Part shown: positions 1 through 64,000 of the stretch, one piece after another
Position numbering within the stretch: position 1 is the stretch's first letter
Layout: the number at the start of each line of letters is the position of its first letter
From: Escherichia coli
GTDB lineage: Bacteria > Pseudomonadota > Gammaproteobacteria > Enterobacterales > Enterobacteriaceae
Assembly (NCBI RefSeq): GCF_022846255.1
Contig: NZ_AP025682.1
Length of the DNA: 64,000 nt
Reading direction: 5' to 3' (one strand)
Made by a program: the position numbers and the translations under genes
The notes under the pieces: model-generated
Database searches by the model: none
What the model saw: only the letters and a program-made list of their open reading frames with translations
Told to the model about the DNA's origin: nothing

Positions 1-11
1 TGCTGTTGCAT
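1..11 (-). CDS. emrB: Multidrug efflux MFS transporter EmrB, first 11 nt only (gene runs off the window start)
   Basis: Minus strand reads ATG CAA CAG CA (M Q Q), matching the EmrB N-terminus, 17 nt downstream of the emrA stop; operon order emrR-emrA-emrB. Confidence 0.6.
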
Positions 12-27
12 CACACGCACCTCTGGA

Positions 28-1200
28 TTAGCCAGCGTTAGCTTTTACGATATCGTCGATCAGTTTATTGACAGGTGCCAGGCTGATTTCACGCGCGGTA
101 CTTACCGCGACCGGTGTGGAACGTACTTTGTTTGCCAGTACCTGACCGTCACGGTTAGTGGTATTGACACTCACCAGCGTGGATAAACCGATACGCAGCG
201 GGTATTGCTCCAGCTGTTTCTGGTCCAGTTCAATACGCACAGGCAGACGCTGAACGACTTTGATCCAGTTACCGGTGGCGTTTTGCGCCGGAAGCAGTGA
301 GAACGCGCTACCTGTGCCCATATCCAGACCAACCACTTTACCGGTGTATTTCACATCATCGCCGTAAATATCGGTGGTGATGGTGACCGGTTGACCGATA
401 CGCATATTGGCAATCTGCGTCTCTTTAAAGTTGGCATCCACCCACATATTGGTGGCTGGAACGACCGCCATCAGCGGCGTCGTTGGGCTAATTTGCGCCC
501 CAGGCTGTACCGCGCGGCGGGAGACATAACCGGTCATCGGACTGACAATACGGGTACGCTCCAGCGCCAGCCAGGCGTTACGTACTTCGGTGGCAGCCTG
601 TTGTACGGCAGGCTGATCTTCCAGTTTCGTCCCCAGAATCATCGCCTGATTGGCATTGTATTGTTGAATAGCGACGTCCAGTTGCGCCTGGGCACTGGTG
701 ACGGCGTCGCGGGCGTGTTGCAGCTCTTCGCGACCAATCAGGTTGGCATTGCCCAGCGGCACACGGCGGTTGTAGTCGCTTTGTGCTTTCGCGAGGGCGA
801 TTTTTTGCACCTCAATATTCGCCTGCAACTGTTTGCTGTTAATCATCAGCTGGTGGGTTTGGCGAACGCTGGAAGCCAGTGCAGTTTTTGCTTTTTCAAA
901 CGCCTGGCGAGCATCTGTCGGGTCGAGAGTGACCAGCACGTCGCCTTCTTTTACAAAATCGGTGTTATCGGCCCAGACTTTCGTCACGCTGCCAGACACC
1001 TGAGACATAATTTGAATCTGATTCCCTGCCACGTATGCGTCATCGGTTTCTTCGAAATGACGCAGTACCAAAAACCAATAAATCCCTATCGCTACGGCAA
1101 TAATTATAAAGAGCAAGGTGAGAAGGAGGAGCAGACGCTTACGTTTGCCGCTCTTCTTTACCGGTTGCTGCGGGGTTTGAGTCTCCGCATTTGCGCTCAT
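28..1200 (-). CDS. emrA: Multidrug efflux membrane fusion protein EmrA (390 aa)
   Basis: ORF-track translation matches EmrA; start set at ATG 1198-1200 (MSANAE...) with GGAG 6 nt upstream rather than the GTG 12 nt further upstream. Confidence 0.95.
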   Translation of the reverse strand: MSANAETQTPQQPVKKSGKRKRLLLLLTLLFIIIAVAIGIYWFLVLRHFEETDDAYVAGNQIQIMSQVSGSVTKVWADNTDFVKEGDVLVTLDPTDARQAFEKAKTALASSVRQTHQLMINSKQLQANIEVQKIALAKAQSDYNRRVPLGNANLIGREELQHARDAVTSAQAQLDVAIQQYNANQAMILGTKLEDQPAVQQAATEVRNAWLALERTRIVSPMTGYVSRRAVQPGAQISPTTPLMAVVPATNMWVDANFKETQIANMRIGQPVTITTDIYGDDVKYTGKVVGLDMGTGSAFSLLPAQNATGNWIKVVQRLPVRIELDQKQLEQYPLRIGLSTLVSVNTTNRDGQVLANKVRSTPVAVSTAREISLAPVNKLIDDIVKANAG

Positions 1201-1326
1201 ATTGTTCTCCACGATCTTCTTAACTCATCGGCTGAGCCGACCTGCTTGCCAAAAAGGCCAGCATGTTACGATGCTGGCCGGTTATTTTTTCTTTTATAAA
1301 TCTGGATTTTTGAGCGAGATGACGCG

Positions 1327-1857
1327 TTAGCTCATCGCTTCGAGAACCACACCGTCCTGTTCCATCTGGTCGAGGCGGGAGAGCAATTTGCGGGTGATTT
1401 GCTCGAGCTGGTCTTTTTCTGTTGTGCTGAGCGCGGACCAGAGTTGATGCAGGCAGTTATGCTGCGGCGGTAAAACCTCGCGCAAAAACTCGTGACCTTT
1501 TTCCGTTAATTGCAGATGCAGGCAGCGGCGATCGTTATCGCTTTCACGACGTTCGATCCAACCGCGTTTTTCCAGTTCATCGGCAATACGCGTCGCGTTG
1601 GTACGGGATGATCCAAGTGCACAACTCAATTCAGAAGGCTGAATACTGTGGTTTTCCTGAGACTCCAGCGTAATCAACGCCATAAACAACGTCTCGTTAA
1701 TCCCCTGAGCCTTCAGCATTTTATTGCGGTTTTCCAGCAGCTTGCTTTGCATATGCATGCAAAGACGGGTCAGAAGGATCTCCTGATAAGGAAAATCTTC
1801 GTGGCGGCTGGCGCGAAATTTTAGCATTTGTTCAATGGGCGTAAACGAACTATCCAT
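1327..1857 (-). CDS. emrR: MarR-family repressor EmrR/MprA (176 aa)
   Basis: Full-length translation recognised as EmrR; lies immediately upstream of emrA on the same strand. Confidence 0.95.
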
Positions 1858-1947
1858 TTGGGTATGACCTCATTAATTTCAGCCGATATAGTAACGACAG
1901 TGACAAATAAAGTAAATGTATTGTTTTAGAAAAATGATTCTTGTGGG

Positions 1948-2283
1948 TTATATAATCGCCATCACTTTCCAGGCGAGCCCATAGGCCAGCGCACTAAGCA
2001 GTGTTGGGATGATAATGCTGCGTGTTTTATAGAAACTGGCACCCAGTACCGCGAAGCCGACCAGTGTGGGCACGAAACGGCGTGTATCGTGCATCACTTC
2101 TGGTGCGGTAGAGACAACCAGCAGAGCGCATATCGAGGCGATGCCAATGGTGTCGAGCAAAATACCTACCGCGCCACGTTTGGTTGGGCGGGCATTACCC
2201 ACACGCAGGCGCAGCGGCAGATAGCGGAAGCAATAATTCGCCGCGCCAACCAGTAACCCAAGCAGCAGAACCTCATAGCTCAT
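1948..2283 (-). CDS. ygaH: L-valine exporter small subunit YgaH (AzlD-like, 111 aa)
   Basis: Translation recognised; overlaps the ygaZ stop by 11 nt, as expected for the ygaZH pair. Confidence 0.9.
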
Positions 2284-3010
2284 CGGGCGCTCCTTGCCAG
2301 AATGCCTGGATTAACGCAGTGAGGCAGCCACAGACAATGCCTGCCAGAATGGCGACGGGAATAGAAAATAGCGTTACGCCTGCAAGGGCACCAACTAACG
2401 CTGCGGTAACGCAAAGAGATTGTTTGCGCTGGAAAGAGGCGAGCAGGAAACTCATAAAGAGTGCCGGAAGCATAAAACCTAATGCTGCTTCAACGGCGGG
2501 ATAACCTTGCAGCAAGCCGCTGCCGGAGAATGCCCCTATTACCGTACCAAATACCCACGATGACCATGAACTGAAGGCAATGCCGATCATCCAGTTTTCG
2601 CTCCAGCGGCGATTATTGCGTACCAGTTTTGCGGTTGCGGCGGCAAAAACCTCATCCGTCAGGCCAAACGCCCACAGGGCGGTTTTCGATTTTTGCAGAC
2701 GCTGAATAATACGGCTACGCAGTGACGGGCCATACAAAACATGGCGAACATCCATTGCCATGACGGTCAGTGCAGCAACCCACAAACTACTCCCGGCTGC
2801 CAGCATCGCGGTAATGACGAACTGGCTCGCGCCTGCATAAATGATGCAGGAGAAAAAAACGCTTTCGAGAGGAGAGAATCCCAGACGGGTCGCATTCAGA
2901 CCGAACGCAAAGGCCACCGGAATATAACTAATAACAATCGGTAAACTGTCTTTGCATCCTTCCATGAAGGTCGCCGAACCAGGAGCAGGCTGTGGAGTAG
3001 GGCTTTCCAT
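2273..3010 (-). CDS. ygaZ: L-valine exporter large subunit YgaZ (AzlC family, 245 aa)
   Basis: Translation recognised; polytopic membrane protein upstream of ygaH. Confidence 0.9.
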
Positions 3011-3133
3011 AGAGTGTACGCTTAACGATTGTTAATATTATAAATAGACTGAATGAATATCTTAACCTTATCAGACTGATGGGCTTCTTAACACCCTTAT
3101 AAGTGTAAAGCCACGAAAACGGTTGCTGATTGC

Positions 3134-4318
3134 TTAATTTGCGGCTTCCTGACGATGAAAACCTCGCCACCAGACCAGTAAGTTAACCAGGGCAATCGTC
3201 GCGCCAGCCAGACACACGCCAGCCCAACCGCCATGTTGCCAGGCTGAGGCTGAAATTAGCGAACCAGCGGCACCGCCAATAAAGTAGCTGGTCATGTAAC
3301 CTGCGGTCAGGCGATTACGCGCATCAGGGTGTATTCGATAAATTACCGTCTGGTTAGTGATATGCACGCCCTGCACGGTGAGGTCCAGCACCAGGATGCC
3401 GATAATCAGCGCCAGTACGGAAGTGTGACCAAACCAGATTGCCAGCCATGAAAGTAACAGCAGCAGCAGACCGAAAGTTGTGGTGTGGTGCGATTTGCCC
3501 TTATCGGCAAAACCGCCCGCCGGACGAGCGCCCAACGCTCCGGCAGCTCCCGCAAGCCCAAACAGACCAATTACACCATCGCTGTAGTTAAAAGGTGGAG
3601 CGGCAAGCAAAAAGGCCATTGAGGTCCAGAGAATGCTGAAGTTGGCAAAGGTCAGGCAGCCCAGCAACGCGCGGGTGCGCAGGATTTTATCGCTGATAAA
3701 CATGCTGAAAACAGAACCTAGCAACTGTGGGTAGTTGAGGTGGGTTTCTGATTTCATTTGTGGCAGACCACGCCATAACGCCAGCGCCATCAGTGCCATT
3801 AATACCGAAGCGACCCAAAAGACAGTTCGCCAGCCACCGAGACTCGCCAGCAATCCGGCAACGGTCCGTGCCAGCAAGATCCCCAACAGCAGCCCGCTCA
3901 TAATGGTGCCGACCACTTTGCCGCGTTTGTCCGGTGAAGCCAGCGTCGCTGCCAGCGGAACCAGAATTTGTGCCACGACTGAGAATAAACCGGTTAATGC
4001 CGTACCGAGGAGCATCATCGCCAGCGACTGACTGCTGGCAGTGATTAACATGCCGCCTGCTGCCAGTAAGGTCATCGAGACAATCAGGCGGCGGCGTTCA
4101 AACATATCACCGAGGGGAACAAGAAACAGCAGACCTGCGGCATAGCCCAACTGCGCGGCGGTAACAATAAAGCCTGCCGAACTGGCGGAAAGGGAAAAGT
4201 TACGCGCGATGGTGTCGAGCAATGGCTGGGCGTAATAGTTACTGGCTACCGCCAGACCGGTGGCGATAGACATCAGCACGATCAGCGCCGGGCTAATCTC
4301 ATGATTAGGTTTAGTCAT
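3134..4318 (-). CDS. ygaY: MFS transporter YgaY, intact 394-aa reading frame
   Basis: Uninterrupted ORF of 394 aa with multiple hydrophobic segments; position between ygaZ and proX matches ygaY. Confidence 0.8.
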   Translation of the reverse strand: MTKPNHEISPALIVLMSIATGLAVASNYYAQPLLDTIARNFSLSASSAGFIVTAAQLGYAAGLLFLVPLGDMFERRRLIVSMTLLAAGGMLITASSQSLAMMLLGTALTGLFSVVAQILVPLAATLASPDKRGKVVGTIMSGLLLGILLARTVAGLLASLGGWRTVFWVASVLMALMALALWRGLPQMKSETHLNYPQLLGSVFSMFISDKILRTRALLGCLTFANFSILWTSMAFLLAAPPFNYSDGVIGLFGLAGAAGALGARPAGGFADKGKSHHTTTFGLLLLLLSWLAIWFGHTSVLALIIGILVLDLTVQGVHITNQTVIYRIHPDARNRLTAGYMTSYFIGGAAGSLISASAWQHGGWAGVCLAGATIALVNLLVWWRGFHRQEAAN

Positions 4319-4419
4319 TATTTTTGTTCATCAGGTGATGATTAAGCTGGAAATCAATAATAGCGGATGTTGATGAATATGGGATGAAAGATAGATTGTT
4401 GAAATGTGCGGTGTGGTTT

Positions 4420-4500
4420 GTAGGTATGATAAGACGCGCCAGCGTCGCATCAGGCATTGTGTACAGAGCGGCGGATGAGGCAAAAACGCCTTATCCGCCC
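4420..4500. repeat. REP/BIME palindromic elements in the ygaY-proX intergenic region
   Basis: GATAAGACGCGCCAGCGTCGCATCAGGC and GCGGATGAGGCAAAAACGCCTTATCCGCC resemble E. coli REP consensus units. Confidence 0.5.
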
Positions 4501-4509
4501 GAATAAAAA

Positions 4510-5502
4510 TTACTTCTGCGCTGCCAGCGCCTCATTCACCCAGCCATCGAACTGCTGCTGGTGGGCTTTGATCCAGCCATCAACGTGGCCCTGAATATCG
4601 CCTTCTGAGGCTTTGCCGTCATGCATAATGGCGTTCTGGGCGTTAATATCTGCCACTGGTAACTGCATAATGGCAAACAGTTTCGCTGCTGCCGGGTTTT
4701 TCTCGGCCCAGGCTTTGTTGGCAACGATATGCATGGTACTGACCGGGAAGCCGTAATTCGCGCCATTCGGCAGTTTGGTATCGGCATTTTTATCGCCCGG
4801 CAGTGCGGAGAACGGCACCTGCAACCAGACCACATCTTTCCCCGGTTTCAGTTCGTTACTCACCCAGTACGGCGTCCAGGTGTAGTAAAACACCGGCTTA
4901 CCCTCTTTGTAACGACTGATGGTGTCAGCCATCATCGCTGCGTAGTTCCCCTGATTATGCGTCACGGTATTGGTCAGTCCATACGCGGCAAGCTGGTGGT
5001 TGATCGCACCTTCGCAGCCCCAGCCTGGGTTACAGCCGGTTAAATCCGCTTTACCGTCGCCGTTGGTATCGAACAGTTTGGCGATCTTCGGATCTTTAAG
5101 TTGCGCGATGTTGGTAATTTTATACTGGTCGGCGGTTTTCTTATCGATCAGGTAACCCTGTGCCGCGCCGTTAACAAATACTCCTTCACGATAAAATTTC
5201 TTATCGCCACCGGCAGCTTCGTACATGTTGTCATGCAGTGGCGTCCAGTTCACTGCGGTGAAGGTTGCATCGCCGGAAGCAAGTGAGGTGTAGCCAACGT
5301 TGTAATCCACTTCGCTGGGTTTATTGACGGTATAACCTAATTTCTCCAGCGCACGACTGACCAGCAGTGTCTGGAAGGTTTCTTCGGTGATGGTGCTTTG
5401 AACTGGATTAACAGTAATGCCTTTGCCCGGCAGGTCGGCAGCAAAAGTTTGTGTAGAGATAAGCGTGGCAAACGCTGTCGCAAAAAGTACGCTATGTCGC
5501 AT
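4510..5502 (-). CDS. proX: Glycine betaine/proline ABC transporter periplasmic binding protein ProX (330 aa precursor)
   Basis: Translation recognised; start set at [10 protein letters not shown]... (signal peptide) rather than the longer ORF-track start. Confidence 0.95.
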
Positions 5503-5558
5503 TGTTATTCCTTTTTTTGGCAGGGTGATATGCCCGGCGTCACCGGGCAAGTGCAGAG

Positions 5559-6623
5559 TTACTTAATGAATGGGCGGGTCAGCAGACCGACAGGGCCAGT
5601 GGTGTACCAGCGACGATTGCCGCGACTGCGTGAGTCGCGCCCAACGGCCTGCGTCAGGCGGTCGAGGATAATGGCGAGGATCACAATCCCGACGCCGCCA
5701 ACGGTGGCAAGCCCCATATCCAGACGACCGATACCGCGAAGTACCATCTGACCCAGCCCGCCGACGGCAATCATCGAGGCGATGACCACCATAGAAAGGG
5801 CCAGCATCAGCGTCTGGTTAACGCCCGCCATAATGGTTGGCATCGCCAGCGGTAACTGAACTTTGAACAGCATCTGGCGCGGGCTGGCACCGAATGAGCG
5901 CGAGGCTTCAATCAGATCCGCCGGAACCTGGTTAATTCCCAGAATCGTCAGACGGATAATCGGCGGCAGCGCAAAGATGATCGTCACCACCACGCCCGGC
6001 ACGTTGCCGATACCAAACAGCATGACGATTGGCACCAGATAAACAAACGCGGGCGTGGTCTGCATGGCATCAAGCAGTGGACGAATAATTTTCGCCGCTC
6101 GCGGACTTCTCGCCAGCCAGATCCCCAACGGCAAACCTATGACGATACAGAACAGCAGGGCTGTTAACACCAGCGCCAGGGTAACCATTGCCTGTGACCA
6201 GGCACCGATTGCGCCGATGGCAATCAGCGAAACCAGCGTCGCCACGCCCATTCCGACCCCGGAAATCTGCCAGGCGATGAGAGCGAAAACGATAATCGCC
6301 ACCGGCGCGGGCATACCCAGCAGCAATTGCTGGAAACCGTTGAGGATGTAATCAACCGGAACGCGCACGCCCTGAAAGACGGGACGAAAATGGGTAACGA
6401 CCCAGTCGATCCCTTCTGTGACCCAACTGTCGAGCGGGATCAGCGTTTTATGGAACGGATCGAGAATATTAAAATGCTCGACGTTTGGCGCAGGCGTACT
6501 GGTCAGCCAGTCAGCACCACCGCCGTCAGTCGGTGCAGCAGCCGGTGTACCCCAGGCGTCTGCGGACTGTGCGGCACTGTCCGCCGCTGGCGTGGTATCC
6601 CACGGATTATTTTGATCAGCCAT
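5559..6623 (-). CDS. proW: Glycine betaine/proline ABC transporter permease ProW (354 aa)
   Basis: Translation recognised; overlaps the proV stop by 8 nt. Confidence 0.95.
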
Positions 6624-7818
6624 TATTTACCCCCTCACGATCTAAAGCGCGCAGCAGCATTCCTTTCGAAATGATGCCGACATACTGTTGGTCCTCGTCG
6701 ACCACGGGCACCGCACAGGGGGCCTGTCCGACATGAGAGAGCAACTCGCTAAGAGGCGTTTGTGCATCGACCGCTAACGGCGCATCAATCAGCGCCGCAT
6801 CAAGACCTTGCTGCTGCGTTAACGCGGTTTTAAGCGAATCGATAGACACTGCGCCGACAAACTTATTACCGCGTTCGATGACGTAGCCATATTCGCGATC
6901 TTCATCCTGCAATAATTTCAATGCCGAACGCGGGCCGAAGCCGGGGGTTTTACGGATTAAGCCGTTCGGTGTCCGGCGAGCAATATCTTTCGCACTGAAT
7001 ACCTGACTAATATCGACGCCACGGAAGAAGGTACGGACATAATCATTCGCCGGATTATTGAGAATTTCATCCGGTGTGCCGACCTGTACCACTTCACCAT
7101 TTTGCATAATGGCAATTCGGTCGCCAATACGCATAGCTTCATCGAGATCGTGGGAAATAAAGACAATTGTGCGCTGATGTTTCGCCTGTAATTTTACCAG
7201 CTCATCCTGCATCTCGGTGCGAATTAATGGATCGAGTGCTGAGAAGGCTTCGTCCATTAATAATATATCCGGATTAATCGCTAACGCGCGGGCTAATCCC
7301 ACACGTTGACGCATCCCGCCAGAGAGTTCATCCGGGTAGCTGTGGGCATAATTTTCCAGCCCGACCTGACGCAGTGCATCAAGGGCTTTTTCCCGGCGTT
7401 CTTCGGCATTAATTCCGGCCAATTCCATACCGAATGCAGTATTGTCCAGCACGGTCATATGCGGCATTAAGGCAAAGGACTGGAAGACCATCGCAATCTT
7501 TTTTCTGCGCACCTCACGGAGTTCGGCGTCGGATATTTTGGCAATATCCACACCATCAATCAGCACTTGCCCGCGGGTGGGTTCAATCAGGCGATTGAGA
7601 AGGCGTACCATTGTGGATTTACCCGAACCGGATAATCCCATGATGACAAATATCTCGCCTTCTTCAATGGCCAGACTGGCGTCTTTTACGCCAAGCGATA
7701 GCCCAGTTTTTTCCAGAATTTGTTCTTTTGAAAGTCCTTGTTCGATATATTTGAAAGCTCGCTGTGGATGCTCACCAAATATTTTATAAAGATTTTTAAT
7801 TTCTAATTTAATTGCCAT
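6616..7818 (-). CDS. proV: Glycine betaine/proline ABC transporter ATPase ProV (400 aa)
   Basis: Walker A motif [12 protein letters not shown] signature LSGGMRQR and C-terminal CBS domains; translation recognised. Confidence 0.95.
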
Positions 7819-7886
7819 GCAATAGAAAGATTCCTGTTATTTGTTTATGTCGATACATTACCCAATGGAAATAGTCACTTTTTTCT

Positions 7887-7914
7887 ACCCTAACATACTG
7901 AGAATCTGAGGCAA
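7887..7914 (-). promoter_or_regulatory. proU (proVWX) sigma70 promoter: -35 TTGCCT, 16-bp spacer, -10 TAGGGT
   Basis: Minus strand reads TTGCCTCAGATTCTCAGTATGTTAGGGT about 70 bp upstream of the proV ATG; matches my recollection of the osmoregulated proU promoter. Confidence 0.6.
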
Positions 7915-8174
7915 CCCCTGATGGCAAATGTGGCATGAATATTGATGTGAGCAAATCGCCGGAATTTCCCATGATATAAGGGCTGAGAGCAAATCGAGAA
8001 AAGTTGATATTTTTTGTCAAAGATAGCGAAAAAACGCCTGAATATTGTGGTTTCAGGCGAATAATGCAACAGAGTGTCAGTGTAGATCACCACAAAATAT
8101 TTGCGTGATAAAAAGCTATTTGGTGGGAATTATTTCCCTGCTGCGGGTAGTGATATTTTTGAAAAATAACACCC

Positions 8175-9143
<969 letters not shown>

Positions 9144-11288
9144 TTAAAGTGCACAGGAGACGCAGCCTTCAATTTCAGTGCCTTCCAGCGCCATCTGACG
9201 CAGGCGAATGTAATAGAGCGTTTTGATACCCTTGCGCCAGGCGTAAATCTGCGCTTTGTTGATATCGCGAGTGGTGGCGGTATCGGGGAAAAACAGCGTC
9301 AGCGACAGCCCCTGATCGACATGGCGAGTCGCTTCCGCGTAGGTGTCGATGATCTTTTCTGCGCCGATTTCGTAAGCGTCCTGATACAGCGCCAGATTTT
9401 CGTTAGTCATAAACGGGGCAGGGTAGTAAACGCGTCCTGTTTTGCCCTCTTTGCGTATCTCTACTTTCGCCACAATCGGATGAATACTCGACGTGGCATG
9501 GTTGATATAAGAGATAGAACCGGTTGGCGGCACCGCCTGGAGATTCTGGTTGTATATGCCATAGCGCATCACGTCGTCGCGCAGCTGCGCCCACATCTCA
9601 TGGGTAGGTAACGTAATACCACTACGGGCAAACAGTTCGCCAACTTTCGCCGTTTTCGGCTGCCAGTTCCCTTGCAGATATTGGCTAAAATATTCACCAC
9701 TGGCATAGCGTGACTGTTTGAACCCGGCGAAGGTTTCACCGCGTTCGCGCGCCAGCAACATCGAGGTACGCAGTGCGTGCCAGGTGATGGTATAGAAATA
9801 GAGATTGGTGAAATCGAGTGCTTCCGGCGATCCATAAGCGATGCCTTCTCGCGCCAGATAACCGTGTAAATTCATCTGCCCCAGTCCGATGGCGTGCGAG
9901 GCGGCATTTCCGGCTTCGATGGACGGCACGCTGCGGATATGACTCATATCTGATACTGCCGTTAAACCGCGCACGGCAGTCTCTACCGTGCGGGCAAAGT
10001 CGGGGGAATCCATGGTGTGGGCAATATTCAACGAACCTAAATTGCAGGAAATATCATGGCCTGTACGGGCATAGTCGAGATTCTCGTCATACTCTGAGGC
10101 GCTGTTAACCTGCAAAATTTCTGAGCAGAGATTGCTCATATTTATGCGCCCGGCGATAGGGTTAGCACGGTTAACCGTGTCTTCATACATGATGTACGGA
10201 TAGCCAGACTCAAACTGGATTTCTGCCAGTCGCTGGAAGAAATCACGGGCGTTGAGGTATTTTTTGCGGATGCGTTCATCGGCAACCAGTTCGTCATAGT
10301 GTTCACTGATGGCGACATCGGCAAACGGCTTGCCATAAACTCGCTCTACGTCATAGGGCGAAAACAGCGCCATCTGCGCATTCTCTTTTGCCAGATGGAA
10401 AGTGATATCCGGGATCACCACGCCCAGCGACAGTGTTTTAATGCGGATTTTTTCGTCGGCATTTTCCCGTTTTGTATCGAGAAAACGCAGAATATCGGGA
10501 TGATGAGCATGTAAATAGACTGCCCCAGCCCCCTGACGCGCGCCGAGTTGGTTGGCATAGGAAAATGCGTCTTCCAGCATTTTCATCACCGGAATCACGC
10601 CAGAAGATTGATTTTCAATACGTTTAATTGGCGCGCCCGCTTCCCGCAGATTCGACAGCAAAAATGCTACGCCGCCGCCGCGTTTCGACAGTTGTAGTGC
10701 GGAATTCACTGCCCGGCCAATCGACTCCATATTGTCTTCAATACGCAGCAGAAAACAGGAAACCAGTTCGCCGCGCTGCTGCTTACCGCAGTTGAGGAAT
10801 GTTGGCGTGGCTGGCTGAAAGCGTCCTGACAGCATCTCATCAGTGAGCTGCGTCGCCAGTGTTTCATCGCCTTGTGCCAGCGTCAGCGCCACCATCGTGA
10901 CGCGATCGGCAAAATCTTCCAGATAACGCTTACCGTCGAATGTCTTCAACGTATAGCTGGTGTAAAACTTCCATGCTCCGAGGAATGTCTGGAAACGAAA
11001 ACCGCTGGCGTGCGCGTGGGCAAACAGCGTAATGACAAAATCGCGAGAGTAGCGATTAAGGACGCTTTCATCATAGTAACCTTCGTTAACCAGCCAGTTC
11101 AGGCGCTGCTGCTGGCTACTGAAGGCCACACTGTTCGGACGCACATGCGTCGTCATAAAGGCGTCTACTGCCTGGCGATCTTTATCGAACTGAATGCGAC
11201 CTGCGCTATCGTAAAGGTTAAGCATCGCATTCAGAGCGTGATAATCCATCGTTTCCTGCGTCAGGCGTTCTGCGGTTGTCGTTGCCAA
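9144..11288 (-). CDS. nrdE: Class Ib ribonucleotide reductase alpha subunit NrdE (714 aa)
   Basis: Translation recognised; C-terminal CxxC redox pair (..CVSCAL). Confidence 0.95.
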
Positions 11289-11671
11289 AATTCGGTTACT
11301 CCTTTACGAACGTTTTCGATATCGCTTTGCGTACCCATGAGTTCAAAGCGGTACAGCCACGGCACGCCGCATTTCCGGGCAATCACATCTCCGGCGCGGC
11401 CATATGCCTCACCAAAGTTGCGATTACCCGAAGCAATAACGCCGCGCAGCAACGCCCGGTTATGCTCGTCGTTTAAAAAGCGAATGACCTGTCGTGGCAC
11501 CGCGCCAGCCGTACCGCCGCCGCCGTAAGAGGGCACGATCAGGATGTAAGGCTCGTCTACCTGAATCCGTTCCCGCTCATTGAGCGGGATGCGCACCGCG
11601 GGCAGCCCTAAACGTTCGATAAAACGCTGCGTATTTTCGGAGCTGCTGGAAAAGTAGACGAGCTGGCTCAT
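11261..11671 (-). CDS. nrdI: Flavodoxin-like NrdI (136 aa)
   Basis: Translation recognised; overlaps the nrdE start by 28 nt and nrdH by 4 nt. Confidence 0.95.
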
Positions 11672-11913
11672 GCACTGGCCGCGTGTGGCGCTGGATGCAG
11701 ACGATTGATCATGTCCGGGCGGAAACCAGACCAGCTAAGATCGCCTGCAATCACAACCGGCAACTGACGAAAGCCCTGAGCACGCAGCGCTTCTGCCGCT
11801 TCAGGAACGCGATCGACATTAATCATTTCAAAATCAAAGCCCCGGTTTTCCATCGCCCGTTTAGTGGCGTGGCACTGAACGCAATCGTTACGAGTGTAAA
11901 TAGTAATGCGCAT
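11668..11913 (-). CDS. nrdH: Glutaredoxin-like NrdH (81 aa)
   Basis: CVQC redox motif in a thioredoxin-sized protein; first gene of nrdHIEF. Confidence 0.95.
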
Positions 11914-12017
11914 GATTCGTATTTCCGTTTAAAATGAAGATACGGCGCGATGATACGCGTCGGGTTGTCTCTCTGTTGATACAGAGATACTAGATGTAGT
12001 TGAAAAAAGATTCAACC

Positions 12018-12033
12018 ACACAATATATAGCAA
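12018..12033. promoter_or_regulatory. Putative NrdR box in the nrdHIEF promoter
   Basis: ACACAATATATAGCAA, about 105 bp upstream of the nrdH start, matches the 5' 13 positions of the NrdR-box consensus as I recall it (acaCwAtATaTwGtgt). Confidence 0.35.
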
Positions 12034-12103
12034 ATAGTGGTCGAAATTACCCTGGGTATGAGCGTGACGGGGTAGGGGGATTTTTGTGATTCACCAGGCA
12101 AAA

Positions 12104-12132
12104 AGAAACCCCGAAGCCAGGCTTCGGGGTCA
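12104..12132 (-). terminator. Intrinsic terminator downstream of ygaM
   Basis: Hairpin AACCCCGAAGC-CAG-GCTTCGGGGT followed by a U-run on the minus strand, 30 bp after the ygaM stop. Confidence 0.6.
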
Positions 12133-12160
12133 AAGACGCGTATTTATTATCATTATTGCA

Positions 12161-12490
12161 CTACGATTTGCGCATGCTTAACAGTGCGCCGATAAAAATA
12201 CCAACCGCAGCTGCTGTACCCACGCTACACCAGGGTCTTTCACGAACAAAAGAATCCGCGCAGCCAACGGCATCACGCGCGGCTTGCTGGACGCGAGTAC
12301 GACCATGCATTCGCGCCCTGGTTTCTTTCAGTAGAGCCTGCGCTTTACTACGAGCGGCTTCGGCTTCCCCTTTGGCGTCGCTGCCCCAGGACTTCAATAC
12401 AGATTCGAGACTGTCAGCTAATTGATTGACATCATTCTGGATATCCTGCACGCCATCATCAACGTCGTTGCGGTTCGGTCGGTTAAACAT
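12161..12490 (-). CDS. ygaM: ElaB-family ribosome-associated membrane protein YgaM (109 aa)
   Basis: Translation recognised; start set at MFNRPNRNDV..., 4 codons inside the ORF-track start. Confidence 0.85.
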   Translation of the reverse strand: MFNRPNRNDVDDGVQDIQNDVNQLADSLESVLKSWGSDAKGEAEAARSKAQALLKETRARMHGRTRVQQAARDAVGCADSFVRERPWCSVGTAAAVGIFIGALLSMRKS

Positions 12491-12641
12491 ATGATCCCCC
12501 ATTAGAATTCGATGTAATTTTCAGTGTAGACCATAATTTTCTTAACTGAGGTTCATCGCGGCTTTATGGACTTTTCTGAAAGCGTTGTGAATGCGCAATC
12601 AGGTAAGGTAGGCCCGCGGTTGATAATAACGAGGATCAAAT

Positions 12642-12986
12642 ATGTATTTACGACCAGACGAGGTGGCGCGCGTACTTGAAAAAGTCGGTTTTACTGTCGA
12701 TGTGGTAACCCAGAAAGCGTATGGTTACCGCCGTGGGGAAAATTATGTCTATGTTAATCGCGAAGCGCGAATGGGACGTACCGCCCTGGTGATTCATCCA
12801 ACATTAAAAGAACGTAGTTCAACACTGGCTGAACCCGCTTCCGATATTAAAACTTGCGATCATTACCAGCAATTTCCGCTCTATTTAGCGGGTGAACGTC
12901 ATGAGCATTACGGTATCCCGCATGGCTTTAGTTCGCGTGTTGCGCTTGAACGTTATTTGAATGGTTTATTTGGCGAAGCCAGTTAA
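12642..12986 (+). CDS. ygaC: Uncharacterised protein YgaC (114 aa)
   Basis: Translation recognised; divergent from ygaM. Confidence 0.85.
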
Positions 12987-13022
12987 AGACGCGACTGGCG
13001 ATGCCAGTCGCGAAAAGAAGGG

Positions 13023-13472
13023 TCAGGCTTTTACCTGCTGGTAACGGCTGACTTTAAACAGTCGGCGGCAATAATCGAGGAAGTAGCCATAAACCGCCCC
13101 CATCAACATCGAAACAACGATGTTTGAACTGACCGCCGCCATAATCTGATGCCAGTCTGCGCCCACCACTAACAAGATCGCCACATACACCGGTGACTGG
13201 AACGTCACATAAGCCAGGATATCCGCCAGATTTTTTATCCAGCCCGACGGGCTAACTTTGCGTGCCGCGCGCATAAACAGATCGCGGTACATACCGTATG
13301 GCCATGCAATTAAGATGTTCACCGGAATCGCTACCAATCTGGAATAAAAAGACTGTTCGAAGCTCATTCCGGAGAGGAAAACTTCAATACACATGTTCAC
13401 GACAGAACAGTAAACAACCATCGCGAACGTATCTGCAACTGCATGACGCAAGCGTGACTGCGGTGAGAACAT
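13023..13472 (-). CDS. alaE: L-alanine exporter AlaE (YgaW, 149 aa)
   Basis: Translation recognised; small polytopic membrane protein. Confidence 0.9.
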
Positions 13473-14139
13473 GCTAATGCTCCTTAATAAAAGCGTAATG
13501 GGATGTTAATGGAGATGAAAGCAGTGGATCTCATTGCCATCTGCATTTTCGCATAGCGTATATCGCTGGCTATGACTAATCAATTAGTGAAAAATTTTTA
13601 TTTAATCTGTTTTTGTAGATAAAATATTCCGTAACGGCGCGTTTTTTGTACATTGTGGATTTTTACATGCCGGTATGATTTATTTTTAATTAAATCAATT
13701 GGATATGTGTTTACCTTTATTTTCACTCATGAAGGTTTGGGGGGGAGGTAACGCTATAAGCGTAGAGAATTCGGTGTATGTAGTGATCGGGTCATTTTCA
13801 GCATTTTTTATGCCAGATAATGTACATTGACAGCAGAAAGCACCAGTGAGTGATGTTTTCTTTTATTCTGTTGAGTTGCATTTTTATTCACTTTGGTTTT
13901 GTCAGGCTTGCGGAATTAGCGAGCAGAGAGCGCCGCTCTGTTCACCAATAACCTAAATTACTCATCAAAATGGCTAATATATAATCTTGAAATTATTCTG
14001 AGAGTTTCAGAAAATAACAGCTGAAATAATCTCGTGCAGGACTGTAAATAGATTAAATTTTGTGGAAATATAATAAGTGATCGCTTACACTACGCGACGA
14101 AATACTTTTTTGTTTTGGCGTTAAAAGGTTTTCTTTATT

Positions 14140-14544
14140 ATGTCCGTAATGTTACAAAGTTTAAATAACATTCGCACCCTCCGTGCGATGGCTCGCGAAT
14201 TCTCCATTGACGTTCTTGAAGAAATGCTCGAAAAATTCAGGGTTGTCACTAAAGAAAGACGTGAAGAAGAAGAACAACAGCAGCGTGAACTGGCAGAGCG
14301 CCAGGAAAAAATTAGCACCTGGCTGGAGCTGATGAAAGCTGACGGAATTAACCCGGAAGAGTTATTGGGTGATAGCTCTGCTGCGGCACCACGCGCTGGT
14401 AAAAAACGCCAGCCGCGTCCGGCGAAATATAAATTCATCGATGTTAACGGTGAAACTAAAACCTGGACCGGTCAGGGCCGTACACCGAAGCCAATCGCTC
14501 AGGCGCTGGCAGAAGGTAAATCTCTCGACGATTTCCTGATCTAA
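14140..14544 (+). CDS. stpA: H-NS paralogue StpA (134 aa)
   Basis: Translation recognised; preceded by a roughly 660-bp AT-rich regulatory region. Confidence 0.95.
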
Positions 14545-14590
14545 TTACTGAGGCCGGATGCCGCTGCTATGGCGCGTCCGGCGTCGCTTC

Positions 14591-15115
14591 TCAAGCTCGT
14601 TGGTTCCACGGCATCTTATCTAACAATCTTGCCATTCCACAAAAACCACTAATTCCTGCAAACAGTAACCCAGCACCAACAAAGCCGCTTAATAAGAAGA
14701 AAACGCTATTTACGGTATAACCCAGTACAACGCCGATTAATATTAAACCACCCGCGGCGATCTGCACCTGGCGCATTAACGGCAAGGGTTGGGATTTATT
14801 TACCGCTACTGGCAATCCTGCTTTTTTCCAGCCATCAATCCCATCTTCGAGTAAAAAGATTTCTGCGGGGGCGGCAATCGCTGCTAATTTATCGGCGTTA
14901 TTACTGGTGCGTTTACCTGCCTGGCAGTGGAATATAATTTGCTCGCGACGTAATTTAGGCGGAAGACCTGACTGTTCCAGTACGGATAATGGAGCCAGAT
15001 CTGCTTCAGGAATATGTTCACGAAGATATTCATCAGCATCACGAATATCGATTAACTTTGCGCCGCGTGCGATTAATTCTTGTGCATCATGCGGCGAAAT
15101 GGTTGTCAAAGCCAT
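14591..15115 (-). CDS. ygaP: Rhodanese-domain thiosulfate sulfurtransferase YgaP (174 aa)
   Basis: N-terminal rhodanese domain with catalytic Cys (..FHCQAGKR..) and C-terminal membrane anchor. Confidence 0.9.
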
Positions 15116-15124
15116 AGTGACTCC

Positions 15125-15424
15125 TTACGGACAATAGACATTTTTCAGGGTGGCGATAATGGCATTTACCGCCTCATTTTTAATGGAATATAGAATGCGT
15201 TGGGCATCCCGTTGGCTGTCGATAAGCCCTTCGCCCCGCATACGAGCGAGATGCTGTGATGTCGCAGAGGCACTCAGTCCGGTAATGCGCGTCAGCTCTC
15301 CCGCGCTGGTGCCGGGGGAACCGCTAAGCATACACAGAATCAGCAATCGTTTAGGGTGGCTCATTGATTTCAATAAGGCCGCTGCCTGTTCGGCACTGGC
15401 CTGTAATTGTGCGAGTTCAGTCAT
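15125..15424 (-). CDS. ygaV: ArsR/SmtB-family transcriptional regulator YgaV (99 aa)
   Basis: Translation recognised; upstream of ygaP on the same strand. Confidence 0.9.
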   Translation of the reverse strand: MTELAQLQASAEQAAALLKSMSHPKRLLILCMLSGSPGTSAGELTRITGLSASATSQHLARMRGEGLIDSQRDAQRILYSIKNEAVNAIIATLKNVYCP

Positions 15425-15606
15425 AGTTATTTAAGTAATTTCTAAATTAAGTAAACTCTAAACTAAGAGTGCAACATATACCAGCATCAGCAGCGTAAAT
15501 GAGAGTAAAAGCGTAAGCTGAAACTGGCAGGCTCCGATAAAATTACTACGCTTAAGAGATAAAATCTCTTTTTAAACAATGAGTAATTTTCTTATAGGGA
15601 GTACAT

Positions 15607-15765
15607 ATGGGTTTCTGGAGAATCGTCATCACCATCATTCTGCCGCCGCTCGGCGTGCTGCTCGGTAAAGGGTTCGGTTGGGCGTTCATTATTAATATTC
15701 TGCTGACACTGCTTGGCTATATCCCCGGTTTGATTCACGCGTTCTGGGTGCAAACCCGCGATTAA
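15607..15765 (+). CDS. yqaE: Small membrane protein YqaE (Pmp3/UPF0057 family, 52 aa)
   Basis: ATG at 15607 to TAA at 15763-15765 encodes MGFWRIVITIILPPLGVLLGKGFGWAFIINILLTLLGYIPGLIHAFWVQTRD; absent from the ORF track (below 60 aa); a GC hairpin follows. Confidence 0.8.
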   Translation: MGFWRIVITIILPPLGVLLGKGFGWAFIINILLTLLGYIPGLIHAFWVQTRD

Positions 15766-15848
15766 ACCTGTGCTCACCCCCGCGGCGTTAACGCGCCGCG
15801 TTCCTCTGCTACACTTTCTGAGTGTTTCCGTTAACGAATGAGGTAGCT

Positions 15849-16298
15849 ATGGGTCTGTTCAATTTTGTGAAAGATGCCGGAGAAAAACTCTGGGACGCGG
15901 TTACAGGTCAGCACGATAAAGACGATCAGGCGAAGAAGGTGCAGGAGCATCTGAACAAAACCGGTATACCTGATGCCGATAAAGTGAACATTCAAATTGC
16001 CGACGGCAAAGCGACGGTCACTGGTGACGGCTTAAGTCAGGAGGCGAAGGAGAAAATCCTTGTTGCGGTGGGGAATATTTCCGGTATTGCCAGTGTCGAT
16101 GATCAGGTGAAAACGGCGACACCAGCCACTGCCAGCCAGTTTTATGCCGTTAAGTCTGGCGACACTCTGAGTGCCATTTCCAAACAGGTCTACGGTAACG
16201 CTAATCTGTACAATAAAATCTTCGAAGCGAATAAACCGATGCTAAAAAGCCCGGATAAAATTTACCCGGGGCAAGTGTTGCGTATTCCTGAAGAGTAG
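15849..16298 (+). CDS. kbp: Potassium-binding BON/LysM protein Kbp (YgaU, 149 aa)
   Basis: Translation recognised; start set at [11 protein letters not shown]..., 9 codons inside the ORF-track start. Confidence 0.9.
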
Positions 16299-16961
16299 TT
16301 AATTGCCAGCCATCGCCTGCTGGATAATGGGAATCGGCGTCAGCAAATGCTGGCGCATTAACTCACTGGCGCGCGCGGCATCCCGCGCCAGCACAGCTTC
16401 GGTTAAAATTTGATGTTGGTTGTGTTTATCTTCCAGCATTTCCACGGAAAGTACCGTTCGCCGCAGCCAGATGAAGCGATAGCGCGCCGCCAGATCAAAC
16501 AACCGTTCACGCATTTGCAGCAAATAGTGAGAACCACAGCCTGTCACAATTGCAGTATGAAACGCCTGATGACGCAGATCCCACTCATCAAGCATTTTCT
16601 CACTGGCGTCACAGGCCTCAAGCTTACTGAGCAGATGCGCCTTCGCAAGAACGTCTGCCTCCCACTCATCACTACCGCGGGCAATCGCCAGGCTTACCAG
16701 CATCGCTTCCATATTGGCACGGGCATCGAAAATATCGAGCAGCTCCTGCTCTGACATAGACGCCACCCGATACCCTTTTTGATTCACCACCGTGACCAGT
16801 CGTTCTGCCACCAGTTGCGAAAGCGCTTCCCGCAACGGCCCAACGCCAAGTGCATAACGCGATGTCAGCAAACTCATCCGTAATTTTTCATCCGGCTGAA
16901 AATTGCCGCGAATAATATCGTTCTTCAGCCAGCGATAGCCATCCAGAGAGGTAATGGTCAT
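16299..16961 (-). CDS. csiR: GntR-family repressor CsiR (220 aa)
   Basis: Translation recognised; start set at MTITSLDGY...; downstream of gabP. Confidence 0.85.
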   Translation of the reverse strand: MTITSLDGYRWLKNDIIRGNFQPDEKLRMSLLTSRYALGVGPLREALSQLVAERLVTVVNQKGYRVASMSEQELLDIFDARANMEAMLVSLAIARGSDEWEADVLAKAHLLSKLEACDASEKMLDEWDLRHQAFHTAIVTGCGSHYLLQMRERLFDLAARYRFIWLRRTVLSVEMLEDKHNQHQILTEAVLARDAARASELMRQHLLTPIPIIQQAMAGN

Positions 16962-16981
16962 GGTGTGACTCCTGATCATTA

Positions 16982-18382
16982 TCAGCGCGTATTATGAATG
17001 GGTGTTTTTTGCCACATTATCAGCTTTTTCCAGCGAGCCATAATTGGCACGGTACAGATAATCCCAATCGCTAATAAGCCGGTGGAGAGCACTTCTAACT
17101 GTTGCGCCGGGCGGAATAGCATCACTACCAACACAAAGGTAATAAAACCGATTACCAGCCAGGTGAGCCACGGATAAAGCCACATCCGCAGGCGAATTTC
17201 GCTTCCTTCTGCTCGCAGAATTTTGCGCATCCGCAATTGTGAAACGGCGATGACTAAATAAACCAGCAGGGCGATAGCGCCGGAGCTGTCGATCAGAAAT
17301 TTAAACACCTTCGCAGGCGCGTAATAGTTCACCACCACCGTTAAGAATGCCGCGCCGGTGGAGAGTAACACCGCCACGTACGGGGTTTTACTGCGGTTGA
17401 TTTTACCCATTACCGCGGGAGCATCACCGCGACGGCTTAAGGAGTAGAGCATCCTGGAAGCGGTATACAGCGCCGAGTTCAGGCAACTGGTTACGGAAAG
17501 TAATATCACGCAGTCCATGATTAATTTCGCATGAGGAATATTGAGCAATTCCAGAACCGAGCGATAAGAACCAACGGCTTTCAGCCCCGGCATATTCCAC
17601 GGGATTAATGCCACAACGACAAAAATAGAACACAAATAGAAAATAGAGATACGCCAGATAACCGAGTTGGTGGCGCGGACAATATGTTTTTCCGGCGTGT
17701 CGGATTCCGCGGCGGCAATGGTGACAATTTCTGCGCCCATAAACGAGAACATGGTGATCAACATCGCGCTTAATACCGCACCGAAGCCGTTGGGCATAAA
17801 GCCGCCGCTATCCCACAATCTTGAAATACCGCTCACGTCGGCATACGGGTAAAAACCGCTAATTGCGACTGCACCAAGGAAAATAAAGGCCAGGATAGCG
17901 ATGACTTTACACAGCGCCAGCCAGAACTCAAATTCGCCGTAGTTTTTAACGCTTAATAAATTACTGCCGGTTAAGGCGAGGGTAATGACGAGGGAAAATA
18001 ACCAGATGGGAATGCCTGGAACCCACGAGTGCAGGATCATGGCGGCGATGTTGGCTTCAAGTGGGATAACCAGTACCCAAAACCACCAGTACAACCAGCC
18101 GATGGTATAGCCCGCCCAGCGGCCAATGGCTTTATCGGCATAGGTGGAAAACGAACCGGTATCAGGCGTGGCAACTGCCATTTCCGCCAACATCCGCATA
18201 ATCATAACCACCAGTAATCCGGCGAACAGATAGGCCAGTAATACCGCCGGGCCCGCTTCGGCGATGGCGACGCTGGAACCGACAAACAGACTTGCGCCGA
18301 TAACACCGGCAATAGACAACATGGTGACGTGGCGTGACTTCAGCCCGCCGCCTAACTCATGTGGTTGCGATGATTGCCCCAT
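16982..18382 (-). CDS. gabP: GABA permease GabP (APC family, 466 aa)
   Basis: Translation recognised; start set at MGQSSQPHEL..., 21 codons inside the ORF-track start. Confidence 0.9.
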   Translation of the reverse strand: MGQSSQPHELGGGLKSRHVTMLSIAGVIGASLFVGSSVAIAEAGPAVLLAYLFAGLLVVMIMRMLAEMAVATPDTGSFSTYADKAIGRWAGYTIGWLYWWFWVLVIPLEANIAAMILHSWVPGIPIWLFSLVITLALTGSNLLSVKNYGEFEFWLALCKVIAILAFIFLGAVAISGFYPYADVSGISRLWDSGGFMPNGFGAVLSAMLITMFSFMGAEIVTIAAAESDTPEKHIVRATNSVIWRISIFYLCSIFVVVALIPWNMPGLKAVGSYRSVLELLNIPHAKLIMDCVILLSVTSCLNSALYTASRMLYSLSRRGDAPAVMGKINRSKTPYVAVLLSTGAAFLTVVVNYYAPAKVFKFLIDSSGAIALLVYLVIAVSQLRMRKILRAEGSEIRLRMWLYPWLTWLVIGFITFVLVVMLFRPAQQLEVLSTGLLAIGIICTVPIMARWKKLIMWQKTPIHNTR

Positions 18383-18482
18383 CCTGAATCCTCTCGAAAG
18401 TGTGTCACTTGGGAGAGCGCCCCGACATTTCCCGCGTCGGGTCACGCGTGTAATTGTTATTGATTCTTTTTACCGGAGAGCG

Positions 18483-18612
18483 GCTCCGCCTTATCCGGCC
18501 GACATAGATTTATTCCTGTTCACATACAGATTGTCGGATGCAGCGTAAACGCTTTATCCGACCTGGATTCGCGTAGGCCGGACAAGACGCGCAGCGTCGC
18601 CTCCGGCATGGG
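18483..18612. repeat. REP/BIME cluster between gabT and gabP
   Basis: Three REP-like palindromic units (for example GCCTTATCCGGCCGACA and GTAGGCCGGACAAGACGCGCAGCGTCGCCTCCGGCATGG). Confidence 0.55.
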
Positions 18613-18619
18613 TACGGAT

Positions 18620-19900
18620 CTACTGCTTCGCCTCAGCAAAACACTGGCTGATGATCTCCAGACCCTGACGGATCTGAGCGTCTTCAATGGTGAGCGGTAC
18701 AAGGATGCGCAGCACGTTGTTATACGGGCCGCAGGAGAGAAGAATCAGGCCTTTATCGCGGGCACGCGCCACGATCTCGGCGGTGAGTTTGGCGTCCGGT
18801 TTGCTGTGATCGCCATCTTCAAACAGCTCGATGGCAATCATCGCTCCCAGCCCGCGTATATCGCCGATCTCCGGGTGTTTTTCGGCTATCGCCAGCAATC
18901 CGTCTTTCAGCTTATGCCCCAGGTCGTTGGCTTTTTGCAGCAGATTTTCCTGCTCGAATACCTTTAACACTTCCAGCGCTGCCACGCAGGCAATCGGGTT
19001 ACCGGCATAGGTGCCGCCCAGACCGCCTGGAGCGACGGCATCCATCACTTCCGCGCGCCCGGTGACGCCCGCCAGCGGGAAGCCGCCCGCGATCGATTTC
19101 GCAAAGGTGGTAAGATCCGGCGCAACGCCCATTTGCTCCATCGCAAACAGCGTGCCGGTACGCCCTGCGCCGCTCTGCACTTCATCGGCAATCAGCATGA
19201 TCCCGTGCTCGTCACACAGCGCGCGTAAACGCTGCATAAAGGCTGGCGTCGCGGCGTAGAAACCGCCTTCGCCCTGAACCGGCTCAATCACGATGGCGGC
19301 GATATCTTCCGGCGCAGCATCATTTTTAAAAATTCGGTGAATGCTGGCGATAGCGTCATCTTCACTGATGCCGTGCAGCGGGCAAGGATAAAGCGCGCGA
19401 TAAACGTGCCCAGGCATCAGCCCCATGCCCGCAGAGTACGGATTCACCTTGCCGGTCAGCGCCAGCGTGTAATGCGTGCGCCCGTGGTACGCGCCGCTAA
19501 AGGCGATGGTCCCGCTGCGTTTGGTGGCGGCGCGGGCGATTTTCACTGCGTTTTCCACCGCTTCAGAACCCGTGGTGACCAGCAGCGTTTTCTTGGCAAA
19601 ATCGCCCGGCACCTTCTGATTCATAATCTCGCACAGCTCCAGATACGGCTCGTAAGCCAGCACCTGGAAGCAGGTGTGCGACAGTTTTTTCAACTGCGCT
19701 TCCACTGCCGCCACCACTTTCGGATGCAGGTGCCCGGTATTGAGCACCGCAATCCCGCCCGCGAAATCAAGATACTCACGGCCTTCAACGTCCCACACCC
19801 GGCAGTTTTCCGCGCGGTCAGCGAAAATCGGGTGAATTTGCCCAACGCCACGGGGAATCGCCTGACTGCGGCGCTGCATTAACTCTTTATTGCTGCTCAT
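18620..19900 (-). CDS. gabT: 4-aminobutyrate aminotransferase GabT (426 aa)
   Basis: Translation recognised; of the two in-frame ATGs only the second (19898-19900, MSSNKELMQ) has a GGAGA ribosome-binding site at 6-nt spacing. Confidence 0.9.
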   Translation of the reverse strand: MSSNKELMQRRSQAIPRGVGQIHPIFADRAENCRVWDVEGREYLDFAGGIAVLNTGHLHPKVVAAVEAQLKKLSHTCFQVLAYEPYLELCEIMNQKVPGDFAKKTLLVTTGSEAVENAVKIARAATKRSGTIAFSGAYHGRTHYTLALTGKVNPYSAGMGLMPGHVYRALYPCPLHGISEDDAIASIHRIFKNDAAPEDIAAIVIEPVQGEGGFYAATPAFMQRLRALCDEHGIMLIADEVQSGAGRTGTLFAMEQMGVAPDLTTFAKSIAGGFPLAGVTGRAEVMDAVAPGGLGGTYAGNPIACVAALEVLKVFEQENLLQKANDLGHKLKDGLLAIAEKHPEIGDIRGLGAMIAIELFEDGDHSKPDAKLTAEIVARARDKGLILLSCGPYNNVLRILVPLTIEDAQIRQGLEIISQCFAEAKQ

Positions 19901-19913
19901 TCGCATTCTCCAG

Positions 19914-21362
19914 TTAAAGACCGATGCACATATATTTGATTTCTAAGTAATCTTCGATGCCATACTTCGAACCTTCACGACCCAGACCCGAGGCTTTAAT
20001 GCCGCCAAACGGGGCCACTTCATTGGAAATAATGCCGGTGTTGATGCCGATGATGCCGTACTCCAGTGCTTCGCCCACGCGGAAGACGCGGCTTAAATCA
20101 CGGGCGTAGAAATAGGCTGCAAGGCCAAATTCGGTGTCATTGGCTTGCGCAATCACATCGGCTTCATCTTTAAAACGGAACAGCGGGGCGAGGGGGCCAA
20201 ACGTCTCTTCTTTCGACACTTTGGCGTTAGCCGGAACGTCCACCAGAATGGTCGGCTGGAAGAAGTTACCGCCGCGTTCATGTGCTTTACCGCCGCAAAC
20301 CACGCGCGCGCCTTTCTCCAGCGCATCGGCAATATGCTCTTCCACTTTTGCTACCGCTTTTTCATCGATCAGCGGCCCGATGGTGACGCCTTTCTCCAGC
20401 CCGTTGCCGATGTGCAGTTTGCTCACCGCCTGCTGCAATTTTTCGGCAAAGCGGTCATACACGCCGTTCTGCACATACAGGCGGTTGGCGCAGACGCAGG
20501 TTTGCCCGGCGTTACGGAATTTCGAGGCCAGCGCGCCTTCCACGGCTTTATCGAGATCGGCATCGTCAAAGACAATAAACGGTGCGTTGCCGCCCAGCTC
20601 CAGCGACACTTTTTTGATGTCTTTCGCGCACTGTTCCATTAACTGACGGCCAATTTCGGTCGAGCCGGTAAACGACAGCTTGCGCACCAGCGGGTTGCTG
20701 GTCAGTTCGTTACCGACCGCGCCCGCCGAACCGGTGACTACGTTAAACACGCCAGCCGGAACGCCCGCGCGAATCGCCAGTTCTGCCAGCGCCAGCGCAG
20801 AGAACGGCGTCTGACTGGCGGGCTTCAGCACCATCGTGCAGCCTGCCGCCAGCGCCGGACCGGCTTTACGGGTAATCATCGCCGCCGGGAAGTTCCACGG
20901 CGTGATAGCCGCGGTGACGCCAATCGGCTGCTTGATAACAATCAGGCGTTTATCGGCCTGATGACCGGGAATGGTGTCGCCATAAATACGTTTGCCTTCT
21001 TCAGCAAACCACTCAATAAAGGAAGCGGCGTAGCTGATTTCGCCTTTCGCTTCAGTCAATGGTTTGCCCTGTTCGAGGGTCATCAGGCGCGCTAAATCGT
21101 CCTGATGCTCCATCATTAAATTGAACCAGTTGCGCAGAATGTTGGCGCGTTCTTTGGCAGTGAGCGCACGCCAGGCGGGCAGGGCGCGGTTGGCGGCGTC
21201 GATAGCGGCGCGGGTTTCATCAGCGCCCATTTTCGGCACGCTACCCAGCTTGTCGCCGTTCGCCGGATTGGTGACGTCGATGACCTCGCCATTGTTGGCG
21301 TCCAGCCATTCCCCGTTAATCAACGCCTGCTGGCGGAATAAGTTACTGTCGTTAAGTTTCAT
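19914..21362 (-). CDS. gabD: Succinate-semialdehyde dehydrogenase GabD (482 aa)
   Basis: Aldehyde dehydrogenase family translation recognised. Confidence 0.95.
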   Translation of the reverse strand: MKLNDSNLFRQQALINGEWLDANNGEVIDVTNPANGDKLGSVPKMGADETRAAIDAANRALPAWRALTAKERANILRNWFNLMMEHQDDLARLMTLEQGKPLTEAKGEISYAASFIEWFAEEGKRIYGDTIPGHQADKRLIVIKQPIGVTAAITPWNFPAAMITRKAGPALAAGCTMVLKPASQTPFSALALAELAIRAGVPAGVFNVVTGSAGAVGNELTSNPLVRKLSFTGSTEIGRQLMEQCAKDIKKVSLELGGNAPFIVFDDADLDKAVEGALASKFRNAGQTCVCANRLYVQNGVYDRFAEKLQQAVSKLHIGNGLEKGVTIGPLIDEKAVAKVEEHIADALEKGARVVCGGKAHERGGNFFQPTILVDVPANAKVSKEETFGPLAPLFRFKDEADVIAQANDTEFGLAAYFYARDLSRVFRVGEALEYGIIGINTGIISNEVAPFGGIKASGLGREGSKYGIEDYLEIKYMCIGL

Positions 21363-21384
21363 CGCTACATCCTGTTTTCAAAGG

Positions 21385-22653
21385 TTATTGATTAAATGCG
21401 GCGTGTAAGGCATCCACACTACGTGCCGCTCGCAGCGTGCGTCCGGGGTTACTCTGGCTTGCCAACAGCGTTTGTACCTTGCTGACAATATGCGCACCAA
21501 TAGGAATTGCTGATGTCGCTGCCGGGGAGGGCGCATTACAGGTGTGGATCGTGCGCGGGGTGGTGACAAACAGAAAATCGTCAATCAGCTTGCCGTCCGG
21601 CGATACTGCCTGCGCCCGCACACCGGGGGGCCTGGGCTGGAGATCGCTTAACGAAAGCCGGGGACAATACTTTTGCACCAGCCGCAGATAGCCGCTTTTG
21701 CACAGCGAGTTTTTCATCTCGCCCAGTCCTGAGCGTAGATGGTTTTGCAGCACCCGGCGAATCCCCGACGAGCCTAAAATCTCCAGCGTGTCACTAAATG
21801 AGAAGTCGCGCTTGCGATAGCCTTCGCGTTTGAAAGCCAGCACCGCGTTTGGCCCGACGGTCACGCTGCCGTCGATCATGCGGGTGAGATGCACGCCCAA
21901 AAACGGCATTGCCGGGTCGGGAATGGGGTAAATCAGGTGGTTAACAATCTGGTTATGCTCCGGCGCAAGGCGGAAATACTCGCCACGGAACGGGCAGATA
22001 ATAAAGCCCGGTTCGAGGCCGAGCATTTTCACCAGCCGGTCAGCCATCAGCCCGGAACAGCTAATCAGCGTCGATGCTTCATATTCACCGCCCTGACGGG
22101 TACGTATCACCACGCCGTTTTTATGCTCACTAAGGGCGCTGACTTCGGCGTTATAAATAATCTCGCCGCCTCTGGCCTGGAAGATTTTTGCCATCGCCGC
22201 CGTCACTTCGCGATAGCTGACAATGCCGCTGGACGGCACAAAAATGCCGCCAAGCCCGGTGATATTCGGTTCGCGCTCGCGCAGTTCCTCGGCGTTTAAC
22301 CACTCGCGCTCGATACCGTTCGCCGCCGTGCGTTCCCACAACGCGCGCATCCGTTCCATTTCGAGTTCAGAGGTGGCGACCAGCATCTTGCCGCAGTTGT
22401 CATAGCGAATGCCGTTTTGATCGCAAAAGGCTTTGGTGGCGCGGTTTCCCGCCAGGCAAAACTGCGCCTTCAGGCTGCCGGGCGTGTAATAGACCCCAGC
22501 ATGGATCACGCCGCTGTTGTGGCCCGTCTGGTGACAGGCCGGGCCGGACTCTTTTTCCAGCAACGCAATGCGGGCATCCGGATAAACATCAATCAGTTGC
22601 ATGGCGGTCGACATGCCGATGATGCCGCCGCCAATAATCACAAAATCATACAT
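21385..22653 (-). CDS. lhgO: L-2-hydroxyglutarate dehydrogenase/oxidase LhgO (YgaF, 422 aa)
   Basis: FAD-binding GxGxxG N-terminus (MYDFVIIGGGIIG); start set 22 codons inside the ORF-track start, with AAGGA 9 nt upstream. Confidence 0.9.
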   Translation of the reverse strand: MYDFVIIGGGIIGMSTAMQLIDVYPDARIALLEKESGPACHQTGHNSGVIHAGVYYTPGSLKAQFCLAGNRATKAFCDQNGIRYDNCGKMLVATSELEMERMRALWERTAANGIEREWLNAEELREREPNITGLGGIFVPSSGIVSYREVTAAMAKIFQARGGEIIYNAEVSALSEHKNGVVIRTRQGGEYEASTLISCSGLMADRLVKMLGLEPGFIICPFRGEYFRLAPEHNQIVNHLIYPIPDPAMPFLGVHLTRMIDGSVTVGPNAVLAFKREGYRKRDFSFSDTLEILGSSGIRRVLQNHLRSGLGEMKNSLCKSGYLRLVQKYCPRLSLSDLQPRPPGVRAQAVSPDGKLIDDFLFVTTPRTIHTCNAPSPAATSAIPIGAHIVSKVQTLLASQSNPGRTLRAARSVDALHAAFNQ

Positions 22654-22672
22654 CCGCTCAATTCCTTTGCGC

Positions 22673-23749
<1,077 letters not shown>

Positions 23750-23768
23750 TTACATATTGTTTTCTTAT

Positions 23769-23785
23769 TGTGATCAAAAACAACA
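23769..23785. promoter_or_regulatory. Putative cAMP-CRP site in the csiD promoter
   Basis: TGTGATCAAAAACAACA (one good TGTGA/TCACA half-site) about 120-135 bp upstream of the csiD ATG; csiD is known to be CRP- and sigmaS-dependent. Confidence 0.3.
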
Positions 23786-24178
23786 AATTAATAACAAATA
23801 ATGTGAGGGATAAGAATTGGGTTGAAAGGAAATGAATAATTAAAACAATATATTAAGTGTGCTTATACTCTTTTTCGAACTGGTGGCATTTGTTTAAATG
23901 CTATTTAAACTGCTTTTCCAGAGTTCAACTTACTGAGTTCCGTGTCGACTAATGTGAGTAAGATCAATCGCATCCAACCTATGTTACTTGATGGAATCGA
24001 TAACAATATTAATGAATATACAGATTCCGGGAAGGCTGGCTATGGGGGCAAATTATTCTCTTTCTGGCAACAGGTAAATAACAGTGACCATTTGTCGAGA
24101 AGCTGATACTAAGCTGAGGGATACTGTATATGTCTGGACTGTAATTGGATGAATTCTATTCAGGGCGGGTCAGGACCA

Positions 24179-24204
24179 ATAAAAAAGCCCGCATCAGCGG
24201 GCTT
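24179..24204 (-). terminator. ssrA intrinsic terminator
   Basis: Minus strand AAAGCCCGC-TGAT-GCGGGCTTTTTTATT, about 130 nt downstream of the tmRNA 3' CCA. Confidence 0.7.
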
Positions 24205-24332
24205 TAATGTCATAGGGAGTCGCGACTCCGTTGCGTATCCTTTTTTGTCTCCTCACCGTCTGGTCGGTGTCCTGCTGAGACTTATAACTTCCTGTTTTTG
24301 TTGGTGTAGTCCTTACACCGTCCAATCATGAT

Positions 24333-24695
24333 TGGTGGAGCTGGCGGGAGTTGAACCCGCGTCCGAAATTCCTACATCCTCGGTACTACATGCTTAGTCA
24401 GTCTTTACATTCGCTTGCCAGCTGCGGACGGACACGCCACTAACAAACTAGCCTGATTAAGTTTTAACGCTTCAACCCCAGGCAGGGCTTCCACGCGATC
24501 TCTTTTGGGTTTGACCTCTCTTGATCCCCGTCCTAAGAGCGGAGGCTAGGGAGAGAGGGCTCTAAGCAGGTTATTAAGCTGCTAAAGCGTAGTTTTCGTC
24601 GTTTGCGACTATTTTTTGCGGCTTTTTACGAGGCCAACCGCCCCTCGGCATGCACCTTGGGTTTCGCAAATCCCGTCGAATCCAGAATCAGCCCC
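24333..24695 (-). ncRNA. ssrA: tmRNA (SsrA, 363 nt)
   Basis: Minus strand runs GGGGCUGAUUCUGGAUUCGACGGG ... GGUUCAACUCCCGCCAGCUCCACCA; tag reading frame 24574-24606 encodes ANDENYALAA. Confidence 0.97.
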
Positions 24696-24908
24696 AATGT
24701 GTAACGGTAAGTATACCAGATTTATGAGCAGCATGACTAGCCCAAAACGCGTTATCATCCTGGAATTAGCGCCTGCATAGTATGATTTTTTTCGATTAAG
24801 CAATGGGATGGCTACATCTGTGTCAGATTTGACAGTCGATAAGATGTTCATTCGCGCCACCGGATAGGGAGGCGCGGTGAGGATTTGATTAGTATCGCTT
24901 ATATAGGT

Positions 24909-25391
24909 TTAACGATGGGCGTTTTTCATGATACGCGCTTTATCCACCTGCCATTCGCGTTCTTTGATATCTGAACGTTTATCGTGCTGTTTTTTACCTT
25001 TGGCGACGCCGATTTTCACTTTGCACCAGGCATTTTTCCAGTACAGGGAGAGCGCCACTACGGTATAGCCTTCTCGATTGACGCGACCGTACAATGAGTC
25101 CAGTTCGCGCTGGTTGAGAAGTAACTTGCGGGTACGGGTAGGATCGCACACCACATGCGTGGAGGCCACAGCCATTGGCGTGATGTTAGCGCCAAACAGA
25201 AATGCCTCTCCGTCACGCAGAAGGACGTAGCTGTCGCTGATATTGGCTTTTCCTGCACGCAGGGATTTAACCTCCCAGCCTTGCAGGGCAAGTCCCGCCT
25301 CGAACTCTTCTTCGATAAAGTATTCGTGCCGGGCGCGCTTGTTAAGCGCGATGGTCGCTGAACCAGGTTTATGTGCTTTTTTCTTCGTCAT
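24909..25391 (-). CDS. smpB: tmRNA-binding protein SmpB (160 aa)
   Basis: Translation recognised; immediately upstream of ssrA. Confidence 0.95.
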
Positions 25392-25522
25392 AAGCGTCGT
25401 GAATCATCGGTAATCTGAAATCGAAAACACCCCATATCAATCCTGCGGGGGACAAGGCTCTATCTTAGCATGAACCCGATGTTACCCAGCGCCGGGATAG
25501 CGTTTTTTTTACAGCAGGATAA

Positions 25523-25999
25523 ATGATATTATTTGTTGGATTTTTGTTGATGGAAATTGTTATGCCTCAGATTAGCCGGACCGCACTGGTACCCTACAGC
25601 GCGGAGCAAATGTATCAGTTAGTGAATGACGTTCAGTCTTATCCTCAGTTTTTGCCGGGATGTACCGGAAGTCGGATTCTGGAGTCCACTCCTGGGCAGA
25701 TGACTGCGGCGGTAGATGTCTCTAAGGCTGGGATCAGCAAAACGTTTACTACCCGCAACCAGTTGACGAGTAACCAAAGTATTCTTATGAATCTGGTGGA
25801 TGGGCCGTTCAAGAAATTGATCGGTGGATGGAAGTTTACGCCGCTGAGCCAGGAGGCGTGTCGTATCGAGTTTCATCTCGACTTTGAGTTTACCAATAAG
25901 TTGATTGAACTCGCCTTTGGTCGCGTGTTTAAAGAGCTGGCGGCTAATATGGTCCAGGCTTTTACGGTTCGTGCGAAAGAGGTTTACAGTGCCAGGTAA
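25523..25999 (+). CDS. ratA: Ribosome-association toxin RatA/PasT (SRPBCC fold, 158 aa)
   Basis: Translation recognised; divergent from smpB. Confidence 0.85.
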
Positions 26000-26279
26000 A
26001 ATTGCCGTTGAGGTGGCTTATGCGCTACCTGAGAAGCAGTACCTGCAGCGCGTGACGCTGCAGGAGGGTGCGACGGTTGAAGAAGCTATTCGCGCCAGTG
26101 GCTTGCTGGAATTGCGTACCGATATCGATTTAACTAAAAACAAAGTCGGCATTTATAGCCGTCCGGCAAAACTGAGCGATAGTGTGCATGATGGCGATCG
26201 GGTGGAGATTTATCGCCCTCTCATTGCCGATCCGAAAGAGCTGCGCAGGCAACGAGCAGAAAAATCAGCGAATAAATAA
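25989..26279 (+). CDS. ratB: RatB (YfjF, 96 aa)
   Basis: GTG start at 25989 ([11 protein letters not shown]...) overlaps the ratA 3' end by 11 nt; the ORF-track entry 25905-26279 is an over-extension. Confidence 0.75.
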
Positions 26280-26340
26280 CAGACAGAAAAAAGGTGCTCA
26301 TTGAGCACCTTTTTTAACGTCTTTGAGAGCAACTTTATGA

Positions 26341-26682
26341 TTAGTTACCACTCAGCGCAGGTTTATTATCAATATTGGTCAACACCCCGCTACTATTAAA
26401 GGTCAGCGTCAGCGTTTGCTGCGTTACACCTTCATGACCTGGTTGCTGGCGGAAGACATAGAACCAGGTATTCGTACCAAATGGATCGGACATCAGCGGT
26501 GTACCCAATGCGTACGCAACTTGTTGTTGCGTCATGCCAACACGTATTTTGGATACGTCGTTAGCGGTCAGATAATTCCCCTGGTTGATGTCAGGACGGT
26601 AAACCACTCGCTCCAGAGTGGAACAGCCTGCGGTCAACATCAATAGTACTGCTGCTGCAGCAGTCAGCGTTTTACAGCGCAT
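26341..26682 (-). CDS. bamE: Outer-membrane assembly lipoprotein BamE (SmpA, 113 aa)
   Basis: Lipoprotein signal peptide with lipobox LTAGC; translation recognised. Confidence 0.95.
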
Positions 26683-26830
26683 AGTGATTTGATTCCTTTT
26701 CGGGCCCGAGCAGTACGTGGCTCATCTGTAATATGCCGATGATAATAGACCTTTCATCACTTTAAAACCTTTTGCTTTCCGGTCTTACGGCGTTTTGCTG
26801 TTTACTCTGACCGTGAAGCAGGAAAAAAGT

Positions 26831-28492
26831 TTACGCCGCAAGCAGTTCTTTCGCATTCGCCAGTGTGTTACGTGTGACTTCACTGCCACCAAGCAGGCGC
26901 GCCAACTCTTGTAACCGCGCTTTTTTATCCAGGGATTGCATATGCGTTTCTGTCATCGCACCATCGGTTTCTTTGCTGACAAAATAGTGTTGATGACCAC
27001 ATCCCGCGACTTGTGGCAGGTGGGTAACACACATCACCTGAGTTGATTCGCCAAGTTGACGTAGCAGTTTGCCGACAACTGCCGCTGTTGGGCCGCTAAT
27101 CCCTACATCCACTTCATCAAAAATCAGTGCCGGGGTTTCCATTTTACGCGCGGTAATGACCTGGATTGCCAATGCGATGCGGGACAACTCACCACCGGAT
27201 GCGACTTTGGCAATAGGCTGCATTGGCTGACCTGGGTTGGTGGTTACCCGAAACTCAATACGATCAGCGCCGTCAGCGCCCAGGTGATGCTCGTCAAATT
27301 TAACATCGATCGTAAACTGCCCATGTGGCATAGAGAGTGCATGCATACTATCGGTGATCAGCTGTGCCAACTCATTTGCATAATGCTGGCGTTGCTGGTG
27401 TAACGCGCGCGCCGTTTCCAGTGCCTGCTGATGATGTTTCGTTACCGCCAGCGCGAGCGTTTCTTGTGAGTCGGCCTGATCGTCCAGTTGCTGCTGTTCT
27501 TCCAGTAGCGACTGGTAATACTGTGGCAATGCCTCAGGGCTGACGTGATGTTTACGTGCCAGCGAAATCTGTTTTGAGATGCGCTGTTCAAGTTCAAACA
27601 GTCGGTTGGGATCGAGATCCAGACGATCGCAGTAGTGGCGCAGTTCATCACTGGCTTCAGCAATCTGGATGGTAGCCTCTTCCAGCATATCAAGTACGCC
27701 GGACAGTTTGCTGTCCATGCCAATCAATTCGCTCACCAGTTGTTTAGCCGTGTAAAGTTGACTTTGCAGGTTTGCGTCTTCACCGTCAGCCATTAATGCC
27801 AATGCATTCTGGCTGGTGGTCAGCAATTGACCGCTGTTCGCCAGACGTTTGTACTCTTCGTCGATTTGCTCAAACTCTCCAGGCTGCGGATTAAATTCGT
27901 TAAGTTCTTTTAATTGGTATTGCAGCAGCTCCGCACGAGCGGCGCGTTCCTGACTTAACTGTTGATGATGCGCGAGGTCACGGCAGCTTTGATGCCACAA
28001 ATGATAACGTGCGGTCATTTCCTGGAGCTGAGAGGTTTCATTGGCATAGCCATCAAGCAGGAATTTTTGGTGCTCGGGTTTGGTGAGTAACTGATGAGCG
28101 TGCTGACCATGGATCTGAATCAGCAACTGACCCAGTTCGCGCAGTTGTGACAGAGGAACAGCTGTACCGTTGATGAAACCACGGGAGCGACCATCGCTGC
28201 TGATTACGCGACGAAGCAAACATTCATGCCCGTCTTCAAGCTGGTTTTCTTCCAGCCAACGCAGGGCCGCTGGCGTATCTTTCAGAGAAAAACGGGCGCA
28301 CAGGTCGGCACGAGCAGCGCCGGTACGCACCATGTCGGCTTCAGCGCGACCACCGAGACAAAGGCCGAGGGCATCTATTGCAATAGATTTACCCGCGCCG
28401 GTCTCGCCAGTTATTACGGTCATGCCGCTATGAAAATCAATCTCAAGCTCACGAACGATAGCAAAGTTGCTGATGGTCAGTTGTGCCAACAT
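26831..28492 (-). CDS. recN: DNA repair protein RecN (553 aa)
   Basis: SMC-like protein with N-terminal Walker A GETGAGKS; translation recognised. Confidence 0.95.
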
Positions 28493-28517
28493 AGTTGTTT
28501 TCCTGTATGAAAAACCA

Positions 28518-28559
28518 TTACTGTTATTGTGTACAGTATAAACTGGTTTTATATACAGT
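28518..28559. promoter_or_regulatory. Two LexA (SOS) boxes in the recN promoter
   Basis: TACTGTTATTGTGTACAGTA (28518-28537) and AACTGGTTTTATATACAGTA (28540-28559) fit CTGT-N8-ACAG; a weaker third candidate lies at 28502-28517. Confidence 0.8.
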
Positions 28560-28577
28560 AAAGAGGCTGGCGTAAAA

Positions 28578-29456
28578 TTAGAATAATTTTTTTGACCAGC
28601 CGAGCTTGGTGCTTAATGTATTGAAATAACTGTAATCTTTCGGATGAATCAGATTCAGATGGTAATCACAGCGACGAATCAGGACATCTTCACCTTCCTG
28701 AATCGGAAGTGCTATCTGGCTGTCGCAACTGATTTCCAGGTCGTTACGGCGATGCGAAAAACGTAGACGGATCGTGCTGCTGCTGTTTATGACCAGTGGT
28801 CGTGCTGACAACGTATGCGGGAACATGGGCACCAGGGTAATCGCATCCAGAGAGGGTGTCAGAATAGGACCGCCCGCAGAGAGGGAATATGCGGTGGAGC
28901 CTGTTGGCGTCGAAATAATCAGTCCATCGGAACGCTGCGAAAACGCAAAGATCTCGTCGATATACACTTCGAACTCAATCATATGCGCCACTTTGCCAGG
29001 ATGAAGTACCACTTCGTTAATCGCCGTGCTGATGCGTTTCTGGCAATCTTGCTGACAGACTTGCGCTTCCAGCAAAAAACGTTTCTCGCTGATGTAGTGG
29101 CCTTCCAGCACATCGGCTAATTGTTGCTGGGCGTTATCGGGATCAAGGTCAGTCAGGAAACCCAGGTTGCCACGGTTGATTCCAATAACTTTAATATCGT
29201 AGCGGGCGAGCGTGCGCGCCGCGCCCAGCATATTACCGTCGCCGCCAACGACAACCGCGAGATCAGCCTGTTGCCCAATCTCCGCGAGCGTGCCAGTTTT
29301 CACATTCTTCAGTTGCAGTTCGTGAGCGATTTGTTGCTCAACGATGACCTCGTAACCTTTTGTGCACAGCCAGCGGTAGAGCATTTCATGTGTTGTCAGT
29401 GCAGTGGGGTGCCGTGGGTGTCCCACAATGCCAATACACTTGAAATGATTATTCAT
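28578..29456 (-). CDS. nadK: NAD kinase NadK (292 aa)
   Basis: GDGN motif (..[14 protein letters not shown]..); translation recognised. Confidence 0.95.
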
Positions 29457-29502
29457 TTTTCCGAGGTCCTTGTTGCGAAGATTGATGACAATGTGAGTGC
29501 TT

Positions 29503-29533
29503 CCCTTGAAACCCTGAAACTGATCCCCATAAT
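29503..29533 (+). promoter_or_regulatory. grpE sigma32 heat-shock promoter
   Basis: CCCTTGAAA (29503-29511), 13-bp spacer, CCCCATAAT (29525-29533) matches the sigma32 consensus CTTGAAA-N13-15-CCCCATNT. Confidence 0.75.
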
Positions 29534-29545
29534 AAGCGAAGTTAG

Positions 29546-30172
<627 letters not shown>

Positions 30173-30194
30173 TTTCTGCTTTCGTAATAAATCA

Positions 30195-30224
30195 CGGCCC
30201 AGCATGCGAATGCCGGGCCGTTTT
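30195..30224 (+). terminator. Hairpin terminator between convergent grpE and yfjD
   Basis: CGGCCCAGCAT-GCGA-ATGCCGGGCCG followed by TTTT; possibly bidirectional. Confidence 0.6.
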
Positions 30225-30226
30225 CG

Positions 30227-31489
30227 TTACTCCGCCACACTCTCGCGCAGCGGTTTTACAGGAAAAACTTTTACCTGCTTAATCATATTGTCCTGTACGT
30301 CGAGAATATCGATATCGTACTCGCCTATACGCACGCGGGTGCCTGCTACCGGGATCTCCTCCAGCGCTTCCAGAATGACGCCGTTAACAGTACGAGCATC
30401 ATCTTCCGGTAGATGCCAGTTAAAGGCTTTGTTAATTTCTCGCACGTTGGCAGTGCCATCAATAATCACCGAACCGTCGTTTTGCGGCGTGACCTCTTCG
30501 GCAAGTGTTGGCGACATCGACGTGGTGAAATCGCCGACAATCTCTTCGAGAATATCTTCGACCGTCACCAGTCCCTGAATGTCTCCATACTCGTTGACGA
30601 CCAGGCCGACTTTCTTTTTGTTGCGCTGAAACTTCACCAACTGTGTGCTGAGCGGCGTACCCTCCGGGACAAAATAGATCTCGTCCGCGGCGCGTAGCAT
30701 GGTTTCTTTGGTGAACTCTTTTTTCTCCGACATGAGTCGCCAGGCTTCACGCACACGCAGCATACTGATGGCGTCGTCCAGCGAATCACGGTAGAGCACG
30801 ATGCGCCCGTGAGGTGAGTGGGAGAGTTGGCGCAGAATCGATTTCCAGTCATCGTTGATATCAATACCGATAATTTCACTGCGCGGCACCATGATGTCAT
30901 CGACGGTCATCTTTTCCAGATCGAGCACCGACAGCAGCATATCCTGATTGCGACGGGAAATTTGTGAGCGTGATTCGTGCACGATGGTACGCAACTCTTC
31001 TTTGCTTAAAGAGCCGCTAACCACGATATCGGTTTTGATGCCCATCATGCGCATTAACATGCGGGTAATAGCATTCAGCAACCAGACCAGCGGCATCATC
31101 AAAATTTGCAGCGGAGCCAGTAGAAAACTACTCGGATAAGCGACTTTTTCCGGGTACAGCGCGGCAATGGTTTTCGGCAATACCTCAGCAAAAACCAGTA
31201 CGACAAAAGTCAGCACACCAGTTGCAATTGCCACGCCCGCATCGCCGTACAAACGCATCCCAACAATAGTGCCGAGCGCGGAGGCAAGAATATTGACCAG
31301 GTTATTGCCGATTAACACCAGGCTTATCAGGCGGTCTGGCTTACGCAGCAATTTTTCGACGCGTTTGGCCGAGCGATTACCCTGTTTCGCCATATGTCGA
31401 AGACGATAGCGGTTGAGAGTCATCATTCCGGTTTCGGACCCGGAAAAATAGGCTGAAATGACCACCATGATGATCAGAATAATGATCAA
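30227..31489 (-). CDS. yfjD: CorB/HlyC-family membrane protein YfjD (DUF21 + CBS pair + CorC_HlyC); coordinates are the minimal TTG-initiated ORF
   Basis: Translation recognised; N-terminus uncertain (see findings): the only Shine-Dalgarno sequence lies upstream of an in-frame CTG at 31511-31513. Confidence 0.85.
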   Translation of the reverse strand: MIIILIIMVVISAYFSGSETGMMTLNRYRLRHMAKQGNRSAKRVEKLLRKPDRLISLVLIGNNLVNILASALGTIVGMRLYGDAGVAIATGVLTFVVLVFAEVLPKTIAALYPEKVAYPSSFLLAPLQILMMPLVWLLNAITRMLMRMMGIKTDIVVSGSLSKEELRTIVHESRSQISRRNQDMLLSVLDLEKMTVDDIMVPRSEIIGIDINDDWKSILRQLSHSPHGRIVLYRDSLDDAISMLRVREAWRLMSEKKEFTKETMLRAADEIYFVPEGTPLSTQLVKFQRNKKKVGLVVNEYGDIQGLVTVEDILEEIVGDFTTSMSPTLAEEVTPQNDGSVIIDGTANVREINKAFNWHLPEDDARTVNGVILEALEEIPVAGTRVRIGEYDIDILDVQDNMIKQVKVFPVKPLRESVAE

Positions 31490-31533
31490 CGTAGTAGTAG
31501 AAATGTGTTCCAGGGGAAACTCCTTTTCTGGGG

Positions 31534-32325
31534 TTAGCTGATTAACTGCTGGACAATTCGGCTGCCGAAGTAGGCCAGTGTCAGAATGACTGCACCCGCA
31601 ACGTTAAACCAGACGACGCGGCGTCCACGCCATCCTTCATGATAATGTCCCCACAGCAGCACAATATAGACAAACCACGCCACGATAGAGAGCACGGCCT
31701 TGTCGATATTTTCCATGCTAAATAAGTTGTGCATGTAGAACAGGCCAGTGCAAAGAGTGAGCGTTAGCAGCACCACGCCAATCTGCGTGATATGGAACAT
31801 TTTACGCTCGATACTCATCAATGGAGGCATTTCCTGGTTAAACGCCAGCTTCTTGTTCTTCAGTTGGTAATCAATCCACGCCAGTTGCAGCGCGTACAGG
31901 GCAGCGATAATTAGCGTGGCATAGGAAAAAAGCGATAAGCCAATGTGCACCAGCATCCCCGGCGTTGCTTCCAGATGGGTGATGTATTCATTGGGCATAA
32001 AGGTCGCCAGCGCCAGGTTGATAAGCGCAAAGGCATAGACAATGGGTAGCAACAACCAGCCACGATTGCGAGAAGCCACAATGGTCATTACCGTACAGAT
32101 CATCAAACTGACCAATGAACCAACGTTCAGCAGGCTGAGGTTTTGTCCGCTATCACCGTCGGGCAGGATGCGGGCTTCCAGAGCGATTGCGTGGCAGACC
32201 AGCGCGATGACCGCAGAAATAATAGCCATGCGCCGCCAGCCGCCGTTTTTTTGCAGCAGACCGGGAACAATCAGCGCAAGACTGACGGAGTAGGCGACAA
32301 GCGCGAGCAGAGCAAAAACGGGCAT
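31534..32325 (-). CDS. ypjD: Inner membrane protein YpjD (CcmC/CcsA-like family, 263 aa)
   Basis: Translation recognised; start set at MPVFALLALVAY..., 25 codons inside the ORF-track start. Confidence 0.8.
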   Translation of the reverse strand: MPVFALLALVAYSVSLALIVPGLLQKNGGWRRMAIISAVIALVCHAIALEARILPDGDSGQNLSLLNVGSLVSLMICTVMTIVASRNRGWLLLPIVYAFALINLALATFMPNEYITHLEATPGMLVHIGLSLFSYATLIIAALYALQLAWIDYQLKNKKLAFNQEMPPLMSIERKMFHITQIGVVLLTLTLCTGLFYMHNLFSMENIDKAVLSIVAWFVYIVLLWGHYHEGWRGRRVVWFNVAGAVILTLAYFGSRIVQQLIS

Positions 32326-32491
32326 AGTAATGTCGACAGTTTGAGCAATAAGAAAGAGAAGCAGTATAGCGTCAGGTGAACGCTGCTCCAACCGTTGCAT
32401 AACAACAAAGACGCCTTCATGTTATACTGCGGCAAAATACTGATGATGTGTCGCGATTGCGGCCAACCGTTTCCACCCCAGGCGAGAGACA

Positions 32492-33853
32492 ATGTTTGAT
32501 AATTTAACCGATCGTTTGTCGCGCACGCTGCGCAATATCAGTGGCCGTGGACGCCTCACTGAAGACAACGTAAAAGATACGCTGCGCGAAGTGCGCATGG
32601 CGCTGCTGGAGGCGGACGTCGCTCTGCCGGTAGTGCGTGAGTTTATCAATCGCGTAAAAGAGAAAGCGGTTGGTCATGAAGTTAATAAGAGCCTGACGCC
32701 GGGGCAGGAGTTCGTCAAAATTGTCCGTAACGAACTGGTTGCGGCGATGGGCGAAGAGAACCAGACCCTGAACCTGGCTGCGCAACCGCCTGCGGTCGTG
32801 CTGATGGCGGGCCTGCAAGGTGCCGGTAAAACAACCAGCGTTGGTAAACTCGGTAAGTTCCTGCGCGAGAAGCACAAGAAGAAAGTGCTGGTGGTTTCTG
32901 CCGACGTCTATCGCCCGGCGGCAATCAAACAGCTTGAGACGCTGGCAGAGCAGGTGAGCGTTGATTTCTTCCCTTCTGATGTTGGTCAGAAGCCGGTAGA
33001 TATCGTTAACGCGGCGCTGAAAGAAGCCAAACTGAAATTCTACGACGTGCTGCTGGTGGATACTGCCGGTCGTCTGCACGTTGACGAAGCGATGATGGAC
33101 GAGATCAAACAAGTCCATGCGTCGATTAATCCGGTTGAAACCCTGTTTGTGGTCGATGCCATGACCGGTCAGGATGCGGCCAATACGGCAAAAGCATTCA
33201 ATGAAGCGTTACCGCTTACCGGTGTAGTGTTGACCAAAGTGGACGGCGATGCCCGCGGCGGTGCGGCGCTCTCTATTCGTCACATCACTGGCAAACCGAT
33301 CAAGTTCCTCGGTGTTGGCGAGAAAACCGAGGCGCTGGAGCCATTCCATCCGGACCGTATTGCCTCCCGTATTCTCGGCATGGGCGACGTACTGTCACTG
33401 ATCGAAGATATCGAAAGCAAGGTTGACCGCGCGCAGGCAGAGAAATTAGCCAGCAAGCTGAAAAAAGGCGACGGCTTCGATCTCAACGACTTTCTTGAGC
33501 AGCTGCGCCAGATGAAAAATATGGGCGGCATGGCTAGCCTGATGGGCAAGCTGCCGGGCATGGGGCAGATCCCGGATAACGTCAAGTCACAGATGGACGA
33601 TAAAGTGCTGGTGCGTATGGAAGCCATCATCAACTCGATGACGATGAAAGAGCGCGCTAAGCCAGAAATCATCAAAGGTTCGCGTAAGCGTCGTATCGCT
33701 GCCGGTTGCGGTATGCAGGTGCAGGACGTTAACCGTCTTCTGAAACAGTTCGACGACATGCAGCGCATGATGAAGAAAATGAAGAAGGGCGGGATGGCGA
33801 AGATGATGAGAAGCATGAAAGGGATGATGCCGCCGGGATTTCCTGGTCGCTAA
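32492..33853 (+). CDS. ffh: Signal recognition particle protein Ffh (453 aa)
   Basis: GTPase G-domain (GLQGAGKTT, DTAGR, TKVDGD) and Met-rich C-terminal domain. Confidence 0.97.
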   Translation: MFDNLTDRLSRTLRNISGRGRLTEDNVKDTLREVRMALLEADVALPVVREFINRVKEKAVGHEVNKSLTPGQEFVKIVRNELVAAMGEENQTLNLAAQPPAVVLMAGLQGAGKTTSVGKLGKFLREKHKKKVLVVSADVYRPAAIKQLETLAEQVSVDFFPSDVGQKPVDIVNAALKEAKLKFYDVLLVDTAGRLHVDEAMMDEIKQVHASINPVETLFVVDAMTGQDAANTAKAFNEALPLTGVVLTKVDGDARGGAALSIRHITGKPIKFLGVGEKTEALEPFHPDRIASRILGMGDVLSLIEDIESKVDRAQAEKLASKLKKGDGFDLNDFLEQLRQMKNMGGMASLMGKLPGMGQIPDNVKSQMDDKVLVRMEAIINSMTMKERAKPEIIKGSRKRRIAAGCGMQVQDVNRLLKQFDDMQRMMKKMKKGGMAKMMRSMKGMMPPGFPGR

Positions 33854-33911
33854 ATGACCTTATGCGACAGAGTTATTAACTGCTGATTGCATTTTCTCCA
33901 GAAATCAGTAA

Positions 33912-34238
<327 letters not shown>

Positions 34239-34256
34239 TCTGTCACGGTGGTCATG

Positions 34257-34805
34257 ATGAGCAAACAACTCACCGCGCAAGCACCTGTTGATCCCATCGT
34301 TTTGGGAAAAATGGGTTCGTCTTACGGTATTCGTGGGTGGCTCAGAGTGTTTTCTTCCACCGAAGACGCCGAAAGCATTTTTGACTATCAGCCCTGGTTT
34401 ATCCAGAAGGCGGGTCAGTGGCAGCAAGTCCAACTGGAAAGCTGGAAGCACCACAATCAGGACATGATCATCAAGCTGAAAGGCGTTGACGATCGTGATG
34501 CGGCGAACCTGCTGACGAATTGTGAAATTGTCGTGGATTCATCGCAGTTGCCTCAGCTTGAAGAGGGGGACTACTACTGGAAAGACCTGATGGGCTGCCA
34601 GGTAGTAACCACTGAAGGCTACGATCTCGGTAAAGTCGTAGATATGATGGAAACCGGATCTAATGACGTTCTCGTCATTAAGGCAAACCTGAAAGATGCG
34701 TTTGGTATCAAGGAACGTCTCGTACCGTTCCTCGATGGGCAGGTTATCAAGAAAGTCGATCTCACTACTCGTTCAATCGAAGTAGATTGGGATCCTGGTT
34801 TTTAA
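34257..34805 (+). CDS. rimM: Ribosome maturation factor RimM (182 aa)
   Basis: Translation recognised; start at MSKQLTAQ. Confidence 0.95.
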
Positions 34806-34835
34806 ACCACCGGATAAACGGTAAAAGACGGCGCT

Positions 34836-35603
34836 ATGTGGATTGGCATAATTAGCCTGTTTCCTGAAATGTTCCGCGCAATTACCGATTACGGGGTAAC
34901 TGGCCGGGCAGTTAAAAATGGCCTGCTGAGCATCCAGAGCTGGAGTCCTCGTGACTTCACGCATGACCGGCACCGTACCGTGGACGATCGTCCTTACGGC
35001 GGCGGACCGGGGATGTTAATGATGGTGCAACCCTTGCGGGACGCCATTCATGCAGCAAAAGCCGCGGCGGGTGAAGGCGCAAAGGTGATTTATCTGTCAC
35101 CACAGGGACGCAAGCTTGATCAAGCGGGCGTCAGCGAACTGGCAACGAATCAAAAATTGATTCTGGTGTGTGGTCGCTACGAAGGTATAGATGAGCGCGT
35201 GATCCAAACCGAAATTGACGAAGAATGGTCAATCGGCGATTACGTTCTCAGTGGTGGTGAGTTACCAGCAATGACGCTGATTGACTCCGTTTCCCGGTTT
35301 ATTCCGGGAGTACTGGGACATGAAGCCTCGGCAACGGAAGATTCCTTTGCTGAAGGATTGCTGGATTGCCCGCACTATACGCGGCCTGAGGTGTTAGAAG
35401 GGATGGAAGTTCCGCCAGTGTTACTGTCGGGCAACCATGCCGAGATACGTCGCTGGCGTTTGAAACAGTCGCTGGGCCGTACCTGGCTTAGAAGACCTGA
35501 ACTTCTGGAAAACCTGGCTCTGACTGAAGAGCAAGCAAGGTTGCTGGCGGAGTTCAAAACGGAACACGCACAACAGCAACATAAACATGATGGGATGGCG
35601 TAA
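34836..35603 (+). CDS. trmD: tRNA (guanine37-N1)-methyltransferase TrmD (255 aa)
   Basis: Translation recognised. Confidence 0.97.
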
Positions 35604-35641
35604 GCCCCCGAGATATCAGTTTACCCAGGATAAGAGATTAA

Positions 35642-35992
<351 letters not shown>

Positions 35993-36022
35993 GATTTCGC
36001 TTAAGCGACATCCTGTTAAGAA

Positions 36023-36051
36023 GGGCTGGCCAATTGGCTGGCCCTTTTTTT
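36023..36051 (+). terminator. rplS (trmD operon) intrinsic terminator
   Basis: GGGCTGGCC-AATT-GGCTGGCCC followed by TTTTTTT. Confidence 0.8.
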
Positions 36052-36068
36052 GTCTGTTTGCTCGTGTT

Positions 36069-36551
36069 TTAAGGGGTTGTAATCACCACTGCGACGCGGC
36101 GGTTCTCGGCGCGGCCCTGGGCGGTCTTGTTACTGGCTATGGGATATTTTTTTCCTAAACCCTGAGTGGTGAGATTGCTGCGCGGAATTTGTCCACCCAT
36201 AGCCCATGCATCGGCCACGACATTCGCCCGTTTCAATGATAAGACTTCGTTGTAACTGTCTTCACCATAGTTGTCGGTGTGTCCATCCATACGGGCATGT
36301 GTTAGCCCTGTCGAGGCCAATTTGGCTGCCATGGTTTGGATTTGTTGCTGGCTTTCCGGGAGCAATTTGTAGTCATTTTTTGCAAACAGAATGGCATCTG
36401 ATAAGCCCAGCGACCAGTCGCCGGCGGATTCAGTAAATCCATAAGATTGCATAGCGGCGACTTGCTCAGGAGTAAACTTTCCCTGAGGGGACTGGCAGCC
36501 AGTAAGTATTAGCGAGGTGAAAATCAGGGGTGCTAGCAGGTGCTTTATCAT
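36069..36551 (-). CDS. yfiB: OmpA-family outer-membrane lipoprotein YfiB (160 aa)
   Basis: Lipobox LTGC and C-terminal OmpA-like peptidoglycan-binding domain. Confidence 0.9.
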   Translation of the reverse strand: MIKHLLAPLIFTSLILTGCQSPQGKFTPEQVAAMQSYGFTESAGDWSLGLSDAILFAKNDYKLLPESQQQIQTMAAKLASTGLTHARMDGHTDNYGEDSYNEVLSLKRANVVADAWAMGGQIPRSNLTTQGLGKKYPIASNKTAQGRAENRRVAVVITTP

Positions 36552-36566
36552 ATCGATATATCCTTG

Positions 36567-37793
36567 TTATCTCACCAGCTTTTCGGCACGCTGGTGTTTG
36601 GCCTGATACATATTGTGATCGGCAAGCTCTTGTAAATTTTCCGCAGAGGCGTGCTCAATAGTCATCGCGTAACCAATGCTTAATGTCATGGTAGTTTGAT
36701 GGCCATTATGAAGATCAAACGGGAGATTAAAAATTTGTGTCAGTGCTGAGCATATCTGCTGCACTTCAGATTCCGACTGTACATCATAGAGCACCATAGC
36801 GAATTCATCGCCGCCCAGGCGGTATGCTTTATGTCGCAGCCCGCCAAATTCAGCTAACCGTTTTGCTATTTCAATCAAGACTCTATCGCCCGTCGCATGA
36901 CCCCAGGTATCATTGATATATTTGAAATTATCGCCATCAAGAAATAGTAACGCCGACGTTTTTCGGGCATCGGAATTGTTCATCAACGTGTTGATGCCGC
37001 TACGAAACGCTGCGCGGTTAGCCAGCCCGGTTAATGGGTCATGTAGCGCGGTACGTAGAAGCTGCGCATTTTTGGCCTGTAAACGAAGCTGCCACTCTTC
37101 CATTTCATCCAGCAGACTGTTGAAGTCGAGAGCGAAGCGGTGAAACTCAGCGATACGTTCTTCCGAAACTCGTCGGGAAAAATTGCGGTTAGAACGCACA
37201 TCATGTACGACATCGGTGATATTTTTCAGCGCTTCCACCAGGCCATTGTGCAAATGGCGGGTGAGGGTAATTGCGATGCCTGATGCCAGCAGAATACAAC
37301 CGGTCAGGACAGCGAGCGAAAACCAGATAAAATGGCTGATTGAACTGTCGCGAGCAGTTAAGCGTACTTCGCCAATGGTTTCACCATTGTGGCGAATCGG
37401 CTGAATGATGGGGGCAGGGAAGAGCCAGTGGCTTATGAAATTGCTGAAAGTATCGCCTGGTTCCTTATGGGTGTAATGCCAGGATGCCAGAATATTTTGC
37501 TGCTTATCACGCACTTCTGCAGTTGAAAATTGGCCTTGCTGGCCCAGCGCTGCCAGTGTTTCAGTTGCTGCAGGGCCATCGGCAAAAACGACAGCTGCTT
37601 CCAGACTGTAAGTCATTGTTGCTGCTGTCAGTGCCAGGTTTTTTTGCGCGTATTGTTTCAGGGTTAGCACTGACGTCACGGAAAGCAGCAGCCAGATCAG
37701 CGTCATAGTGATAAATATGCTGGTCATGCTGATGTTGCGTAATGCTCTTTTAAACGTGGGGCGCTTATGAAGAGAATTATCGTTATCCATCAT
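36567..37793 (-). CDS. dgcN: Diguanylate cyclase DgcN/YfiN (408 aa)
   Basis: Two transmembrane segments, periplasmic domain, HAMP and C-terminal GGDEF domain (RLGGDEF). Confidence 0.9.
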
Positions 37794-38301
37794 TTTTCTT
37801 CCGTGCGAGCATTAAGACATCCGGGTTGACCTTTACACCGCTACGCGATAAGGCATCCAGGTTTACGGCAAATCTGACGTCATTATTGTGGATGATCAGA
37901 CAAAAGGCGCTACCAATAATGCACTCGGTATTTTGTTCGGCAATTAATAATAACGCCTTTGACGGATATTGTTCGGTTAATTCCATCTGGAATGTCGGTG
38001 ACTCGTTGCCAAAATAAAAACCATTGCAGCCTGAAATTATCGCCTCTTGTTGAGTATGAATGATGACAGGCAGATAAGGTAAAGATGTAGCAGCATTTTC
38101 TTGTAAGGCGGTACTAAAACGTGAAGATGAAAAGATACATAACTTTGGTGGCCCTGATAGCCCAGGCCAGCGGGTGTAACTGACAATACCGGAAACCATC
38201 ATACGCACGTTTTTCGCAACGTCAGAAGGTTCCTGAGCGAGTATTGGTGCTCCCGTCAGCAGGAGAATCAGCAGTAAGAACAGTCGGTGAGAAAAACGCA
38301 T
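37783..38301 (-). CDS. yfiR: Periplasmic repressor of DgcN, YfiR (172 aa)
   Basis: Signal peptide; overlaps the dgcN start by 11 nt; first gene of yfiRNB. Confidence 0.9.
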
Positions 38302-38449
38302 TCAGGGATCCTCACCATCTTCGCTCGAAATGCATCGATATTTTTTCAGAATGCTCATTAAAATATCATCCTTTCATGCGGTCGTCATCAATGTGAGAAA
38401 TAAAACATAATGAGTAAAATCTCATGCTTAATTGATTTTGGGGGGGTAA

Positions 38450-38815
38450 TTAATTTAATCGTATTGTGCTGGCATTTTCATCAGCCCCTTTTCGCCATAC
38501 TTCATGCAGTTGGCTGGCATTTTCAACATTATTGCAGCTGGCAGGAAAGCTTTTACCAGAAAGTCCCCGGGCATAAGTAAAATCGGTCTGGCAAGTTTTC
38601 TTTTGCCCTTCGGCATATCCTTTAAGGTATAGACCGCGATCCGCCTGTGAATCGCTAAATGCATCGTCATCTTTAATGGCGCTGCCCGATATCGCATCTT
38701 CCATACCAACATCATACCAGTCGGTGCTGGTCAAGGTTGGCGCGTGAGTATAAGGATCAATCTGACATCCGCTAACCAGTAAAGCCAACAAGGGGGCGAT
38801 AAATTTTTTCATCAT
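38450..38815 (-). CDS. yfiL: Lipoprotein YfiL (121 aa)
   Basis: Signal peptide with lipobox LVSGC; start set at MMKKFIAP... Confidence 0.75.
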   Translation of the reverse strand: MMKKFIAPLLALLVSGCQIDPYTHAPTLTSTDWYDVGMEDAISGSAIKDDDAFSDSQADRGLYLKGYAEGQKKTCQTDFTYARGLSGKSFPASCNNVENASQLHEVWRKGADENASTIRLN

Positions 38816-38860
38816 TTCTTTCTCCTTTTTCAAAGCATAGCGGATTGTTTTTAAAGCTGG

Positions 38861-38930
38861 TGTAAATTTATTTATACAGAAATAAGGGGAAAAAGCGCGA
38901 ATAAATTGCTTATGTAAAGAAATATGTACG
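38861..38930. promoter_or_regulatory. TyrR boxes in the aroF-tyrA promoter
   Basis: TGTAAATTTATTTATACA (38861-38878) and TGTAAAGAAATATGTACG (38913-38930) fit TGTAAA-N6-TTTACA; a weaker third box may lie at 38941-38960. Confidence 0.65.
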
Positions 38931-39024
38931 AAATATGGATTGAAAACTTTACTTTATGTGTTATCGTTACGTCATCCTCGCTGAGGATCAACTATCGCAA
39001 ACGAGCATAAACAGGATCGCCATC

Positions 39025-40095
39025 ATGCAGAAAGACGCGCTGAATAACGTACATATTACCGCCGAACAGGTTTTAATGACTCCGGAACAACTGAAGGCCG
39101 CTTTTCCATTAAGCCTGCAACAAGAAGCCCAGATTGCTGACTCGCGTAAAACCATTTCAGATATTATCGCCGGGCGCGATCCTCGTCTGCTGGTAGTATG
39201 TGGTCCTTGTTCCATTCATGATCCGGAAACTGCTCTGGAATATGCTCGTCGATTTAAAGCCCTTGCCGCAGAGGTCAGCGATAGCCTCTATCTGGTAATG
39301 CGCGTCTATTTTGAAAAACCCCGTACCACTGTCGGCTGGAAAGGGTTAATTAACGATCCCCATATGGATGGCTCTTTTGATGTAGAAGCCGGGCTGCAGA
39401 TCGCGCGTAAATTGCTGCTTGAGCTGGTGAATATGGGACTGCCACTGGCGACGGAAGCGTTAGATCCGAATAGCCCGCAATACCTGGGCGATCTGTTTAG
39501 CTGGTCAGCAATTGGTGCTCGTACAACGGAATCGCAAACTCACCGTGAAATGGCCTCCGGGCTTTCCATGCCGGTTGGTTTTAAAAACGGCACCGACGGC
39601 AGTCTGGCAACGGCAATTAACGCTATGCGTGCCGCCGCCCAGCCGCACCGTTTTGTTGGCATTAACCAGGCAGGGCAGGTTGCGTTGCTACAAACTCAGG
39701 GGAATCCGGACGGGCATGTGATCCTGCGCGGTGGTAAAGCGCCAAACTATAGCCCTGCGGATGTTGCGCAATGTGAAAAAGAGATGGAACAGGCGGGACT
39801 GCGCCCGTCTCTGATGGTAGATTGCAGCCACGGTAATTCCAATAAAGATTATCGCCGTCAGCCTGCGGTGGCAGAATCCGTGGTTGCTCAAATCAAAGAT
39901 GGCAATCGCTCAATTATTGGTCTGATGATCGAAAGTAATATCCACGAGGGCAATCAGTCTTCCGAGCAACCGCGCAGTGAAATGAAATACGGTGTATCCG
40001 TAACCGATGCCTGCATTAGCTGGGAAATGACCGATGCCTTGCTGCGTGAAATTCATCAGGATCTGAACGGGCAGCTGACGGCTCGCGTGGCTTAA
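39025..40095 (+). CDS. aroF: Tyr-sensitive DAHP synthase AroF (356 aa)
   Basis: Translation recognised; start at [11 protein letters not shown]..., 23 codons inside the ORF-track start. Confidence 0.95.
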
Positions 40096-40105
40096 GAGGT
40101 TTATT

Positions 40106-41227
40106 ATGGTTGCTGAATTGACCGCATTACGCGATCAAATTGATGAAGTCGATAAAGCGCTGCTGAATTTATTAGCGAAGCGTCTGGAACTGGTTGCTGA
40201 AGTGGGCGAGGTGAAAAGCCGCTTTGGACTGCCTATTTATGTTCCGGAGCGCGAGGCATCTATGTTGGCCTCGCGTCGTGCAGAGGCGGAAGCTCTGGGT
40301 GTACCGCCAGATCTGATTGAGGATGTTTTGCGTCGGGTGATGCGTGAATCTTACTCCAGTGAAAACGACAAAGGATTTAAAACGCTTTGTCCGTCACTGC
40401 GCCCGGTGGTTATCGTCGGTGGTGGCGGTCAGATGGGACGTCTGTTCGAGAAGATGCTGACACTCTCGGGTTATCAGGTGCGGATTCTGGAGCAACATGA
40501 CTGGGATCGAGCGGCTGATATTGTTTCCGATGCCGGAATGGTGATTGTTAGTGTGCCCATCCACGTTACTGAGCAAGTTATCGGCAAATTACCGCCTTTA
40601 CCGAAAGATTGTATTCTGGTTGATCTGGCATCGGTGAAAAATGGACCATTACAGGCCATGCTGGCGGCGCACGATGGCCCGGTGCTGGGGTTACACCCGA
40701 TGTTCGGCCCGGACAGCGGTAGCCTGGCAAAGCAAGTTGTGGTCTGGTGTGATGGACGTAAGCCGGAAGCATACCAATGGTTTCTGGAGCAAATTCAGGT
40801 CTGGGGCGCTCGGTTGCATCGTATTAGCGCTGTCGAGCACGATCAGAATATGGCGTTTATTCAGGCTCTGCGCCACTTTGCTACTTTTGCTTATGGGCTG
40901 CACCTGGCAGAAGAAAATGTTCAGCTTGAGCAACTACTGGCGCTCTCTTCGCCGATTTACCGCCTTGAGCTGGCGATGGTCGGGCGACTGTTTGCTCAGG
41001 ATCCGCAGCTTTATGCCGACATTATTATGTCGTCAGAGCGTAATCTGGCGTTAATCAAACGTTACTATAAGCGTTTCGGCGAGGCGATTGAGCTGCTGGA
41101 GCAGGGCGATAAGCAGGCGTTTATTGACAGTTTCCGCAAGGTGGAGCACTGGTTCGGCGATTACGCACAGCGTTTTCAGAGTGAAAGCCGCGTGTTATTG
41201 CGTCAGGCGAATGACAATCGCCAGTAA
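40106..41227 (+). CDS. tyrA: Bifunctional chorismate mutase / prephenate dehydrogenase TyrA (373 aa)
   Basis: Translation recognised; 10 bp downstream of aroF. Confidence 0.95.
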
Positions 41228-41269
41228 TAATCCAGTGCCGGATGATTCACATCATCCGGCACTTTTTCA

Positions 41270-42430
41270 TCAGGTTGGATCAACAGGCACTACGTTCTCA
41301 CTTGGGTAACAGCCCAATACCTTCATCGAACGGGTGATTTCCCCTAACTCTTTCAATGCTTTTTGCATTTCCGCTGATTCAAGATTGGCCTGAATATCCA
41401 GATAAAACATCTCTTCCCACGGATTACCGTGAATCGGACGTGATTCCAGACGGGTCATAATCAGACTGTGATTGCGCAGTACCAGCAACGCTTCAACCAG
41501 TGCACCAGCTTGTTGTCCGGTCGCCATTAACAACGTCGTTTTCGCCGGAACCTGGTCAGAAACGTTAATGGCTTTACGTGCCAACACCACAAATCGGGTG
41601 AAGTTTTGTCGCTGATTCGCTTCAATACGCTCCAGTACCTGCAAACCGTACAAAGTGCCGCCAGCTTCGCTTCCCAACGCAGCAACATGCGGTGATTTTG
41701 CCTGTGCAACCTTTTCCATTGCCGCAGACGTACTTTCGGTATATTCAATCTTCCAGTGCGGATAACGATTAAGGAATTTGCTGCATTGCTGGAATGGCTG
41801 CGGATGGCTGTAGACCGTATTGATGGCGGATAAATCAGTAGTGCCGGAGACCAACAAACAATGATCGATAGTTAACGTCATCTCGCCAACAATCGACAAA
41901 CTGGTATGTTGCAGCAGATCGTAAACGTCGTTTATGGCACCGGAGCTGGTATTTTCAATCGGTACGACGGCATAGTCGGCCTGGCCGGTTTCCACCTGAT
42001 TAAAAATATCGGCAAATTTGGCGCAGCCACTTTCAATGAATTGCTCAAAGTGACGAGCAGCATACTGGCGCGCCGCAAGATGGGAATAAGAACCTTTGGG
42101 GCCGAGAAAAGCGATGCGTGCTGAGTGCGGATTAATTTTATTGAGATGTTGTTGGAGCAAAGCCTGCTGAGTTAATACGGAATCTTCAATGATGAGCTGG
42201 AACAGGCGAGTAATGTAATGGGCGTCCAGATGGTGCGCTTTACCGAGCGTAATTAATCTTTCCAGCAAATCGCGTTCACGATCAATATCACGTACCGGGC
42301 GATGCGAGAGCAGTTTGGCTTTTCCCACCTCGACGGCCAGTTCGCGTCGCTCTGCCAGTAATGCTAATAATTTTTCATCCAGCGCGCTGATTTTCTCTCG
42401 CAGCGCCAGTAACGGGTTTTCCGATGTCAT
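41270..42430 (-). CDS. pheA: Bifunctional chorismate mutase / prephenate dehydratase PheA (386 aa)
   Basis: Translation recognised; convergent with tyrA. Confidence 0.95.
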
Positions 42431-42454
42431 AGTGTTGCCTTTTTGTTATCAATA

Positions 42455-42482
42455 AAAAAGGCCCCCCGATTTGGGAGGCCTT
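42455..42482 (-). terminator. pheA attenuator (leader terminator)
   Basis: Minus strand AAGGCCTCCC-AAATC-GGGGGGCCTT followed by TTTTTTATT, between pheL and pheA. Confidence 0.8.
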
Positions 42483-42528
42483 ATTGTTCGTCTTCGCATT
42501 CTGTTTCACACGACGAAACGCCTCCCAT

Positions 42529-42576
42529 TCAGGGGAAGGTAAAAAAGAATGCGAAGAAAAACGGTGTGTGTTTCAT
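42529..42576 (-). CDS. pheL: pheA leader peptide PheL (15 aa, 7 Phe codons)
   Basis: Minus strand ATG AAA CAC ACA CCG TTT TTC TTC GCA TTC TTT TTT ACC TTC CCC TGA = [15 protein letters not shown]. Confidence 0.85.
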   Translation of the reverse strand: [15 protein letters not shown]

Positions 42577-42679
42577 GTTTGTTTCCTTAAGTGACTTTAG
42601 TACAGTACCCGTACTGTTTTCACGCTGTCAACAAAAAACGCGCCCGAAGGCGCGTTGGCGATACACTCAATATAAAGGA

Positions 42680-43075
<396 letters not shown>

Positions 43076-43254
43076 TCAAAATGTGTGATGGAAATCTCAT
43101 AATTTTGTCACTTTTTGTCAACGAATCTTTTTTGTGAGAAATCGCAGGAAGAGGTGTTTTTTTACTTGAGGAATATCTCAAAGCGAGCCATATTTGATGA
43201 GATCGATAGTGACTAAATCGCTTCAGTTTCACAACTAACAGAATAAAAAAACGG

Positions 43255-43267
43255 CAGCTCAAGGCTG
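43255..43267. repeat. 13-bp target-site duplication, left copy (CAGCTCAAGGCTG)
   Basis: Identical 13-mer abuts both ends of the IS4 element. Confidence 0.85.
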
Positions 43268-44693
43268 TAATGCCAGTCAGTTAAGCAACTGACTGGCTCT
43301 TTTTCGGGGCTGTGGGGTATTTCCAGGGCCTCTCCTTTACCACTCTCGGGAAGGCCCTTTCCCTTCTTGTCGGTAATTTCACAAGTTGTCCCATACTTGC
43401 AAGATCGCGCATCAGCTCCGGTATACGTCCCGGTGAAGCGCCCTGCAATGTCATCAGCATTCTCATCACCATTCCACATGATTCTGAGAAACTCAGTTGA
43501 TTCGGCCAGTAACCTTTCAGATGTTCCGCCATTTTAATCATCTGATATCTCACCAGATTATAAGCCAGTAAGACACCCCACAGCTCTTGCTCCACAAGCT
43601 CCGGTTTTTTACTTCTCAGCGTCAGCCTGCTCAGTTGCATCGTCTGTTTTATCTCCCTGTATCCCAGTTCGATTTCCCAGCGATGACTGTACAGATCCGC
43701 CATTTCTCCTCCGGGGAAGCGCATGGCGTCCGTCATCGACGTCAGCAGATGGCAGACTTTTCCTTTGCGCGTCACGGTCAGCAGGCGGGCTGTCACTTCA
43801 TTTCCCAGTCCCGGCCACTTTTTTCGTGCCTGCGGGCTGGTTTTCAGCTTCACCAGATGATCGCCTTTACCCAGTTTTCTGATCTCTTCATATTGCGCTC
43901 CCTTTCTGAGAGGTATCATCCAGTGGCGGTGTTCTCCCGCCAGGCTCCAGGCATTTAACAGTCCCAGTGAGTAATAACCTTTATCCATTAACGTCAGAGT
44001 GTTATCGCCGGTTTGTTCTATAAGTTGCTCAGCAAGCTCATTTTCGCTGTTCTTCATCGTGCCGAAGGCTGCAGCCGTCAGCAGATGGCTGGTCAGTTCC
44101 ATCTGGCAGACCATTTTGACCTGCGGGTAGAGCGCCGGGTTCCCGGCATGTGTCTGGCGGGGGAAGGCTGCATCGTTCTCTGGTGTATCCGGTGTGCGCC
44201 AGAACACACCATCGATGGCCAGCAGGGTCAGGCCGCACCAGTGCGGATGCGGCGTGGCGTTATGCCAGAGCTGCGCTGTTTTCGTGAACACGCGGCGGAC
44301 AGCCTCACTTCCCAGGCGCTGGCGGGCCTGAATAACGGCACTGGGGGCAACGAAGGGGCGATTGCCCGGCAGCATGATGTCCAGGCGATTCACAATCTGG
44401 TGAAGAGGTTCTTTACGCTCAAGCGCCATGCCAACAATACACCAGACCATCATTTCGAGGGGAAGACGGCGCTTGCGTAGCGTTACAGTACCTGATTCGG
44501 CAAGGCAACGAGAGATGAGTTCGGGGTCGAGGTAATCCCCCAGAGAAGTCAGTGGGTTACGCAGAGAATCGTAACGGGATACCAGATCAAGAGCCTGTCC
44601 AATGTGCATAAAAAAATCCGGAAACAAGTGAGCGTTTCCGGATTCTTACACAGCCACTGGATCGGTCAACTGATCCTTAACTGATCGGCATTA
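43268..44693 (-). mobile_element. Insertion sequence IS4, complete (1426 bp)
   Basis: 18-bp terminal inverted repeats TAATGCCAGTCAGTTAAG / TAATGCCGATCAGTTAAG (16/18), one transposase ORF, 13-bp flanking direct repeats; length and ends match IS4 as I recall it. Confidence 0.9.
43281..44609 (-). CDS. insG: IS4 transposase InsG (442 aa)
   Basis: Translation [19 protein letters not shown]... recognised as IS4 transposase; DDE motif with the Y-x2-R-x3-E-x6-K signature ([13 protein letters not shown]). Confidence 0.9.
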
Positions 44694-44706
44694 CAGCTCA
44701 AGGCTG
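44694..44706. repeat. 13-bp target-site duplication, right copy (CAGCTCAAGGCTG)
   Basis: Identical to 43255-43267. Confidence 0.85.
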
Positions 44707-44729
44707 CCGTTTTGTGTTTCAGGTTTCTG

Positions 44730-45467
44730 TTATGTATTGCTGCTGTTTGCGGCGATGATTTTCGCTACTTTTTCAGCTTGCGCATTCATCTGCATCTGAC
44801 GGTATGCATTTTCCATCAGCGGCAGCGCATCACGCGTAGCCTGGGTATCCGGATAGTCGCGCAACATGCCTTCTACGCGGTTAACGACAGCAACCCATGC
44901 ACCACGTTCTGTATAATACTCGGCAACGGAGTATTCATATTTCGCCAGACGATCTTTCAGGAATACCAGACGTTTGGTGGCATCGGTGGTGTACTGACTG
45001 TTCGGATAGCCGCGCACCAGTTTGGAAAAGTCACTAAACGCAGCTCGTGCATGTTGAGGATCGCGATCGCTACGGTCAACGCCAAAGAACCCTTGCAGCG
45101 CACTGTCATCCAGCGCCATATTGGTCAGGCCACGCATGTACATGACATAATCGATATTCGGATGGGTCGGGTTAAGGCGAATAAAACGATCGATGGCAGC
45201 CTGTGCTAACGGCAAATCGGCGTTTTTATAGTAGGCGTAGATGAGATCCAGCTGCACCTGCTGCGAATACGGACCAAACGGATAGCGATTATCTAACGCT
45301 TCCAGTTGCGTTATTGCCTGTCTCCAGTTACCGTCCTGCAGCTTTTGTTGTGCAGTCGCGTAAATTTCATTTGGCGGATTATCAGGTACTTCTTCCTTTG
45401 ACCCCGAGCAACCCGCCAAAAACAGGCTTAGTGTGGCGGCTGCCACCAGATATTTCATGCGCGTCAT
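44730..45467 (-). CDS. bamD: Outer-membrane assembly lipoprotein BamD (YfiO, 245 aa)
   Basis: Lipobox LAGCSG and TPR-like repeats; translation recognised. Confidence 0.95.
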
Positions 45468-45601
45468 GACGTTTTGACTTTCCTCAAAATGTAATACGGG
45501 AGATTCTCTGTTCCTGCTCCCGGTTAAGACCAGCTACAATAGCACACTATATTAAACGGCAAAGCCGTAAAACCCCAACGATAAACGAAGAAGCAGTATA
45601 T

Positions 45602-46582
45602 ATGGCACAACGAGTACAGCTCACTGCAACGGTGTCCGAAAACCAACTCGGTCAACGCTTAGATCAGGCTTTGGCCGAAATGTTCCCGGATTATTCACGT
45701 TCGCGAATAAAAGAATGGATCCTCGACCAGCGCGTGCTGGTTAACGGCAAAGTTTGTGATAAGCCGAAAGAAAAAGTATTGGGTGGCGAGCAGGTGGCCA
45801 TCAACGCTGAGATTGAAGAAGAAGCGCGTTTTGAACCGCAGGATATCCCGCTGGATATCGTCTATGAAGATGAAGATATCATCGTCATTAATAAACCGCG
45901 CGACCTGGTGGTACATCCTGGCGCGGGTAACCCGGATGGTACGGTACTGAATGCGTTGCTTCATTACTATCCGCCCATTGCCGATGTACCGCGTGCGGGC
46001 ATCGTCCATCGTCTGGATAAAGACACCACCGGCCTGATGGTTGTGGCAAAAACCGTTCCGGCTCAGACGCGTTTAGTCGAATCTTTGCAACGGCGTGAAA
46101 TTACTCGTGAGTATGAAGCGGTGGCAATTGGTCATATGACCGCTGGCGGTACAGTAGATGAACCAATCAGCCGCCACCCGACCAAACGTACTCACATGGC
46201 GGTGCATCCGATGGGTAAACCGGCGGTCACTCACTATCGCATCATGGAACACTTCCGTGTGCACACGCGTCTGCGGTTGCGTCTGGAAACTGGACGTACG
46301 CACCAGATCCGCGTGCATATGGCCCATATCACTCATCCGCTGGTGGGCGATCCGGTTTATGGTGGCCGTCCGCGTCCGCCAAAAGGTGCTTCGGAAGCGT
46401 TTATCTCCACGCTGCGTAAGTTTGACCGCCAGGCGCTTCATGCAACCATGCTGCGTCTTTATCACCCGATCTCCGGTATCGAAATGGAATGGCATGCGCC
46501 TATTCCACAAGATATGGTGGAGCTGATTGAGGTGATGCGCGCCGATTTCGAAGAGCATAAGGATGAAGTGGACTGGTTATGA
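45602..46582 (+). CDS. rluD: 23S rRNA pseudouridine synthase RluD (326 aa)
   Basis: S4 domain plus RluA-family catalytic motif (HRLDKDTTGLMVVAK); translation recognised. Confidence 0.95.
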   Translation: MAQRVQLTATVSENQLGQRLDQALAEMFPDYSRSRIKEWILDQRVLVNGKVCDKPKEKVLGGEQVAINAEIEEEARFEPQDIPLDIVYEDEDIIVINKPRDLVVHPGAGNPDGTVLNALLHYYPPIADVPRAGIVHRLDKDTTGLMVVAKTVPAQTRLVESLQRREITREYEAVAIGHMTAGGTVDEPISRHPTKRTHMAVHPMGKPAVTHYRIMEHFRVHTRLRLRLETGRTHQIRVHMAHITHPLVGDPVYGGRPRPPKGASEAFISTLRKFDRQALHATMLRLYHPISGIEMEWHAPIPQDMVELIEVMRADFEEHKDEVDWL

Positions 46583-47310
46583 GTAAGCTGATTGTCCCGC
46601 AGTGGCCGCTGCCAAAAGGTGTTGCGGCCTGTAGCTCTACCCGTATCGGCGGCGTGAGCTTGCCGCCTTACGACTCTCTCAACCTTGGCGCTCATTGTGG
46701 TGATAACCCGGATCACGTTGAGGAGAATCGCAAGCGACTTTTTGCTGCGGGCAATTTGCCTTCTAAACCGGTCTGGCTTGAGCAGGTACACGGCAAAGAT
46801 GTGCTTAAGCTTACTGGTGAACCTTATGCCTCAAAACGAGCAGATGCCTCTTATAGCAATACGCCCGGCACGGTTTGCGCAGTGATGACTGCCGATTGCC
46901 TCCCTGTGCTGTTTTGCAATCGAGCGGGAACGGAAGTCGCCGCCGCTCATGCTGGCTGGCGTGGACTGTGCGCAGGCGTGCTGGAAGAGACGGTTTCCTG
47001 TTTTGCTGATAATCCGGAAAATATTCTCGCCTGGTTAGGGCCGGCAATTGGTCCACGCGCGTTTGAAGTGGGGGCGGAGGTTCGCGAGGCGTTTATGGCA
47101 GTAGACGCCAAAGCGAGTACAGCTTTCATTCAGCATGGTGATAAGTATCTGGCGGATATTTATCAGCTTGCCCGGCAGCGTCTGGCGAGCGTTGGTGTTG
47201 AACAAATTTTCGGCGGCGACCGTTGTACATATACGGAAAATGAGACTTTCTTCTCTTATCGTCGCGACAAGACCACCGGTCGTATGGCAAGTTTCATTTG
47301 GCTGATATAA
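46579..47310 (+). CDS. pgeF: Purine nucleoside phosphorylase / peptidoglycan editing factor PgeF (YfiH, 243 aa)
   Basis: Translation recognised; overlaps the rluD stop by 4 nt. Confidence 0.9.
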   Translation: MSKLIVPQWPLPKGVAACSSTRIGGVSLPPYDSLNLGAHCGDNPDHVEENRKRLFAAGNLPSKPVWLEQVHGKDVLKLTGEPYASKRADASYSNTPGTVCAVMTADCLPVLFCNRAGTEVAAAHAGWRGLCAGVLEETVSCFADNPENILAWLGPAIGPRAFEVGAEVREAFMAVDAKASTAFIQHGDKYLADIYQLARQRLASVGVEQIFGGDRCTYTENETFFSYRRDKTTGRMASFIWLI

Positions 47311-47373
47311 CCTAAAGAATCAAGACGATCCGGTACGCGTGATTTTCTTTTCACATTAATCTGGTCAATAACC

Positions 47374-47401
47374 TTGAATAATTGAGGGATGACCTCATTT
47401 A
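47374..47401 (+). promoter_or_regulatory. clpB sigma32 heat-shock promoter
   Basis: CTTGAA (47374-47379), 13-bp spacer, CCTCATTTA (47393-47401), about 40 bp upstream of the clpB ATG. Confidence 0.65.
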
Positions 47402-47439
47402 ATCTCCAGTAGCAACTTTGATCCGTTATGGGAGGAGTT

Positions 47440-50013
47440 ATGCGTCTGGATCGTCTTACTAATAAATTCCAGCTTGCTCTTGCCGATGCCCAATCACTTG
47501 CACTCGGGCACGACAACCAATTCATCGAACCACTTCATTTAATGAGCGCCCTGCTGAATCAGGAAGGGGGTTCGGTTAGTCCTTTATTAACATCCGCTGG
47601 CATAAATGCTGGCCAGTTGCGCACAGATATCAATCAGGCATTAAATCGTTTACCGCAGGTTGAAGGTACTGGTGGTGATGTCCAGCCATCACAGGATCTG
47701 GTGCGCGTTCTTAATCTTTGCGACAAGCTGGCGCAAAAACGTGGTGATAACTTTATCTCGTCAGAACTGTTCGTTCTGGCGGCACTTGAGTCTCGCGGCA
47801 CGCTGGCCGACATCCTGAAAGCAGCAGGGGCGACCACCGCCAACATTACTCAAGCGATTGAACAAATGCGTGGAGGTGAAAGCGTGAACGATCAAGGTGC
47901 TGAAGACCAACGTCAGGCTTTGAAAAAATATACCATCGACCTTACCGAACGAGCCGAACAAGGCAAACTCGATCCGGTGATTGGTCGTGATGAAGAAATT
48001 CGCCGTACCATTCAGGTGCTGCAACGTCGTACTAAAAATAACCCGGTATTGATTGGTGAACCCGGCGTCGGTAAAACTGCCATCGTTGAAGGTCTGGCGC
48101 AGCGTATTATCAACGGCGAAGTGCCCGAAGGGTTGAAAGGCCGCCGCGTACTGGCGCTGGATATGGGCGCGCTGGTGGCTGGGGCGAAATATCGCGGTGA
48201 GTTTGAAGAACGTTTAAAAGGCGTACTTAACGATCTTGCTAAACAGGAAGGCAACGTCATCCTGTTTATCGACGAATTACATACCATGGTCGGCGCGGGT
48301 AAAGCCGATGGCGCAATGGACGCCGGAAACATGCTGAAACCTGCTCTGGCGCGTGGTGAATTGCACTGCGTAGGTGCCACGACGCTTGACGAATATCGCC
48401 AGTACATCGAAAAAGATGCTGCGCTGGAACGTCGTTTCCAGAAAGTGTTTGTTGCCGAGCCTTCTGTTGAAGATACCATTGCTATTCTGCGTGGCCTGAA
48501 AGAACGTTATGAGCTGCACCACCATGTGCAAATTACTGACCCGGCAATTGTTGCAGCGGCGACGTTGTCTCATCGCTACATTGCTGACCGTCAGCTGCCG
48601 GATAAAGCCATCGACCTGATCGATGAAGCAGCATCCAGCATTCGTATGCAGATTGACTCAAAACCAGAAGAACTCGACCGACTCGATCGTCGTATCATCC
48701 AGCTCAAACTGGAACAACAGGCGTTAATGAAAGAGTCTGATGAAGCCAGTAAAAAACGCCTGGATATGCTCAACGAAGAACTGAGCGACAAAGAACGTCA
48801 GTACTCCGAGTTAGAAGAAGAGTGGAAAGCAGAGAAAGCCTCGCTTTCTGGTACGCAGACCATTAAAGCGGAACTGGAACAGGCGAAAATCGCTATTGAA
48901 CAGGCTCGCCGTGTGGGTGACCTGGCGAGGATGTCTGAACTGCAATACGGCAAAATCCCGGAACTGGAAAAGCAACTGGAAGCCGCAACGCAGCTCGAAG
49001 GCAAAACTATGCGTCTGTTGCGTAATAAAGTGACCGATGCCGAAATTGCTGAAGTGCTGGCGCGTTGGACGGGAATTCCGGTTTCTCGCATGATGGAAAG
49101 CGAGCGCGAAAAACTGCTGCGTATGGAGCAAGAACTGCACCATCGCGTTATTGGTCAGAACGAAGCGGTTGATGCGGTATCTAACGCTATTCGTCGTAGC
49201 CGTGCGGGGCTGGCGGATCCAAATCGCCCGATTGGTTCATTCCTGTTTCTCGGCCCAACGGGTGTGGGGAAAACAGAGCTTTGTAAGGCGCTGGCGAACT
49301 TTATGTTTGATAGCGACGAGGCGATGGTCCGTATCGATATGTCCGAGTTTATGGAGAAACACTCGGTGTCTCGTCTGGTTGGTGCGCCTCCGGGATATGT
49401 TGGTTATGAAGAAGGTGGCTATCTGACCGAAGCGGTGCGTCGTCGTCCGTATTCCGTCATCCTGCTGGATGAAGTGGAAAAAGCGCATCCGGATGTCTTC
49501 AACATTCTGTTGCAGGTACTGGATGATGGGCGTCTGACTGACGGGCAGGGGAGAACGGTCGACTTCCGTAATACGGTCGTCATTATGACCTCTAACCTCG
49601 GTTCCGATCTGATTCAGGAACGTTTTGGTGAACTGGATTATGCGCACATGAAAGAGCTGGTGCTCGGTGTGGTAAGCCATAACTTCCGTCCGGAATTCAT
49701 TAACCGTATCGATGAAGTCGTCGTCTTCCATCCGCTGGGTGAACAACACATTGCGTCGATTGCGCAGATTCAGTTGAAACGTCTGTACAAACGTCTGGAA
49801 GAACGTGGTTATGAAATCCACATTTCTGACGAGGCGCTGAAACTGCTGAGCGAGAACGGTTACGATCCGGTCTATGGTGCACGTCCTCTGAAACGTGCTA
49901 TCCAGCAGCAGATCGAAAACCCGCTGGCACAGCAAATACTGTCTGGTGAATTGGTTCCGGGTAAAGTTATTCGCCTGGAAGTTAATGAAGACCGGATCGT
50001 CGCCGTCCAGTAA
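47440..50013 (+). CDS. clpB: Disaggregase chaperone ClpB (857 aa)
   Basis: Two AAA+ modules (GEPGVGKT and GPTGVGKT Walker A motifs); start at [10 protein letters not shown] with GGAGG 4 nt upstream. Confidence 0.97.
47884..50013 (+). other. clpB: Internal GTG start (Val149) for the N-terminally truncated ClpB isoform
   Basis: GGAGGTGA at 47872-47879 lies 4 nt before GTG 47884-47886 within clpB; a short ClpB-80 isoform starting here is established for E. coli. Confidence 0.5.
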
Positions 50014-50020
50014 TGATAAA

Positions 50021-50043
50021 ACGAGCCTTCGGGGCTCGTTTTT
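50021..50043 (+). terminator. clpB intrinsic terminator
   Basis: ACGAGCC-TTCG-GGGCTCGT followed by TTTTT, 8 bp after the clpB stop. Confidence 0.8.
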
Positions 50044-50126
50044 GTCTATAAGTTAGACGGAAAAGACTATATTAAAGATGTTTTGCCTGAAAAATGAGCG
50101 AACAATAAAGTTTTTATATTTTTTGC

Positions 50127-50154
50127 TTGTCAGGCCGGAATAACTCCCTATAAT
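50127..50154 (+). promoter_or_regulatory. rrn P1 promoter (-35 TTGTCA, 16-bp spacer, -10 TATAAT, GC-rich discriminator) with upstream AT-rich UP element
   Basis: TTGTCAGGCCGGAATAACTCCCTATAATGCGCCACC, preceded by A/T tracts at about 50085-50125. Confidence 0.85.
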
Positions 50155-50244
50155 GCGCCACCACTGACACGGAACAACGGCAAACACGCCGCCGGGTCAG
50201 CGGGGTTCTCCTGAGAACTTCGGCAGAGAAAGCAAAAATAAATG

Positions 50245-50273
50245 CTTGACTCTGTAGCGGGAAAGCGTATCAT
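50245..50273 (+). promoter_or_regulatory. rrn P2 promoter (-35 TTGACT, -10 TATCAT), followed by the boxA antitermination region
   Basis: TTGACTCTGTAGCGGGAAAGCGTATCAT, then leader with boxA-like TGCTCTTTAACAA at about 50312-50324. Confidence 0.75.
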
Positions 50274-50452
50274 GCACACCCCGCGCCGCTGAGAAAAAGC
50301 GAAGCGGCACTGCTCTTTAACAATTTATCAGACAATCTGTGTGGGCACTCGAAGATACGGATTCTTGACGTCGCAAGACGAAAAATGAATACCAAGTCTC
50401 TGAGTGAACACGTAATTCATTACGAAGTTTAATTCACGAGCATCAAACTTTT

Positions 50453-51994
<1,542 letters not shown>

Positions 51995-52079
51995 CCTTAA
52001 AGAAGCGTACTTTGCAGTGCTCACACAGATTGTCTGATAGAAAGTGAAAAGCAAGGCGTCTTGCGAAGCAGACTGATAC

Positions 52080-52155
52080 GTCCCCTTCGTCTAGAGGCCC
52101 AGGACACCGCCCTTTCACGGCGGTAACAGGGGTTCGAATCCCCTAGGGGACGCCA
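52080..52155 (+). tRNA. gltW: tRNA-Glu (anticodon UUC) in the 16S-23S spacer
   Basis: GTCCCCTTCGTCTAGAGGCCCAGGACACCGCCCTTTCACGGCGGTAACAGGGGTTCGAATCCCCTAGGGGACGCCA, 76 nt cloverleaf. Confidence 0.97.
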
Positions 52156-52387
52156 AGCGTTAACTGATGAGGTCAAACCTCCCAGGGGACGCCACTTGCT
52201 GGTTTGTGAGTGAAAGTCACCTGCCTTAATATCTCAAAACTCATCTTCGGGTGATGTTTGAGATATTTGCTCTTTAAAAATCTGGATCAAGCTGAAAATT
52301 GAAACACTGAACAACGAGAGTTGTTCGTGAGTCTCTCAAATTTTCGCAACACGATGATGAATCGCAAGAAACATCTTCGGGTTGTGA

Positions 52388-55291
<2,904 letters not shown>

Positions 55292-55389
55292 ACAACGCCG
55301 AAGATGTTTTGGCGGATAGAGAGAAGATTTTCAGCCTGATACAGATTAAATCGACAGGTCATAACGAGACGTGTTGATAAAACAGAATT

Positions 55390-55509
55390 TGCCTGGCGGC
55401 CGTAGCGCGGTGGTCCCACCTGACCCCATGCCGAACTCAGAAGTGAAACGCCGTAGCGCCGATGGTAGTGTGGGGTCTCCCCATGCGAGAGTAGGGAACT
55501 GCCAGGCAT
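55390..55509 (+). rRNA. rrfG: 5S ribosomal RNA (120 nt)
   Basis: TGCCTGGCGGCCGTAGCGCGGTGGTCCCACCTGACC ... GGGAACTGCCAGGCAT. Confidence 0.98.
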
Positions 55510-55522
55510 CAAATTAAGCAGA

Positions 55523-55548
55523 AGGCCATCCGTCAGGATGGCCTTTTT
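55523..55548 (+). terminator. rrn operon intrinsic terminator
   Basis: AGGCCATCC-GTCA-GGATGGCCT followed by TTTTT, 14 bp after the 5S rRNA. Confidence 0.85.
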
Positions 55549-55831
55549 GCGCTGGTGCAGAAAAAAATGCCTAATGCGATGCTGCGCGTCTTATACTCCC
55601 ACATATGCCAGATTCAGCAACGGATACGGTTTCCCCAACTTGCCTACTTCCATACGTGTCCTCCTTACCAGAAATTTATCCTTAAGCTCCTCAATAACCA
55701 TTTTCCTGCTAACTAAATTCATGGTTAAGGTTGCATAACGATACGCAACAAATGTATAGCATTTTCTTTACCAAAAAAATAAACAACAGCGACCGACAAA
55801 AGCATCGGATTACGGCAGGAGACATAATGGC

Positions 55832-57130
55832 ATGGCTGAAAGTACTGTAACGGCAGACAGCAAACTGACAAGTAGTGATACTCGTCGCCGCATTTGGGCA
55901 ATTGTGGGGGCCTCTTCAGGTAATTTGGTCGAGTGGTTCGATTTCTATGTCTACTCGTTCTGTTCACTCTACTTCGCCCACATCTTCTTCCCTTCCGGGA
56001 ACACGACGACTCAACTACTGCAAACAGCAGGTGTTTTTGCTGCGGGATTTCTGATGCGCCCAATAGGCGGTTGGCTATTTGGTCGCATAGCCGATAAACA
56101 TGGTCGCAAAAAATCGATGCTATTATCGGTGTGTATGATGTGTTTCGGCTCACTGGTTATCGCCTGTTTGCCAGGCTACGAAACAATCGGTACCTGGGCT
56201 CCGGCATTATTGCTTCTCGCTCGTTTATTCCAGGGATTATCCGTTGGCGGAGAATATGGCACCAGCGCCACCTATATGAGTGAAGTTGCCGTTGAAGGGC
56301 GCAAAGGTTTTTACGCATCATTTCAGTATGTGACGTTGATCGGCGGGCAACTGCTAGCCCTACTGGTTGTCGTGGTTTTACAACATACCATGGAAGACGC
56401 AGCACTCAGAGAGTGGGGATGGCGTATTCCTTTCGCGTTAGGAGCTGTGTTAGCTGTTGTGGCGTTGTGGTTACGTCGTCAGTTAGATGAAACTTCGCAA
56501 CAAGAAACGCGCGCTTTAAAAGAAGCTGGATCTCTGAAAGGATTATGGCGCAATCGCCGTGCATTCATCATGGTTCTCGGTTTTACCGCTGCGGGCTCCC
56601 TTTGTTTCTATACCTTCACCACTTATATGCAGAAGTATCTGGTAAATACTGCGGGAATGCATGCCAACGTGGCGAGTGGCATTATGACTGCCGCATTGTT
56701 TGTATTCATGCTTATTCAACCACTTATTGGCGCGCTGTCGGATAAGATTGGTCGCCGTACCTCAATGTTATGTTTCGGTTCTCTGGCAACCATTTTTACC
56801 GTTCCTATTCTCTCAGCATTGCAGAACGTTTCCTCGCCTTATGCCGCTTTTGGTCTGGTGATGTGCGCCCTGCTGATAGTGAGTTTTTATACTTCAATCA
56901 GTGGAATACTGAAGGCTGAGATGTTCCCGGCACAGGTTCGCGCATTAGGCGTTGGTCTGTCATATGCGGTCGCCAATGCTATATTTGGTGGGTCGGCGGA
57001 GTACGTAGCGTTGTCGCTGAAATCAATAGGAATGGAAACAGCCTTCTTCTGGTATGTGACCTTGATGGCCGTGGTGGCGTTTCTGGTTTCACTAACATTG
57101 CACCGTAAAGGAAAAGGGATGCGGCTTTAG
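55832..57130 (+). CDS. kgtP: Alpha-ketoglutarate:H+ symporter KgtP (MFS, 432 aa)
   Basis: Translation recognised; immediately downstream of the rRNA operon. Confidence 0.95.
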
Positions 57131-57450
57131 TGACGGGTCAGTTGCCAGACGGTATAGCCGGTGCTTGCACCGGCGATATCCCAGGCAAAATCCTTCCAGC
57201 TCCAGCCGCTCCCCTCAGGGCGGCTATCCCAAAGCTCTTTTGACGCCCCCAGACTGACAGAGAACATCAATCCAAACATGGCACTGCGATCCCGGCTCAT
57301 CCCCTGATGCTGTGAATATTCATTTCCGGCGGCGGAAAGCATCGCCGAGGCGATAAAGTGTTGAGCTTTATCCTGCCCGCTCCAGCTATCGTTAGCCATA
57401 TGGCTGCATCCAGAAAGTAACAATAGCGAACAGACAAAAAGAATACGCAA
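57127..57450 (-). CDS. yfiM: Lipoprotein YfiM (107 aa)
   Basis: TTG start at 57448-57450 with GGAGG 7 nt upstream; lipobox LLSGC; the ORF-track start 7 codons upstream lacks a ribosome-binding site. Confidence 0.75.
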
Positions 57451-57470
57451 AACGTGGCCTCCAAAAAACA

Positions 57471-57491
57471 AACCCCGTACAGGACGGGGTT
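57471..57491 (-). terminator. pssA intrinsic terminator
   Basis: Hairpin AACCCCGT-ACAGG-ACGGGGTT with a U-run on the minus strand, directly after the pssA stop and just upstream of the yfiM ribosome-binding site. Confidence 0.65.
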
Positions 57492-57495
57492 GTGA

Positions 57496-58851
57496 TTACA
57501 GGATGCGGCTAATTAATCGGTCGATGCGGATACGGCGCAAACGGCGGATGAGTTTACGAACCTTCACCGGATAATCGGCAATACTTTGCAGATCGCGGTA
57601 GTGCTTAACGATGGTGGTATGCTCGCGGATCAGATCCAGTTCTTTCTCTCGCTGTGGCGCAAGCTCCAGTTGCGGATCGTGGATCAAAATGGCGTTTTCC
57701 AGATCCAGACGCCAGGCGCGCGGGTTCAGGTTATTACCGGTGATCAACATCCACTTATCATCAACCCACATCCCTTTCAGGTGATAGGTGTTGTCGTCAT
57801 CTTTCCATAACCGAACCACTAACTGGTCAGTATTGACGTAATACTGCAAACGGCTCAGGAAACGACGCAGATTGATCTCATAGAGATAAGGCAATGCGCC
57901 AATTATCTTGAAAGGTTCATCTTCCGGAATGTAGAAGTCATTCGCGGTTTTATCACCAACAATAATTTCGACCTTTTTCCCTTCGCGCAGCAACTGGATA
58001 ATATTGCGCACAAGGATTGCTGGCAGGTTGAAGTATGGCGTACAGATGGTTAGTTTCTGCTCGGCACAAGGCATAAGATGGAAAATGGTCTTGTTCAACA
58101 GACTCGATTTCCCCAGCCCCACTAGCGGCGTTACGGAAAGCTGATCGTTGTCGGCATCGCCCTGGAAATGATAAGCGGCATCACGCAGCTCCTGGCGGAA
58201 CAGGCGAATGTCGTTCTTGATTTCCGGGCTTTTTGGCCGATTAACATCATCCAGACGATTAACGCCGCGGCCATTCATAATATTCTGTGTAACCCATTCA
58301 AACATAATGTCTGACATCTTACGGTTACGGATCAGATGATAACGGTCGTAGCGATATTTATCGTGCTGATGCAGGTAAACATCGTTCAGGCTGGCACCGC
58401 TATAAAGTACGCTATCGTCGATGATAAAGCCTTTAAAGTGCAGAACACCAAGGGCTTCACGGGTATTGATTGGAACGCCATAAACTGGAACATCTACGCC
58501 CGGATTTTCCTGCGCCATGCGGCAGTACCAGTCAGCGTTAGTGTTAGATGCCGCAGCGCCAATGCGTCCACGTTGTGCACGATGCCAGTCGACCAGCACC
58601 CGTACATCCAGTTCCGGACGCTGCCTTTTAGCCTCATACAACGCGTTCAGAATGCCTTTGCCACCGTCATCCTGTTCGAGATACAGGGCGACAATGCAAA
58701 TGCGCTGCTTCGCGCTGGCTATTTTTTCCAGCAGCGTCTCCCGGAAGTCGGCGGGAGCGTAAAAGAAATCGACATCATCAACTGATTGAGAAATCTTGGG
58801 TAGTTGGGCAAGGTGTTGTTGATGTTTATTACGCTTAAATTTTGACAACAT
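57496..58851 (-). CDS. pssA: Phosphatidylserine synthase PssA (451 aa)
   Basis: Translation recognised; two PLD-type HxK motifs. Confidence 0.95.
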   Translation of the reverse strand: MLSKFKRNKHQQHLAQLPKISQSVDDVDFFYAPADFRETLLEKIASAKQRICIVALYLEQDDGGKGILNALYEAKRQRPELDVRVLVDWHRAQRGRIGAAASNTNADWYCRMAQENPGVDVPVYGVPINTREALGVLHFKGFIIDDSVLYSGASLNDVYLHQHDKYRYDRYHLIRNRKMSDIMFEWVTQNIMNGRGVNRLDDVNRPKSPEIKNDIRLFRQELRDAAYHFQGDADNDQLSVTPLVGLGKSSLLNKTIFHLMPCAEQKLTICTPYFNLPAILVRNIIQLLREGKKVEIIVGDKTANDFYIPEDEPFKIIGALPYLYEINLRRFLSRLQYYVNTDQLVVRLWKDDDNTYHLKGMWVDDKWMLITGNNLNPRAWRLDLENAILIHDPQLELAPQREKELDLIREHTTIVKHYRDLQSIADYPVKVRKLIRRLRRIRIDRLISRIL

Positions 58852-58964
58852 CACAGTGCATTTCTTCTCTGTTCATTGAAGGGTCCTCTGTGCAATGCAG
58901 ACGACATAAGCGGGCAATAATAACACCAGTCCCGATTAAGTGGTCAACATTTCCAGTACCTTAC

Positions 58965-61625
58965 TCATGATTCCTCGCGCTGGGCAAGATTTAGCGTAAG
59001 CCCAACGATCCCCTCTTCGAGCTGGATATCAACGTTAAACCCGAGCTTGCGGGCCAGCGCCACCATGCCACGATTGTTTGGCATCGTAATACCATTCAGA
59101 CGTTGCAGTCCGTGATCTCGCGTATAGGTAATCAACTTTTCCATTAAGCGTCGACCTAAGCCTAACCCTTTGAGATCCGAGCGAACAAGCACGGCAAATT
59201 CGGCATCGATGTTATCAGGGTCGGAGATCGCACGCGTGACGCCAAGGATCTCTTCTGTTTGATCAATACGTCGTACCGCCACAAAAGCCATTTCCCGATC
59301 GTAGTCGATCTGCGTCATGTTGGCTAAATCTTCATGGGTAAATTCGTTGATCTCGCTAAAGTAGCGGTAATAAAGATCTTCTTTGGTGACTCGCGAAATG
59401 AACTGCTGAAGTTGTGGCTCATCTTCTGGCAAAATCGGGCGGAACAAGCAGCGTTCACCGTTTTTCAATTCTACCCACTCTTCCAGCTGATGTGGATAAG
59501 GGCGCACTGCCAGCCGGCTCTCGTTATCGCCTTCAAACGGCGCGATATCCAGCGTGACATCCAGCGCGGTAAATTCACTGCCAGAAGCCAGCAAAGGATG
59601 AATGTCCAGACGTTGAATTTCCGGGCAATCGACAATCAAGTTGGAAACCTGCACCAGAAGCTGGCTCAAGCCTGCAACATCCAATGGGCGTAGCGCACTG
59701 CGCGCACGAATCTTTTTACTTTTGATCCCCTGAATAACCAGATAGCGGGCCAAGTTCATGTTCAGCGGCGGCAGTGCGACGACGGCTTGATCTTCAGGAC
59801 GCCACTCCACACCGCCTTCACCCAGCATGATCAACGGCCCGAAAACCGGATCGTGCTCAACCACAACCCGCAACTCCTGAGCGCCAGCACGGTTAGCCAT
59901 ACTTTGCACCAACAGGCCGTGGACCCGCGCCTGCGGCCAGGCCATTTTTACGCGATCGAAAATAGCGTTTGCCGCTTGCTGGACTTCATTGGCTGTACGT
60001 AGGTAGAGCATGACGCCCTGAACTTCCGATTTATGTGGAATATCCGGCGAGCGCAATTTCAGTGCCACCGGATAGCCAATCTGTTCGGCAATATGTACCG
60101 CTTCGGTGCTATCACTGGCAATCCAGGTAGGGAGAGTATTCATACCATACGCTTGCAGGATGGGCTGAACTTCATGGGTATCGAGCGACGTAGCCCCTTC
60201 GGCAATCGCCTGTTGCAACAGAAGATGCGCTTCTGCGGTATTGGAAGTCAGATTGCTGGGCAACGCCGGCGTTTCGCGTAGTTGCTTCTGATTACGCCGG
60301 TACTCGACCATATGCATAAAAGCAGTGATGGTTCCTTCCGGAGTACGGTAGGTCGGCAGCCCGGCTTCGCTGAATAAACGTCGTGCCTCTTGCGAAGAGT
60401 GTTCGCCGCACCAGTTCGTCAGCAGAGAGACATACTTGCTGCGAGGGTGATGCTTTACCGCTTCAATTAATGCCAGTGCGCTTTCTGTGGCGGGAGCAGC
60501 AGCACTGGGCGAATGAATAACCATCAGCGCATCAAAATCCTGGCTGTGGAGCAGAATGTCCAGCGTTTTGACATAATGCTCGCTGCTGGCGTCATCGCGC
60601 AGATCGAGCGGGTTAGAGATTGCCACATGCCCTGGCAGTGCATCGCGCAGTTTCTGGCAGGTTTCTTCGCTTAGCGTTGCCAGCTTGCCATTACGTGACC
60701 ATAAGGCATCCAGCGCCAGCGCGGCAGGCGCAGCACCGTTGCTGATAATCATCAATCGGTCGCCACGTAGCGGCCGCATATGGCTAAGGGTTTCTACCGC
60801 TGAAAACAGTTCGTGGGTGTCCTGTACCCGCAACAAACCGGCACGCTGAATAGCTGCATCCCACGCCGGATCCATTCCTGCCGTGGTGTTCAACAGACGT
60901 TGAGCCGCCGGGCTACGTCCGCTTTTAATAACCAGAATCGGTTTATTGCGCGAGGCACTACGGGCCGCCGAAACAAAGCGTCGCGCGTCGCTTAACTGTT
61001 CGAGATAGAGCAGGATGGCGCTGGTTTTACTGTCGCGCGCCAGATAGTCGAGCAATTCATCAACGTCGATATCCAGGCTGTCGCCGAGCGCAATAAAGTA
61101 GGAAAAGCCCATCTCACGCTGTTGCGCCCAGTCGAGGATGGTGTTGGAGACAGCAGCCGATTGCGAAATAAACGCCAGCTTGCCGCGTTTGATTGGCACA
61201 GGCGAAAAGCTGGCATTCAGACCTTGCCAGGGAGCCAGTAAGCCCAGACTGTTTGGTCCTAGCAGGCGCATGTTATGGCGCAGGGCACAGGCGCGGAGAT
61301 CTTCATGTTGCGATGCCGGGGCGGAAAGAATAATGCAGGTTTTACAGCCTTTCTCGCCGAGCTCTTCCAGAAGAGCAAGATTACGGCTGGCATTGGTACA
61401 TAAAACCGCAAGGTCGGGTGTAAAGGGCAAGCTGGCAATATCCGGCCAGGCCAACACACCCAACACCGCTTTCCAGGCTGGCGTCACCGGGAGTACCGGT
61501 CCGTTAAAGCCTCCCGCCAGCAGGTTACGCATCATCAGGTAACCTGCGCGATTGGGTTTCATCGATGCGCCAATTACCGCAATCGATTTTGGTCGCAGTA
61601 GTGCTTCCAGTCCTCGCTGACTCAT
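58965..61625 (-). CDS. patZ: Protein lysine acetyltransferase PatZ/Pka (YfiQ, 886 aa)
   Basis: N-terminal CoA-binding/acyl-CoA synthetase (NDP-forming)-like region and C-terminal GNAT domain; translation recognised. Confidence 0.95.
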   Translation of the reverse strand: MSQRGLEALLRPKSIAVIGASMKPNRAGYLMMRNLLAGGFNGPVLPVTPAWKAVLGVLAWPDIASLPFTPDLAVLCTNASRNLALLEELGEKGCKTCIILSAPASQHEDLRACALRHNMRLLGPNSLGLLAPWQGLNASFSPVPIKRGKLAFISQSAAVSNTILDWAQQREMGFSYFIALGDSLDIDVDELLDYLARDSKTSAILLYLEQLSDARRFVSAARSASRNKPILVIKSGRSPAAQRLLNTTAGMDPAWDAAIQRAGLLRVQDTHELFSAVETLSHMRPLRGDRLMIISNGAAPAALALDALWSRNGKLATLSEETCQKLRDALPGHVAISNPLDLRDDASSEHYVKTLDILLHSQDFDALMVIHSPSAAAPATESALALIEAVKHHPRSKYVSLLTNWCGEHSSQEARRLFSEAGLPTYRTPEGTITAFMHMVEYRRNQKQLRETPALPSNLTSNTAEAHLLLQQAIAEGATSLDTHEVQPILQAYGMNTLPTWIASDSTEAVHIAEQIGYPVALKLRSPDIPHKSEVQGVMLYLRTANEVQQAANAIFDRVKMAWPQARVHGLLVQSMANRAGAQELRVVVEHDPVFGPLIMLGEGGVEWRPEDQAVVALPPLNMNLARYLVIQGIKSKKIRARSALRPLDVAGLSQLLVQVSNLIVDCPEIQRLDIHPLLASGSEFTALDVTLDIAPFEGDNESRLAVRPYPHQLEEWVELKNGERCLFRPILPEDEPQLQQFISRVTKEDLYYRYFSEINEFTHEDLANMTQIDYDREMAFVAVRRIDQTEEILGVTRAISDPDNIDAEFAVLVRSDLKGLGLGRRLMEKLITYTRDHGLQRLNGITMPNNRGMVALARKLGFNVDIQLEEGIVGLTLNLAQREES

Positions 61626-61656
61626 ACCGGTCTCCCGCAGAAGTGACCGAATGATT

Positions 61657-62355
61657 TTAAACGCTTTCTAACTGTTCTGCTGTGATACTGCCCAGATGTT
61701 GCGTTTTTCCTGCCAGATAGCGTGTTTTAAAGCGGGTAAAATGCTCGCCTAACCCTGCCGCCGCCCCGGTATCGCCGGCCATATCTAACAGTGCGATGGC
61801 TACCTCGGCAGTACAATATTGGCCTTCAGCCTGGGCTTCACGCAGGCGATAGGCAGAAAGCCGGGAAAGATCGACGGAAATGACGGGAAGATTATCCAGA
61901 TACGGACTTTTACGAAACATCTTGCGAGCTTCAGGCCAGGTACCATCGAGCATGATAAATAGCGGAGGCTTACCGGCAGGTGGTGTGAAGATCACTTCCC
62001 GTTGCTCATCAGCATACGAGGCGGGAAAGACCACCATTGGCTGATAGTCCGGGTTTTGTACCAGATCCAGCAAATCTAGCGAGGGTTCGGTACGCGACCA
62101 TTGAAACGCAACGGTATCAGGCAAAATATCAGCAATCAGACGCCCGGTATTACTGGGCTTCATTGGCTCGGTGTCGAACATCAGCAAACAGAAGCGACTT
62201 TTTGCTTGTGCTGGGGTAATTGTCGAACAGAGACATAATGTCTCTGGCAAAAGACAGCGTTGGCAGCGACGAACGCGATTACCGCGGGCAAGAAAAGGAC
62301 GTGTTGCGCGCGCAATACGCTCGGCGCGTAACTGGAGAACAGCGTTTTCGGTCAT
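61657..62355 (-). CDS. tapT: DTW-domain tRNA aminocarboxypropyltransferase TapT (YfiP, 232 aa)
   Basis: DTW motif (..LDGTWPEARK..); start set at MTENAVLQL..., 17 codons inside the ORF-track start. Confidence 0.85.
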   Translation of the reverse strand: MTENAVLQLRAERIARATRPFLARGNRVRRCQRCLLPETLCLCSTITPAQAKSRFCLLMFDTEPMKPSNTGRLIADILPDTVAFQWSRTEPSLDLLDLVQNPDYQPMVVFPASYADEQREVIFTPPAGKPPLFIMLDGTWPEARKMFRKSPYLDNLPVISVDLSRLSAYRLREAQAEGQYCTAEVAIALLDMAGDTGAAAGLGEHFTRFKTRYLAGKTQHLGSITAEQLESV

Positions 62356-62423
62356 AAGAGAGCGTCGAAAAAACGCCATTGTCGCAGAGGAGAAAACGGG
62401 GCACAAGATGCGCCCCGGTAAGA

Positions 62424-62843
62424 TTAAAGAGATTCGTTCAGCCAGCTATCAAACGGCGCTTTCGGTACTGCGCCATTAAGCATGTCGACAACCTGACCGT
62501 TTTTGAAAATCATGATCGTCGGTATACTACGAATTCCAAAGCGACTGCTCAATTCACGTTCAGCTTCGGTATTCACTTTCACAAAGCGCACTTTACCGCT
62601 ACGCTCTTGCGCGACATCTTCAAAAATTGGTGCGAAATTACGGCAGGGGCCGCACCACGGTGCCCAGAAGTCGATCACCACAGGTAGATCATCTTTCAGC
62701 AATTTGTCGAGCGTTTCACCGGTCGCATTAATCACCTCTCCGTCAAACAAGTCGTGACCGCAGCGTCCGCATTTTGCCGCATCTTCGATCCGATCGTCGG
62801 GAATGCGATTGATGGCCTGACAATGGGTACAAACGGTATTCAT
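62424..62843 (-). CDS. trxC: Thioredoxin 2, TrxC (139 aa)
   Basis: N-terminal zinc-finger CxxC pairs plus WCGPC active site. Confidence 0.95.
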
Positions 62844-63049
62844 AACTAACCTCGGGATGAGTAAGGAGACTTATCGGCAACGACGCCGGTATGTTTCTAA
62901 TATGTTACATATTATCGGGGACATTGTTCCAGACAACAATCTGTTTTATTCAATAGGTATGATAGACACAGGCTTTGGAACGAAATCATGGCGAACCGCG
63001 CGGACTTCGGGTAATCTGCGCGCTTCGCGCAGCGCTGGTGGAGAAAAGC

Positions 63050-64000
63050 ATGAACGATGAAATGAAAGGTAAAAGCGGCAAGGTCAAAGTGATGTATGTC
63101 CGCAGTGATGATGATTCTGATAAACGTACCCACAACCCGCGTACCGGGAAAGGGGGCGGGCGTCCAGGAAAATCTCGTGCTGACGGTGGCCGTCGCCCCG
63201 CCCGCGATGACAAACAGAGTCAGCCCCGTGACCGCAAGTGGGAAGAGTCGCCGTGGCGCACAGTTTCCCGCGCGCCGGGTGATGAGACGCCGGAAAAGGC
63301 CGATCACGGTGGCATCAGTGGTAAAAGTTTTATTGATCCGGAAGTGTTGCGTCGTCAGCGTGCGGAAGAAACCCGCGTCTACGGCGAAAATGCCTGTCAG
63401 GCACTGTTCCAGAGCCGTCCGGAAGCGATTGTTCGCGCCTGGTTTATCCAGAGTGTAACGCCGCGTTTTAAAGAAGCCTTGCGCTGGATGGCAGCAAACC
63501 GCAAAGCGTACCATGTGGTAGATGAAGCGGAACTGACAAAAGCGTCAGGCACGGAACATCACGGCGGCGTTTGCTTCCTGATCAAAAAGCGTAACGGTAC
63601 AACCGTGCAGCAGTGGGTAAGCCAGGCAGGCGCGCAGGATTGTGTACTGGCGCTGGAAAACGAATCTAACCCGCATAACCTGGGTGGCATGATGCGCAGC
63701 TGCGCGCACTTCGGCGTGAAAGGCGTTGTGGTGCAGGATGCGGCACTGCTGGAGTCGGGGGCGGCTATCCGTACCGCAGAAGGCGGCGCAGAGCACGTTC
63801 AGCCGATTACTGGCGACAACATTGTTAACGTGCTGGATGATTTCCGTCAGGCAGGTTACACCGTAGTGACCACTTCCAGCGAGCAGGGGAAACCGCTGTT
63901 CAAAACCAGTCTGCCAGCGAAAATGGTACTGGTGCTGGGTCAGGAATATGAAGGGTTACCGGATGCCGCACGCGATCCGAACGATTTGCGCGTGAAGATT
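63050..64000 (+). CDS. yfiF: SpoU/TrmH-family RNA methyltransferase YfiF, 5' partial (317 of about 345 codons; continues past window end)
   Basis: ATG at 63050 opens a frame with no stop to the window edge ([17 protein letters not shown]...), with a basic N-terminal region followed by a SpoU methylase domain; absent from the ORF track because it is open-ended. Confidence 0.85.

What the first reader, a model, noticed from the sequence alone, without database searches (positions are those of the whole stretch)
3134..4318. ygaY is an intact 394-aa MFS transporter gene in this strain
The window has a single uninterrupted ORF with a plausible start and about 12 hydrophobic segments between ygaZ and proX. 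I recall ygaY being annotated as an interrupted pseudogene in K-12 MG1655, so this strain appears to retain the functional ancestral allele of an uncharacterised transporter.
Basis: partly seen in the sequence, partly recalled or inferred. Interest (0 to 1): 0.3.

Follow-up and report, generated by a model that had tools for sequence, protein, structure and literature searches.

The report
Intact wild-type ygaY transporter gene
This strain carries the normal, uninterrupted form of the membrane-transporter gene ygaY that about 93% of sequenced E. coli have; laboratory K-12 strains are the exception, having lost 7 bases, so the finding is correct but ordinary.

Summary
Window 3134-4318 (minus strand) is one uninterrupted 394-codon ORF between ygaZ and proX. 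It is a major-facilitator (MFS) transporter: Pfam MFS_1 E=2.4e-41, and a 12-helix AlphaFold model with pLDDT 95.4. In MG1655, ygaY (b2681) is annotated as a 1178-nt pseudogene. The lesion is a 7-bp deletion of one unit of a GGCGGCA-GGCGGCA tandem repeat (gene nt 255-268, window 4051-4064). It leaves an 88-residue stump.

The intact allele is the species norm, not a special retention. Of 5405 complete E. coli genomes that match, 354 carry the K-12 junction; every one sampled was a K-12-type or laboratory strain. The other 5051 have the 7 bp. The exact protein is already in RefSeq (WP_137501106.1). Full-length 394-aa orthologues occur in E. fergusonii, E. marmotae, E. albertii and Citrobacter, in Citrobacter with the same gene order. 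dN/dS against BL21 is about 0.03, so the gene is under purifying selection.

The substrate is unknown. YgaY is filed in the YnfM family (TCDB 2.A.1.36.3), shares 26% identity with YnfM, and is closest in fold to DHA1 exporters. A proton-coupled small-metabolite exporter is the best guess. Already known; low interest.

The parts
3134..4318 (-). ygaY coding sequence, 394 codons plus a TAA stop. It encodes an intact 12-TM MFS transporter.
   Evidence: ORF listing; Pfam MFS_1 at 142.3 bits against a cut-off of 33.4; AlphaFold pLDDT 95.4 with 12 TM helices; exact protein is WP_137501106.1 / BDH32275.1.
4051..4064 (-). Imperfect 7-bp tandem repeat GGCAGCA-GGCGGCA (gene nt 255-268, codons 85-90, in TM3). 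It is a perfect GGCGGCA x2 in BL21 and PM06121. K-12 has lost one unit, which shifts the frame and gives ...A86 A87 C88 stop.
   Evidence: Pairwise alignments of the window, BL21, PM06121 and K-12 genes.
4099..4113 (-). MFS motif-A-like loop between TM2 and TM3, G70-D71-M-F-E-R75-R76-R77 (approximate coordinates for codons 69-73 onwards).
   Evidence: Conservation in the 102-sequence family alignment: G70 93/102, D71 100/102, R75 84/102.
3350..3385 (-). TM10 polar cluster D312, Q316, H319, N322, Q323, conserved across the YgaY subfamily. It is a candidate proton- or substrate-binding site.
   Evidence: Column counts: D312 89/102, Q316 88/102, N322 89/102, Q323 89/102; helix 301-329 in the model.
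4319..4509 (-). proX-ygaY spacer of 191 bp. It holds a REP-type element (naRNA4 match at 4423-4500) and whatever promoter ygaY has. No consensus sigma-70 site or Shine-Dalgarno sequence was found.
   Evidence: Rfam RF02564 at 61.6 bits; promoter scan found no minus-strand site here; sequence read.
3011..3133 (-). ygaY-ygaZ spacer of 123 bp with a promoter-like site (TTAAGA-17-TATAAT, 3065-3037). ygaZH probably has its own promoter.
   Evidence: Promoter scan, 10 of 12 matches. This is a consensus match only.

Best explanation
Window 3134-4318 (minus strand) is the ordinary wild-type allele of ygaY. It encodes a 394-residue, 12-helix MFS secondary transporter of the YnfM family (TCDB 2.A.1.36.3). 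The gene sits in the conserved enterobacterial block nrdEF-proVWX-ygaY-ygaZH-emrR-emrAB. K-12 laboratory strains are the exception. Slippage in a GGCGGCA-GGCGGCA tandem repeat deleted 7 bp, which shifts the frame after codon 87 and truncates the protein inside TM3. In this strain the protein keeps every residue conserved across the family: motif-A G70/D71/R75-77, R151 in TM5, and D312/Q316/N322/Q323 in TM10. It is therefore most likely active. The steps shown here are the intact ORF, the K-12 lesion, the population frequency, purifying selection and the MFS fold. The steps inferred are as follows. The protein works by rocker-switch alternating access driven by the proton gradient. It most probably exports a small polar or anionic metabolite. 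This rests on analogy with its paralogue YnfM, a CCCP-sensitive glutarate exporter, and on fold similarity to the DHA1 exporters SotB, MdfA and NorA. The substrate is unknown.
For: Intact ORF. Pfam MFS_1 E=2.4e-41. AlphaFold pLDDT 95.4 and pTM 0.93 with 12 TM helices. The best solved fold matches are SotB, MdfA and NorA at TM-score 0.80-0.85. K-12 DHB4 is annotated 'frameshifted' and MG1655 b2681 is annotated as a pseudogene, both 1178 nt. The 7-bp deletion was located by alignment. The K-12 junction 80-mer is at least 99% identical in 354 of 5405 genomes; the other 5051 align over 87 nt and so have the 7 bp. In a systematic sample of 60 genomes, 55 had exactly 1185 nt, 4 were K-12-type at 1178 nt, and 1 had a large deletion. 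dN/dS is 0.028 against BL21 and 0.058 against PM06121. The exact protein is in RefSeq and GenBank. 394-aa orthologues occur at 97% identity in E. fergusonii and E. marmotae, 95% in E. albertii and 92-93% in Citrobacter, with identical synteny in Citrobacter. TCDB files YgaY (P76628) as 2.A.1.36.3, function unknown (PMC5417439). BLASTP against YnfM gives 26% identity and E=7e-21 over the full length. YnfM is a proton-dependent glutarate exporter (PMC12622518).
Against: There is no direct evidence of expression or activity in this strain. No consensus promoter or Shine-Dalgarno sequence lies upstream. No NCBIfam family model reaches its cut-off, so no substrate class can be assigned. The DHA antiporter motif C (G-x3-G-P-x2-G-G in TM5) is not visible in TM5 of YgaY on inspection of the sequence. 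The TM10 polar cluster D312/Q316/N322/Q323 is not shared with YnfM (D312 aligns to Ser), so both the substrate and the direction of transport may differ. In BL21(DE3), where ygaY is intact, deleting ynfM alone abolished glutarate export. YgaY therefore does not back up that activity under those conditions.
Confidence: 0.9

Rival explanations
1. The ORF is intact but cryptic: silent or barely expressed, for example under H-NS/StpA silencing, and contributing nothing in practice. On this view its loss in K-12 was neutral, and its intactness here is just a lack of time to decay.
For: No consensus promoter or Shine-Dalgarno sequence lies upstream. In K-12, ygaY transcripts are low, and an H-NS-mediated bridge to ygaY is reported (bioRxiv 10.1101/2023.07.10.548347). 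The K-12 deletion mutant is used as a neutral control and as an integration site. Independent lesions exist: a large deletion in PCP06021 and truncated variants in databases.
Against: dN/dS is about 0.03 between alleles that differ at 12% of synonymous sites. Protein identity to Citrobacter is 92-93%, with conserved length and synteny. 5413 of 5426 genomes keep at least 80% of the gene. A gene without function would not be maintained this way.
Confidence: 0.08
2. YgaY is an importer (a solute:H+ symporter) rather than an exporter.
For: The top NCBIfam partial hit is the aromatic acid/H+ symporter subfamily TIGR00895, at E=4e-22 but far below its cut-off. Antiporter motif C is absent from TM5 on inspection. 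A membrane-embedded R151 conserved in 101/102 sequences, together with D312, would suit an anion:H+ symporter equally well.
Against: The closest solved folds are all exporters: SotB, MdfA and NorA. The only characterised member of TCDB family 2.A.1.36 is an exporter. The flanking genes ygaZH and emrAB are exporters, but this is only circumstantial.
Confidence: 0.3

Closest known systems
E. coli YgaY (UniProt P76628; TCDB 2.A.1.36.3; b2681, a pseudogene in K-12)
   Same: Same locus and same gene. With the 7 bp restored, the K-12 product differs from the window protein at only 3 residues: I8L, L103I and S159N. The window gene is 99.8% identical in nucleotides to the annotated intact gene of EPEC E2348/69, WP_000165669.1.
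   Different: K-12 lacks 7 bp (gene nt 255-261) and makes at most an 88-residue fragment. The window allele is complete.
E. coli YnfM (b1596; TCDB 2.A.1.36.1), a proton-dependent glutarate/dicarboxylate exporter
   Same: Full-length homology at 26% identity, E=7e-21. Same TCDB family (PMC5417439). 12-TM MFS. R151 of YgaY aligns with an Arg in YnfM TM5.
   Different: The TM10 D312/Q316/N322/Q323 cluster of the YgaY subfamily is not present in YnfM. There is no adjacent LysR regulator such as ynfL. YgaY does not replace YnfM for glutarate export in BL21(DE3).
DHA1 drug:H+ antiporters SotB, MdfA and NorA (solved structures 6kkk, 4zp0, 8ttf)
   Same: Best structural matches, with TM-score 0.80-0.85 over about 385 columns. 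12-TM fold in a 6+6 arrangement.
   Different: Only 15-18% identity. The NCBIfam DHA1 models (Bcr/CflA, EmrD) score far below their cut-offs. Motif C is not evident, and the acidic TM1 residues of MdfA are not conserved (D35 in only 20/102).

Membership tests
Major facilitator superfamily (Pfam PF07690 MFS_1) | Profile match above Pfam's gathering score | tested here: met
   142.3 bits against a cut-off of 33.4, E=2.4e-41, two stretches.
Major facilitator superfamily (Pfam PF07690 MFS_1) | Twelve transmembrane helices as two six-helix bundles joined by a cytoplasmic loop | tested here: met
   AlphaFold model with pLDDT 95.4; helices 10-40, 45-71, 75-94, 99-126, 129-161, 163-184, loop helix 196-209, then 211-239, 247-272, 276-298, 301-329 and 331-393 (TM11+12 merged by DSSP). 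Hydropathy agrees. TM-score 0.84 to SotB and MdfA.
Major facilitator superfamily (Pfam PF07690 MFS_1) | Motif A (G-x3-D-R/K-x-G-R-R/K) in the TM2-TM3 loop | tested here: inconclusive
   The loop reads P68-L-G70-D71-M-F-E-R75-R76-R77. The Gly-Asp and basic cluster are present and conserved (G70 93/102, D71 100/102, R75 84/102), but the spacing is not the textbook one. The motif consensus is quoted from memory.
YnfM (acriflavin-sensitivity) family, TCDB 2.A.1.36 | Significant full-length sequence similarity to YnfM and listing in TCDB | tested here: met
   BLASTP 26% identity, E=7e-21, residues 1-390 against 20-414. YgaY P76628 is listed as 2.A.1.36.3 in PMC5417439.
YnfM (acriflavin-sensitivity) family, TCDB 2.A.1.36 | Transport activity (dicarboxylate/glutarate efflux, proton dependence) | not testable with these tools
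   Only literature on YnfM itself is available. It suggests indirectly that YgaY does not export glutarate in BL21(DE3).
DHA1 drug:H+ antiporters (TCDB 2.A.1.2) | Family-specific profile match above cut-off (Bcr/CflA TIGR00710, EmrD NF008654 and others) | tested here: not met
   49.7 bits against 200.9 for TIGR00710, and 36.5 against 479 for EmrD. The same pattern holds across 102 relatives.
DHA1 drug:H+ antiporters (TCDB 2.A.1.2) | Antiporter motif C (G-x3-G-P-x2-G-G) in TM5 | tested here: not met
   TM5 reads G137-TIMS-G142-LLL-G146-ILLARTVAGLL, with no Gly-Pro (sequence). The motif consensus is recalled from memory.
E. coli ygaY orthologue group | Position between proX and ygaZ, same strand, and more than 95% nucleotide identity to the annotated E. 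coli gene | tested here: met
   5413 of 5426 genomes match at least 80% of the gene at 95-99.8% identity, all under the 'MFS transporter' CDS between proX and ygaZ.

The most novel reading that the evidence does not exclude
YgaY may be a physiologically relevant exporter whose role is tied to its conserved position between the osmoprotectant importer proVWX and the valine exporter ygaZH. One possibility is release of a compatible solute or an amino-acid-related metabolite after read-through from proU during osmotic shock. Such a role would have gone unnoticed because nearly all E. coli physiology is done in K-12, which is a natural null. My evidence does not exclude this, but it supports it only by synteny and by reported read-through transcription in K-12.
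Probability: 0.07. Interest if true: 0.4.

Novelty: already known. Interest (0 to 1): 0.06.

Why it matters
It matters little for discovery. The intact gene is the species norm, the exact protein is already in RefSeq, and the K-12 pseudogene status is already annotated. The practical point is a reminder that K-12 is a natural ygaY null, caused by a 7-bp repeat-slippage deletion. Phenotype screens, transporter-knockout libraries and 'neutral site' integrations done in K-12 therefore say nothing about YgaY. Any search for its substrate must use a non-K-12 strain such as BL21 or E2348/69, or a repaired allele.

Tried and rejected
- NCBIfam scans of the protein and of 102 relatives gave no family above its cut-off, so no substrate class could be assigned.
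- A sequence search of the PDB found only weak MFS hits: GlcP at E=7.6e-8 and SotB at about 7e-4.
- Gene neighbourhoods of distant homologues at 49-57% identity are unrelated to each other and to the E. coli context, so they give no functional clue.
- The promoter and terminator scan found no minus-strand promoter in the proX-ygaY spacer and no terminator-like site.
- I considered whether the window allele is unusually divergent, because the best hit over 1.5 kb was only 99.0%. I rejected this: the coding sequence alone is 99.8% identical to E2348/69, and the divergence lies in the REP-bearing spacer.
- I considered sequencing or assembly error as the cause of the intact frame. I rejected this because more than 5000 independent genomes share the same frame.
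- I did not establish that all 354 genomes with the K-12 junction belong to the K-12 lineage. The 8 seen by name or size do look like K-12 derivatives.

Full report
**Observation**

The window holds one uninterrupted ORF at 3134-4318 on the minus strand. It starts with ATG, ends with TAA and is 394 codons long (sequence). Downstream of it on the same strand is ygaZ (2273-3010), followed by ygaH, emrR and emrA. Upstream lies proX (ORF 4510-5550), followed by proW and proV. NCBI's PGAP pipeline calls the same 1185-nt CDS with the same start in three other E. coli genomes: PM06121, BL21 and E2348/69.

**What the protein is**

- Pfam MFS_1 matches at 142.3 bits against a gathering score of 33.4 (E=2.4e-41).
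- A Kyte-Doolittle scan shows ten strong and two weaker (Gly/Ala-rich) hydrophobic segments.
- I aligned 101 full-length relatives at 34-56% identity, taken from a search of 1.84 billion cluster representatives. That search found 1143 representatives at E<=1e-30.
- AlphaFold on this alignment gave a very confident model (pLDDT 95.4, pTM 0.93). It has twelve transmembrane helices in a 6+6 arrangement plus a short helix in the central loop.
- The nearest solved structures are the DHA1-type exporters SotB, MdfA and NorA, at TM-score 0.80-0.85 and 15-18% identity.

**The K-12 lesion**

In MG1655 (NC_000913.3) it is 'pseudogene ygaY b2681' at 2808316-2809493, also 1178 nt.

Global alignment of the window, BL21, PM06121 and K-12 genes shows a single indel. 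K-12 lacks 7 bp at gene nt 255-261, which is window 4058-4064.

The site is a tandem 7-mer. BL21 and PM06121 read GGCGGCA-GGCGGCA. The window reads GGCAGCA-GGCGGCA, which is a synonymous change. K-12 keeps a single GGCGGCA. The simplest reading is loss of one repeat unit by replication slippage; this is an inference.

The K-12 frame then reads ...L85 A86 A87 C88 stop, which ends the product inside TM3. The rest of the protein survives only in another frame. With the 7 bp restored, the K-12 product differs from the window protein at three residues: I8L, L103I and S159N.

**How common each state is**

- An 80-nt query centred on the K-12 junction matched 5405 genomes. In 354 of them the match was at least 99% identical. 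The remaining 5051 matched at 87-92% identity over 87 nt of the record, so they carry the extra 7 bp.
- A systematic 'spread' sample of 60 genomes was taken with the gene as query. It gave 55 genes of exactly 1185 nt, four of 1178 nt, and one with most of the gene deleted.
- The four 1178-nt genes came from KLY, gb37, K194T1-1017 and an MG1655 substrain, all K-12-type or laboratory strains.
- The deleted one was PCP06021, where the deletion runs from ygaY nt ~159 into ygaH.
- 5413 of 5426 genomes hold at least 80% of the gene.

The intact allele is therefore the norm, at roughly 93% of genomes. The K-12 deletion accounts for nearly all the rest. I could not check every one of the 354 genomes, but all eight that I saw by name look like K-12 derivatives.

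**Ancestry and selection**

The exact window protein is already deposited as WP_137501106.1, BDH32275.1 and GDA31184.1, annotated 'MFS transporter [Escherichia coli]'. Its 90%-identity cluster has 3984 members.

Full-length 394-aa orthologues occur at these identities:

| Organism | Identity to the window protein |
|---|---|
| Shigella | 98-99% |
| E. fergusonii | 97% |
| E. marmotae | 97% |
| E. albertii | 95% |
| Citrobacter | 92-93% |

In Citrobacter the gene order is identical: nrdEF-proVWX-ygaY-ygaZH-emrR-emrAB. The intact state is therefore ancestral.

The Nei-Gojobori comparison of the window with BL21 gives 35 synonymous and 3 non-synonymous differences (dS 0.122, dN 0.0035, dN/dS 0.028). 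Against PM06121, dN/dS is 0.058. This is strong purifying selection, and it argues that the gene is used even though no function is known.

**Mechanism: what is shown and what is inferred**

The following are shown:
- An MFS fold.
- An intact motif-A-like loop: G70 in 93/102 relatives, D71 in 100/102, R75 in 84/102.
- A near-invariant membrane-embedded arginine in TM5: R151 in 101/102.
- A conserved polar cluster in TM10: D312 in 89/102, Q316 in 88/102, N322 in 89/102 and Q323 in 89/102.

The following are inferred:
- Rocker-switch alternating access powered by the proton gradient.
- D312 as the likely protonation site and R151 as a likely ligand for an anionic or polar substrate.

The direction of transport is uncertain. 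Three points favour export:
- The closest solved folds are exporters.
- TCDB places YgaY (P76628) in family 2.A.1.36 as 2.A.1.36.3, with 'unknown' substrate (PMC5417439).
- The family's named member, YnfM, is a CCCP-sensitive glutarate exporter in E. coli BL21(DE3) and a glutarate exporter in Corynebacterium (PMC12622518).

YgaY and YnfM align over their full lengths at 26% identity, E=7e-21.

Four points count against a simple transfer of function from YnfM:
- The TM10 cluster is not shared with YnfM; D312 aligns with a serine.
- The DHA antiporter motif C is not visible in TM5.
- No NCBIfam model reaches its cut-off for the protein or for its 101 relatives.
- BL21(DE3) has an intact ygaY, yet deleting ynfM alone abolished glutarate export there.

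I therefore put 'proton-coupled exporter of a small polar or anionic metabolite other than glutarate' at roughly even odds. An importer role is the main alternative.

**Expression**

I found no consensus sigma-70 promoter or Shine-Dalgarno sequence in the 191-bp proX-ygaY spacer. Part of that spacer is a REP-type element (Rfam naRNA4, 4423-4500, 61.6 bits).

In K-12, ygaY transcripts are detectable. They rise after hyperosmotic shock, especially without StpA, apparently by read-through from proX. [quoted passage not shown] Whether this bears on YgaY's role in strains with an intact gene is unknown.

In K-12 work, ygaY is treated as a neutral pseudogene. It serves as a control deletion (bioRxiv 10.1101/072470) and as an integration site (PMC11566304).

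**Verdict**

The observation and the interpretation are both correct. However, the finding is already known and is the normal condition of the species. Its only value is a caution that K-12 is a natural ygaY null. Interest 0.06; novelty 'already known'.

Noticed in passing
window 4423-4500 (minus strand), within the proX-ygaY spacer 4319-4509: A REP-type element matches Rfam naRNA4 (RF02564, 61.6 bits against a gathering score of 59.5). The spacer length varies between strains: 191 bp here and in K-12, 291 bp in BL21, 448 bp in E2348/69. This is why the 1.5-kb query reached only 99.0% best identity while the gene alone reaches 99.8%.
   Followed up: partly
window 22673-24695: The tmRNA gene ssrA (24333-24695, minus strand) lies only about 0.7 kb from the csiD-like ORF (22673-23650). 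From my memory of the K-12 map, about 35 kb including the CP4-57 prophage sits between these genes in K-12. That island appears to be absent in this strain.
   Followed up: no
L007 (E. coli PCP06021, NZ_CM129877.1) 4001-4463: An independent natural lesion. A deletion removes ygaY from about nt 159 through all of ygaZ into the start of ygaH. PGAP annotates the remnant as 'incomplete; missing C-terminus'.
   Followed up: partly
proteins P0135-P0137, P0147, P0161, P0246, P0262, P0266: These are truncated or frameshifted YgaY-like proteins of 175-323 aa, 90-99% identical to part of the query. They point to further independent ygaY lesions, or to assembly errors, in public E. coli data.
   Followed up: no
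window 50453-55507 (plus strand): A complete rRNA operon (16S, one spacer tRNA at 52080-52152, 23S, 5S) lies downstream of the clpB-sized ORF at 47428-50013. Also present are a Phe leader (42452-42577, minus strand) and a RyfD sRNA match (47321-47459).
   Followed up: no
window 3037-3065 (minus strand): A promoter-like site (TTAAGA-17-TATAAT, 10 of 12 matches) lies in the ygaY-ygaZ spacer. It suggests that ygaZH is transcribed independently of ygaY.
   Followed up: no

What the first reader, a model, noticed from the sequence alone, without database searches (positions are those of the whole stretch)
11996..12033. Palindrome and NrdR-box-like element in the nrdHIEF promoter
Upstream of nrdH lie a perfect 6-6-6 palindrome GTTGAA-AAAAGA-TTCAAC (11999-12016) and, overlapping it, ACACAATATATAGCAA (12018-12033), which matches most of the NrdR box consensus as I recall it. 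nrdHIEF is known to be controlled by NrdR and Fur; the palindrome does not resemble a Fur box and may be a site for another regulator.
Basis: partly seen in the sequence, partly recalled or inferred. Interest (0 to 1): 0.25.

Follow-up and report, generated by a model that had tools for sequence, protein, structure and literature searches.

The report
Known nrdHIEF promoter; palindrome is incidental

Summary
The window is E. coli, and its ygaM-nrdH intergenic region differs from K-12 at 3 bases, all far from the finding. nrdH lies on the minus strand.

They are adjacent, with a 1-nt gap, not overlapping.

**NrdR box.** ACACAATATATAGCAA (12018-12033) is the published NrdR box 1. A 57-bp oligo used to measure E. 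coli NrdR binding (Kd about 130-138 nM) is identical to window 12038..11982.

**Palindrome.** It spans 11999-12016, which is -36 to -19 from the inferred start site.
- Its left arm is G plus TTGAA of the -35 hexamer TTGAAT.
- Its right arm is the last two linker bases plus CAAC of NrdR box 2.
- The -10 hexamer TAGTAT sits inside box 2.

**Tests of the symmetry.**
- Across 55 distinct Enterobacteriaceae promoters the -35 arm and the box 2 bases are nearly invariant, while the inner right-arm bases are only 51-58% conserved.
- The palindrome is perfect in 10 of 55, against 6.9 expected from column shuffling.
- Perfect 6-6-6 palindromes occur 31 times in this window.

Fur-like and Fur ChIP-exo sites lie elsewhere. 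The published IscR site overlaps box 1 and the -35. This is already known and of low interest.

The parts
12018..12033 (-). NrdR box 1 (TTGCTATATATTGTGT on the nrdH strand). Position -53..-38 from the inferred TSS.
   Evidence: Matches the consensus at 13 of 16 positions. Box limits come from the published 57-bp oligo and from the box 1 mutant and duplicated oligos. The oligo is identical to the window. Core positions C4, A6, T7, A8, T9, T11 and G13 are invariant in 55 distinct orthologous promoters.
12003..12017 (-). 15-bp linker between the NrdR boxes (GGTTGAATCTTTTTT). It contains the -35 hexamer.
   Evidence: A 15-bp distance is stated in PMC12176259. Linker length is constant in all 71 loci. 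Positions 1-7 (GGTTGAA) are 89-100% conserved, positions 10-11 (TT) 96%, and the remaining positions 44-65%.
11987..12002 (-). NrdR box 2 (CAACTACATCTAGTAT), -22..-7. It contains the -10 hexamer.
   Evidence: Published box limits and the box 2 mutant oligo, which changes CAAC to GAAT among other bases. Mutating either box lowers NrdR affinity 530- to 1000-fold. Positions 2-16 are 87-100% conserved in 55 distinct orthologs.
12010..12015 (-). -35 hexamer TTGAAT (inferred)
   Evidence: There are 17 bp between it and TAGTAT. TTGA is 93-100% conserved. The published reporter series changes spacing only upstream of TTGAAT and keeps TTGAATCTTTTTTCAACTACATCTAGTAT intact. PMC8561392 states that the nrdHIEF -35 lies inside the IscR site. 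The exact hexamer marked in the published figures could not be read.
11987..11992 (-). -10 hexamer TAGTAT (inferred)
   Evidence: Invariant in all 55 distinct orthologs. The published box-mutant reporter changes it to TAATAT and gives the highest GFP signal, 117, against 51 for wild-type boxes in a nrdR deletion strain.
11980..11980 (-). Inferred transcription start (an A, 7 nt after the -10), giving a 67-nt 5' UTR
   Evidence: Inferred only from promoter geometry. No open TSS table containing it was found.
11999..12016 (.). It consists of the G before the -35, TTGAA of the -35, promoter spacer, and CAAC of NrdR box 2.
   Evidence: It is perfect in 16 of 71 loci and 10 of 55 distinct sequences. 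Arm 1 is GTTGAA in 44 of 55, while arm 2 has 19 variants.
11995..12020 (.). Extended imperfect inverted repeat, 10-6-10 with one mismatch
   Evidence: The single-strand DNA fold is -5.7 kcal/mol, z = -4.2. At least 9 of 10 pairs form only in the window, L001 and L004, the last two being Escherichia loci. Orthologs average 6.76 pairs, against 6.74 for column shuffles.
12011..12037 (-). Candidate IscR type II site; the register is uncertain by 1-2 nt. It overlaps NrdR box 1 and the -35.
   Evidence: PMC8561392 states that nrdHIEF is activated from a type II site with the -35 embedded in its right half. The best hit to WWWWCCNYANNNNNNNTRNGGWWWW is 12036..12012, 13 of 16, in the top 0.1% of window positions. 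The T-R-T-G-G right half is 96-100% conserved. Calibrated on the sufA and ydiU promoters.
12031..12065 (.). Published Fur ChIP-exo peak P87 for nrdH, mapped onto the window
   Evidence: Supplement of PMC10164565 gives 2798593-2798627. The coordinates are NC_000913.2, checked through csrB and the K-12 nrdH position. An 11 of 19 Fur consensus match lies at 12033-12051.
11886..11915 (.). Published Fur ChIP-exo peaks P88 and P89, over the nrdH start codon
   Evidence: Fur consensus matches of 11 of 19 here, and 11-13 of 19 at the same position in ten other genera. GGAAATACGAATCATG is nearly invariant.
12139..12157 (-). Best Fur consensus match in the intergenic region (AATAATGATAATAAATACG), just after the ygaM stop codon, at -177..-159
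   Evidence: 14 of 19, tied for best in the whole 64-kb window. No Fur ChIP-exo peak listed near nrdH maps here.
11668..11913 (-). nrdH coding sequence, first gene of nrdHIEF
   Evidence: ORF list and RefSeq annotation of the identical K-12 and UPEC loci.
12107..12131 (-). ygaM intrinsic terminator, the upstream limit of the nrdH control region in this haplotype
   Evidence: Terminator scan: 11-pair stem followed by a T run.

Best explanation
**What it is.** This is the core of the known sigma-70 promoter of nrdHIEF, together with its NrdR operator.

**Layout, reading toward nrdH on the minus strand:**
- NrdR box 1 (12033..12018)
- a 15-bp linker that carries the -35 hexamer TTGAAT (12015..12010)
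- NrdR box 2 (12002..11987), which contains the -10 hexamer TAGTAT

**How it works.**
- An NrdR tetramer loaded with ATP plus dATP binds both boxes. This is shown in the literature on this exact sequence.
- In doing so it covers the -10 and brackets the -35, which represses the operon. This step is inferred.
- IscR activates from a type II site that overlaps box 1 and the -35. That the site exists and embeds the -35 is published; its exact register here is inferred.
- Fur acts from flanking sites.

**Why a palindrome appears.** It has no function of its own.
- GTTGAA is fixed by RNA polymerase, and possibly by IscR.
- AAC is fixed by NrdR box 2.
- The three inner right-arm bases (TTC) happen to complete the symmetry in Escherichia, Salmonella and some relatives.
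For: 1. The window is E. coli, and the promoter is identical to K-12. The only 3 intergenic differences are at 12155, 12117 and 12056.
2. The published 57-bp nrdHIEF oligo equals window 12038..11982. EcoNrdR with ATP plus dATP binds it with Kd 138 and 130 nM. Mutating box 1 or box 2 lowers affinity 530- to 1000-fold.
3. Replacing box 2 by a copy of box 1 destroys the right arm, yet Kd stays at 213 nM. Consensus boxes joined by an unrelated synthetic 15-18 bp spacer bind at 45-91 nM. NrdR therefore does not need the native linker or the palindrome.
4. TTGAAT, 17 bp, TAGTAT is the layout that the published reporter series preserves.
5. In 55 distinct orthologous promoters, GGTTGAA is 89-100% conserved and box 2 positions 2-16 are 87-100% conserved. 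The inner right-arm bases are only 51-58% conserved. Variants of the left arm (GTTGAT, GTTGCA) are not compensated in the right arm.
6. Perfect palindromes number 10 of 55, against 6.9 +/- 2.0 under column shuffling (P = 0.10). Mean complementary pairs are 4.45, against 4.43.
7. The centre of the palindrome (12007.5) is 2.5 bp from the centre of the NrdR box pair (12010).
Against: - The TSS and the exact -35 and -10 were not read from any mapped data.
- The 10-6-10 extension gives a single-strand fold z-score of -4.2.
- Inverted repeats are in excess over Markov expectation across the window as a whole, so chance is not a complete account of inverted repeats in general.
- Linker positions 10-11 (TT), at the centre of the palindrome, are 96% conserved. 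None of the named sites explains this.
Confidence: 0.9

Rival explanations
1. The palindrome is an operator for an additional, unidentified dimeric regulator that recognises TTGAA-N6-TTCAA and competes with RNA polymerase at the -35 and spacer.
For: Perfect 6-bp arms, extendable to 9 of 10 pairs. The position over the core promoter is typical of repressors. It is perfect in Escherichia, Salmonella, several Citrobacter, Yokenella and Trabulsiella. nrdHIEF responds to several stresses.
Against: - Conservation is asymmetric: the left arm is invariant, while the inner right arm is 51-58% conserved.
- There are no compensatory changes.
- The frequency of the perfect form is no higher than column composition predicts.
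- Palindromes of this size are common in the window.
- The spacing does not fit FNR (TTGAT-N4-ATCAA, 7 of 10 off-register), CRP (6 of 10) or Cra (10 of 16).
- No paper in the library other than the NrdR binding study contains this sequence.
Confidence: 0.04
2. The AT-rich linker, with its T6 tract, is a bending or flexibility element that helps the NrdR tetramer kink the DNA between its two boxes. The symmetry reflects that structural role.
For: NrdR sharply kinks DNA in the S. coelicolor cryo-EM structure, as cited. The linker is AT-rich in all orthologs, and TT at linker positions 10-11 is 96% conserved.
Against: - EcoNrdR binds consensus boxes joined by a GC-containing synthetic spacer (TTGGATAGCGTGAGC) at least as well as the native site.
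- The nrdDG and nrdAB linkers in the published oligos share no such motif.
- The centre of the palindrome is offset 2.5 bp from the dyad of the NrdR site.
- An A/T-rich spacer is equally expected for any sigma-70 promoter.
Confidence: 0.05
3. The right arm, read on the plus strand (TTGAAA, 12000-12005), is the -35 of a divergent antisense promoter whose -10 is the TATATA core of NrdR box 1. NrdR would then control transcription in both directions.
For: TTGAAA matches TTGACA at 5 of 6 positions. TATATA lies 18 bp downstream on the plus strand (sequence).
Against: - The promoter scan found no plus-strand site here.
- TATATA lacks the conserved final T.
- In the island haplotype and in most genera box 1 reads CCCATATC, which has no -10-like hexamer.
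- The first base of the CAA that would give TTG on the plus strand is only 58% conserved.
- There is no gene to express in that direction, only the ygaM terminator in antisense.
Confidence: 0.02

Closest known systems
NrdR operator of E. coli K-12 nrdHIEF (tandem NrdR boxes; Rodionov & Gelfand 2005; Torrents 2007; Rozman Grinberg 2025, PMC12176259 and PMC12051234)
   Same: Identical sequence over the whole 57-bp fragment used for binding assays. It has two 16-bp boxes, a 15-bp linker and the same position upstream of nrdH.
   Different: Nothing differs within the operator. The window differs from K-12 only at three distant intergenic bases (12155, 12117, 12056).
IscR type II activated promoters (PsufA, PydiU; PMC8561392)
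   Same: The -35 hexamer lies at the right edge of a CCxYA-N7-TRxGG-like site. The right half, ATTGTGTGGTTGAA, resembles the sufA right half, TTTGCTGGGTTGAA, at 10 of 14 positions by my own comparison of the sequences.
   Different: The left half-site is weak in the K-12/window haplotype (TGCTA instead of CCxYA). The register relative to the -35 is 1 nt off the sufA arrangement for the best-scoring hit. The site was not verified against the published figure.
S. Typhimurium nrdHIEF promoter (Panosa 2010, PMC2892513)
   Same: Same pair of NrdR boxes, -35 and -10. The palindrome is also perfect in the two Salmonella loci (L012, L025).
   Different: The Salmonella Fur box is reported 309 bp upstream of the TSS. 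The best Fur match in L012 is at -394 from the ATG. Box 1 is the CCCATATC variant.

Membership tests
NrdR operator (tandem NrdR boxes) | Two 16-bp palindromic boxes matching acaCwAtATaTwGtgt, with C at position 4 and G at position 13 | tested here: met
   Box 1 matches at 13 of 16 positions. Box 2 matches at 11 of 16 by my own count against the same consensus. Both have C4 and G13, and both fit the published search expression C.[AT].A[AT].[AT].G.
NrdR operator (tandem NrdR boxes) | Boxes separated by 15-16 bp (about three helical turns centre to centre) | tested here: met
   The linker is 15 bp and has the same length in all 71 orthologous loci.
NrdR operator (tandem NrdR boxes) | Located in the promoter of a ribonucleotide reductase operon, overlapping RNA polymerase elements | tested here: met
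   It lies 74-120 bp upstream of the nrdH ATG. Box 2 contains the inferred -10, and the linker contains the inferred -35.
NrdR operator (tandem NrdR boxes) | Direct, nucleotide-dependent binding by NrdR | not testable with these tools
   Taken from the literature on identical DNA: Kd 138 nM with ATP plus dATP, no binding detected with ATP alone, and loss of binding on mutating either box.
Fur box | Match to GATAATGATAATCATTATC or arrays of NATWAT hexamers | tested here: not met
   The best overlap with the palindrome is 9 of 19, a score that 4.8% of all window positions reach. The best site is 12139-12157, at 14 of 19. The ChIP-exo peaks map to 12031-12065 and 11886-11915.
IscR type II site | CCxYA-N7-TRxGG with AT-rich flanks, and the -35 embedded in the right half in activated promoters | tested here: inconclusive
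   A 13 of 16 hit at 12036..12012 covers box 1 and TTGA of the -35. The left half is poor in this haplotype. Only the left arm of the palindrome lies inside it. That the site exists is published, but its coordinates were not readable.
Independent palindromic operator of a dimeric regulator | Symmetric conservation of both half-sites, or compensatory change, across orthologous promoters | tested here: not met
   Arm 1 is GTTGAA in 44 of 55 sequences, while arm 2 has 19 variants. Mean pairs are 4.45, against 4.43 for shuffles. Perfect forms number 10, against 6.9 +/- 2.0.
Sigma-70 promoter | -35 and -10 hexamers 16-18 bp apart, with a mapped start 6-8 nt after the -10 | tested here: inconclusive
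   TTGAAT, 17 bp, TAGTAT matches the consensus hexamers at 8 of 12 positions, below the scan tool's threshold of 9. Both hexamers are conserved and consistent with published constructs. No TSS data were obtained.
FNR/CRP-type site | TTGAT-N4-ATCAA or TGTGA-N6-TCACA spacing | tested here: not met
   The palindrome is TTGA-N8-TCAA, two bases too wide. Best scores are 7 of 10 (off-register) and 6 of 10.

The most novel reading that the evidence does not exclude
In Escherichia the inverted repeat has grown to 26 bp (10-6-10 with one mismatch, 12020..11995), centred in the core promoter. It might be a lineage-specific operator for an uncharacterised regulator of the manganese-dependent reductase. 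Alternatively it might be a supercoiling-sensitive structure that tunes access of NrdR and RNA polymerase.
Probability: 0.04. Interest if true: 0.4.

Novelty: already known. Interest (0 to 1): 0.06.

Why it matters
It matters little. The region is one of the best-characterised NrdR operators, and this check adds no new regulator.

The useful outcome is negative: a striking palindrome in a crowded promoter can arise from two independently constrained elements, here a -35 hexamer and the edge of an NrdR box. A conservation test that looks for symmetric or compensatory change separates that case from a real operator.

Minor added value: a coordinate map that places the NrdR, IscR, Fur and RNA polymerase elements on one sequence, and the note that E. 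coli carries two very different alleles immediately upstream of, and within, NrdR box 1.

Tried and rejected
- **Fur box at the palindrome.** Rejected: 9 of 19.
- **FNR, CRP, Cra and DnaA-box readings.** Rejected on spacing and score. TCAACCACA matches the DnaA box at 6 of 8 positions, a score that 1.7% of window positions reach.
- **IscR type II 26-mer placed over the palindrome (12003-12028).** It scores 15 of 24 but lacks the CCC half-site and puts the -35 in the wrong part of the site compared with sufA and ydiU. Rejected in favour of the register over box 1.
- **Divergent promoter on the plus strand.** No site passes the scan.
- **RNA element.** The palindrome is upstream of the inferred TSS. 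Rfam finds nothing at gathering score in 11650-12200.
- **Structure in the 5' UTR.** The fold z-score is -0.08 and RNAalifold predicts no consensus structure.
- **Mapped TSS and footprints.** Torrents 2007, Martin & Imlay 2011, Nesbit 2009 and Rajagopalan 2013 are not held. No TSS was found in the Cappable-seq supplements, and the Conway 2014 and Beauchene 2015 supplements are not held. A search for 'nrdHp' returned nothing.

Full report
**Identity of the locus.** The 247-bp intergenic region (11914-12160) is 100% identical to E. coli strain 7/2. It matches 5,421 of 5,426 complete E. coli genomes. It differs from K-12 MG1655 at three bases only (12155, 12117 and 12056), none near the finding. 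nrdH is on the minus strand (11913..11668), followed by nrdI and nrdE. The upstream gene is ygaM (12502..12161), with an intrinsic terminator at 12131..12107. K-12 literature therefore applies directly.

**The observation.**
- Both strings are at the stated coordinates. They are separated by base 12017, so they do not overlap.
- The 16-mer matches the NrdR consensus ACACWATATATWGTGT at 13 of 16 positions. Only three sites in the window reach that level, against 0.46 expected.
- A perfect 6-6-6 palindrome is unremarkable. There are 31 in the window, against 16.8 +/- 4.6 in Markov-1 simulations, and 368 with loops of 0-12 nt.
- The repeat is in fact longer: TGTGGTTGAA-TCTTTT-TTCAACTACA, 12020..11995, with 9 of 10 pairs and a single-strand fold of -5.7 kcal/mol, z = -4.2. 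Repeats of that quality still occur 93 times in the window, against 29.6 expected.

**The NrdR box.**
- Rozman Grinberg et al. (PMC12176259) measured E. coli NrdR binding to a 57-bp nrdHIEF fragment: five flanking bases, box 1, a 15-bp linker, box 2, five flanking bases. That oligo is identical to window 12038..11982 on the minus strand.
- Kd is 138 nM with ATP plus dATP, and no binding is detected with ATP alone.
- In PMC12051234 the wild-type Kd is 130 nM, and mutating box 1 or box 2 lowers affinity 530- to 1000-fold. The mutant oligos confirm the box limits.

**The palindrome.** Read toward nrdH, the segment is GTTGAA-TCTTTT-TTCAAC.
- TTGAAT (12015..12010) lies 17 bp upstream of TAGTAT (11992..11987). 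This predicts a start at the A at 11980 and a 67-nt leader.
- The promoter scan tool did not list this pair, because it matches the consensus hexamers at 8 of 12 positions and the threshold is 9.
- Three lines of evidence support it:
  1. Both hexamers are essentially invariant in orthologs.
  2. The published reporter series that varies NrdR box spacing inserts or deletes bases only upstream of TTGAAT and always keeps TTGAATCTTTTTTCAACTACATCTAGTAT. Its box-mutant construct changes TAGTAT to the more consensus-like TAATAT and gives the highest expression: 117, against 51 for wild-type boxes in a nrdR deletion strain.
  3. PMC8561392 states that the nrdHIEF -35 is embedded in the right half of an IscR type II site.
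- On this map the palindrome occupies -36..-19. The left arm is the G before the -35 plus TTGAA. The right arm is the last two linker bases plus CAAC of NrdR box 2.
- I did not see mapped TSS data, so the hexamers and the TSS are inferred.

**Conservation test.** A scan of species-representative genomes with NrdH returned 80 loci across Enterobacteriaceae. Of these, 69 could be anchored; with the window and one UPEC locus this makes 71 sequences, 55 of them distinct.
- Linker length is always 15 bp.
- GGTTGAA is 89-100% conserved, and box 2 positions 2-16 are 87-100% conserved.
- The three inner right-arm positions are T 51%, T 56% and C 58%.
- The left arm is GTTGAA in 44 of 55 sequences, while the right arm has 19 variants. 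Where the left arm changes (GTTGAT, GTTGCA), the right arm does not compensate.
- The palindrome is perfect in 10 of 55 distinct sequences: Escherichia, Salmonella, some Citrobacter, Yokenella, Trabulsiella and one Enterobacter.
- Shuffling right-arm columns among sequences gives 6.9 +/- 2.0 perfect forms (P = 0.10), and mean complementary pairs of 4.43 against 4.45 observed.
- For the 10-bp arms the means are 6.76 observed and 6.74 shuffled. Among the 55 distinct sequences, at least 9 of 10 pairs form only in the window and two Escherichia loci, L001 and L004.

There is thus no sign of selection for symmetry. Every conserved base already has a job in the -35 or in an NrdR box.

**NrdR does not need the palindrome.**
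- Replacing box 2 by a copy of box 1 removes the right arm and leaves Kd at 213 nM.
- Consensus boxes joined by an unrelated synthetic spacer bind EcoNrdR at 45-91 nM for spacers of 15-18 bp.
- The centre of the palindrome (12007.5) is 2.5 bp from the centre of the box pair (12010).

**Other regulators.**
- Fur: the best overlap with the palindrome is 9 of 19.
  - The best consensus match in the intergenic region is 12139-12157, at 14 of 19, tied for best in the window.
  - Published Fur ChIP-exo peaks for MG1655 map elsewhere. Their coordinates are NC_000913.2, which I checked through csrB and the K-12 nrdH position. They fall at 12065..12031, just upstream of box 1, and at 11915..11886, over the start codon.
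- IscR: the pattern WWWWCCNYANNNNNNNTRNGGWWWW has its best hit at 12036..12012, at 13 of 16, in the top 0.1% of window positions.
  - I calibrated the pattern on the K-12 sufA and ydiU promoters.
  - This hit covers NrdR box 1 and ends in TTGA of the -35.
  - The right half-site T-R-T-G-G is 96-100% conserved, including the two G's that belong neither to the NrdR box nor to the -35 hexamer.
  - The register is uncertain by 1-2 nt, and the left half is weak in this haplotype.
  - Only the left arm of the palindrome lies within this site.
  - The overlap with box 1 implies that NrdR and IscR compete for it. That is my inference.
- FNR, CRP, Cra and DnaA-box readings fail on spacing or score.
- The only paper in the library that contains the palindrome sequence is the NrdR binding study.

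**Within E. coli.** The 45-bp core (11978-12022) is identical in 4,500 of 5,172 matching genomes, and 672 differ at about one base. In the one variant example examined, the change is G to A at box 1 position 15, not in the palindrome.

**Verdict.** The NrdR reading is right, and it is already textbook knowledge for this operon. The palindrome is real but is a by-product of the -35 hexamer and NrdR box 2. Novelty: already known. Interest: low.

Noticed in passing
window 12018-12075; L001 2477-3010: E. coli carries two sharply different alleles of the roughly 45 bp upstream of, and including, the distal half of NrdR box 1.
- The K-12/window type has ygaM adjacent and box 1 TTGCTATATATTGTGT. A full-length match is found in 4,032 of 5,421 genomes.
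- In the other 1,389 genomes the match covers only the nrdH-proximal part. The two examined (UPEC132, RM14516) carry an island type: a two-gene insertion (a PLP-dependent aminotransferase family protein and a carboxymuconolactone decarboxylase family protein) between ygaM and nrdH, with box 1 starting TTCCCATATCTTGT.
- The island-type box is the form seen in most other Enterobacteriaceae.
- Identity resumes abruptly inside box 1.
- The island type also moves the strong Fur-like site next to ygaM about 1.9 kb away from the promoter.
   Followed up: partly
window 11886-11929 (minus strand): GGAAATACGAATCATG and the first codons of nrdH are almost invariant across about 70 Enterobacteriaceae loci. 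That is more conserved than the rest of the leader. The stretch carries an 11-13 of 19 Fur consensus match at a fixed position in every genus checked. It coincides with Fur ChIP-exo peaks in MG1655 and W3110, which suggests a conserved Fur operator over the ribosome binding site and start codon.
   Followed up: partly
window 11943-11962 (minus strand; +19..+38 of the inferred transcript): There is a conserved GC-rich inverted repeat in the nrdH leader, CGACGCG-TATCAT-CGCGCCG. It is 76% paired across 69 sequences, and a few sequences show changes on both sides (for example CGATG...CATCG in L039 and L074). However, RNAalifold predicts no consensus structure, and the covariation score is not above the controls. 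It may be a small 5' hairpin or a DNA site.
   Followed up: partly
window 11970-11987: A second inverted repeat, TCTCTGT-ATCA-ACAGAGA, spans the end of the -10 and the inferred start site. It is present in the Escherichia loci and not in other genera.
   Followed up: no
window 12139-12157: AATAATGATAATAAATACG lies directly after the ygaM stop codon and before its terminator. At 14 of 19 it is tied for the best Fur consensus match in the whole window. K-12 has A instead of T at 12155, which makes its match slightly weaker. None of the Fur ChIP-exo peaks retrieved around nrdH in the MG1655 table maps to it.
   Followed up: partly
window 12007-12008 (linker positions 10-11): The two T's at the exact centre of the palindrome are 96% conserved in 55 distinct orthologs, while their neighbours are 44-65% conserved. 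The -35 hexamer, the NrdR boxes and the candidate IscR site do not explain this.
   Followed up: no

Follow-up and report, generated by a model that had tools for sequence, protein, structure and literature searches.

The divergently transcribed genes alaE, for an L-alanine exporter (13023–13472, minus strand), and stpA, for the H-NS paralogue StpA (14140–14544, plus strand), face each other in Escherichia coli across a long stretch of AT-rich DNA, in which nothing is annotated in the RefSeq record of K-12 MG1655 or in strain AR_0017. The locus is a textbook H-NS/StpA target. Does this stretch serve only the two genes that it separates, or does it hold a gene of its own? We addressed the question in a window of 64,000 nucleotides of E. 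coli DNA (contig NZ_AP025682.1), to which all positions refer unless K-12 coordinates are given. With alaE reaching up to position 13472 and stpA starting at 14140, the gap spans 13473–14139 and measures 667 bp. Its GC content is 0.348, compared with 0.51 for the window, and it is the most AT-rich 667-bp stretch there; only 0.085% of 667-bp windows in the 64 kb are as AT-rich, and each of them overlaps the gap. In the equivalent 64 kb of AR_0017 it ranks second by length among 56 annotated gaps (median 64 bp), after an 812-bp prophage junction. The longest ORF inside it has 43 codons (13699–13830, TTG start), and a mechanically called 105-aa ORF antisense to stpA enters it by 19 bp only. The gap is therefore as unusually long and AT-rich, and as devoid of ORFs of at least 60 aa, as a first-pass annotation of the sequence had claimed, its estimate of about 660 bp included.

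The region belongs to the species core. With 13300–14300 as the query, 5416 of the 5426 complete E. coli genomes gave a match over at least 80% of the length, once per genome, and the order ygaP, stpA, spacer, alaE is common to the window and K-12. Compared with K-12, the window strain diverges by 2.1% over the surrounding 4.5 kb, by 0.2% in alaE and by 1.2% in stpA, and differs at 28 positions of the gap, 22 of which fall in its centre. The closest complete genome in the same search, at 99.8% identity, was AR_0017. Elsewhere in the equivalent region a P2-like prophage of about 34 kb adjoins ssrA in AR_0017 but is missing from the window, where the prophage flanks overlap by 46 bp (24332–24377), probably the core of the attachment site. 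AR_0017 also has a 1.9-kb insertion between ygaM and nrdH (near window 12028–12102), absent from the window and K-12, that contains genes for a PLP-dependent aminotransferase and a carboxymuconolactone decarboxylase.

Much of the experimental answer has been given by others. Ziegler and Freddolino (mBio 2023; PMC10127797), using methods that include ChIP-seq, lacZ reporters, qRT-PCR and atomic force microscopy (AFM), presented the stpA-alaE region as an example of a double Lrp ChIP-seq peak. In minimal medium two strong Lrp peaks were seen at the alaE promoter, with slight repression of alaE, while in medium containing leucine, isoleucine and valine one peak was kept and alaE was strongly activated. 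The upstream member of the pair lies within the ygaP ORF (14591–15115, minus strand, outside the gap), where it cooperates with the intergenic peak; when it was deleted, Lrp-dependent activation of stpA fell more than fivefold. Under AFM, Lrp bridged a stpA-alaE DNA fragment, and leucine abolished the bridging (PMC10127797). Genomic SELEX placed sites for RNA polymerase holoenzyme and for H-NS in the stpA/alaE divergent spacer (Shimada et al., PLoS One 2014; PMC3946193), and the stpA promoter has been summarised as Lrp-dependent in minimal medium and H-NS-silenced (Fitzgerald et al., Sci Rep 2015; PMC4668568). The Lrp peaks, the bridging, the effect of the ygaP site and the binding of H-NS and RNA polymerase are thus results of others; what the present analysis adds is a base-level map of the parts of the spacer that are constrained. 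Taking both together, we conclude, with a probability of roughly 85%, that the gap is a shared bidirectional control region of alaE and stpA and holds no separate gene.

A scan for AlaE, with one genome taken per species, yielded 80 loci, in 58 of which stpA divergently adjoins alaE. Where the two are adjacent, the spacer measures 475–789 bp and has a GC content of 0.31–0.43, all 53 non-Escherichia species included; in 20 species of the alignment set stpA is not the neighbour of alaE. Comparison with 59 orthologous spacers divides the gap into three zones: about 230 bp on the alaE side, a centre of about 335 bp, and about 100 bp on the stpA side. Most of the variation in spacer size comes from the centre, which ranges from about 145 to 450 bp among genera. 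On this profile constraint falls on the 230 bp adjoining alaE and on the 100 bp adjoining stpA, and the centre is largely free.

The alaE-proximal zone (13473 to about 13705) is strongly conserved across genera in all 80 sequences, and because the conserved blocks are kept in the 20 loci where stpA is not the neighbour, they belong to alaE. The conservation profile points to a core promoter at 13555–13583 on the minus strand, made up of a −35 hexamer TTGATT (13583–13578; TTG conserved) and a −10 hexamer TACGCT (13560–13555; TAnnCT conserved), with a probable start site near 13548. The 17-bp spacing between the hexamers is fixed in the 80 Enterobacteriaceae sequences, again including those without stpA next door. 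The match to consensus is weak, as might be expected of a promoter that depends on an activator. From the −10 hexamer down to the Shine-Dalgarno sequence AAGGAG (about 13480–13485, minus strand), which is itself conserved, the sequence is poorly conserved, and this fits a predicted alaE 5′ untranslated region of about 76 nt (13473–13548, minus strand).

Upstream of the putative −35 hexamer lies a near-invariant A/T block, TAAATAAAAATTTTTCAC (13587–13604, minus strand; about −39 to −56 of the putative start), the best-conserved stretch of the spacer across genera. An UP element, or an Lrp site close to the promoter, would occupy this position. Four further conserved blocks in the alignment (13609–13630, 13641–13650, 13661–13668 and 13692–13702) could be where Lrp or H-NS contacts the alaE promoter. 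A palindrome at 13555–13567, AGCGTATATCGCT, was considered as a hairpin or operator and rejected: its arms are lost in other genera, and it overlaps the putative alaE −10 hexamer.

Two observations in other genera concern the same zone. Citrobacter amalonaticus S646 carries an insertion of about 115 bp directly upstream of the alaE Shine-Dalgarno sequence; it is G+C-rich and internally palindromic, much like a MITE or small enterobacterial repeat. Once the insertion is subtracted, the Lrp-type palindrome described below is back at its usual distance of about 340 bp. In Kosakonia and relatives that lack stpA (six loci and others), the gene upstream of alaE is often an ORF of about 70–76 aa with the motif MFSVGD(I/V)VQPR, oriented like alaE and lying about 450 bp from it, so that alaE keeps a long upstream region even without stpA.

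The conserved 230 bp might instead be a long structured mRNA leader of alaE, such as an alanine-sensing riboswitch or an attenuator, in place of promoter DNA. For a promoter region the conservation runs unusually deep, and the best-match alaE promoter given by Shimada et al. for K-12 (GTGATA-17-TCTAAT; PMC3946193) lies about 230–250 bp upstream of the ATG and would produce such a leader. However, those hexamers are altered to GTGAAA...TCCAAT in the window strain, and the conserved −35/−10 pair with its fixed spacing lies downstream of the blocks. The blocks are A/T tracts, not paired G+C-rich segments; minus-strand fold z-scores run from −0.15 to −2.0; and RNAalifold found only a trivial 5-bp helix between the Shine-Dalgarno sequence and the ATG, both in the alaE leader (59 sequences) and over the 235 nt preceding alaE (80 sequences). 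Lrp, moreover, explains the induction of alaE (PMC10127797). We therefore regard a structured leader as very improbable, and read the zone as an Lrp-responsive promoter with its upstream sites.

The centre (13706–14040) behaves differently. It is a fast-evolving AT-rich spacer without a conserved ORF or a fold signal, and outside Escherichia it cannot be aligned. Divergence between the window and K-12 reaches 6.6% here, about three times the divergence of the surrounding 4.5 kb, and in 3887 of 5419 E. coli genomes (72%) the centre is only 90–95% identical to that of the window. Between Escherichia species it is 42–46% divergent, compared with 15–18% at alaE third-codon positions, a ratio of about 2.5. 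Some substitutions in the centre are clustered multi-base changes (13708–13710, 13785–13788 and 13873–13875). Relaxed constraint, a locally raised mutation rate or regulatory selection could each be reflected in this polymorphism.

Within the centre lies a palindrome, CAGCAT-TTTTT-ATGCCA (13799–13815). The SELEX consensus for Lrp, reportedly obtained by Cui et al. in 1995, has half-sites YAGHAW/WTDCTR, and the half-sites of the palindrome, CAGCAT and ATGCCA, match these arms at 11 of 12 positions, but with a spacer of 5 bp instead of the canonical 3. Of 60 orthologous spacers, 14 contain such a pair of arms, with at least 11 of 12 positions matching, at 300–380 bp from the alaE ATG, compared with a mean of 0.38 and a maximum of 3 in shuffles, a control that overstates the significance because the 60 spacers are phylogenetically related. 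The spacer of the palindrome is 5 bp in Escherichia, Salmonella and Citrobacter, and the canonical 3 bp in Klebsiella, Raoultella and Yokenella; its position is kept across genera whose flanking sequence cannot be aligned. On the basis of this positional conservation the palindrome is likely to be the core of the intergenic Lrp ChIP peak, and it offers a candidate anchor for Lrp that could be mutated. It lies about 1.0–1.1 kb from the middle of ygaP, a distance that would fit the ‘over 1 kb away’ of Ziegler and Freddolino (PMC10127797).

Two further sequence islands in the centre are conserved in Escherichia only: AAAATGGCTAATATATAATCTTG (13967–13989) and TTTCAGAAAATAACAGCTGAAATAATCTC (14004–14032). 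They are invariant within the E. coli strains compared, and could be upstream regulatory sites of stpA or a secondary promoter.

The rapid change of the centre, together with the threefold range of its length among genera, might suggest that these 335 bp are functionless filler, a decayed insertion or pseudogene remnant made AT-rich by mutational drift. Yet every genus retains a long AT-rich spacer, nowhere shorter than 475 bp, the palindrome holds its position between unalignable flanks, the islands do not vary within E. coli, and published Lrp and H-NS binding falls in the spacer (PMC10127797; PMC3946193). Nor does the centre resemble true plasmids or phages, on which no copies of 13706–14040 were found. 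A mobile-element origin had been considered and was rejected, the apparent plasmid matches being mislabelled chromosomes and the phage matches a 1.7-kb fragment and a Salmonella contig. Filler is thus a most unlikely description of the centre. At the other extreme, the polymorphic centre with its palindrome may be a tunable anchor of the Lrp bridge to ygaP, its polymorphism recording lineage-specific retuning of stpA and alaE and not a mere lack of constraint; we hold this to be a speculative and rather unlikely proposal.

The stpA-proximal zone (14041–14139) hardly varies within Escherichia and is conserved in part in other genera. Its conservation marks out a putative proximal promoter and leader of stpA at 14062–14139 on the plus strand. 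The conserved promoter motif reads GTGGAAATATAAT in the window and CTGGAAATATAAT in other genera, and includes a −10 hexamer, TATAAT, at 14069–14074 (plus strand); transcription would start near 14081, giving a 5′ untranslated region of about 59 nt. Around the Shine-Dalgarno sequence, GCGTTAAAAGGTTTT (14116–14130, plus strand) is invariant in the alignment. A leader of the thermosensor type was considered for stpA and rejected, as RNAalifold found no consensus structure in the stpA leader among 58 sequences.

The first-pass annotation had drawn attention to long A/T tracts and phased A-runs, quoting an A/T string that lies at 13595–13628, and had proposed a curved regulatory region. The tracts are indeed over-represented: the gap has 23 A/T tracts of at least 4 bp, compared with 15.2 ± 2.5 in dinucleotide-preserving shuffles, none of 500 shuffles reaching 23. 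The phasing, by contrast, did not hold up, since the best power of AA/TT periodicity at 10–11.5 bp in the gap was matched or exceeded by 62% of the shuffles. Curvature was estimated with a home-made wedge model. In this model local curvature peaks at about 13580–13660, where the raised values overlap the blocks upstream of alaE, and at 13963 and 14040; the mean for the gap stands only at the 91st percentile of the window. The reading of the gap as curved DNA is only weakly supported, because the A-tracts lack global phasing.

The annotation had also singled out an isolated G7 run. The run exists at 13739–13745 (plus strand), and its quoted context, TTTGGGGGGGAGG, lies at 13736–13748, not at 13738–13750. 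It is not a conserved element of the spacer: in seven strains compared, the window included, the same position reads GGGGGTG in four of the six others (K-12, ST131, strain 142 and HUSEC2011), GGGAGTG in 88-3493 and G6 in AR_0372, and it is entirely different in other Escherichia species. The G7 run is thus a lineage-specific variant of the commoner GGGGGTG, created, relative to K-12, by a T-to-G change. We considered whether it might be a phase-variable homopolymer and rejected this, as the differences among the seven strains are mostly substitutions, G6 occurs in only one of the seven, and neither of the promoters proposed here nor any conserved ORF lies at the run.

Could the gap nevertheless hide an independent small regulatory RNA gene, expressed from AT-rich promoter-like sequence? 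It is long enough at 667 bp, the Escherichia-conserved islands contain a perfect TATAAT at 13980–13985, and a promoter-like site lies at 13987–14015. That site, however, is one of three found by a consensus scan, compared with 3.2 expected from shuffles, and the scan missed both promoters suggested by conservation, that of alaE and that of stpA. A search of Rfam over 12900–14700 with E-values up to 10 returned five noise matches only, and no terminator-like site was found in 13473–14139, the only one detected sitting inside stpA. The Term-seq tables of Adams et al. (eLife 2021; PMC7815308), which cover K-12 in a few growth conditions, list in their available part the stpA terminator (K-12 2798048) and an internal stpA 3′ end (2798243); among the 3′ ends listed there, none falls in K-12 2798500–2799099 and none is attributed to alaE. 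Fold energies were unremarkable, the lowest z-score in sliding 100-nt folds of both strands (58 windows) being −2.1. A hairpin-like sequence, GCAGAGAGCGCCGCTCTG (13923–13940), was rejected as a terminator, having no T-run on either strand and being absent outside E. coli. The centre is not conserved beyond Escherichia, and the curated annotation of K-12 is empty here. We consequently give a hidden small RNA very little credence.

A small protein is less probable still, whether the 33-aa ORF at 13850–13951, which has a hydrophobic N-terminal half and a charged tail like small membrane proteins but no convincing Shine-Dalgarno sequence in front and, like the 36-aa and 43-aa ORFs, is broken even in K-12, or the 20-aa upstream ORF at 13484–13546, which ends in the alaE Shine-Dalgarno sequence and has survived in E. 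coli, E. albertii and a single cryptic Escherichia clade but is lost in three Escherichia lineages and without an ATG counterpart in Kosakonia and other genera; among the ORFs of at least 10 aa inside the gap, none stays intact throughout the seven Escherichia sequences. The earlier idea of a small RNA or micro-ORF concealed in the gap thus drew no support from the Rfam, terminator, Term-seq, fold, ORF or consensus-structure analyses, and this negative result should save follow-up effort.

We return to the shared control region and to the proteins that act on it. Consensus scans do not single out the gap within the window, either for Lrp or for H-NS. The Lrp 15-mer YAGHAWATTWTDCTR, with up to three mismatches, has 84 matches in the window, compared with 78 expected, and two in the gap, which is the chance rate. 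The H-NS high-affinity motif, the 10-mer TCGATAAATT, has a single two-mismatch match in the gap (13616), and 103 matches in the whole window compared with 64.6 expected. One match to the Lrp consensus with three mismatches, GAGCAAATTATATTC, lies at 14930–14944 within ygaP, the ORF of the published distal Lrp peak, but such matches occur at the chance rate, so that it is no more than a pointer. Across the 64 kb a single site, CAGAATATTTTGCTG at 37488–37502, fits the Lrp SELEX consensus without a mismatch; it sits inside dgcN (yfiN), directly downstream of yfiR.

The first-pass annotation had assigned the gap to stpA, as a silenced regulatory region. Silencing stands, borne out by the H-NS SELEX sites and the H-NS repression in the literature cited above. 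The stpA-centred reading is nevertheless incomplete, because a third of the spacer, and the best-conserved third, is the conserved Lrp-responsive promoter of alaE; Lrp is at least as important as H-NS at this gap.

How the parts might work together can be proposed as follows. The alaE-side 230 bp would act as a weak, activator-dependent sigma-70 promoter, and Lrp bound at the A/T block and the further conserved blocks would switch alaE between mild repression and strong activation. The AT-rich centre of some 335 bp would be the platform on which H-NS/StpA filaments and Lrp are loaded, with the palindrome at 13799–13815 as a positionally conserved Lrp-type element within it. The stpA-side 100 bp would supply the −10 hexamer, the ribosome-binding site and, between them, a leader of about 59 nt. 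When cells grow in minimal medium, spacer-bound Lrp bridges to the second Lrp site, in ygaP, and stpA is activated; leucine dissolves the bridge, and H-NS together with StpA silences the region.

The divergent spacer between ygaV and yqaE (15425–15606; GC 0.319), 1.3 kb from the gap, is more AT-rich still, though only 182 bp long, and is also marked with H-NS sites (Shimada et al., 2014; PMC3946193). This suggests that nucleoid proteins bind a small cluster of sites here, made up of the two spacers and the Lrp site in ygaP.

How does the gap compare with known systems? It is an ordinary, already known regulatory region. The stpA-alaE region of K-12 (PMC10127797) is the same locus with the same gene order, 2.1% different over 4.5 kb; the window strain is set apart by its 28 spacer differences, the change that makes the G7 run among them, and the base-level anatomy proposed here comes from conservation, not from that study. 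Our findings have little import beyond annotation; Lrp-mediated DNA bridging has already been modelled on this locus in print (PMC10127797).

The H-NS/StpA-silenced AT-rich promoter regions of proU, bgl and hns resemble the gap in their low GC content and their excess of A/T tracts, as well as in the binding of H-NS in genomic SELEX (PMC3946193) and the derepression of the target in the absence of H-NS (PMC4668568). Unlike these, the gap belongs to the core genome, with 5416 of 5426 genomes carrying it; it is syntenic across Enterobacteriaceae and not horizontally acquired, and its A-tracts show no significant helical phasing.

The multi-site Lrp promoters of ilvIH, the pap switch and dadAX share with the gap an arrangement of several conserved A/T-rich blocks tens of base pairs apart with a weak promoter downstream, an Lrp that acts with or without leucine, and separated sites that cooperate (PMC10127797). 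The gap differs from them in that its best palindrome in Escherichia has a 5-bp and not a 3-bp spacer, in that the distal partner lies within the ORF of a neighbouring gene at a distance of more than 1 kb, and in that two divergent genes share the region.

What the first reader, a model, noticed from the sequence alone, without database searches (positions are those of the whole stretch)
23800..24178. Unassigned AT-rich spacer between the csiD promoter and the ssrA terminator, containing a ribosome-binding-site-preceded 11-codon mini-ORF
After the putative csiD promoter and CRP site (about 23651-23790) comes roughly 380 bp of strongly AT-rich sequence with no ORF of 60 aa or more and no recognisable RNA gene. 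It contains a mini-ORF at 24042-24077 (ATG GGG GCA AAT TAT TCT CTT TCT GGC AAC AGG TAA, MGANYSLSGNR) preceded by GGGAAGG at about 6-nt spacing. This is exactly where islands insert in other strains, so it could be a junction remnant, an H-NS-bound spacer, or hold a small RNA or micro-protein. Coding evidence from sequence alone is weak.
Basis: inference. Interest (0 to 1): 0.2.

Follow-up and report, generated by a model that had tools for sequence, protein, structure and literature searches.

The report
Ordinary spacer between ssrA and csiD
This AT-rich stretch is an old, weakly constrained piece of non-coding DNA between the tmRNA gene terminator and the csiD promoter, and its 11-codon mini-ORF is no better than chance and is not conserved as a reading frame in related Escherichia, so the finding is ordinary.

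Summary
The region has 37.7% GC against 51% for the window, and it holds no ORF of 60 aa or more and no known RNA family. The mini-ORF at 24042-24077 follows GGGAAGG with 6-nt spacing.

The region has three modules:
- 23651-23848 is the csiD regulatory region, shared by nearly all E. coli.
- 23849-24175 is a spacer found in only 1103 of 5426 complete E. coli genomes (IHE3034, Nissle 1917, 536 and ST131, which are B2-type) and in four other Escherichia lineages. At least two of those lineages keep the csiD-spacer-ssrA order.
- 24176-24332 is the ssrA 3' flank with its terminator. Most E. coli have it, and so do phages that integrate at ssrA.

K-12 carries a 10.6-kb ypjA..ygaQ block in place of the spacer.

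The spacer is the least conserved of the three modules and carries many indels. Its divergence is close to that of csiD fourfold sites. It shows no RNA covariation on either strand and no phage, plasmid or protein homology.

The mini-ORF is frameshifted in two lineages and has lost its stop in a third. The in-frame lineages differ almost only by nonsynonymous changes. In shuffled sequence, 26-68% of trials give an equivalent ORF.

One item remains open: an invariant 22-nt block at 23948-23969 with a CRP/FNR-like TGTGA-N6-TCA core.

The parts
23651..23848 (-). csiD (glaH) upstream regulatory region. It is shared by essentially all E. coli and includes the TGTGATCAAAAACAAC CRP-type box at about 23770-23785.
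   Evidence: 5389 of 5426 genomes match. K-12-type genomes match only query positions 1-198, at about 89% identity. Columns 1-150 are almost invariant across Escherichia lineages. Regulation of csiD by cAMP-CRP, Lrp, H-NS and CsiR is taken from PMC6265302.
23849..24175 (.). Lineage-restricted non-coding spacer. It occurs in B2-type E. coli and four other Escherichia lineages, and K-12-type genomes have ypjA..ygaQ in its place.
   Evidence: Found in 1103 of 5426 genomes at 95-100% identity, never annotated. Homologues lie in L005, L007, L009 and L094-96. Substitution identities are 0.924, 0.852 and 0.804, with 25-44 gap columns.
23948..23969 (.). Invariant 22-nt block ACTAATGTGAGTAAGATCAATC with a TGTGA-N6-TCA core. 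It is a candidate CRP/FNR-family site or a chance run.
   Evidence: This is the longest invariant run across 5 lineages, with shuffle P=0.002 (P=0.005 with 4 lineages). It holds the only TGTGANNNNNNTCA match in the 64-kb window. An IS3 element splits it in one isolate.
24029..24035 (+). Shine-Dalgarno-like GGGAAGG.
   Evidence: The duplex with the anti-SD is -6.5 kcal/mol. 26% of shuffles reach this strength.
24042..24077 (+). 11-codon mini-ORF (MGANYSLSGNR), judged a chance ORF.
   Evidence: Frame and stop are not conserved, and the changes are nonsynonymous-dominated. The window's exact allele is present in only 10 of 976 genomes matched.
24184..24205 (-). Intrinsic terminator hairpin AAAGCCCGC-TGAT-GCGGGCTTT followed by TTTATT, closing the ssrA transcription unit.
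   Evidence: It is conserved in E1V33, E. whittamii and E2748 and is carried by phage LLS next to its tmRNA fragment.
24176..24332 (-). ssrA 3' trailer plus terminator module.
   Evidence: Found in 4205 of 5426 genomes. In K-12 it lies beyond CP4-57. Homologues occur in the ssrA-integrating phages LLS, Ayreon and phiNP and in phage-plasmids.
24333..24695 (-). ssrA (tmRNA) gene.
   Evidence: ARAGORN. Rfam RF00023, 295.8 bits.

Best explanation
23849-24175 is ancestral Escherichia intergenic DNA that encodes no product of its own. It separates the intrinsic terminator of the ssrA (tmRNA) transcription unit from the sigma-S/cAMP-CRP-dependent csiD promoter, which is transcribed in the same direction.

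Shown here: the spacer drifts at close to the neutral rate and picks up small slippage deletions and G-run length changes. It has been kept in B2-type E. coli and several other Escherichia lineages. In other E. coli phylogroups a 10.6-kb ypjA..ygaQ block occupies its place. The SD-preceded 11-codon ORF is a chance ORF.

Inferred, not shown: any function is passive. The spacer would insulate csiD from the highly transcribed ssrA gene, and it would extend the AT-rich tract upstream of a promoter reported to be modulated by H-NS and Lrp.
For: Three-module structure from population BLAST.

The csiD-spacer-trailer-ssrA order is kept in Escherichia sp. E1V33, E. whittamii and the E2748 group. That makes the short layout the likely ancestral one. 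In K-12, ypjA..ygaQ lies between the trailer and the csiD promoter.

In every comparison the spacer is the least conserved intergenic module. Substitution identities are:
- spacer: 0.924, 0.852, 0.804
- csiD promoter: 0.980, 0.914, 0.939
- trailer: 0.927, 0.941
The spacer also has 25-44 gap columns. Its identity is close to that of csiD fourfold sites, 0.868, 0.803 and 0.779.

The B2-specific 12-bp and 11-bp deletions lie between short direct repeats (CATTTGTT, GAGTT).

The mini-ORF has frameshifts, a lost stop and about 6 nonsynonymous changes to 1 synonymous. Its chance frequency in shuffles is 26-68%.

Other negatives:
- No Rfam family.
- Fold z-scores of -1.2 and -1.0.
- RNAalifold covariation terms are positive, with 2 and 0 compensatory pairs.
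- No Pfam hit.
- The 54-aa ORF matches only 5 short Escherichia ORFs among 5.8 billion protein clusters.
- No phage or plasmid homology left of 24175.
Against: Substitution divergence is somewhat lower than at csiD fourfold sites (7.6% against 13.2% for E1V33). This could reflect weak constraint, although the flanks have mosaic histories that blur the neutral baseline.

One 22-nt block is invariant in all lineages (P about 0.002) and carries a CRP/FNR-like core.

The ATG and the SD-like motif are themselves conserved in all lineages.

No expression, ribosome-profiling or ChIP data could be consulted. Only five or six independent lineages exist, so the conservation tests have limited power.
Confidence: 0.76

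Rival explanations
1. The spacer contains a lineage-specific cis-regulatory site. The invariant block 23948-23969 would be a distal CRP/FNR-family operator (TGTGA-GTAAGA-TCAAT) that modulates the cAMP-CRP-dependent csiD promoter in genomes that keep the spacer.
For: The 22-nt run is invariant across five lineages whose surrounding sequence is 8-20% diverged (shuffle P=0.002). It holds the only TGTGANNNNNNTCA match in the whole 64-kb window. It lies upstream of a promoter known to need cAMP-CRP (PMC6265302).
Against: The right half-site is TCAAT rather than TCACA, and the motif match was noticed after the fact. The site lies about 183 bp from the proximal CRP-type box, and that distance changes by 11-24 bp among lineages, so helical phasing is not kept. 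K-12 runs CRP-dependent csiD expression without this sequence. An IS3 element splits the block in a blood isolate.
Confidence: 0.1
2. The mini-ORF 24042-24077 is translated into an 11-residue micro-protein, or acts as a translated leader.
For: The SD-like motif, spacing and ATG are present and conserved in all lineages. The ORF is intact in all eight B2-type sequences examined, and SCPM-O-B-8794 keeps the same frame and length.
Against: The G-run directly after the ATG has 4, 5 or 6 G in different lineages, which shifts the frame in two of them. The stop is lost in the E2748 group. In-frame lineages differ by about 6 nonsynonymous changes to 1 synonymous. 26-68% of shuffles give an equivalent ORF. 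There is no downstream gene on the + strand for a leader to regulate, since only antisense ssrA lies there. There is no conserved promoter.
Confidence: 0.03
3. The spacer encodes a small RNA on one strand. One example would be a + strand RNA that ends at the bidirectional hairpin 24184-24205.
For: Weak sigma-70-like matches on the + strand at 23822-23849 and 23840-23869. The hairpin could act in both directions. Several conserved blocks exist, such as 24126-24147.
Against: No Rfam match. Fold z-scores are -1.2 and -1.0 with the terminator included. Covariation terms are positive, with 2 and 0 compensatory pairs. The -10 hexamers of every predicted promoter are destroyed in E. whittamii and SCPM-O-B-8794. 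Four promoter-like sites were found against 2.3 +/- 1.4 expected. On the + strand the hairpin is followed by only TTTAATG.
Confidence: 0.05
4. The spacer is a decayed junction remnant of an integrated element or of a former gene that once lay between ssrA and csiD.
For: The locus is a hot spot. Prophages sit at ssrA in AR_0017, AH19K002 and an ST131 strain. Different blocks abut the spacer in K-12 and in SCPM-O-B-8794. The region is AT-rich.
Against: No nucleotide or translated homology to 50,697 phage or 72,556 plasmid records left of 24175. No longer protein homologue and no Pfam hit. No ssrA-derived direct repeat in the spacer. The same spacer in the same synteny occurs in several Escherichia species, so any such event would predate their split.
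Confidence: 0.06

Closest known systems
Terminator-to-promoter intergenic spacers between co-directional transcription units in enterobacteria
   Same: The spacer lies between a strong intrinsic terminator (ssrA) and the next promoter (csiD). It is AT-rich, unannotated, single-copy, evolves near the synonymous rate and has frequent small indels.
   Different: It is restricted to one E. coli phylogroup and some sister species, because other phylogroups carry a 10.6-kb block at this position.
The csiD (glaH) promoter region of E. coli K-12 (sigma-S dependent, cAMP-CRP activated, modulated by H-NS and Lrp, repressed by CsiR)
   Same: The first 198 bp upstream of csiD, with the TGTGA box, are shared (89% identity to K-12). 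The finding's left edge, 23800-23848, belongs to this region.
   Different: The sequence beyond 23848 has no counterpart in K-12, so none of the K-12 promoter work covers it. The extra TGTGA-N6-TCA block is specific to genomes that hold the spacer.
Validated E. coli small proteins and leader peptides of 10-50 residues
   Same: The ORF has an SD-like motif at suitable spacing, an ATG start and a short length.
   Different: The reading frame is not conserved and there is no synonymous bias. No promoter is evident, there is no downstream cistron, and the ORF does not exceed chance.
attL/attR junctions of ssrA-integrated prophages and islands (CP4-57 type)
   Same: The spacer is adjacent to the ssrA integration hot spot. 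The neighbouring trailer module (24176-24332) is the sequence that such phages carry beside attP.
   Different: The spacer itself has no att-type repeat, no integrase fragment and no homology to phages or plasmids. Insertions occur to the right of it, inside the 3' end of ssrA.

Membership tests
Small protein-coding gene (sORF / micro-protein) | Reading frame and stop conserved among orthologous loci | tested here: not met
   There is a -1 G frameshift in E1V33 and a +1 G frameshift in E. whittamii. In the E2748 group TAA has become TTA and the ORF runs on for more than 59 codons.
Small protein-coding gene (sORF / micro-protein) | Substitutions biased towards synonymous changes | tested here: not met
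   About 6 nonsynonymous changes to 1 synonymous between the in-frame lineages B2, E2748 and SCPM-O-B-8794. Within B2 the counts are 2 synonymous and 1 nonsynonymous, which is too few to weigh.
Small protein-coding gene (sORF / micro-protein) | Start codon with a ribosome-binding site, more than chance would give | tested here: not met
   The motif is present with a duplex of -6.5 kcal/mol. However, 26% of shuffles have an equal or better SD-ATG ORF, and 68% have one at -4 kcal/mol or better.
Small protein-coding gene (sORF / micro-protein) | Ribosome occupancy or detectable product | not testable with these tools
   No Ribo-seq or proteomic data for B2 strains could be accessed. Literature searches found none for this locus.
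Small regulatory RNA gene | Match to a described RNA family | tested here: not met
   An Rfam E-value scan of 23000-25500 returned only tmRNA plus a terminator-like sub-threshold hit.
Small regulatory RNA gene | Conserved secondary structure with compensatory changes | tested here: not met
   RNAalifold covariation terms are +2.26 (+ strand) and +1.11 (- strand), with 2 and 0 compensatory pairs. Single-sequence z-scores are -1.18 and -1.04.
Small regulatory RNA gene | Conserved promoter and its own terminator | tested here: not met
   The predicted -10 hexamers are not conserved in the outgroups. The only terminator is the ssrA hairpin.
CRP/FNR-family binding site | Palindromic TGTGA-N6-TCACA (CRP) or TTGAT-N4-ATCAA (FNR) core | tested here: inconclusive
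   The sequence TGTGA-GTAAGA-TCAAT has a perfect left half and matches 3 of 5 positions in the right half for CRP. It is the only TGTGA-N6-TCA in the window, where 1.86 are expected per 64 kb. No position weight matrix was available.
CRP/FNR-family binding site | Conservation above the surrounding sequence | tested here: met
   The 22-nt run is invariant, with shuffle P=0.002.
CRP/FNR-family binding site | Fixed, helically phased position relative to a promoter, and protein binding | tested here: not met
   The distance to the proximal box differs by 11-24 bp among lineages. Binding itself is not testable here.
Integrative-element junction remnant (att site or decayed prophage) | Direct repeat of the ssrA 3' end, integrase fragment, or homology to mobile elements | tested here: not met
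   No ssrA-derived repeat in the spacer. No phage or plasmid match left of 24175. No protein homologue longer than 71 aa.
H-NS-bound AT-rich tract | AT content well above the genome average | tested here: met
   GC is 37.7% against 51.0%, in the lowest 1.7% of windows. The minimum for the whole window starts at 23707.
H-NS-bound AT-rich tract | H-NS occupancy (ChIP) or H-NS-dependent expression | not testable with these tools
   Only K-12 literature reports an H-NS effect on csiD (PMC6265302), and K-12 lacks this spacer.
Type I toxin-antitoxin locus | Conserved small hydrophobic ORF with an overlapping antisense RNA | tested here: not met
   None of the ORFs of 20-54 aa on either strand is hydrophobic-helix-like or kept in frame across the indels.

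The most novel reading that the evidence does not exclude
The invariant 22-nt block (23948-23969) would be a functional operator for a CRP/FNR-family or other regulator, present only in genomes that keep the ancestral spacer. In that case B2/ExPEC-type E. coli and sister Escherichia species would wire the csiD-lhgO-gabDTP glutarate/lysine-catabolism operon differently from K-12. A less likely version is that a lineage-specific small transcript starts or is targeted there.
Probability: 0.1. Interest if true: 0.35.

Novelty: not a real feature. Interest (0 to 1): 0.08.

Why it matters
It matters little. The result removes a candidate micro-protein or sRNA from the list and shows why it fails: frameshifts and a lost stop in sister lineages, no covariation, and a chance-level ORF.

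It also fixes the anatomy of a well-known variable locus. The ssrA flank-plus-terminator module, which ssrA phages carry too, ends at about 24175. The universally shared csiD regulatory region ends at 23848. What lies between is either a 327-bp ancestral spacer (B2-type) or a 10.6-kb ypjA..ygaQ block (K-12-type).

Only the conserved 22-nt block would deserve a cheap experiment, and only for a group already studying csiD regulation in ExPEC strains.

Tried and rejected
- Rfam at permissive E-value: only tmRNA.
- Pfam on six small ORFs: nothing meaningful.
- Search of 5.8 billion protein clusters with the 54-aa ORF: only 5 equally short Escherichia ORFs, so no ancestral gene is detectable.
- blastn (distant mode) and tblastn against phages and plasmids: all hits lie in the trailer at 24175 or beyond, none in the spacer.
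- Repeat search: only short two-copy matches.
- Metagenome scan with a 24-mer pattern taken from the non-B2 lineages (the window differs by one base, TTTTCC for TTTTTC): two contigs, one B2-like and one SCPM-like, so no new lineage.
- Exact look-up of the ORFs: the 31-aa and 32-aa ORFs appear only as 'Caudoviricetes MAG hypothetical proteins'. I read these as host flank of ssrA prophage contigs, not as evidence for genes.
- Literature searches for ssrA-csiD intergenic features, UPEC TSS or sRNA maps, and Nissle Ribo-seq: nothing on this locus.
- Promoter readings of the invariant block on either strand: the hexamers are poor, so I rejected them by inspection.
- IHF consensus in the block: poor match, rejected by inspection.

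Full report
**Context.** The window is an Escherichia coli chromosome segment. All the following genes are on the - strand:
- gabD (19914-21362), lhgO (about 21385-22719) and csiD/glaH (22673-23650)
- the tmRNA gene ssrA at 24333-24695 (ARAGORN; Rfam RF00023 at 295.8 bits)
- smpB (24909-25391)

The finding therefore lies between two co-directional transcription units, downstream of ssrA and upstream of csiD.

**Observation.**
- The ATG is at 24042, ten more sense codons follow, and the TAA ends at 24077.
- GGGAAGG is at 24029-24035, six bases before the ATG.
- GC content of 23800-24178 is 37.7% against 51.0% for the window, in the lowest 1.7% of equally long windows.
- The really AT-rich part is the csiD-proximal third.
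- The largest ORF inside the region is 54 aa.
- No tRNA, tmRNA or Rfam family lies in it.
- A 9-bp-stem terminator followed by TTTATT sits at 24205-24184 on the - strand.

**Anatomy from comparison.** BLAST against 5426 complete E. coli genomes splits the csiD-ssrA interval into three modules.
- *Module 1, 23651-23848.* Present in 5389 genomes. K-12-type genomes match only this part, at about 89% identity. It is the csiD regulatory region. The published regulators are sigma-S, cAMP-CRP, Lrp, H-NS and CsiR (PMC6265302).
- *Module 2, 23849-24180.* Found in only 1103 genomes, at 95-100% identity and without any annotation. The named strains (IHE3034, Nissle 1917, 536, ST131) are phylogroup B2 to my knowledge.
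- *Module 3, 24181-24332.* Found in 4205 genomes. In K-12 it lies about 20 kb from ssrA, beyond the CP4-57 prophage, and the ypjA stop codon is 10 bp from it.

Phages that integrate at ssrA (LLS, Ayreon, phiNP) and several phage-plasmids carry a homologue of 24175-24332. In phage LLS it lies directly beside an annotated 'tmRNA pseudogene' and attP. Module 3 is therefore the 3' flank and terminator of ssrA, and its edge at about 24175 marks the true right end of the spacer.

In K-12 the trailer and the csiD promoter are separated by about 10.6 kb (ypjA, pseudogenes, a tRNA-Ile gene, ygaQ) instead of the 327-bp spacer.

**Where islands insert.** In AR_0017, whose spacer is identical to the window's, a prophage (integrase, CI) follows the trailer after a 45-nt duplicate of the ssrA 3' end. 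AH19K002 and an ST131 strain show the same layout. Integration is thus into ssrA, to the right of the finding, not into the spacer.

**Origin.** I fetched csiD loci from one genome per species and searched them with the modules.
- Spacer homologues exist only in Escherichia: Escherichia sp. E1V33 (L005), E. whittamii (L007), and a divergent 'E. coli' SCPM-O-B-8794 (L009).
- A protein search led to a fourth lineage, the Escherichia sp. E2748 group (L094-L096).
- E1V33, E. whittamii and E2748 keep the order csiD-spacer-trailer-ssrA.
- The short layout is therefore most simply ancestral, and the K-12-type block is a later replacement.
- In SCPM-O-B-8794 a fimbrial-adhesin-like gene with its own terminator abuts the spacer.
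- A metagenome scan added no new lineage.

**Constraint.** Identities to the three outgroups E1V33, E. whittamii and SCPM-O-B-8794 are shown below.

| Segment | E1V33 | E. whittamii | SCPM-O-B-8794 |
|---|---|---|---|
| Spacer (substitutions only) | 0.924 | 0.852 | 0.804 |
| csiD promoter | 0.980 | 0.914 | 0.939 |
| ssrA trailer | 0.927 | 0.941 | not homologous |
| csiD fourfold sites | 0.868 | 0.803 | 0.779 |

The spacer also has 25-44 gap columns. It is the least conserved part of the interval and is close to, though somewhat above, the synonymous-site identity. The baseline is imperfect because the flanks have mosaic histories. B2-type sequences carry 12-bp and 11-bp deletions between short direct repeats, which is typical slippage in unconstrained DNA.

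**Coding test.** The run of G that follows the ATG has 5 G in B2 and SCPM-O-B-8794, 4 in E1V33 and 6 in E. whittamii. The predicted peptides are:
- B2: MGANYSLSGN(R/G)
- SCPM-O-B-8794: MGASFSISGNL
- E1V33: MGQIFLFLATGK
- E. whittamii: MGGKFFYFWQRVNDSYYF
- E2748 group: the stop TAA has become TTA, so the frame runs on through the terminator and is called as a 96-aa product

The in-frame lineages differ by about six nonsynonymous changes and one synonymous change. The same indels break the 54-aa ORF.

Within E. coli the window's own 64-nt allele occurs in only 10 of 976 genomes matched. The eight B2-type sequences examined all keep the ORF, but they differ at too few sites to be informative.

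Shuffled versions of the region contain an SD-preceded ATG ORF of 10-60 codons in 68% of trials, and one with an equally strong SD in 26%.

Gene callers have occasionally called ORFs here. The 54-aa ORF appears as 'conserved hypothetical'. The 31-aa and 32-aa ORFs appear in viral MAG annotations, which I read as host flank of ssrA prophages. None has a Pfam domain or a longer relative.

**RNA test.**
- No Rfam family matches.
- Folding z-scores are -1.18 (+) and -1.04 (-), even with the terminator included.
- Consensus folding of six sequences gives positive covariation terms, with 2 of 73 and 0 of 69 pairs compensatory.
- Four promoter-like sites were found where 2.3 +/- 1.4 are expected, and their -10 hexamers are lost in the outgroups.

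**Mobile-element test.**
- No phage, plasmid or translated match lies left of 24175.
- The spacer has no ssrA-derived repeat.

**The one open item.** A 22-nt run, ACTAATGTGAGTAAGATCAATC (23948-23969), is invariant in all lineages. It is longer than expected from shuffling the invariant columns (P=0.005 with four lineages; P=0.002 with five). It contains the only TGTGA-N6-TCA of the 64-kb window, that is, a perfect CRP left half-site and a TCAAT right half, upstream of a CRP-dependent promoter.

Several points argue against a role:
- I noticed the motif after the fact.
- Its distance to the proximal box varies by 11-24 bp among lineages.
- K-12 does without it.
- An IS3 element with an AAGATC duplication splits it in one blood isolate.

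I give a regulatory role about 10%.

**Verdict.** The region is an ancestral, weakly constrained terminator-to-promoter spacer that one E. coli phylogroup and some sister species have kept. The mini-ORF is a chance ORF. Interest is low.

Noticed in passing
window 24176-24332; L093 (phage LLS) 2501-2698: The ssrA 3' trailer plus terminator is a portable module. The ssrA-integrating phages LLS, Ayreon and phiNP and several phage-plasmids carry an 81-92% identical copy. In phage LLS, the one inspected, it lies directly beside the tmRNA 3' fragment and attP, so integration would give ssrA a matching flank and terminator. In K-12 the host copy sits beyond CP4-57, and the ypjA stop is 10 bp from it.
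   Followed up: partly
window 19914-23848 compared with L083 (K-12), L005, L007: csiD, lhgO and gabD of this B2-type window are 94-97% identical to K-12. That is no closer than to other Escherichia species (E1V33 95.4-97.5%), and the csiD promoter is 98% identical to E1V33 but only 89% to K-12. smpB on the other side of the spacer is only 91% identical to those species. The ancestry around the ssrA hot spot looks mosaic.
   Followed up: partly
L086 (E. coli AH19K002) 2171-3500, equivalent to window 23960-23965: An IS3-family element with an AAGATC target duplication is inserted inside the invariant 22-nt block of the spacer in a human blood isolate.
   Followed up: yes
window 23737-23835 and 23857-23952 (+): The 32-aa and 31-aa spacer ORFs exist verbatim in NCBI nr as 'MAG TPA: hypothetical protein [Caudoviricetes sp.]'. 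The likely cause is that viral MAG contigs of ssrA prophages include host flank, which is an annotation artefact.
   Followed up: no
window 24149-24331 (+): A 60-aa ORF antisense to the ssrA trailer and terminator is annotated as hypothetical protein ECP_2621 in E. coli 536 and is seen on more than 1000 contigs. It is absent from all the RefSeq PGAP tables seen here and has no Pfam hit. It is probably spurious.
   Followed up: partly
L009 239-1288 and L085 1453-2166: In 'E. coli' SCPM-O-B-8794 and a matching metagenome contig, a 349-aa secreted protein that looks like a fimbrial adhesin, with its own terminator, abuts the spacer where the ssrA trailer lies in other lineages. This marks a second breakpoint at about 24170.
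   Followed up: no
window 7630-8204 and 13325-14353: These are two other stretches of the window with GC as low as the finding (37.7% or less in 379-bp windows).
   Followed up: no

What the first reader, a model, noticed from the sequence alone, without database searches (positions are those of the whole stretch)
31487..31524. yfjD: the only Shine-Dalgarno-supported start position carries CTG
The longest ATG/GTG/TTG-initiated ORF starts at TTG 31487-31489 (MIIILIIMVV...), which would put the first transmembrane helix at the very N-terminus and has no ribosome-binding site. Eight codons upstream, in frame, a codon at 31511-31513 reads CTG on the coding strand, and a GGAG (31520-31523) sits 6 nt upstream of it, giving a more typical N-terminus (x-EHISTTT-LIIILII...) and, by my recollection, the 428-aa length annotated for K-12 YfjD. 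Either this strain initiates at a rare CTG, or it has a start-codon substitution relative to strains with ATG/GTG there and reinitiates at the downstream TTG.
Basis: inference. Interest (0 to 1): 0.3.

Follow-up and report, generated by a model that had tools for sequence, protein, structure and literature searches.

The report
Known CTG start codon of yfjD
The membrane-transporter gene yfjD (corB) starts translation at a rare CTG codon behind a strong ribosome-binding site; this is real, shared by essentially every E. coli genome, and was already documented and annotated for the K-12 reference, so it is ordinary for this species.

Summary
On the minus strand, AAGGAG (31525-31520), a 6-nt spacer and CTG (31513-31511) lie eight codons upstream of, and in frame with, TTG 31489-31487.

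It is not specific to this strain. MG1655 has the identical sequence, and RefSeq annotates yfjD (b4461, 428 aa) as starting at that CTG. Of the 5,425 complete E. coli genomes that carry the locus, 5,424 have CTG. None has ATG, GTG or TTG in the same flanking context.

[quoted passage not shown] It also reports that mutating the TTG at codon 9 had no effect.

My comparison of 79 other enterobacterial species agrees:
- Codon 1 is CTG (36), TTG (30) or GTG (13), and never ATG.
- Codon 9 is a non-initiating Leu codon in 71 of 79.
- Codons 2-8 vary almost only at third positions.
- The sequence upstream of codon 1 shows no coding pattern.

The "strain-specific substitution with reinitiation at TTG" option is wrong.

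One modest addition: CTG starts co-occur with a full GGAG (G at -7) and a CCC just before the codon, while TTG/GTG starts have a weaker GGAH.

Verdict: already known, low interest.

The parts
31511..31513 (-). CTG (CUG) initiation codon of yfjD/corB, codon 1 of the 428-aa protein
   Evidence: Sequence read. RefSeq places the CDS start here in STEC299, K-12 CETR3G40, ChlosBP-23-1 and MG1655 b4461. EcoGene 3.0 reports mutagenesis confirmation. CTG is present in 5,424 E. coli genomes. The homologous codon is CTG, TTG or GTG in 79 other species.
31520..31525 (-). Shine-Dalgarno AAGGAG, with six potential base pairs to the 16S rRNA 3' end
   Evidence: The AAGGA core is conserved in nearly all 79 species. 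The final G (position -7) is present in 32 of 36 CTG species. By the gapped GGAG definition 1 of 43 non-CTG species has it; counted at fixed position -7, none does.
31514..31519 (-). 6-nt pyrimidine spacer TTTCCC between the SD and the start; 7 nt (one extra C) in 331 O157:H7-type genomes
   Evidence: The CCC at -3..-1 is nearly invariant in CTG species (35, 33 and 34 of 36). A 1-nt indel here is tolerated, which shows the stretch is untranslated.
30227..31513 (-). yfjD (corB) coding sequence, 428 aa plus stop; CNNM/CorB-type HlyC/CorC family transporter
   Evidence: Pfam matches: CNNM 11-184, CBS 278-326, CorC_HlyC 344-418.
31487..31489 (-). TTG, codon 9: an internal leucine codon that was formerly annotated as the start
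   Evidence: It is CTG, CTC, CTA, CTT or TTA in 72 of 79 species. EcoGene states that mutating it had no effect on expression.
31490..31510 (-). Codons 2-8 (E H I S T T T), a translated N-terminal segment
   Evidence: Minor-allele counts by codon position are 4/1/125 across 79 species, which indicates purifying selection on the amino acids.
31466..31468 (-). ATG, codon 16: an internal Met that some public records use as the start (413-aa form)
31534..32325 (-). ypjD (cytochrome c assembly family protein), the upstream gene; its stop TAA (31536-31534) lies 20 nt before the yfjD CTG
   Evidence: RefSeq coordinates carried over; Pfam Cytochrom_C_asm match.
30194..30221 (-). Terminator-like GC-rich hairpin just after the yfjD stop
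   Evidence: Consensus scan only.

Best explanation
yfjD (the corB orthologue, a CNNM/CorB-type transporter) is translated from the CUG at 31513-31511. A 30S subunit is positioned by the strong SD AAGGAG six nucleotides upstream. Initiator fMet-tRNA then reads CUG with a first-position C-U mismatch, so the protein starts Met-Glu-His-Ile-Ser-Thr-Thr-Thr-Leu and is 428 aa long. The TTG eight codons downstream is an ordinary internal leucine codon. This is the normal, conserved state of the gene in E. coli and in about half of the Enterobacteriaceae sampled, not a mutation of this strain. It is already in the K-12 reference annotation. Because CUG is a very poor start codon, the arrangement probably keeps transporter synthesis low. 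The full GGAG and the CCC before the codon partly offset the weak codon. Shown here: the sequence, the annotation, conservation, the coding signature of codons 2-8, and the non-coding signature upstream. Taken from the literature: mutagenesis confirmation, and the low efficiency of CUG. Inferred: low expression as the selected outcome, and compensation by the SD.
For: The window sequence is identical to MG1655 from the SD through codon 20. RefSeq starts the 1,287-nt yfjD CDS at the CTG in MG1655 (b4461, YP_026171.3) and three other genomes. [quoted passage not shown] E. coli counts: 5,093 genomes with the exact 30-mer plus 331 with one extra C in the spacer, all CTG; 0 with ATG, GTG or TTG. 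In 79 other species codon 1 is always NTG (CTG 36, TTG 30, GTG 13) at a constant distance from AAGGA, and codon 9 is TTG in only 7. Variation in codons 2-8 is 4/1/125 by codon position, against 204/241/227 upstream. An in-frame stop lies within 10 codons upstream in 64 of 79 species. CTG goes with GGAG in 32 of 36 species, against 1 of 43 for the other starts. Of 9 independent contrasts, 7 are concordant, 1 is reversed and 1 is tied. None of 3,000 randomly evolved traits was as coincident with the start trait on the tree. Published figures put CUG at 0.86% of AUG output and 0.024% of bacterial starts (PMC11497404).
Against: The experimental confirmation is cited in EcoGene 3.0 as unpublished results, so the data cannot be inspected. 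I could not retrieve any Ribo-RET or N-terminal proteomics record for yfjD. Minor additional initiation at the TTG (codon 9) or ATG (codon 16) is not excluded by comparative data. The compensation claim rests on a single-gene NJ tree. Positions -7, -2 and +1 are only 8 nt apart, so tree error or recombination could mimic repeated co-evolution. Background sites reach a mutual information of 0.37 bits, against 0.75 and 0.60 for -7 and -2.
Confidence: 0.9

Rival explanations
1. The real start is the TTG at 31489-31487 (420-aa protein), and the GGAG-CTG arrangement upstream is fortuitous.
For: It is the first canonical start codon in the frame. It was the earlier K-12 annotation. The 420-aa form is still present in public records on 389 contigs. 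GGAG-N5-8-CTG motifs are no more frequent than chance in the window.
Against: The TTG has no SD. Codon 9 is a non-initiating Leu codon in 71 of 79 species and TTA in one more. Codons 2-8 are under amino-acid-level purifying selection (4/1/125). In species with a TTG or GTG at codon 1, that codon is the only possible start. EcoGene reports that mutating the TTG had no effect.
Confidence: 0.03
2. There is dual initiation: most protein starts at the CUG, but a minor proteoform starts at the TTG (codon 9) or ATG (codon 16), possibly under stress, for example after MazF cleavage at the ACA in codons 3-4.
For: CUG is intrinsically weak. In E. coli both a TTG and an ATG lie downstream in frame. The MazF-regulon study lists yfjD as cleaved at an ACA 17 nt before 'the start', which fits only the ACA at 31506-31504 relative to the TTG.
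Against: Neither downstream codon has an SD. A shorter form would begin inside transmembrane helix 1. The TTG is not conserved. EcoGene saw no effect of the TTG mutation. The reading of the MazF table is my inference, and it most likely reflects only the older annotation.
Confidence: 0.05
3. It is a strain-specific start-codon mutation or a sequencing error at 31513.
For: None beyond the general rarity of CTG starts.
Against: The same base is present in 5,424 of the 5,425 complete E. coli genomes that carry the locus, including MG1655, W3110, O157:H7 and Nissle 1917. No ATG, GTG or TTG allele was found in this flanking context.
Confidence: 0.005
4. Initiation at the CUG depends on translational coupling: ribosomes that terminate at the ypjD stop 20 nt upstream reinitiate without full start-codon scrutiny.
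For: The ypjD stop lies 12-30 nt before codon 1 in 73 of 79 species. No promoter-like site was found inside ypjD.
Against: Six species (Raoultella, one Citrobacter amalonaticus, Intestinirhabdus, one Enterobacter sp.) have 104-159 nt between the ypjD stop and yfjD, and all six still use CTG with GGAG. The short gap is equally typical of the TTG and GTG species. According to EcoGene, the fusion constructs expressed from the CTG.
Confidence: 0.15

Closest known systems
E. coli K-12 yfjD (b4461) CTG start as curated by EcoGene 3.0 and RefSeq NC_000913.3
   Same: Same gene, and the same nucleotide sequence from the SD through the first 20 codons. The 100%-matching STEC299 record and a K-12 record share the protein accession WP_010723175.1.
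   Different: Nothing relevant. The window differs from MG1655 by one intergenic base (C instead of A just after the ypjD stop, 31533).
[quoted passage not shown]
   Same: A chromosomal E. coli gene whose annotated and tested start is CUG read by initiator tRNA.
   Different: An unrelated gene and protein. I did not examine the hda initiation region here.
infC and pcnB AUU starts (IF3-discriminated non-canonical starts; from general knowledge)
   Same: A conserved weak, non-canonical start codon that keeps translation low and should be sensitive to IF3 discrimination.
   Different: For infC the weak codon is the basis of autoregulation by IF3. No such regulatory loop is known or shown for yfjD, and the codon is CUG rather than AUU.
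Start-codon/SD compensatory evolution (Belinky, Rogozin and Koonin 2017, PMC5622118)
   Same: Weaker start codons are associated with stronger or more conserved SD sequences, and with coupling to positions -1 to -3. yfjD shows G at -7 and C at -2 with CTG.
   Different: That study found switches to CUG to be extremely rare (1-2 events per thousands to tens of thousands of starts). At yfjD about 9 CTG/non-CTG switches are inferred within one family.

Membership tests
Documented CTG-initiated yfjD of E. coli (EcoGene 3.0 / RefSeq) | Orthology with K-12 yfjD b4461 in the ffh-ypjD-yfjD-grpE context | tested here: met
   The same gene order is seen, and the protein accession WP_010723175.1 is shared by the 100%-matching STEC299 record and a K-12 record.
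Documented CTG-initiated yfjD of E. coli (EcoGene 3.0 / RefSeq) | The same SD-spacer-CTG sequence at the annotated start | tested here: met
   AAAGGAGTTTCCCCTGGAACAC is identical in the window and MG1655. The RefSeq CDS begins at the C of the CTG.
Documented CTG-initiated yfjD of E. coli (EcoGene 3.0 / RefSeq) | Translation actually starts at the CTG and not at the TTG | not testable with these tools
   [quoted passage not shown] Comparative evidence supports it indirectly.
CNNM/CorB (HlyC/CorC family) transporters | CNNM (DUF21) transmembrane domain, CBS pair and C-terminal CorC_HlyC domain | tested here: met
   Pfam CNNM 8e-54, CBS 9.9e-09, CorC_HlyC 2.3e-19, all above the gathering thresholds.
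Strain-specific start-codon loss with downstream reinitiation | Related strains carry a canonical start (ATG, GTG or TTG) at the homologous position | tested here: not met
   No E. coli genome has ATG, GTG or TTG in this flanking context, and 5,424 have CTG.
Translationally coupled (termination-reinitiation) gene pairs | The downstream start lies next to the upstream stop, and its use depends on upstream translation | tested here: inconclusive
   The gap is 20 nt here and 12-30 nt in 73 of 79 species, but six CTG species have gaps of 104-159 nt. Dependence on ypjD translation cannot be tested with these tools.
IF3-sensitive regulatory non-canonical starts (infC type) | Expression responds to IF3 level through discrimination at the start codon | not testable with these tools
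   No data were obtained. This is inferred only from general knowledge of IF3 discrimination against CUG.

The most novel reading that the evidence does not exclude
The yfjD/corB start may be an unusually labile, selection-balanced initiation region. Within the Enterobacteriaceae the first codon has switched about nine times between CUG and UUG/GUG and is never AUG. Each state comes with its own context: CUG with a full GGAG and CCC at -3..-1, and UUG/GUG with the weaker GGAH and a variable spacer. That pattern implies stabilising selection for a low, fixed level of CorB synthesis. It would make this gene a natural series for measuring how SD strength and the -3..-1 context rescue CUG initiation.
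Probability: 0.4. Interest if true: 0.3.

Novelty: already known. Interest (0 to 1): 0.12.

Why it matters
The case has mainly practical value. yfjD is one of only two experimentally supported CTG starts in E. coli K-12. Gene callers that allow only ATG, GTG and TTG truncate the protein: public collections hold 428-, 420- and 413-aa versions of the same protein. Analyses that used the old TTG start can also mislabel the first 24 coding nucleotides as 5' UTR, as the MazF-regulon table apparently did. Biologically, a conserved CUG start implies that synthesis of this CNNM/CorB-type transporter is kept very low. The covariation with the SD is a small natural example of compensation within an initiation region. 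Nothing here is new about the start codon itself.

Tried and rejected
- Strain-specific mutation: rejected by exact-word counts in 5,426 genomes.
- TTG as the true start: rejected on comparative grounds and on the literature.
- Special mRNA structure around the start: an 89-nt fold gives -12.3 kcal/mol against -12.6 +/- 2.8 for shuffles, z = 0.12, so there is nothing special.
- Internal promoter for yfjD inside ypjD: no promoter-like site on the minus strand. This is a weak negative from a consensus scan.
- Strict dependence on coupling to the ypjD stop: weakened by six CTG species with 104-159-nt gaps.
- Independent initiation-profiling or N-terminomics evidence: the Ribo-RET preprint text does not mention yfjD and no supplements are held. 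The Salmonella riboproteogenomics paper and the PIRT-seq paper do not mention it either.
- Literature search for yfjD: 11 papers, of which only EcoGene 3.0 addresses the start codon.
- I did not run the large protein homology searches or structure prediction, because they could not change the verdict.

Full report
**1. The observation**

Reading the minus strand of the window gives: ypjD stop TAA (31536-31534), CCCCAGAA, AAGGAG (31525-31520), TTTCCC (31519-31514), CTG (31513-31511), GAA CAC ATT TCT ACT ACT ACG, TTG (31489-31487), ATC ATT ATT CTG ATC ATC ATG (31468-31466).

All the coordinates in the finding are correct:
- The longest ORF with a canonical start is 420 aa from the TTG.
- The frame upstream has no ATG, GTG or TTG back to the preceding in-frame stop.
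- The CTG lies eight codons upstream of the TTG, so a CTG start gives 428 aa.
- GGAG lies six nucleotides before the CTG, and nothing resembling an SD precedes the TTG.

The motif alone carries no statistical weight. GGAG-N5-8-CTG occurs 25 times in the window against 22 expected, and AAGGAG-N6-CTG occurs once against 0.29 expected. Whether the site means anything has to be settled by context and comparison.

**2. What other E. coli genomes show**

A 261-nt query around the site hits 5,425 of 5,426 complete E. coli genomes, always under the features ypjD and yfjD. The window is 100% identical over this stretch to strain STEC299.

RefSeq annotates yfjD as a 1,287-nt CDS (428 aa) in four records:
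- STEC299
- a K-12 derivative
- a divergent Gambian isolate (ChlosBP-23-1)
- the curated MG1655 record (b4461, 2748774..2750060, YP_026171.3)

Reading the MG1655 sequence shows that this CDS begins at the same CTG, preceded by the same AAAGGAGTTTCCC.

I then used 30-mers in which any mismatch near the codon destroys every 28-nt seed word. The exact CTG context is present in 5,093 genomes. The ATG, GTG and TTG versions are present in none. A further 331 genomes, O157:H7 and relatives, carry one extra C in the spacer, GGAG-TTTCCCC-CTG. Together these make 5,424 of the 5,425 genomes that carry the locus.

The 1-nt indel in the spacer, and a 9-nt duplication further upstream in ChlosBP-23-1, would shift or disrupt any reading frame that began upstream of the CTG. 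That stretch is therefore untranslated.

**3. Published evidence**

EcoGene 3.0 (Zhou and Rudd, Nucleic Acids Res 2013, PMC3531124) has a section headed "CTG start codon verification". [quoted passage not shown] It says the CTG start of yfjD was predicted from sequence conservation and inspection of the ribosome-binding site. [quoted passage not shown] Rudd, unpublished).

The finding is therefore a rediscovery of a curated feature of the reference genome. The underlying data are unpublished. I could find no Ribo-RET or N-terminomics record for the gene.

**4. Independent comparative test**

A scan of one genome per species returned 80 loci from Enterobacteriaceae at 87-100% protein identity. 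I analysed 79 of them, leaving out one locus that was cut at the 5' end.

At the homologous first codon, 36 species have CTG, 30 have TTG, 13 have GTG and none has ATG. The codon always sits at a constant distance from an AAGGA core. At codon 9, only 7 species have TTG. The rest have CTG, CTC, CTA, CTT or TTA, so that position is simply a leucine.

Variation in codons 2-8 (E-H-I-S-T-T-T) falls almost entirely on third positions. Minor-allele counts by codon position are 4, 1 and 125. The 21 nt upstream show no periodicity (204, 241, 227). In 64 of 79 species an in-frame stop lies within ten codons upstream.

Translation must therefore begin at codon 1 in every lineage. In the lineages with TTG or GTG there, that codon is the only available start. 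This reproduces and extends the reasoning behind the EcoGene prediction.

**5. Mechanism**

From established knowledge, near-cognate starts are read by fMet-tRNAfMet, here with a C-U mismatch at the first codon position. A recent structural paper summarises CUG as giving about 0.86% of AUG output (GUG 58%, UUG 30%). It also states that CUG accounts for 0.024% of bacterial starts and forms less stable 30S and 70S initiation complexes (PMC11497404). The CUG should therefore hold synthesis of this CNNM/CorB-type transporter low (Pfam CNNM, CBS and CorC_HlyC domains).

The initiation region looks tuned to make the codon usable:
- The SD is a six-base AAGGAG at near-optimal spacing.
- The region is not more structured than shuffled controls (z = 0.12).

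Close coupling to ypjD does not seem to be required. The gap between the ypjD stop and codon 1 is 12-30 nt in 73 species. Six species have gaps of 104-159 nt, and all six use CTG with GGAG.

**6. A modest addition: covariation between context and start codon**

CTG co-occurs with a full GGAG in 32 of 36 species, while TTG and GTG have GGAG in 1 of 43. Scored position by position, -7 carries 0.75 bits about the start class. It is G in 32 of 36 CTG species, and A or T in all non-CTG species when positions are counted without gaps. Position -2 carries 0.60 bits, being C in 33 of 36 CTG species against 4 of 43. Other variable sites carry 0.0-0.37 bits.

On an NJ tree of the coding sequence, the start class and the SD class each need 9 parsimony steps, but together they need only 11. 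Of nine phylogenetically independent contrasts, 7 are concordant, 1 is reversed and 1 is tied. None of 3,000 traits evolved at random on the same tree was as coincident with the start trait.

There are caveats:
- The tree is a single-gene NJ tree.
- The sites are within 8 nt of each other, so tree error or recombination would move them together.
- Background mutual information is not zero.

I regard compensation as likely but not proven. The general phenomenon is known: weaker start codons go with a stronger or more conserved SD, and with coupling to positions -1 to -3 (Belinky et al. 2017, PMC5622118). That study found switches to CUG to be vanishingly rare, so the roughly nine switches at this one gene stand out somewhat.

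**7. Annotation consequences**

The public protein collection holds the same protein with three N-termini:

| Form | Start used | Contigs | Examples |
|---|---|---|---|
| 428 aa | CTG | at least 1,000 | YFJD_ECOLI, RefSeq |
| 420 aa | TTG (codon 9) | 389 | B7UH61_ECO27, Shigella sonnei Ss046 |
| 413 aa | ATG (codon 16) | 438 | magnesium/cobalt efflux protein [E. coli] |

The MazF-regulon study lists yfjD as cleaved at an ACA 17 nt before the start codon. No ACA lies upstream of the CTG. The only ACA that fits is at 31506-31504, in codons 3-4, exactly 17 nt before the TTG. That entry therefore most likely reflects the older annotation, and the cleavage lies inside the coding sequence. This is my inference.

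**8. Verdict**

The "rare CTG start" reading is correct, and the "strain-specific substitution with reinitiation at the TTG" reading is refuted. The feature is already known and annotated, so novelty is nil for the start codon itself and interest is low. The only new element is the lineage-level covariation of the start codon with positions -7 and -2, which would be a small, testable example of compensation within an initiation region.

Noticed in passing
window 31504-31508 (minus strand, codons 2-4 of yfjD): The MazF-regulon paper (PMC5001579, Table 1) lists yfjD as cleaved at an ACA 17 nt before the start. No ACA lies upstream of the CTG. The ACA at 31506-31504 is exactly 17 nt before the old TTG start, so the reported '5' UTR' cleavage apparently lies inside the CDS as now annotated.
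   Followed up: partly
window 31466-31513 (minus strand): Public protein collections hold three N-termini for this same protein: 428 aa (CTG, at least 1,000 contigs), 420 aa (TTG, 389 contigs) and 413 aa (ATG at codon 16, 438 contigs). This looks like a systematic truncation by gene callers that do not allow CTG.
   Followed up: yes
window 31514-31519; L085 and L087: 331 E. coli genomes (O157:H7 and relatives) carry one extra C in the SD-start spacer, giving 7 nt instead of 6. The start is still annotated at the CTG. Any effect on initiation efficiency is unknown.
   Followed up: partly
L003:1605-1625 (E. coli ChlosBP-23-1), homologous to window about 31528-31536: A 9-nt tandem duplication, TAACCCCAG, that includes the ypjD stop codon lengthens the ypjD-yfjD intergenic region from 20 to 29 nt.
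   Followed up: no
L010, L020, L025, L026, L027, L037 (upstream of position 1501): Six species (Raoultella spp., one Citrobacter amalonaticus, Intestinirhabdus alba, Enterobacter sp. 10-1) have 104-159 nt between the ypjD stop and yfjD instead of 12-30 nt. All six have CTG plus GGAG. I did not examine what the inserted sequence is.
   Followed up: no
positions -3..-1 before codon 1 in loci L005-L084; window 31514-31516: Species with a CTG start keep an almost invariant CCC immediately before the codon (35, 33 and 34 of 36), while TTG and GTG species vary there. Position -2 carries 0.60 bits about the start class. I know of no mechanistic reason for this.
   Followed up: partly
window 31534-32400 (minus strand), ypjD: The neighbouring gene also has an ambiguous start. 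The longest ORF is 288 aa from ATG 32400, but RefSeq annotates 263 aa from 32325. Both lengths occur in public records.
   Followed up: no
protein collection cluster returned: The 90%-identity cluster that contains YfjD (10,782 members) also lists YpjD proteins (263 and 288 aa). These are unrelated in sequence, which suggests the cluster was chained through fused or mis-called ypjD-yfjD predictions.
   Followed up: no
window 30194-30221 (minus strand): A 12-bp GC-rich terminator-like hairpin lies immediately after the yfjD stop, in the gap facing the convergent grpE. It may serve both genes.
   Followed up: no

Follow-up and report, generated by a model that had tools for sequence, protein, structure and literature searches.

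Where the leader peptide of a textbook attenuator differs by a single amino acid from that of Escherichia coli K-12, which of the two carries the change, and does it matter for the gene downstream? The question is raised by the leader open reading frame (ORF) pheL in a stretch of E. coli DNA of 64,000 nucleotides, hereafter the window, which an earlier note had read as starting ATG AAA CAC ACA CCG, with Thr as its fourth residue. That reading is exact, as are the coordinates given with it. The ORF runs on the minus strand from an ATG at 42576 to a stop codon at 42531-42529, the interval 42529-42576 including the stop, and the reverse complement of that interval, ATGAAACACACACCGTTTTTCTTCGCATTCTTTTTTACCTTCCCCTGA, translates to a leader peptide of 15 residues. 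The plus strand of the same interval translates to nonsense, SGEGKKECEEKRCVFH, and was discarded, the ORF being on the minus strand. After the CCG come TTT TTC TTC, GCA, TTC TTT TTT and then, at 42540-42529 (-), ACC TTC CCC TGA, i.e., the ending UUC_CCC_UGA. Seven of the 15 codons, 6-8, 10-12 and 14, specify Phe (FFF-A-FFF-T-F), and the ACA of codon 4 occupies 42567-42565.

This is a real leader gene, pheL at 42576..42529, and a chance ORF is excluded. The minus strand at 42577-42452 matches the Rfam family RF01859 (Phe_leader) over its full length (model positions 1-125 of 125) with 132.2 bits, the gathering score being 55, and E = 7e-25, and the Shine-Dalgarno motif is seen again as GGAA or GGAT 5′ of the outgroup pheL ORFs considered below. 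The ORF lies between raiA and pheA in the order raiA - pheL - pheA, and the ATG of pheA, at 42430, is 98 nt past the pheL stop on the same strand. The pheA product matches the Pfam domains PF01817 (CM_2, 2.4e-19) and PF00800 (PDT, 1.3e-62), and all matching genomes annotate the gene after pheL as pheA. A sigma-70 consensus scan of 42380-42760 returned no full pair of -35 and -10 elements; the promoter entered in Table 1 is the one suggested by its -35 hexamer. Downstream, folding of 42576-42486 (-) gives the 1:2 hairpin at -31.5 kcal/mol (z = -4.3), and folding of 42530-42468 (-), with segment 1 removed and segment 4 absent, recovers the 2:3 pairing at -23.3 kcal/mol (z = -5.1). The 3:4 terminator stem has 10 pairs, seven of them G-C, and is followed by a T run. 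As predicted, the 1:2 and 2:3 pairings would be mutually exclusive, with segment 1 overlapping the Phe codons, and the predicted structures reproduce the attenuation model with 1:2, 2:3 and 3:4 pairings that is laid out in Figure 1 of Gurvich et al. 2011 (PMC3082878).

Table 1. Features of the raiA - pheL - pheA region, in window coordinates
Feature	Position	Strand	Basis or remark
raiA	43021-42680	-	Pfam PF02482 (S30AE) match
raiA intrinsic terminator, stem-loop AACGCGCCTTCGGGCGCGTT then TTTTGTT	42637..42656	-	terminator scan; directly 5′ of the putative pheA promoter
TTGACA, perfect -35 hexamer of the putative pheL-pheA promoter	42626..42631	-	sequence, and a primer published in PMC3082878
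pheL Shine-Dalgarno, AAGGA	42584..42588	-	7 nt 5′ of the ATG, read from sequence
pheL leader ORF	42529..42576	-	same 48 nt in 3,564/5,426 complete E. coli genomes
Polymorphic base, second position of codon 4	42566	-	C here (ACA, Thr), T in K-12 (ATA, Ile)
Phe codons of pheL	42561-42553, 42549-42541, 42537-42535	-	sequence
1:2 pause / anti-antiterminator hairpin, Phe-codon segment pairing with GAAACAGAAUGCGAAGACGAAC	42486..42562	-	predicted fold and Rfam consensus
2:3 antiterminator, GGGAGGC (42527-42521) with GCCUCCC (42478-42472)	42472..42527	-	predicted fold
3:4 attenuator terminator, AAGGCCTCCC-AAATC-GGGGGGCCTT then TTTTTAT	42452..42482; stem-loop 42482-42458	-	terminator scan and fold
pheA, bifunctional chorismate mutase / prephenate dehydratase, 386 aa, the regulated gene	41270..42430	-	Pfam domains

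How does this compare with K-12? The alignment with reference pheL that had been proposed was made against the MG1655 record NZ_CM151407.1 over the 321 bp that separate the end of raiA from the beginning of pheA, and 320 of the 321 bases are the same, the sole difference being 42566 in codon 4, where the window has C and K-12 has T. Codon 4 of MG1655 pheL is thus ATA, as the earlier note had it, and the possibility that K-12 also encodes Thr there, which would have undone the claim, is set aside by its Ile; the window lacks the K-12 allele. The ATA is borne out a second time by a cloning primer printed in PMC3082878, ATGAAACAC ATACCGTTTTTC, which includes ATACCG and so places ATA in laboratory E. 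coli, and according to the legend to Figure 2 of the same paper the pheL nucleotide sequence of Shigella flexneri 2a is that of K-12. Over the wider interval from raiA to the start of pheA (window 42380-43170) the window differs from K-12 once in ~700 bp, the corresponding figure for the surrounding 3,571 bp (3.6 kb) being 54 differences (1.5%).

Control by Phe-tRNA-dependent read-through is described as established in K-12 in PMC3082878, with the references cited there. For the window locus the in vivo mechanism, like neutrality, is something we infer, attenuation being carried over from K-12 by way of the identity at 320 of 321 positions. RNA polymerase would pause at the 1:2 hairpin and wait there for a ribosome to translate pheL. 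With plentiful Phe-tRNA the ribosome would reach the UGA, the 3:4 terminator would form and transcription would end before pheA, and with scarce Phe-tRNA the ribosome would stall on the seven Phe codons and mask segment 1, so that segments 2 and 3 could pair as the antiterminator and pheA be transcribed.

Has codon 4 any part in this? It is upstream of all seven Phe codons, and 42566 corresponds to position 12 of the Rfam model, in a 5′ stretch of 15 positions that are unpaired in the consensus structure, the first paired base being position 16, four nt beyond the SNP. Folds of 149 nt for the Thr4 and Ile4 alleles give the same minimum free energy structure, both at -51.7 kcal/mol. The earlier note had placed the change outside the Phe-codon run and the attenuator hairpin, and the unpaired model position and the equal predicted folds agree with it. 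Since codon 4 precedes both the Phe codons and the first paired base, its identity would be no part of sensing or switching. Might it instead act through the peptide, residue 4 of nascent PheL (Thr or Ile) altering termination or the +1 frameshifting at UUC_CCC_UGA? We regard this as highly improbable. The frameshifting experiments described in PMC3082878 found that pheL needs no more than its three wild-type codons ahead of CCC_UGA for high +1 frameshifting, constructs with just those three having restored the wild-type level, and codon 4 would accordingly be uninvolved in that phenotype. In the passages of that paper which deal with pheL, moreover, frameshifting is reported to be without influence on pheA expression, residue 4 is not singled out, and variation outside the AUG and the Phe codons is described for the UUC_CCC_UGA enterobacterial group. 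Nothing known gives residue 4 of PheL a role.

A single-base difference from a reference sequence might also be a sequencing or assembly error, and that the Thr codon is one would have had just this circumstance in its favour. It is hardly credible, and is refuted by a census: an exact search with the 48-nt ORF against 5,426 complete E. coli genomes found the window allele (Thr4, ACA) in 3,564 independent genomes (66%), the same ACA is present in an outgroup Escherichia species, and 1,495 other positions also distinguish the window from K-12. The K-12 allele (Ile4, ATA) is in 1,392 of the genomes (26%) and a third, which combines Thr4 with T13I, in 428 (8%), the three together accounting for 5,384 of the 5,426. 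Thr4 is therefore in at least 3,992 genomes (74%). The full 321 bp is identical to the window in 13 of 40 sampled genome rows, i.e., about a third. A literature search with the two peptide strings (Thr4 and Ile4) found no paper. The Thr4 allele is ordinary, already known variation, annotated in thousands of public genomes.

Some features of the rarer forms deserve mention on their own account. In the examined loci the T13I of the third allele is always accompanied by a T->A change two bases past the stop (TGAATGGG -> TGAAAGGG; locus positions 151-204 and 595-648), which the window lacks; the flanking haplotype is K-12-like. Within the 1:2 helix the altered base of codon 13 has a G as its partner, a C-G pair becoming U-G, and the post-stop change is located in a small internal loop. 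In E. coli PCN061 (locus positions 193-198), which has Ile4, the pheL stop TGA has become AGA, so that the ORF is extended, and the annotation pipeline PGAP treats it as a pseudogene.

On what background is Ile4 found? Genomes were ranked by their identity to K-12 over the 2,571 bp of pheL-pheA-tyrA and 60 were listed at even steps; the ranking stands in place of a tree, and the allele was read by proxy from the PGAP product name, 'phe operon leader peptide' denoting WP_010723158.1 (Ile4). Read in this way, the Ile4 name is attached to all 14 rows with at least 99.9% identity to K-12 and to 15 of the 16 full-length rows with at least 99.2%, the row at 99.2% being Ile4 and that at 99.7% being the T13I allele, and a further, partial-length K-12-like row has Ile4 as well. 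Between 98.9 and 97.7% the name is absent from all 42 rows. The 1,419 genomes at least 99% identical to K-12 over the 2,571 bp are close in number to the 1,392 with the K-12 ORF. In strain HH97, Thr4 sits on a haplotype that is K-12-like in other respects (10 differences in 3,571 bp). Judged from these identities, Ile4 seems essentially to be a marker of a K-12-like haplotype group, almost confined to genomes that are near-identical at pheL-pheA-tyrA.

The outlier is strain E105, which is Ile4 at 97.3% identity and is the only sampled carrier of Ile4 outside the K-12-like haplotype. Its leader is that of K-12, its pheA and especially its tyrA differ, and its flanks are non-K-12; either recombination has made it a mosaic or Ile4 has arisen in it again. 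At positions 2457-3139 it has ~60 differences from K-12 in ~680 bp of tyrA/aroF (~9%), a segment that looks like imported divergent DNA.

Which of the two residues is the older? A scan of one genome per bacterial species, with a back-translated pheL pattern in which codon 4 was free and all other residues were fixed, and which by that design is silent on the variability of other pheL positions, yielded 29 species-representative pheL loci, each 145-161 nt upstream of a pheA orthologue. Thr4 is present in E. albertii (ACT), in Escherichia sp. MOD1-EC7003 of a cryptic clade (ACA) and in Citrobacter amalonaticus (ACC), and also in Pseudenterobacter, Huaxiibacter and Enterobacteriaceae RIT714. Val4 is found in loci titled Phytobacter or, mostly, Enterobacter, together with one metagenome bin. 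Leu4 or Gln4 is seen in the Pantoea and Erwinia loci (again by title), in one metagenome bin and in two of the loci titled Enterobacter. None of the 29 has Ile at codon 4. With K-12 included, the residues found at codon 4 across Enterobacterales are T, V, L, Q and I. The scan, though its pattern matches both the window and K-12, returned no locus from E. coli, E. fergusonii or Salmonella; either the ORFs of these representatives depart from the pattern at other positions or the data for them are incomplete, and the outgroups behind the polarity argument are E. albertii, one Escherichia of a cryptic clade and more distant genera. As Thr4 is in the closer outgroups and Ile4 in none, Thr4 is the ancestral state in Escherichia, and the Ile4 (ATA) of K-12 is a derived C->T transition that became fixed in the K-12-like haplotype group. 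The earlier note had the direction reversed in treating Thr4 as a substitution in the window, which has the ancestral majority allele, K-12 being the variant.

Does it matter which allele a strain has? ATA is, as far as is known, read only by the minor lysidine-modified tRNA-Ile2, and in the 40 annotated K-12 genes of the region it is the third-rarest sense codon, at 3.9 per 1000. A rare ATA might slow the first ribosome and so alter the release of the paused polymerase or the arrival at the Phe codons, the alleles then differing in basal or induced pheA expression. The near-invariance of the rest of the leader region between the window and K-12 adds something to this idea, as does the dependence of basal pheA expression on ribosome behaviour on pheL that is described in PMC3082878. 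However, ACA too belongs to the ten rarest sense codons (6.5 per 1000 in the same genes), which leaves a modest contrast; across Enterobacterales codon 4 is free to vary (T/V/L/Q/I, by many codons); Ile4 follows one haplotype group without recurring, as drift or hitch-hiking predicts; and the predicted structure is unchanged between the alleles. A functional polymorphism is thus unlikely, and its specific form, a shift of the attenuator set point in K-12 by slower, tRNA-Ile2-dependent translation of the early leader, we rate a little lower again. Because the raiA-pheL-pheA junction is unusually conserved, a change there is slightly likelier than average to matter, and for that reason a small kinetic effect of the K-12 ATA is kept at a small probability and put no lower. 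Were there such a shift, the classical attenuation of K-12 pheA would represent a derived state, and most natural E. coli, with Thr4/ACA, would regulate pheA slightly differently.

The description 'probably neutral' that had been given to Thr4 is supported by both alleles being common and by the variety at codon 4 across Enterobacterales. It is, then, very probable that what the window has is a standard E. coli pheL-pheA attenuator with the ancestral and commonest allele (Thr4, ACA), and that the Ile4 of K-12 is derived, with the change between them, to judge from the sequence comparisons, most likely neutral or nearly so.

Thr4 had also been offered as a marker that the window is not K-12 sequence. 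The conclusion stands but the marker is a weak one, as Thr4 signals only that a haplotype is not K-12-like, the K-12-like group being ~26% of genomes. The window is clearly not K-12: local BLAST against 110 kb of MG1655 gave 97.6% identity (1,495 mismatches among 62,232 aligned bases), each co-linear segment being at 96.95-98.25%. This divergence of 2.4%, with the insertion and deletion differences, shows a non-K-12 origin far more strongly than does Thr4. The best match among complete genomes over 30001-55000 is FDAARGOS_1260 at 99.7%, followed by ST95-32 and others at no more than 99.5%.

Between bamD (44730-45467, -) and raiA, at window 43268-44693, there is an IS4 insertion of 1,426 bp, 24-37 nt past the bamD stop, with about 234 nt between it and the raiA ATG downstream. 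It contains an ORF of 448 aa at 43281-44627 (-) with the Pfam domains Nterm_IS4 and DDE_Tnp_1, and the K-12 coordinates overlap by 14 bp at its two junctions, consistent with a target-site duplication. The insertion is annotated in the best-matching genomes too, with the junction 100% matched in strain 2013C-4282; true junction matches to the query are mixed with other IS4 ends, so the count of genomes is ambiguous. Between ffh and rpsP, 126 bp of K-12 (record 3460912-3461037, right after the ffh stop) give way to 14 bp at window 33854-33867, and the K-12 segment may be a repetitive extragenic element that only K-12 has.

A stretch of 32.8 kb in K-12 (3470561-3503389), with the CP4-57 prophage, ypjA, ypjC, a tRNA-Ile gene and an amylase pseudogene, is absent from the window. 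At window 23849-24331, beside the tmRNA at 24333-24695 (-), the glaH/lhgO side lies almost immediately next to ssrA, and that arrangement without the 32.8-kb stretch is in ~1,099 complete genomes at a coverage of at least 80%. The tRNA-Ile gene of the K-12 stretch, which has ypjCB on one side and the amylase pseudogene on the other, bears no gene name in the record; we take it to be ileY, the decoder of ATA. No tRNA-Ile gene was found in the 64-kb window. The co-occurrence in K-12 of this gene and the ATA allele is probably a coincidence of lineage.

The biological weight of all this is very small, since it concerns one probably neutral natural polymorphism. Nevertheless, it is the K-12 reference, and not the window, that has the unusual residue, and 'differs from K-12' should not be taken to mean 'mutated'. 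The codon-4 base is a usable but weak lineage marker, separating the K-12-like group (~26% of complete genomes) from the rest.

Where does the window leader stand among its known relatives? K-12 pheL (RF01859; 'phe operon leader peptide', WP_010723158.1) has the same neighbours, raiA - pheL - pheA - tyrA, the same length, seven Phe codons and UUC_CCC_UGA ending, and identical 1:2, 2:3 and 3:4 segments; it differs in having the derived ATA (Ile) at codon 4 where the window has ACA (Thr). From the third allele, WP_001700969.1, which shares the locus and Thr4, the window differs in lacking the ACC->ATC change at codon 13. To the majority E. coli allele, for which the PGAP name is 'pheA operon leader peptide PheL' and which O157:H7, O26:H11, ST131 and ST95 strains carry, it is identical at 48 of 48 nt. 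With the enterobacterial CCC_UGA pheL group, as Gurvich et al. 2011 (PMC3082878) describe it, the window leader shares the UUC_CCC_UGA end, the runs of Phe codons, the terminator and antiterminator, and pheA downstream; set against that description it shows no difference, codon 4 being among the N-terminal codons that the group lets vary.
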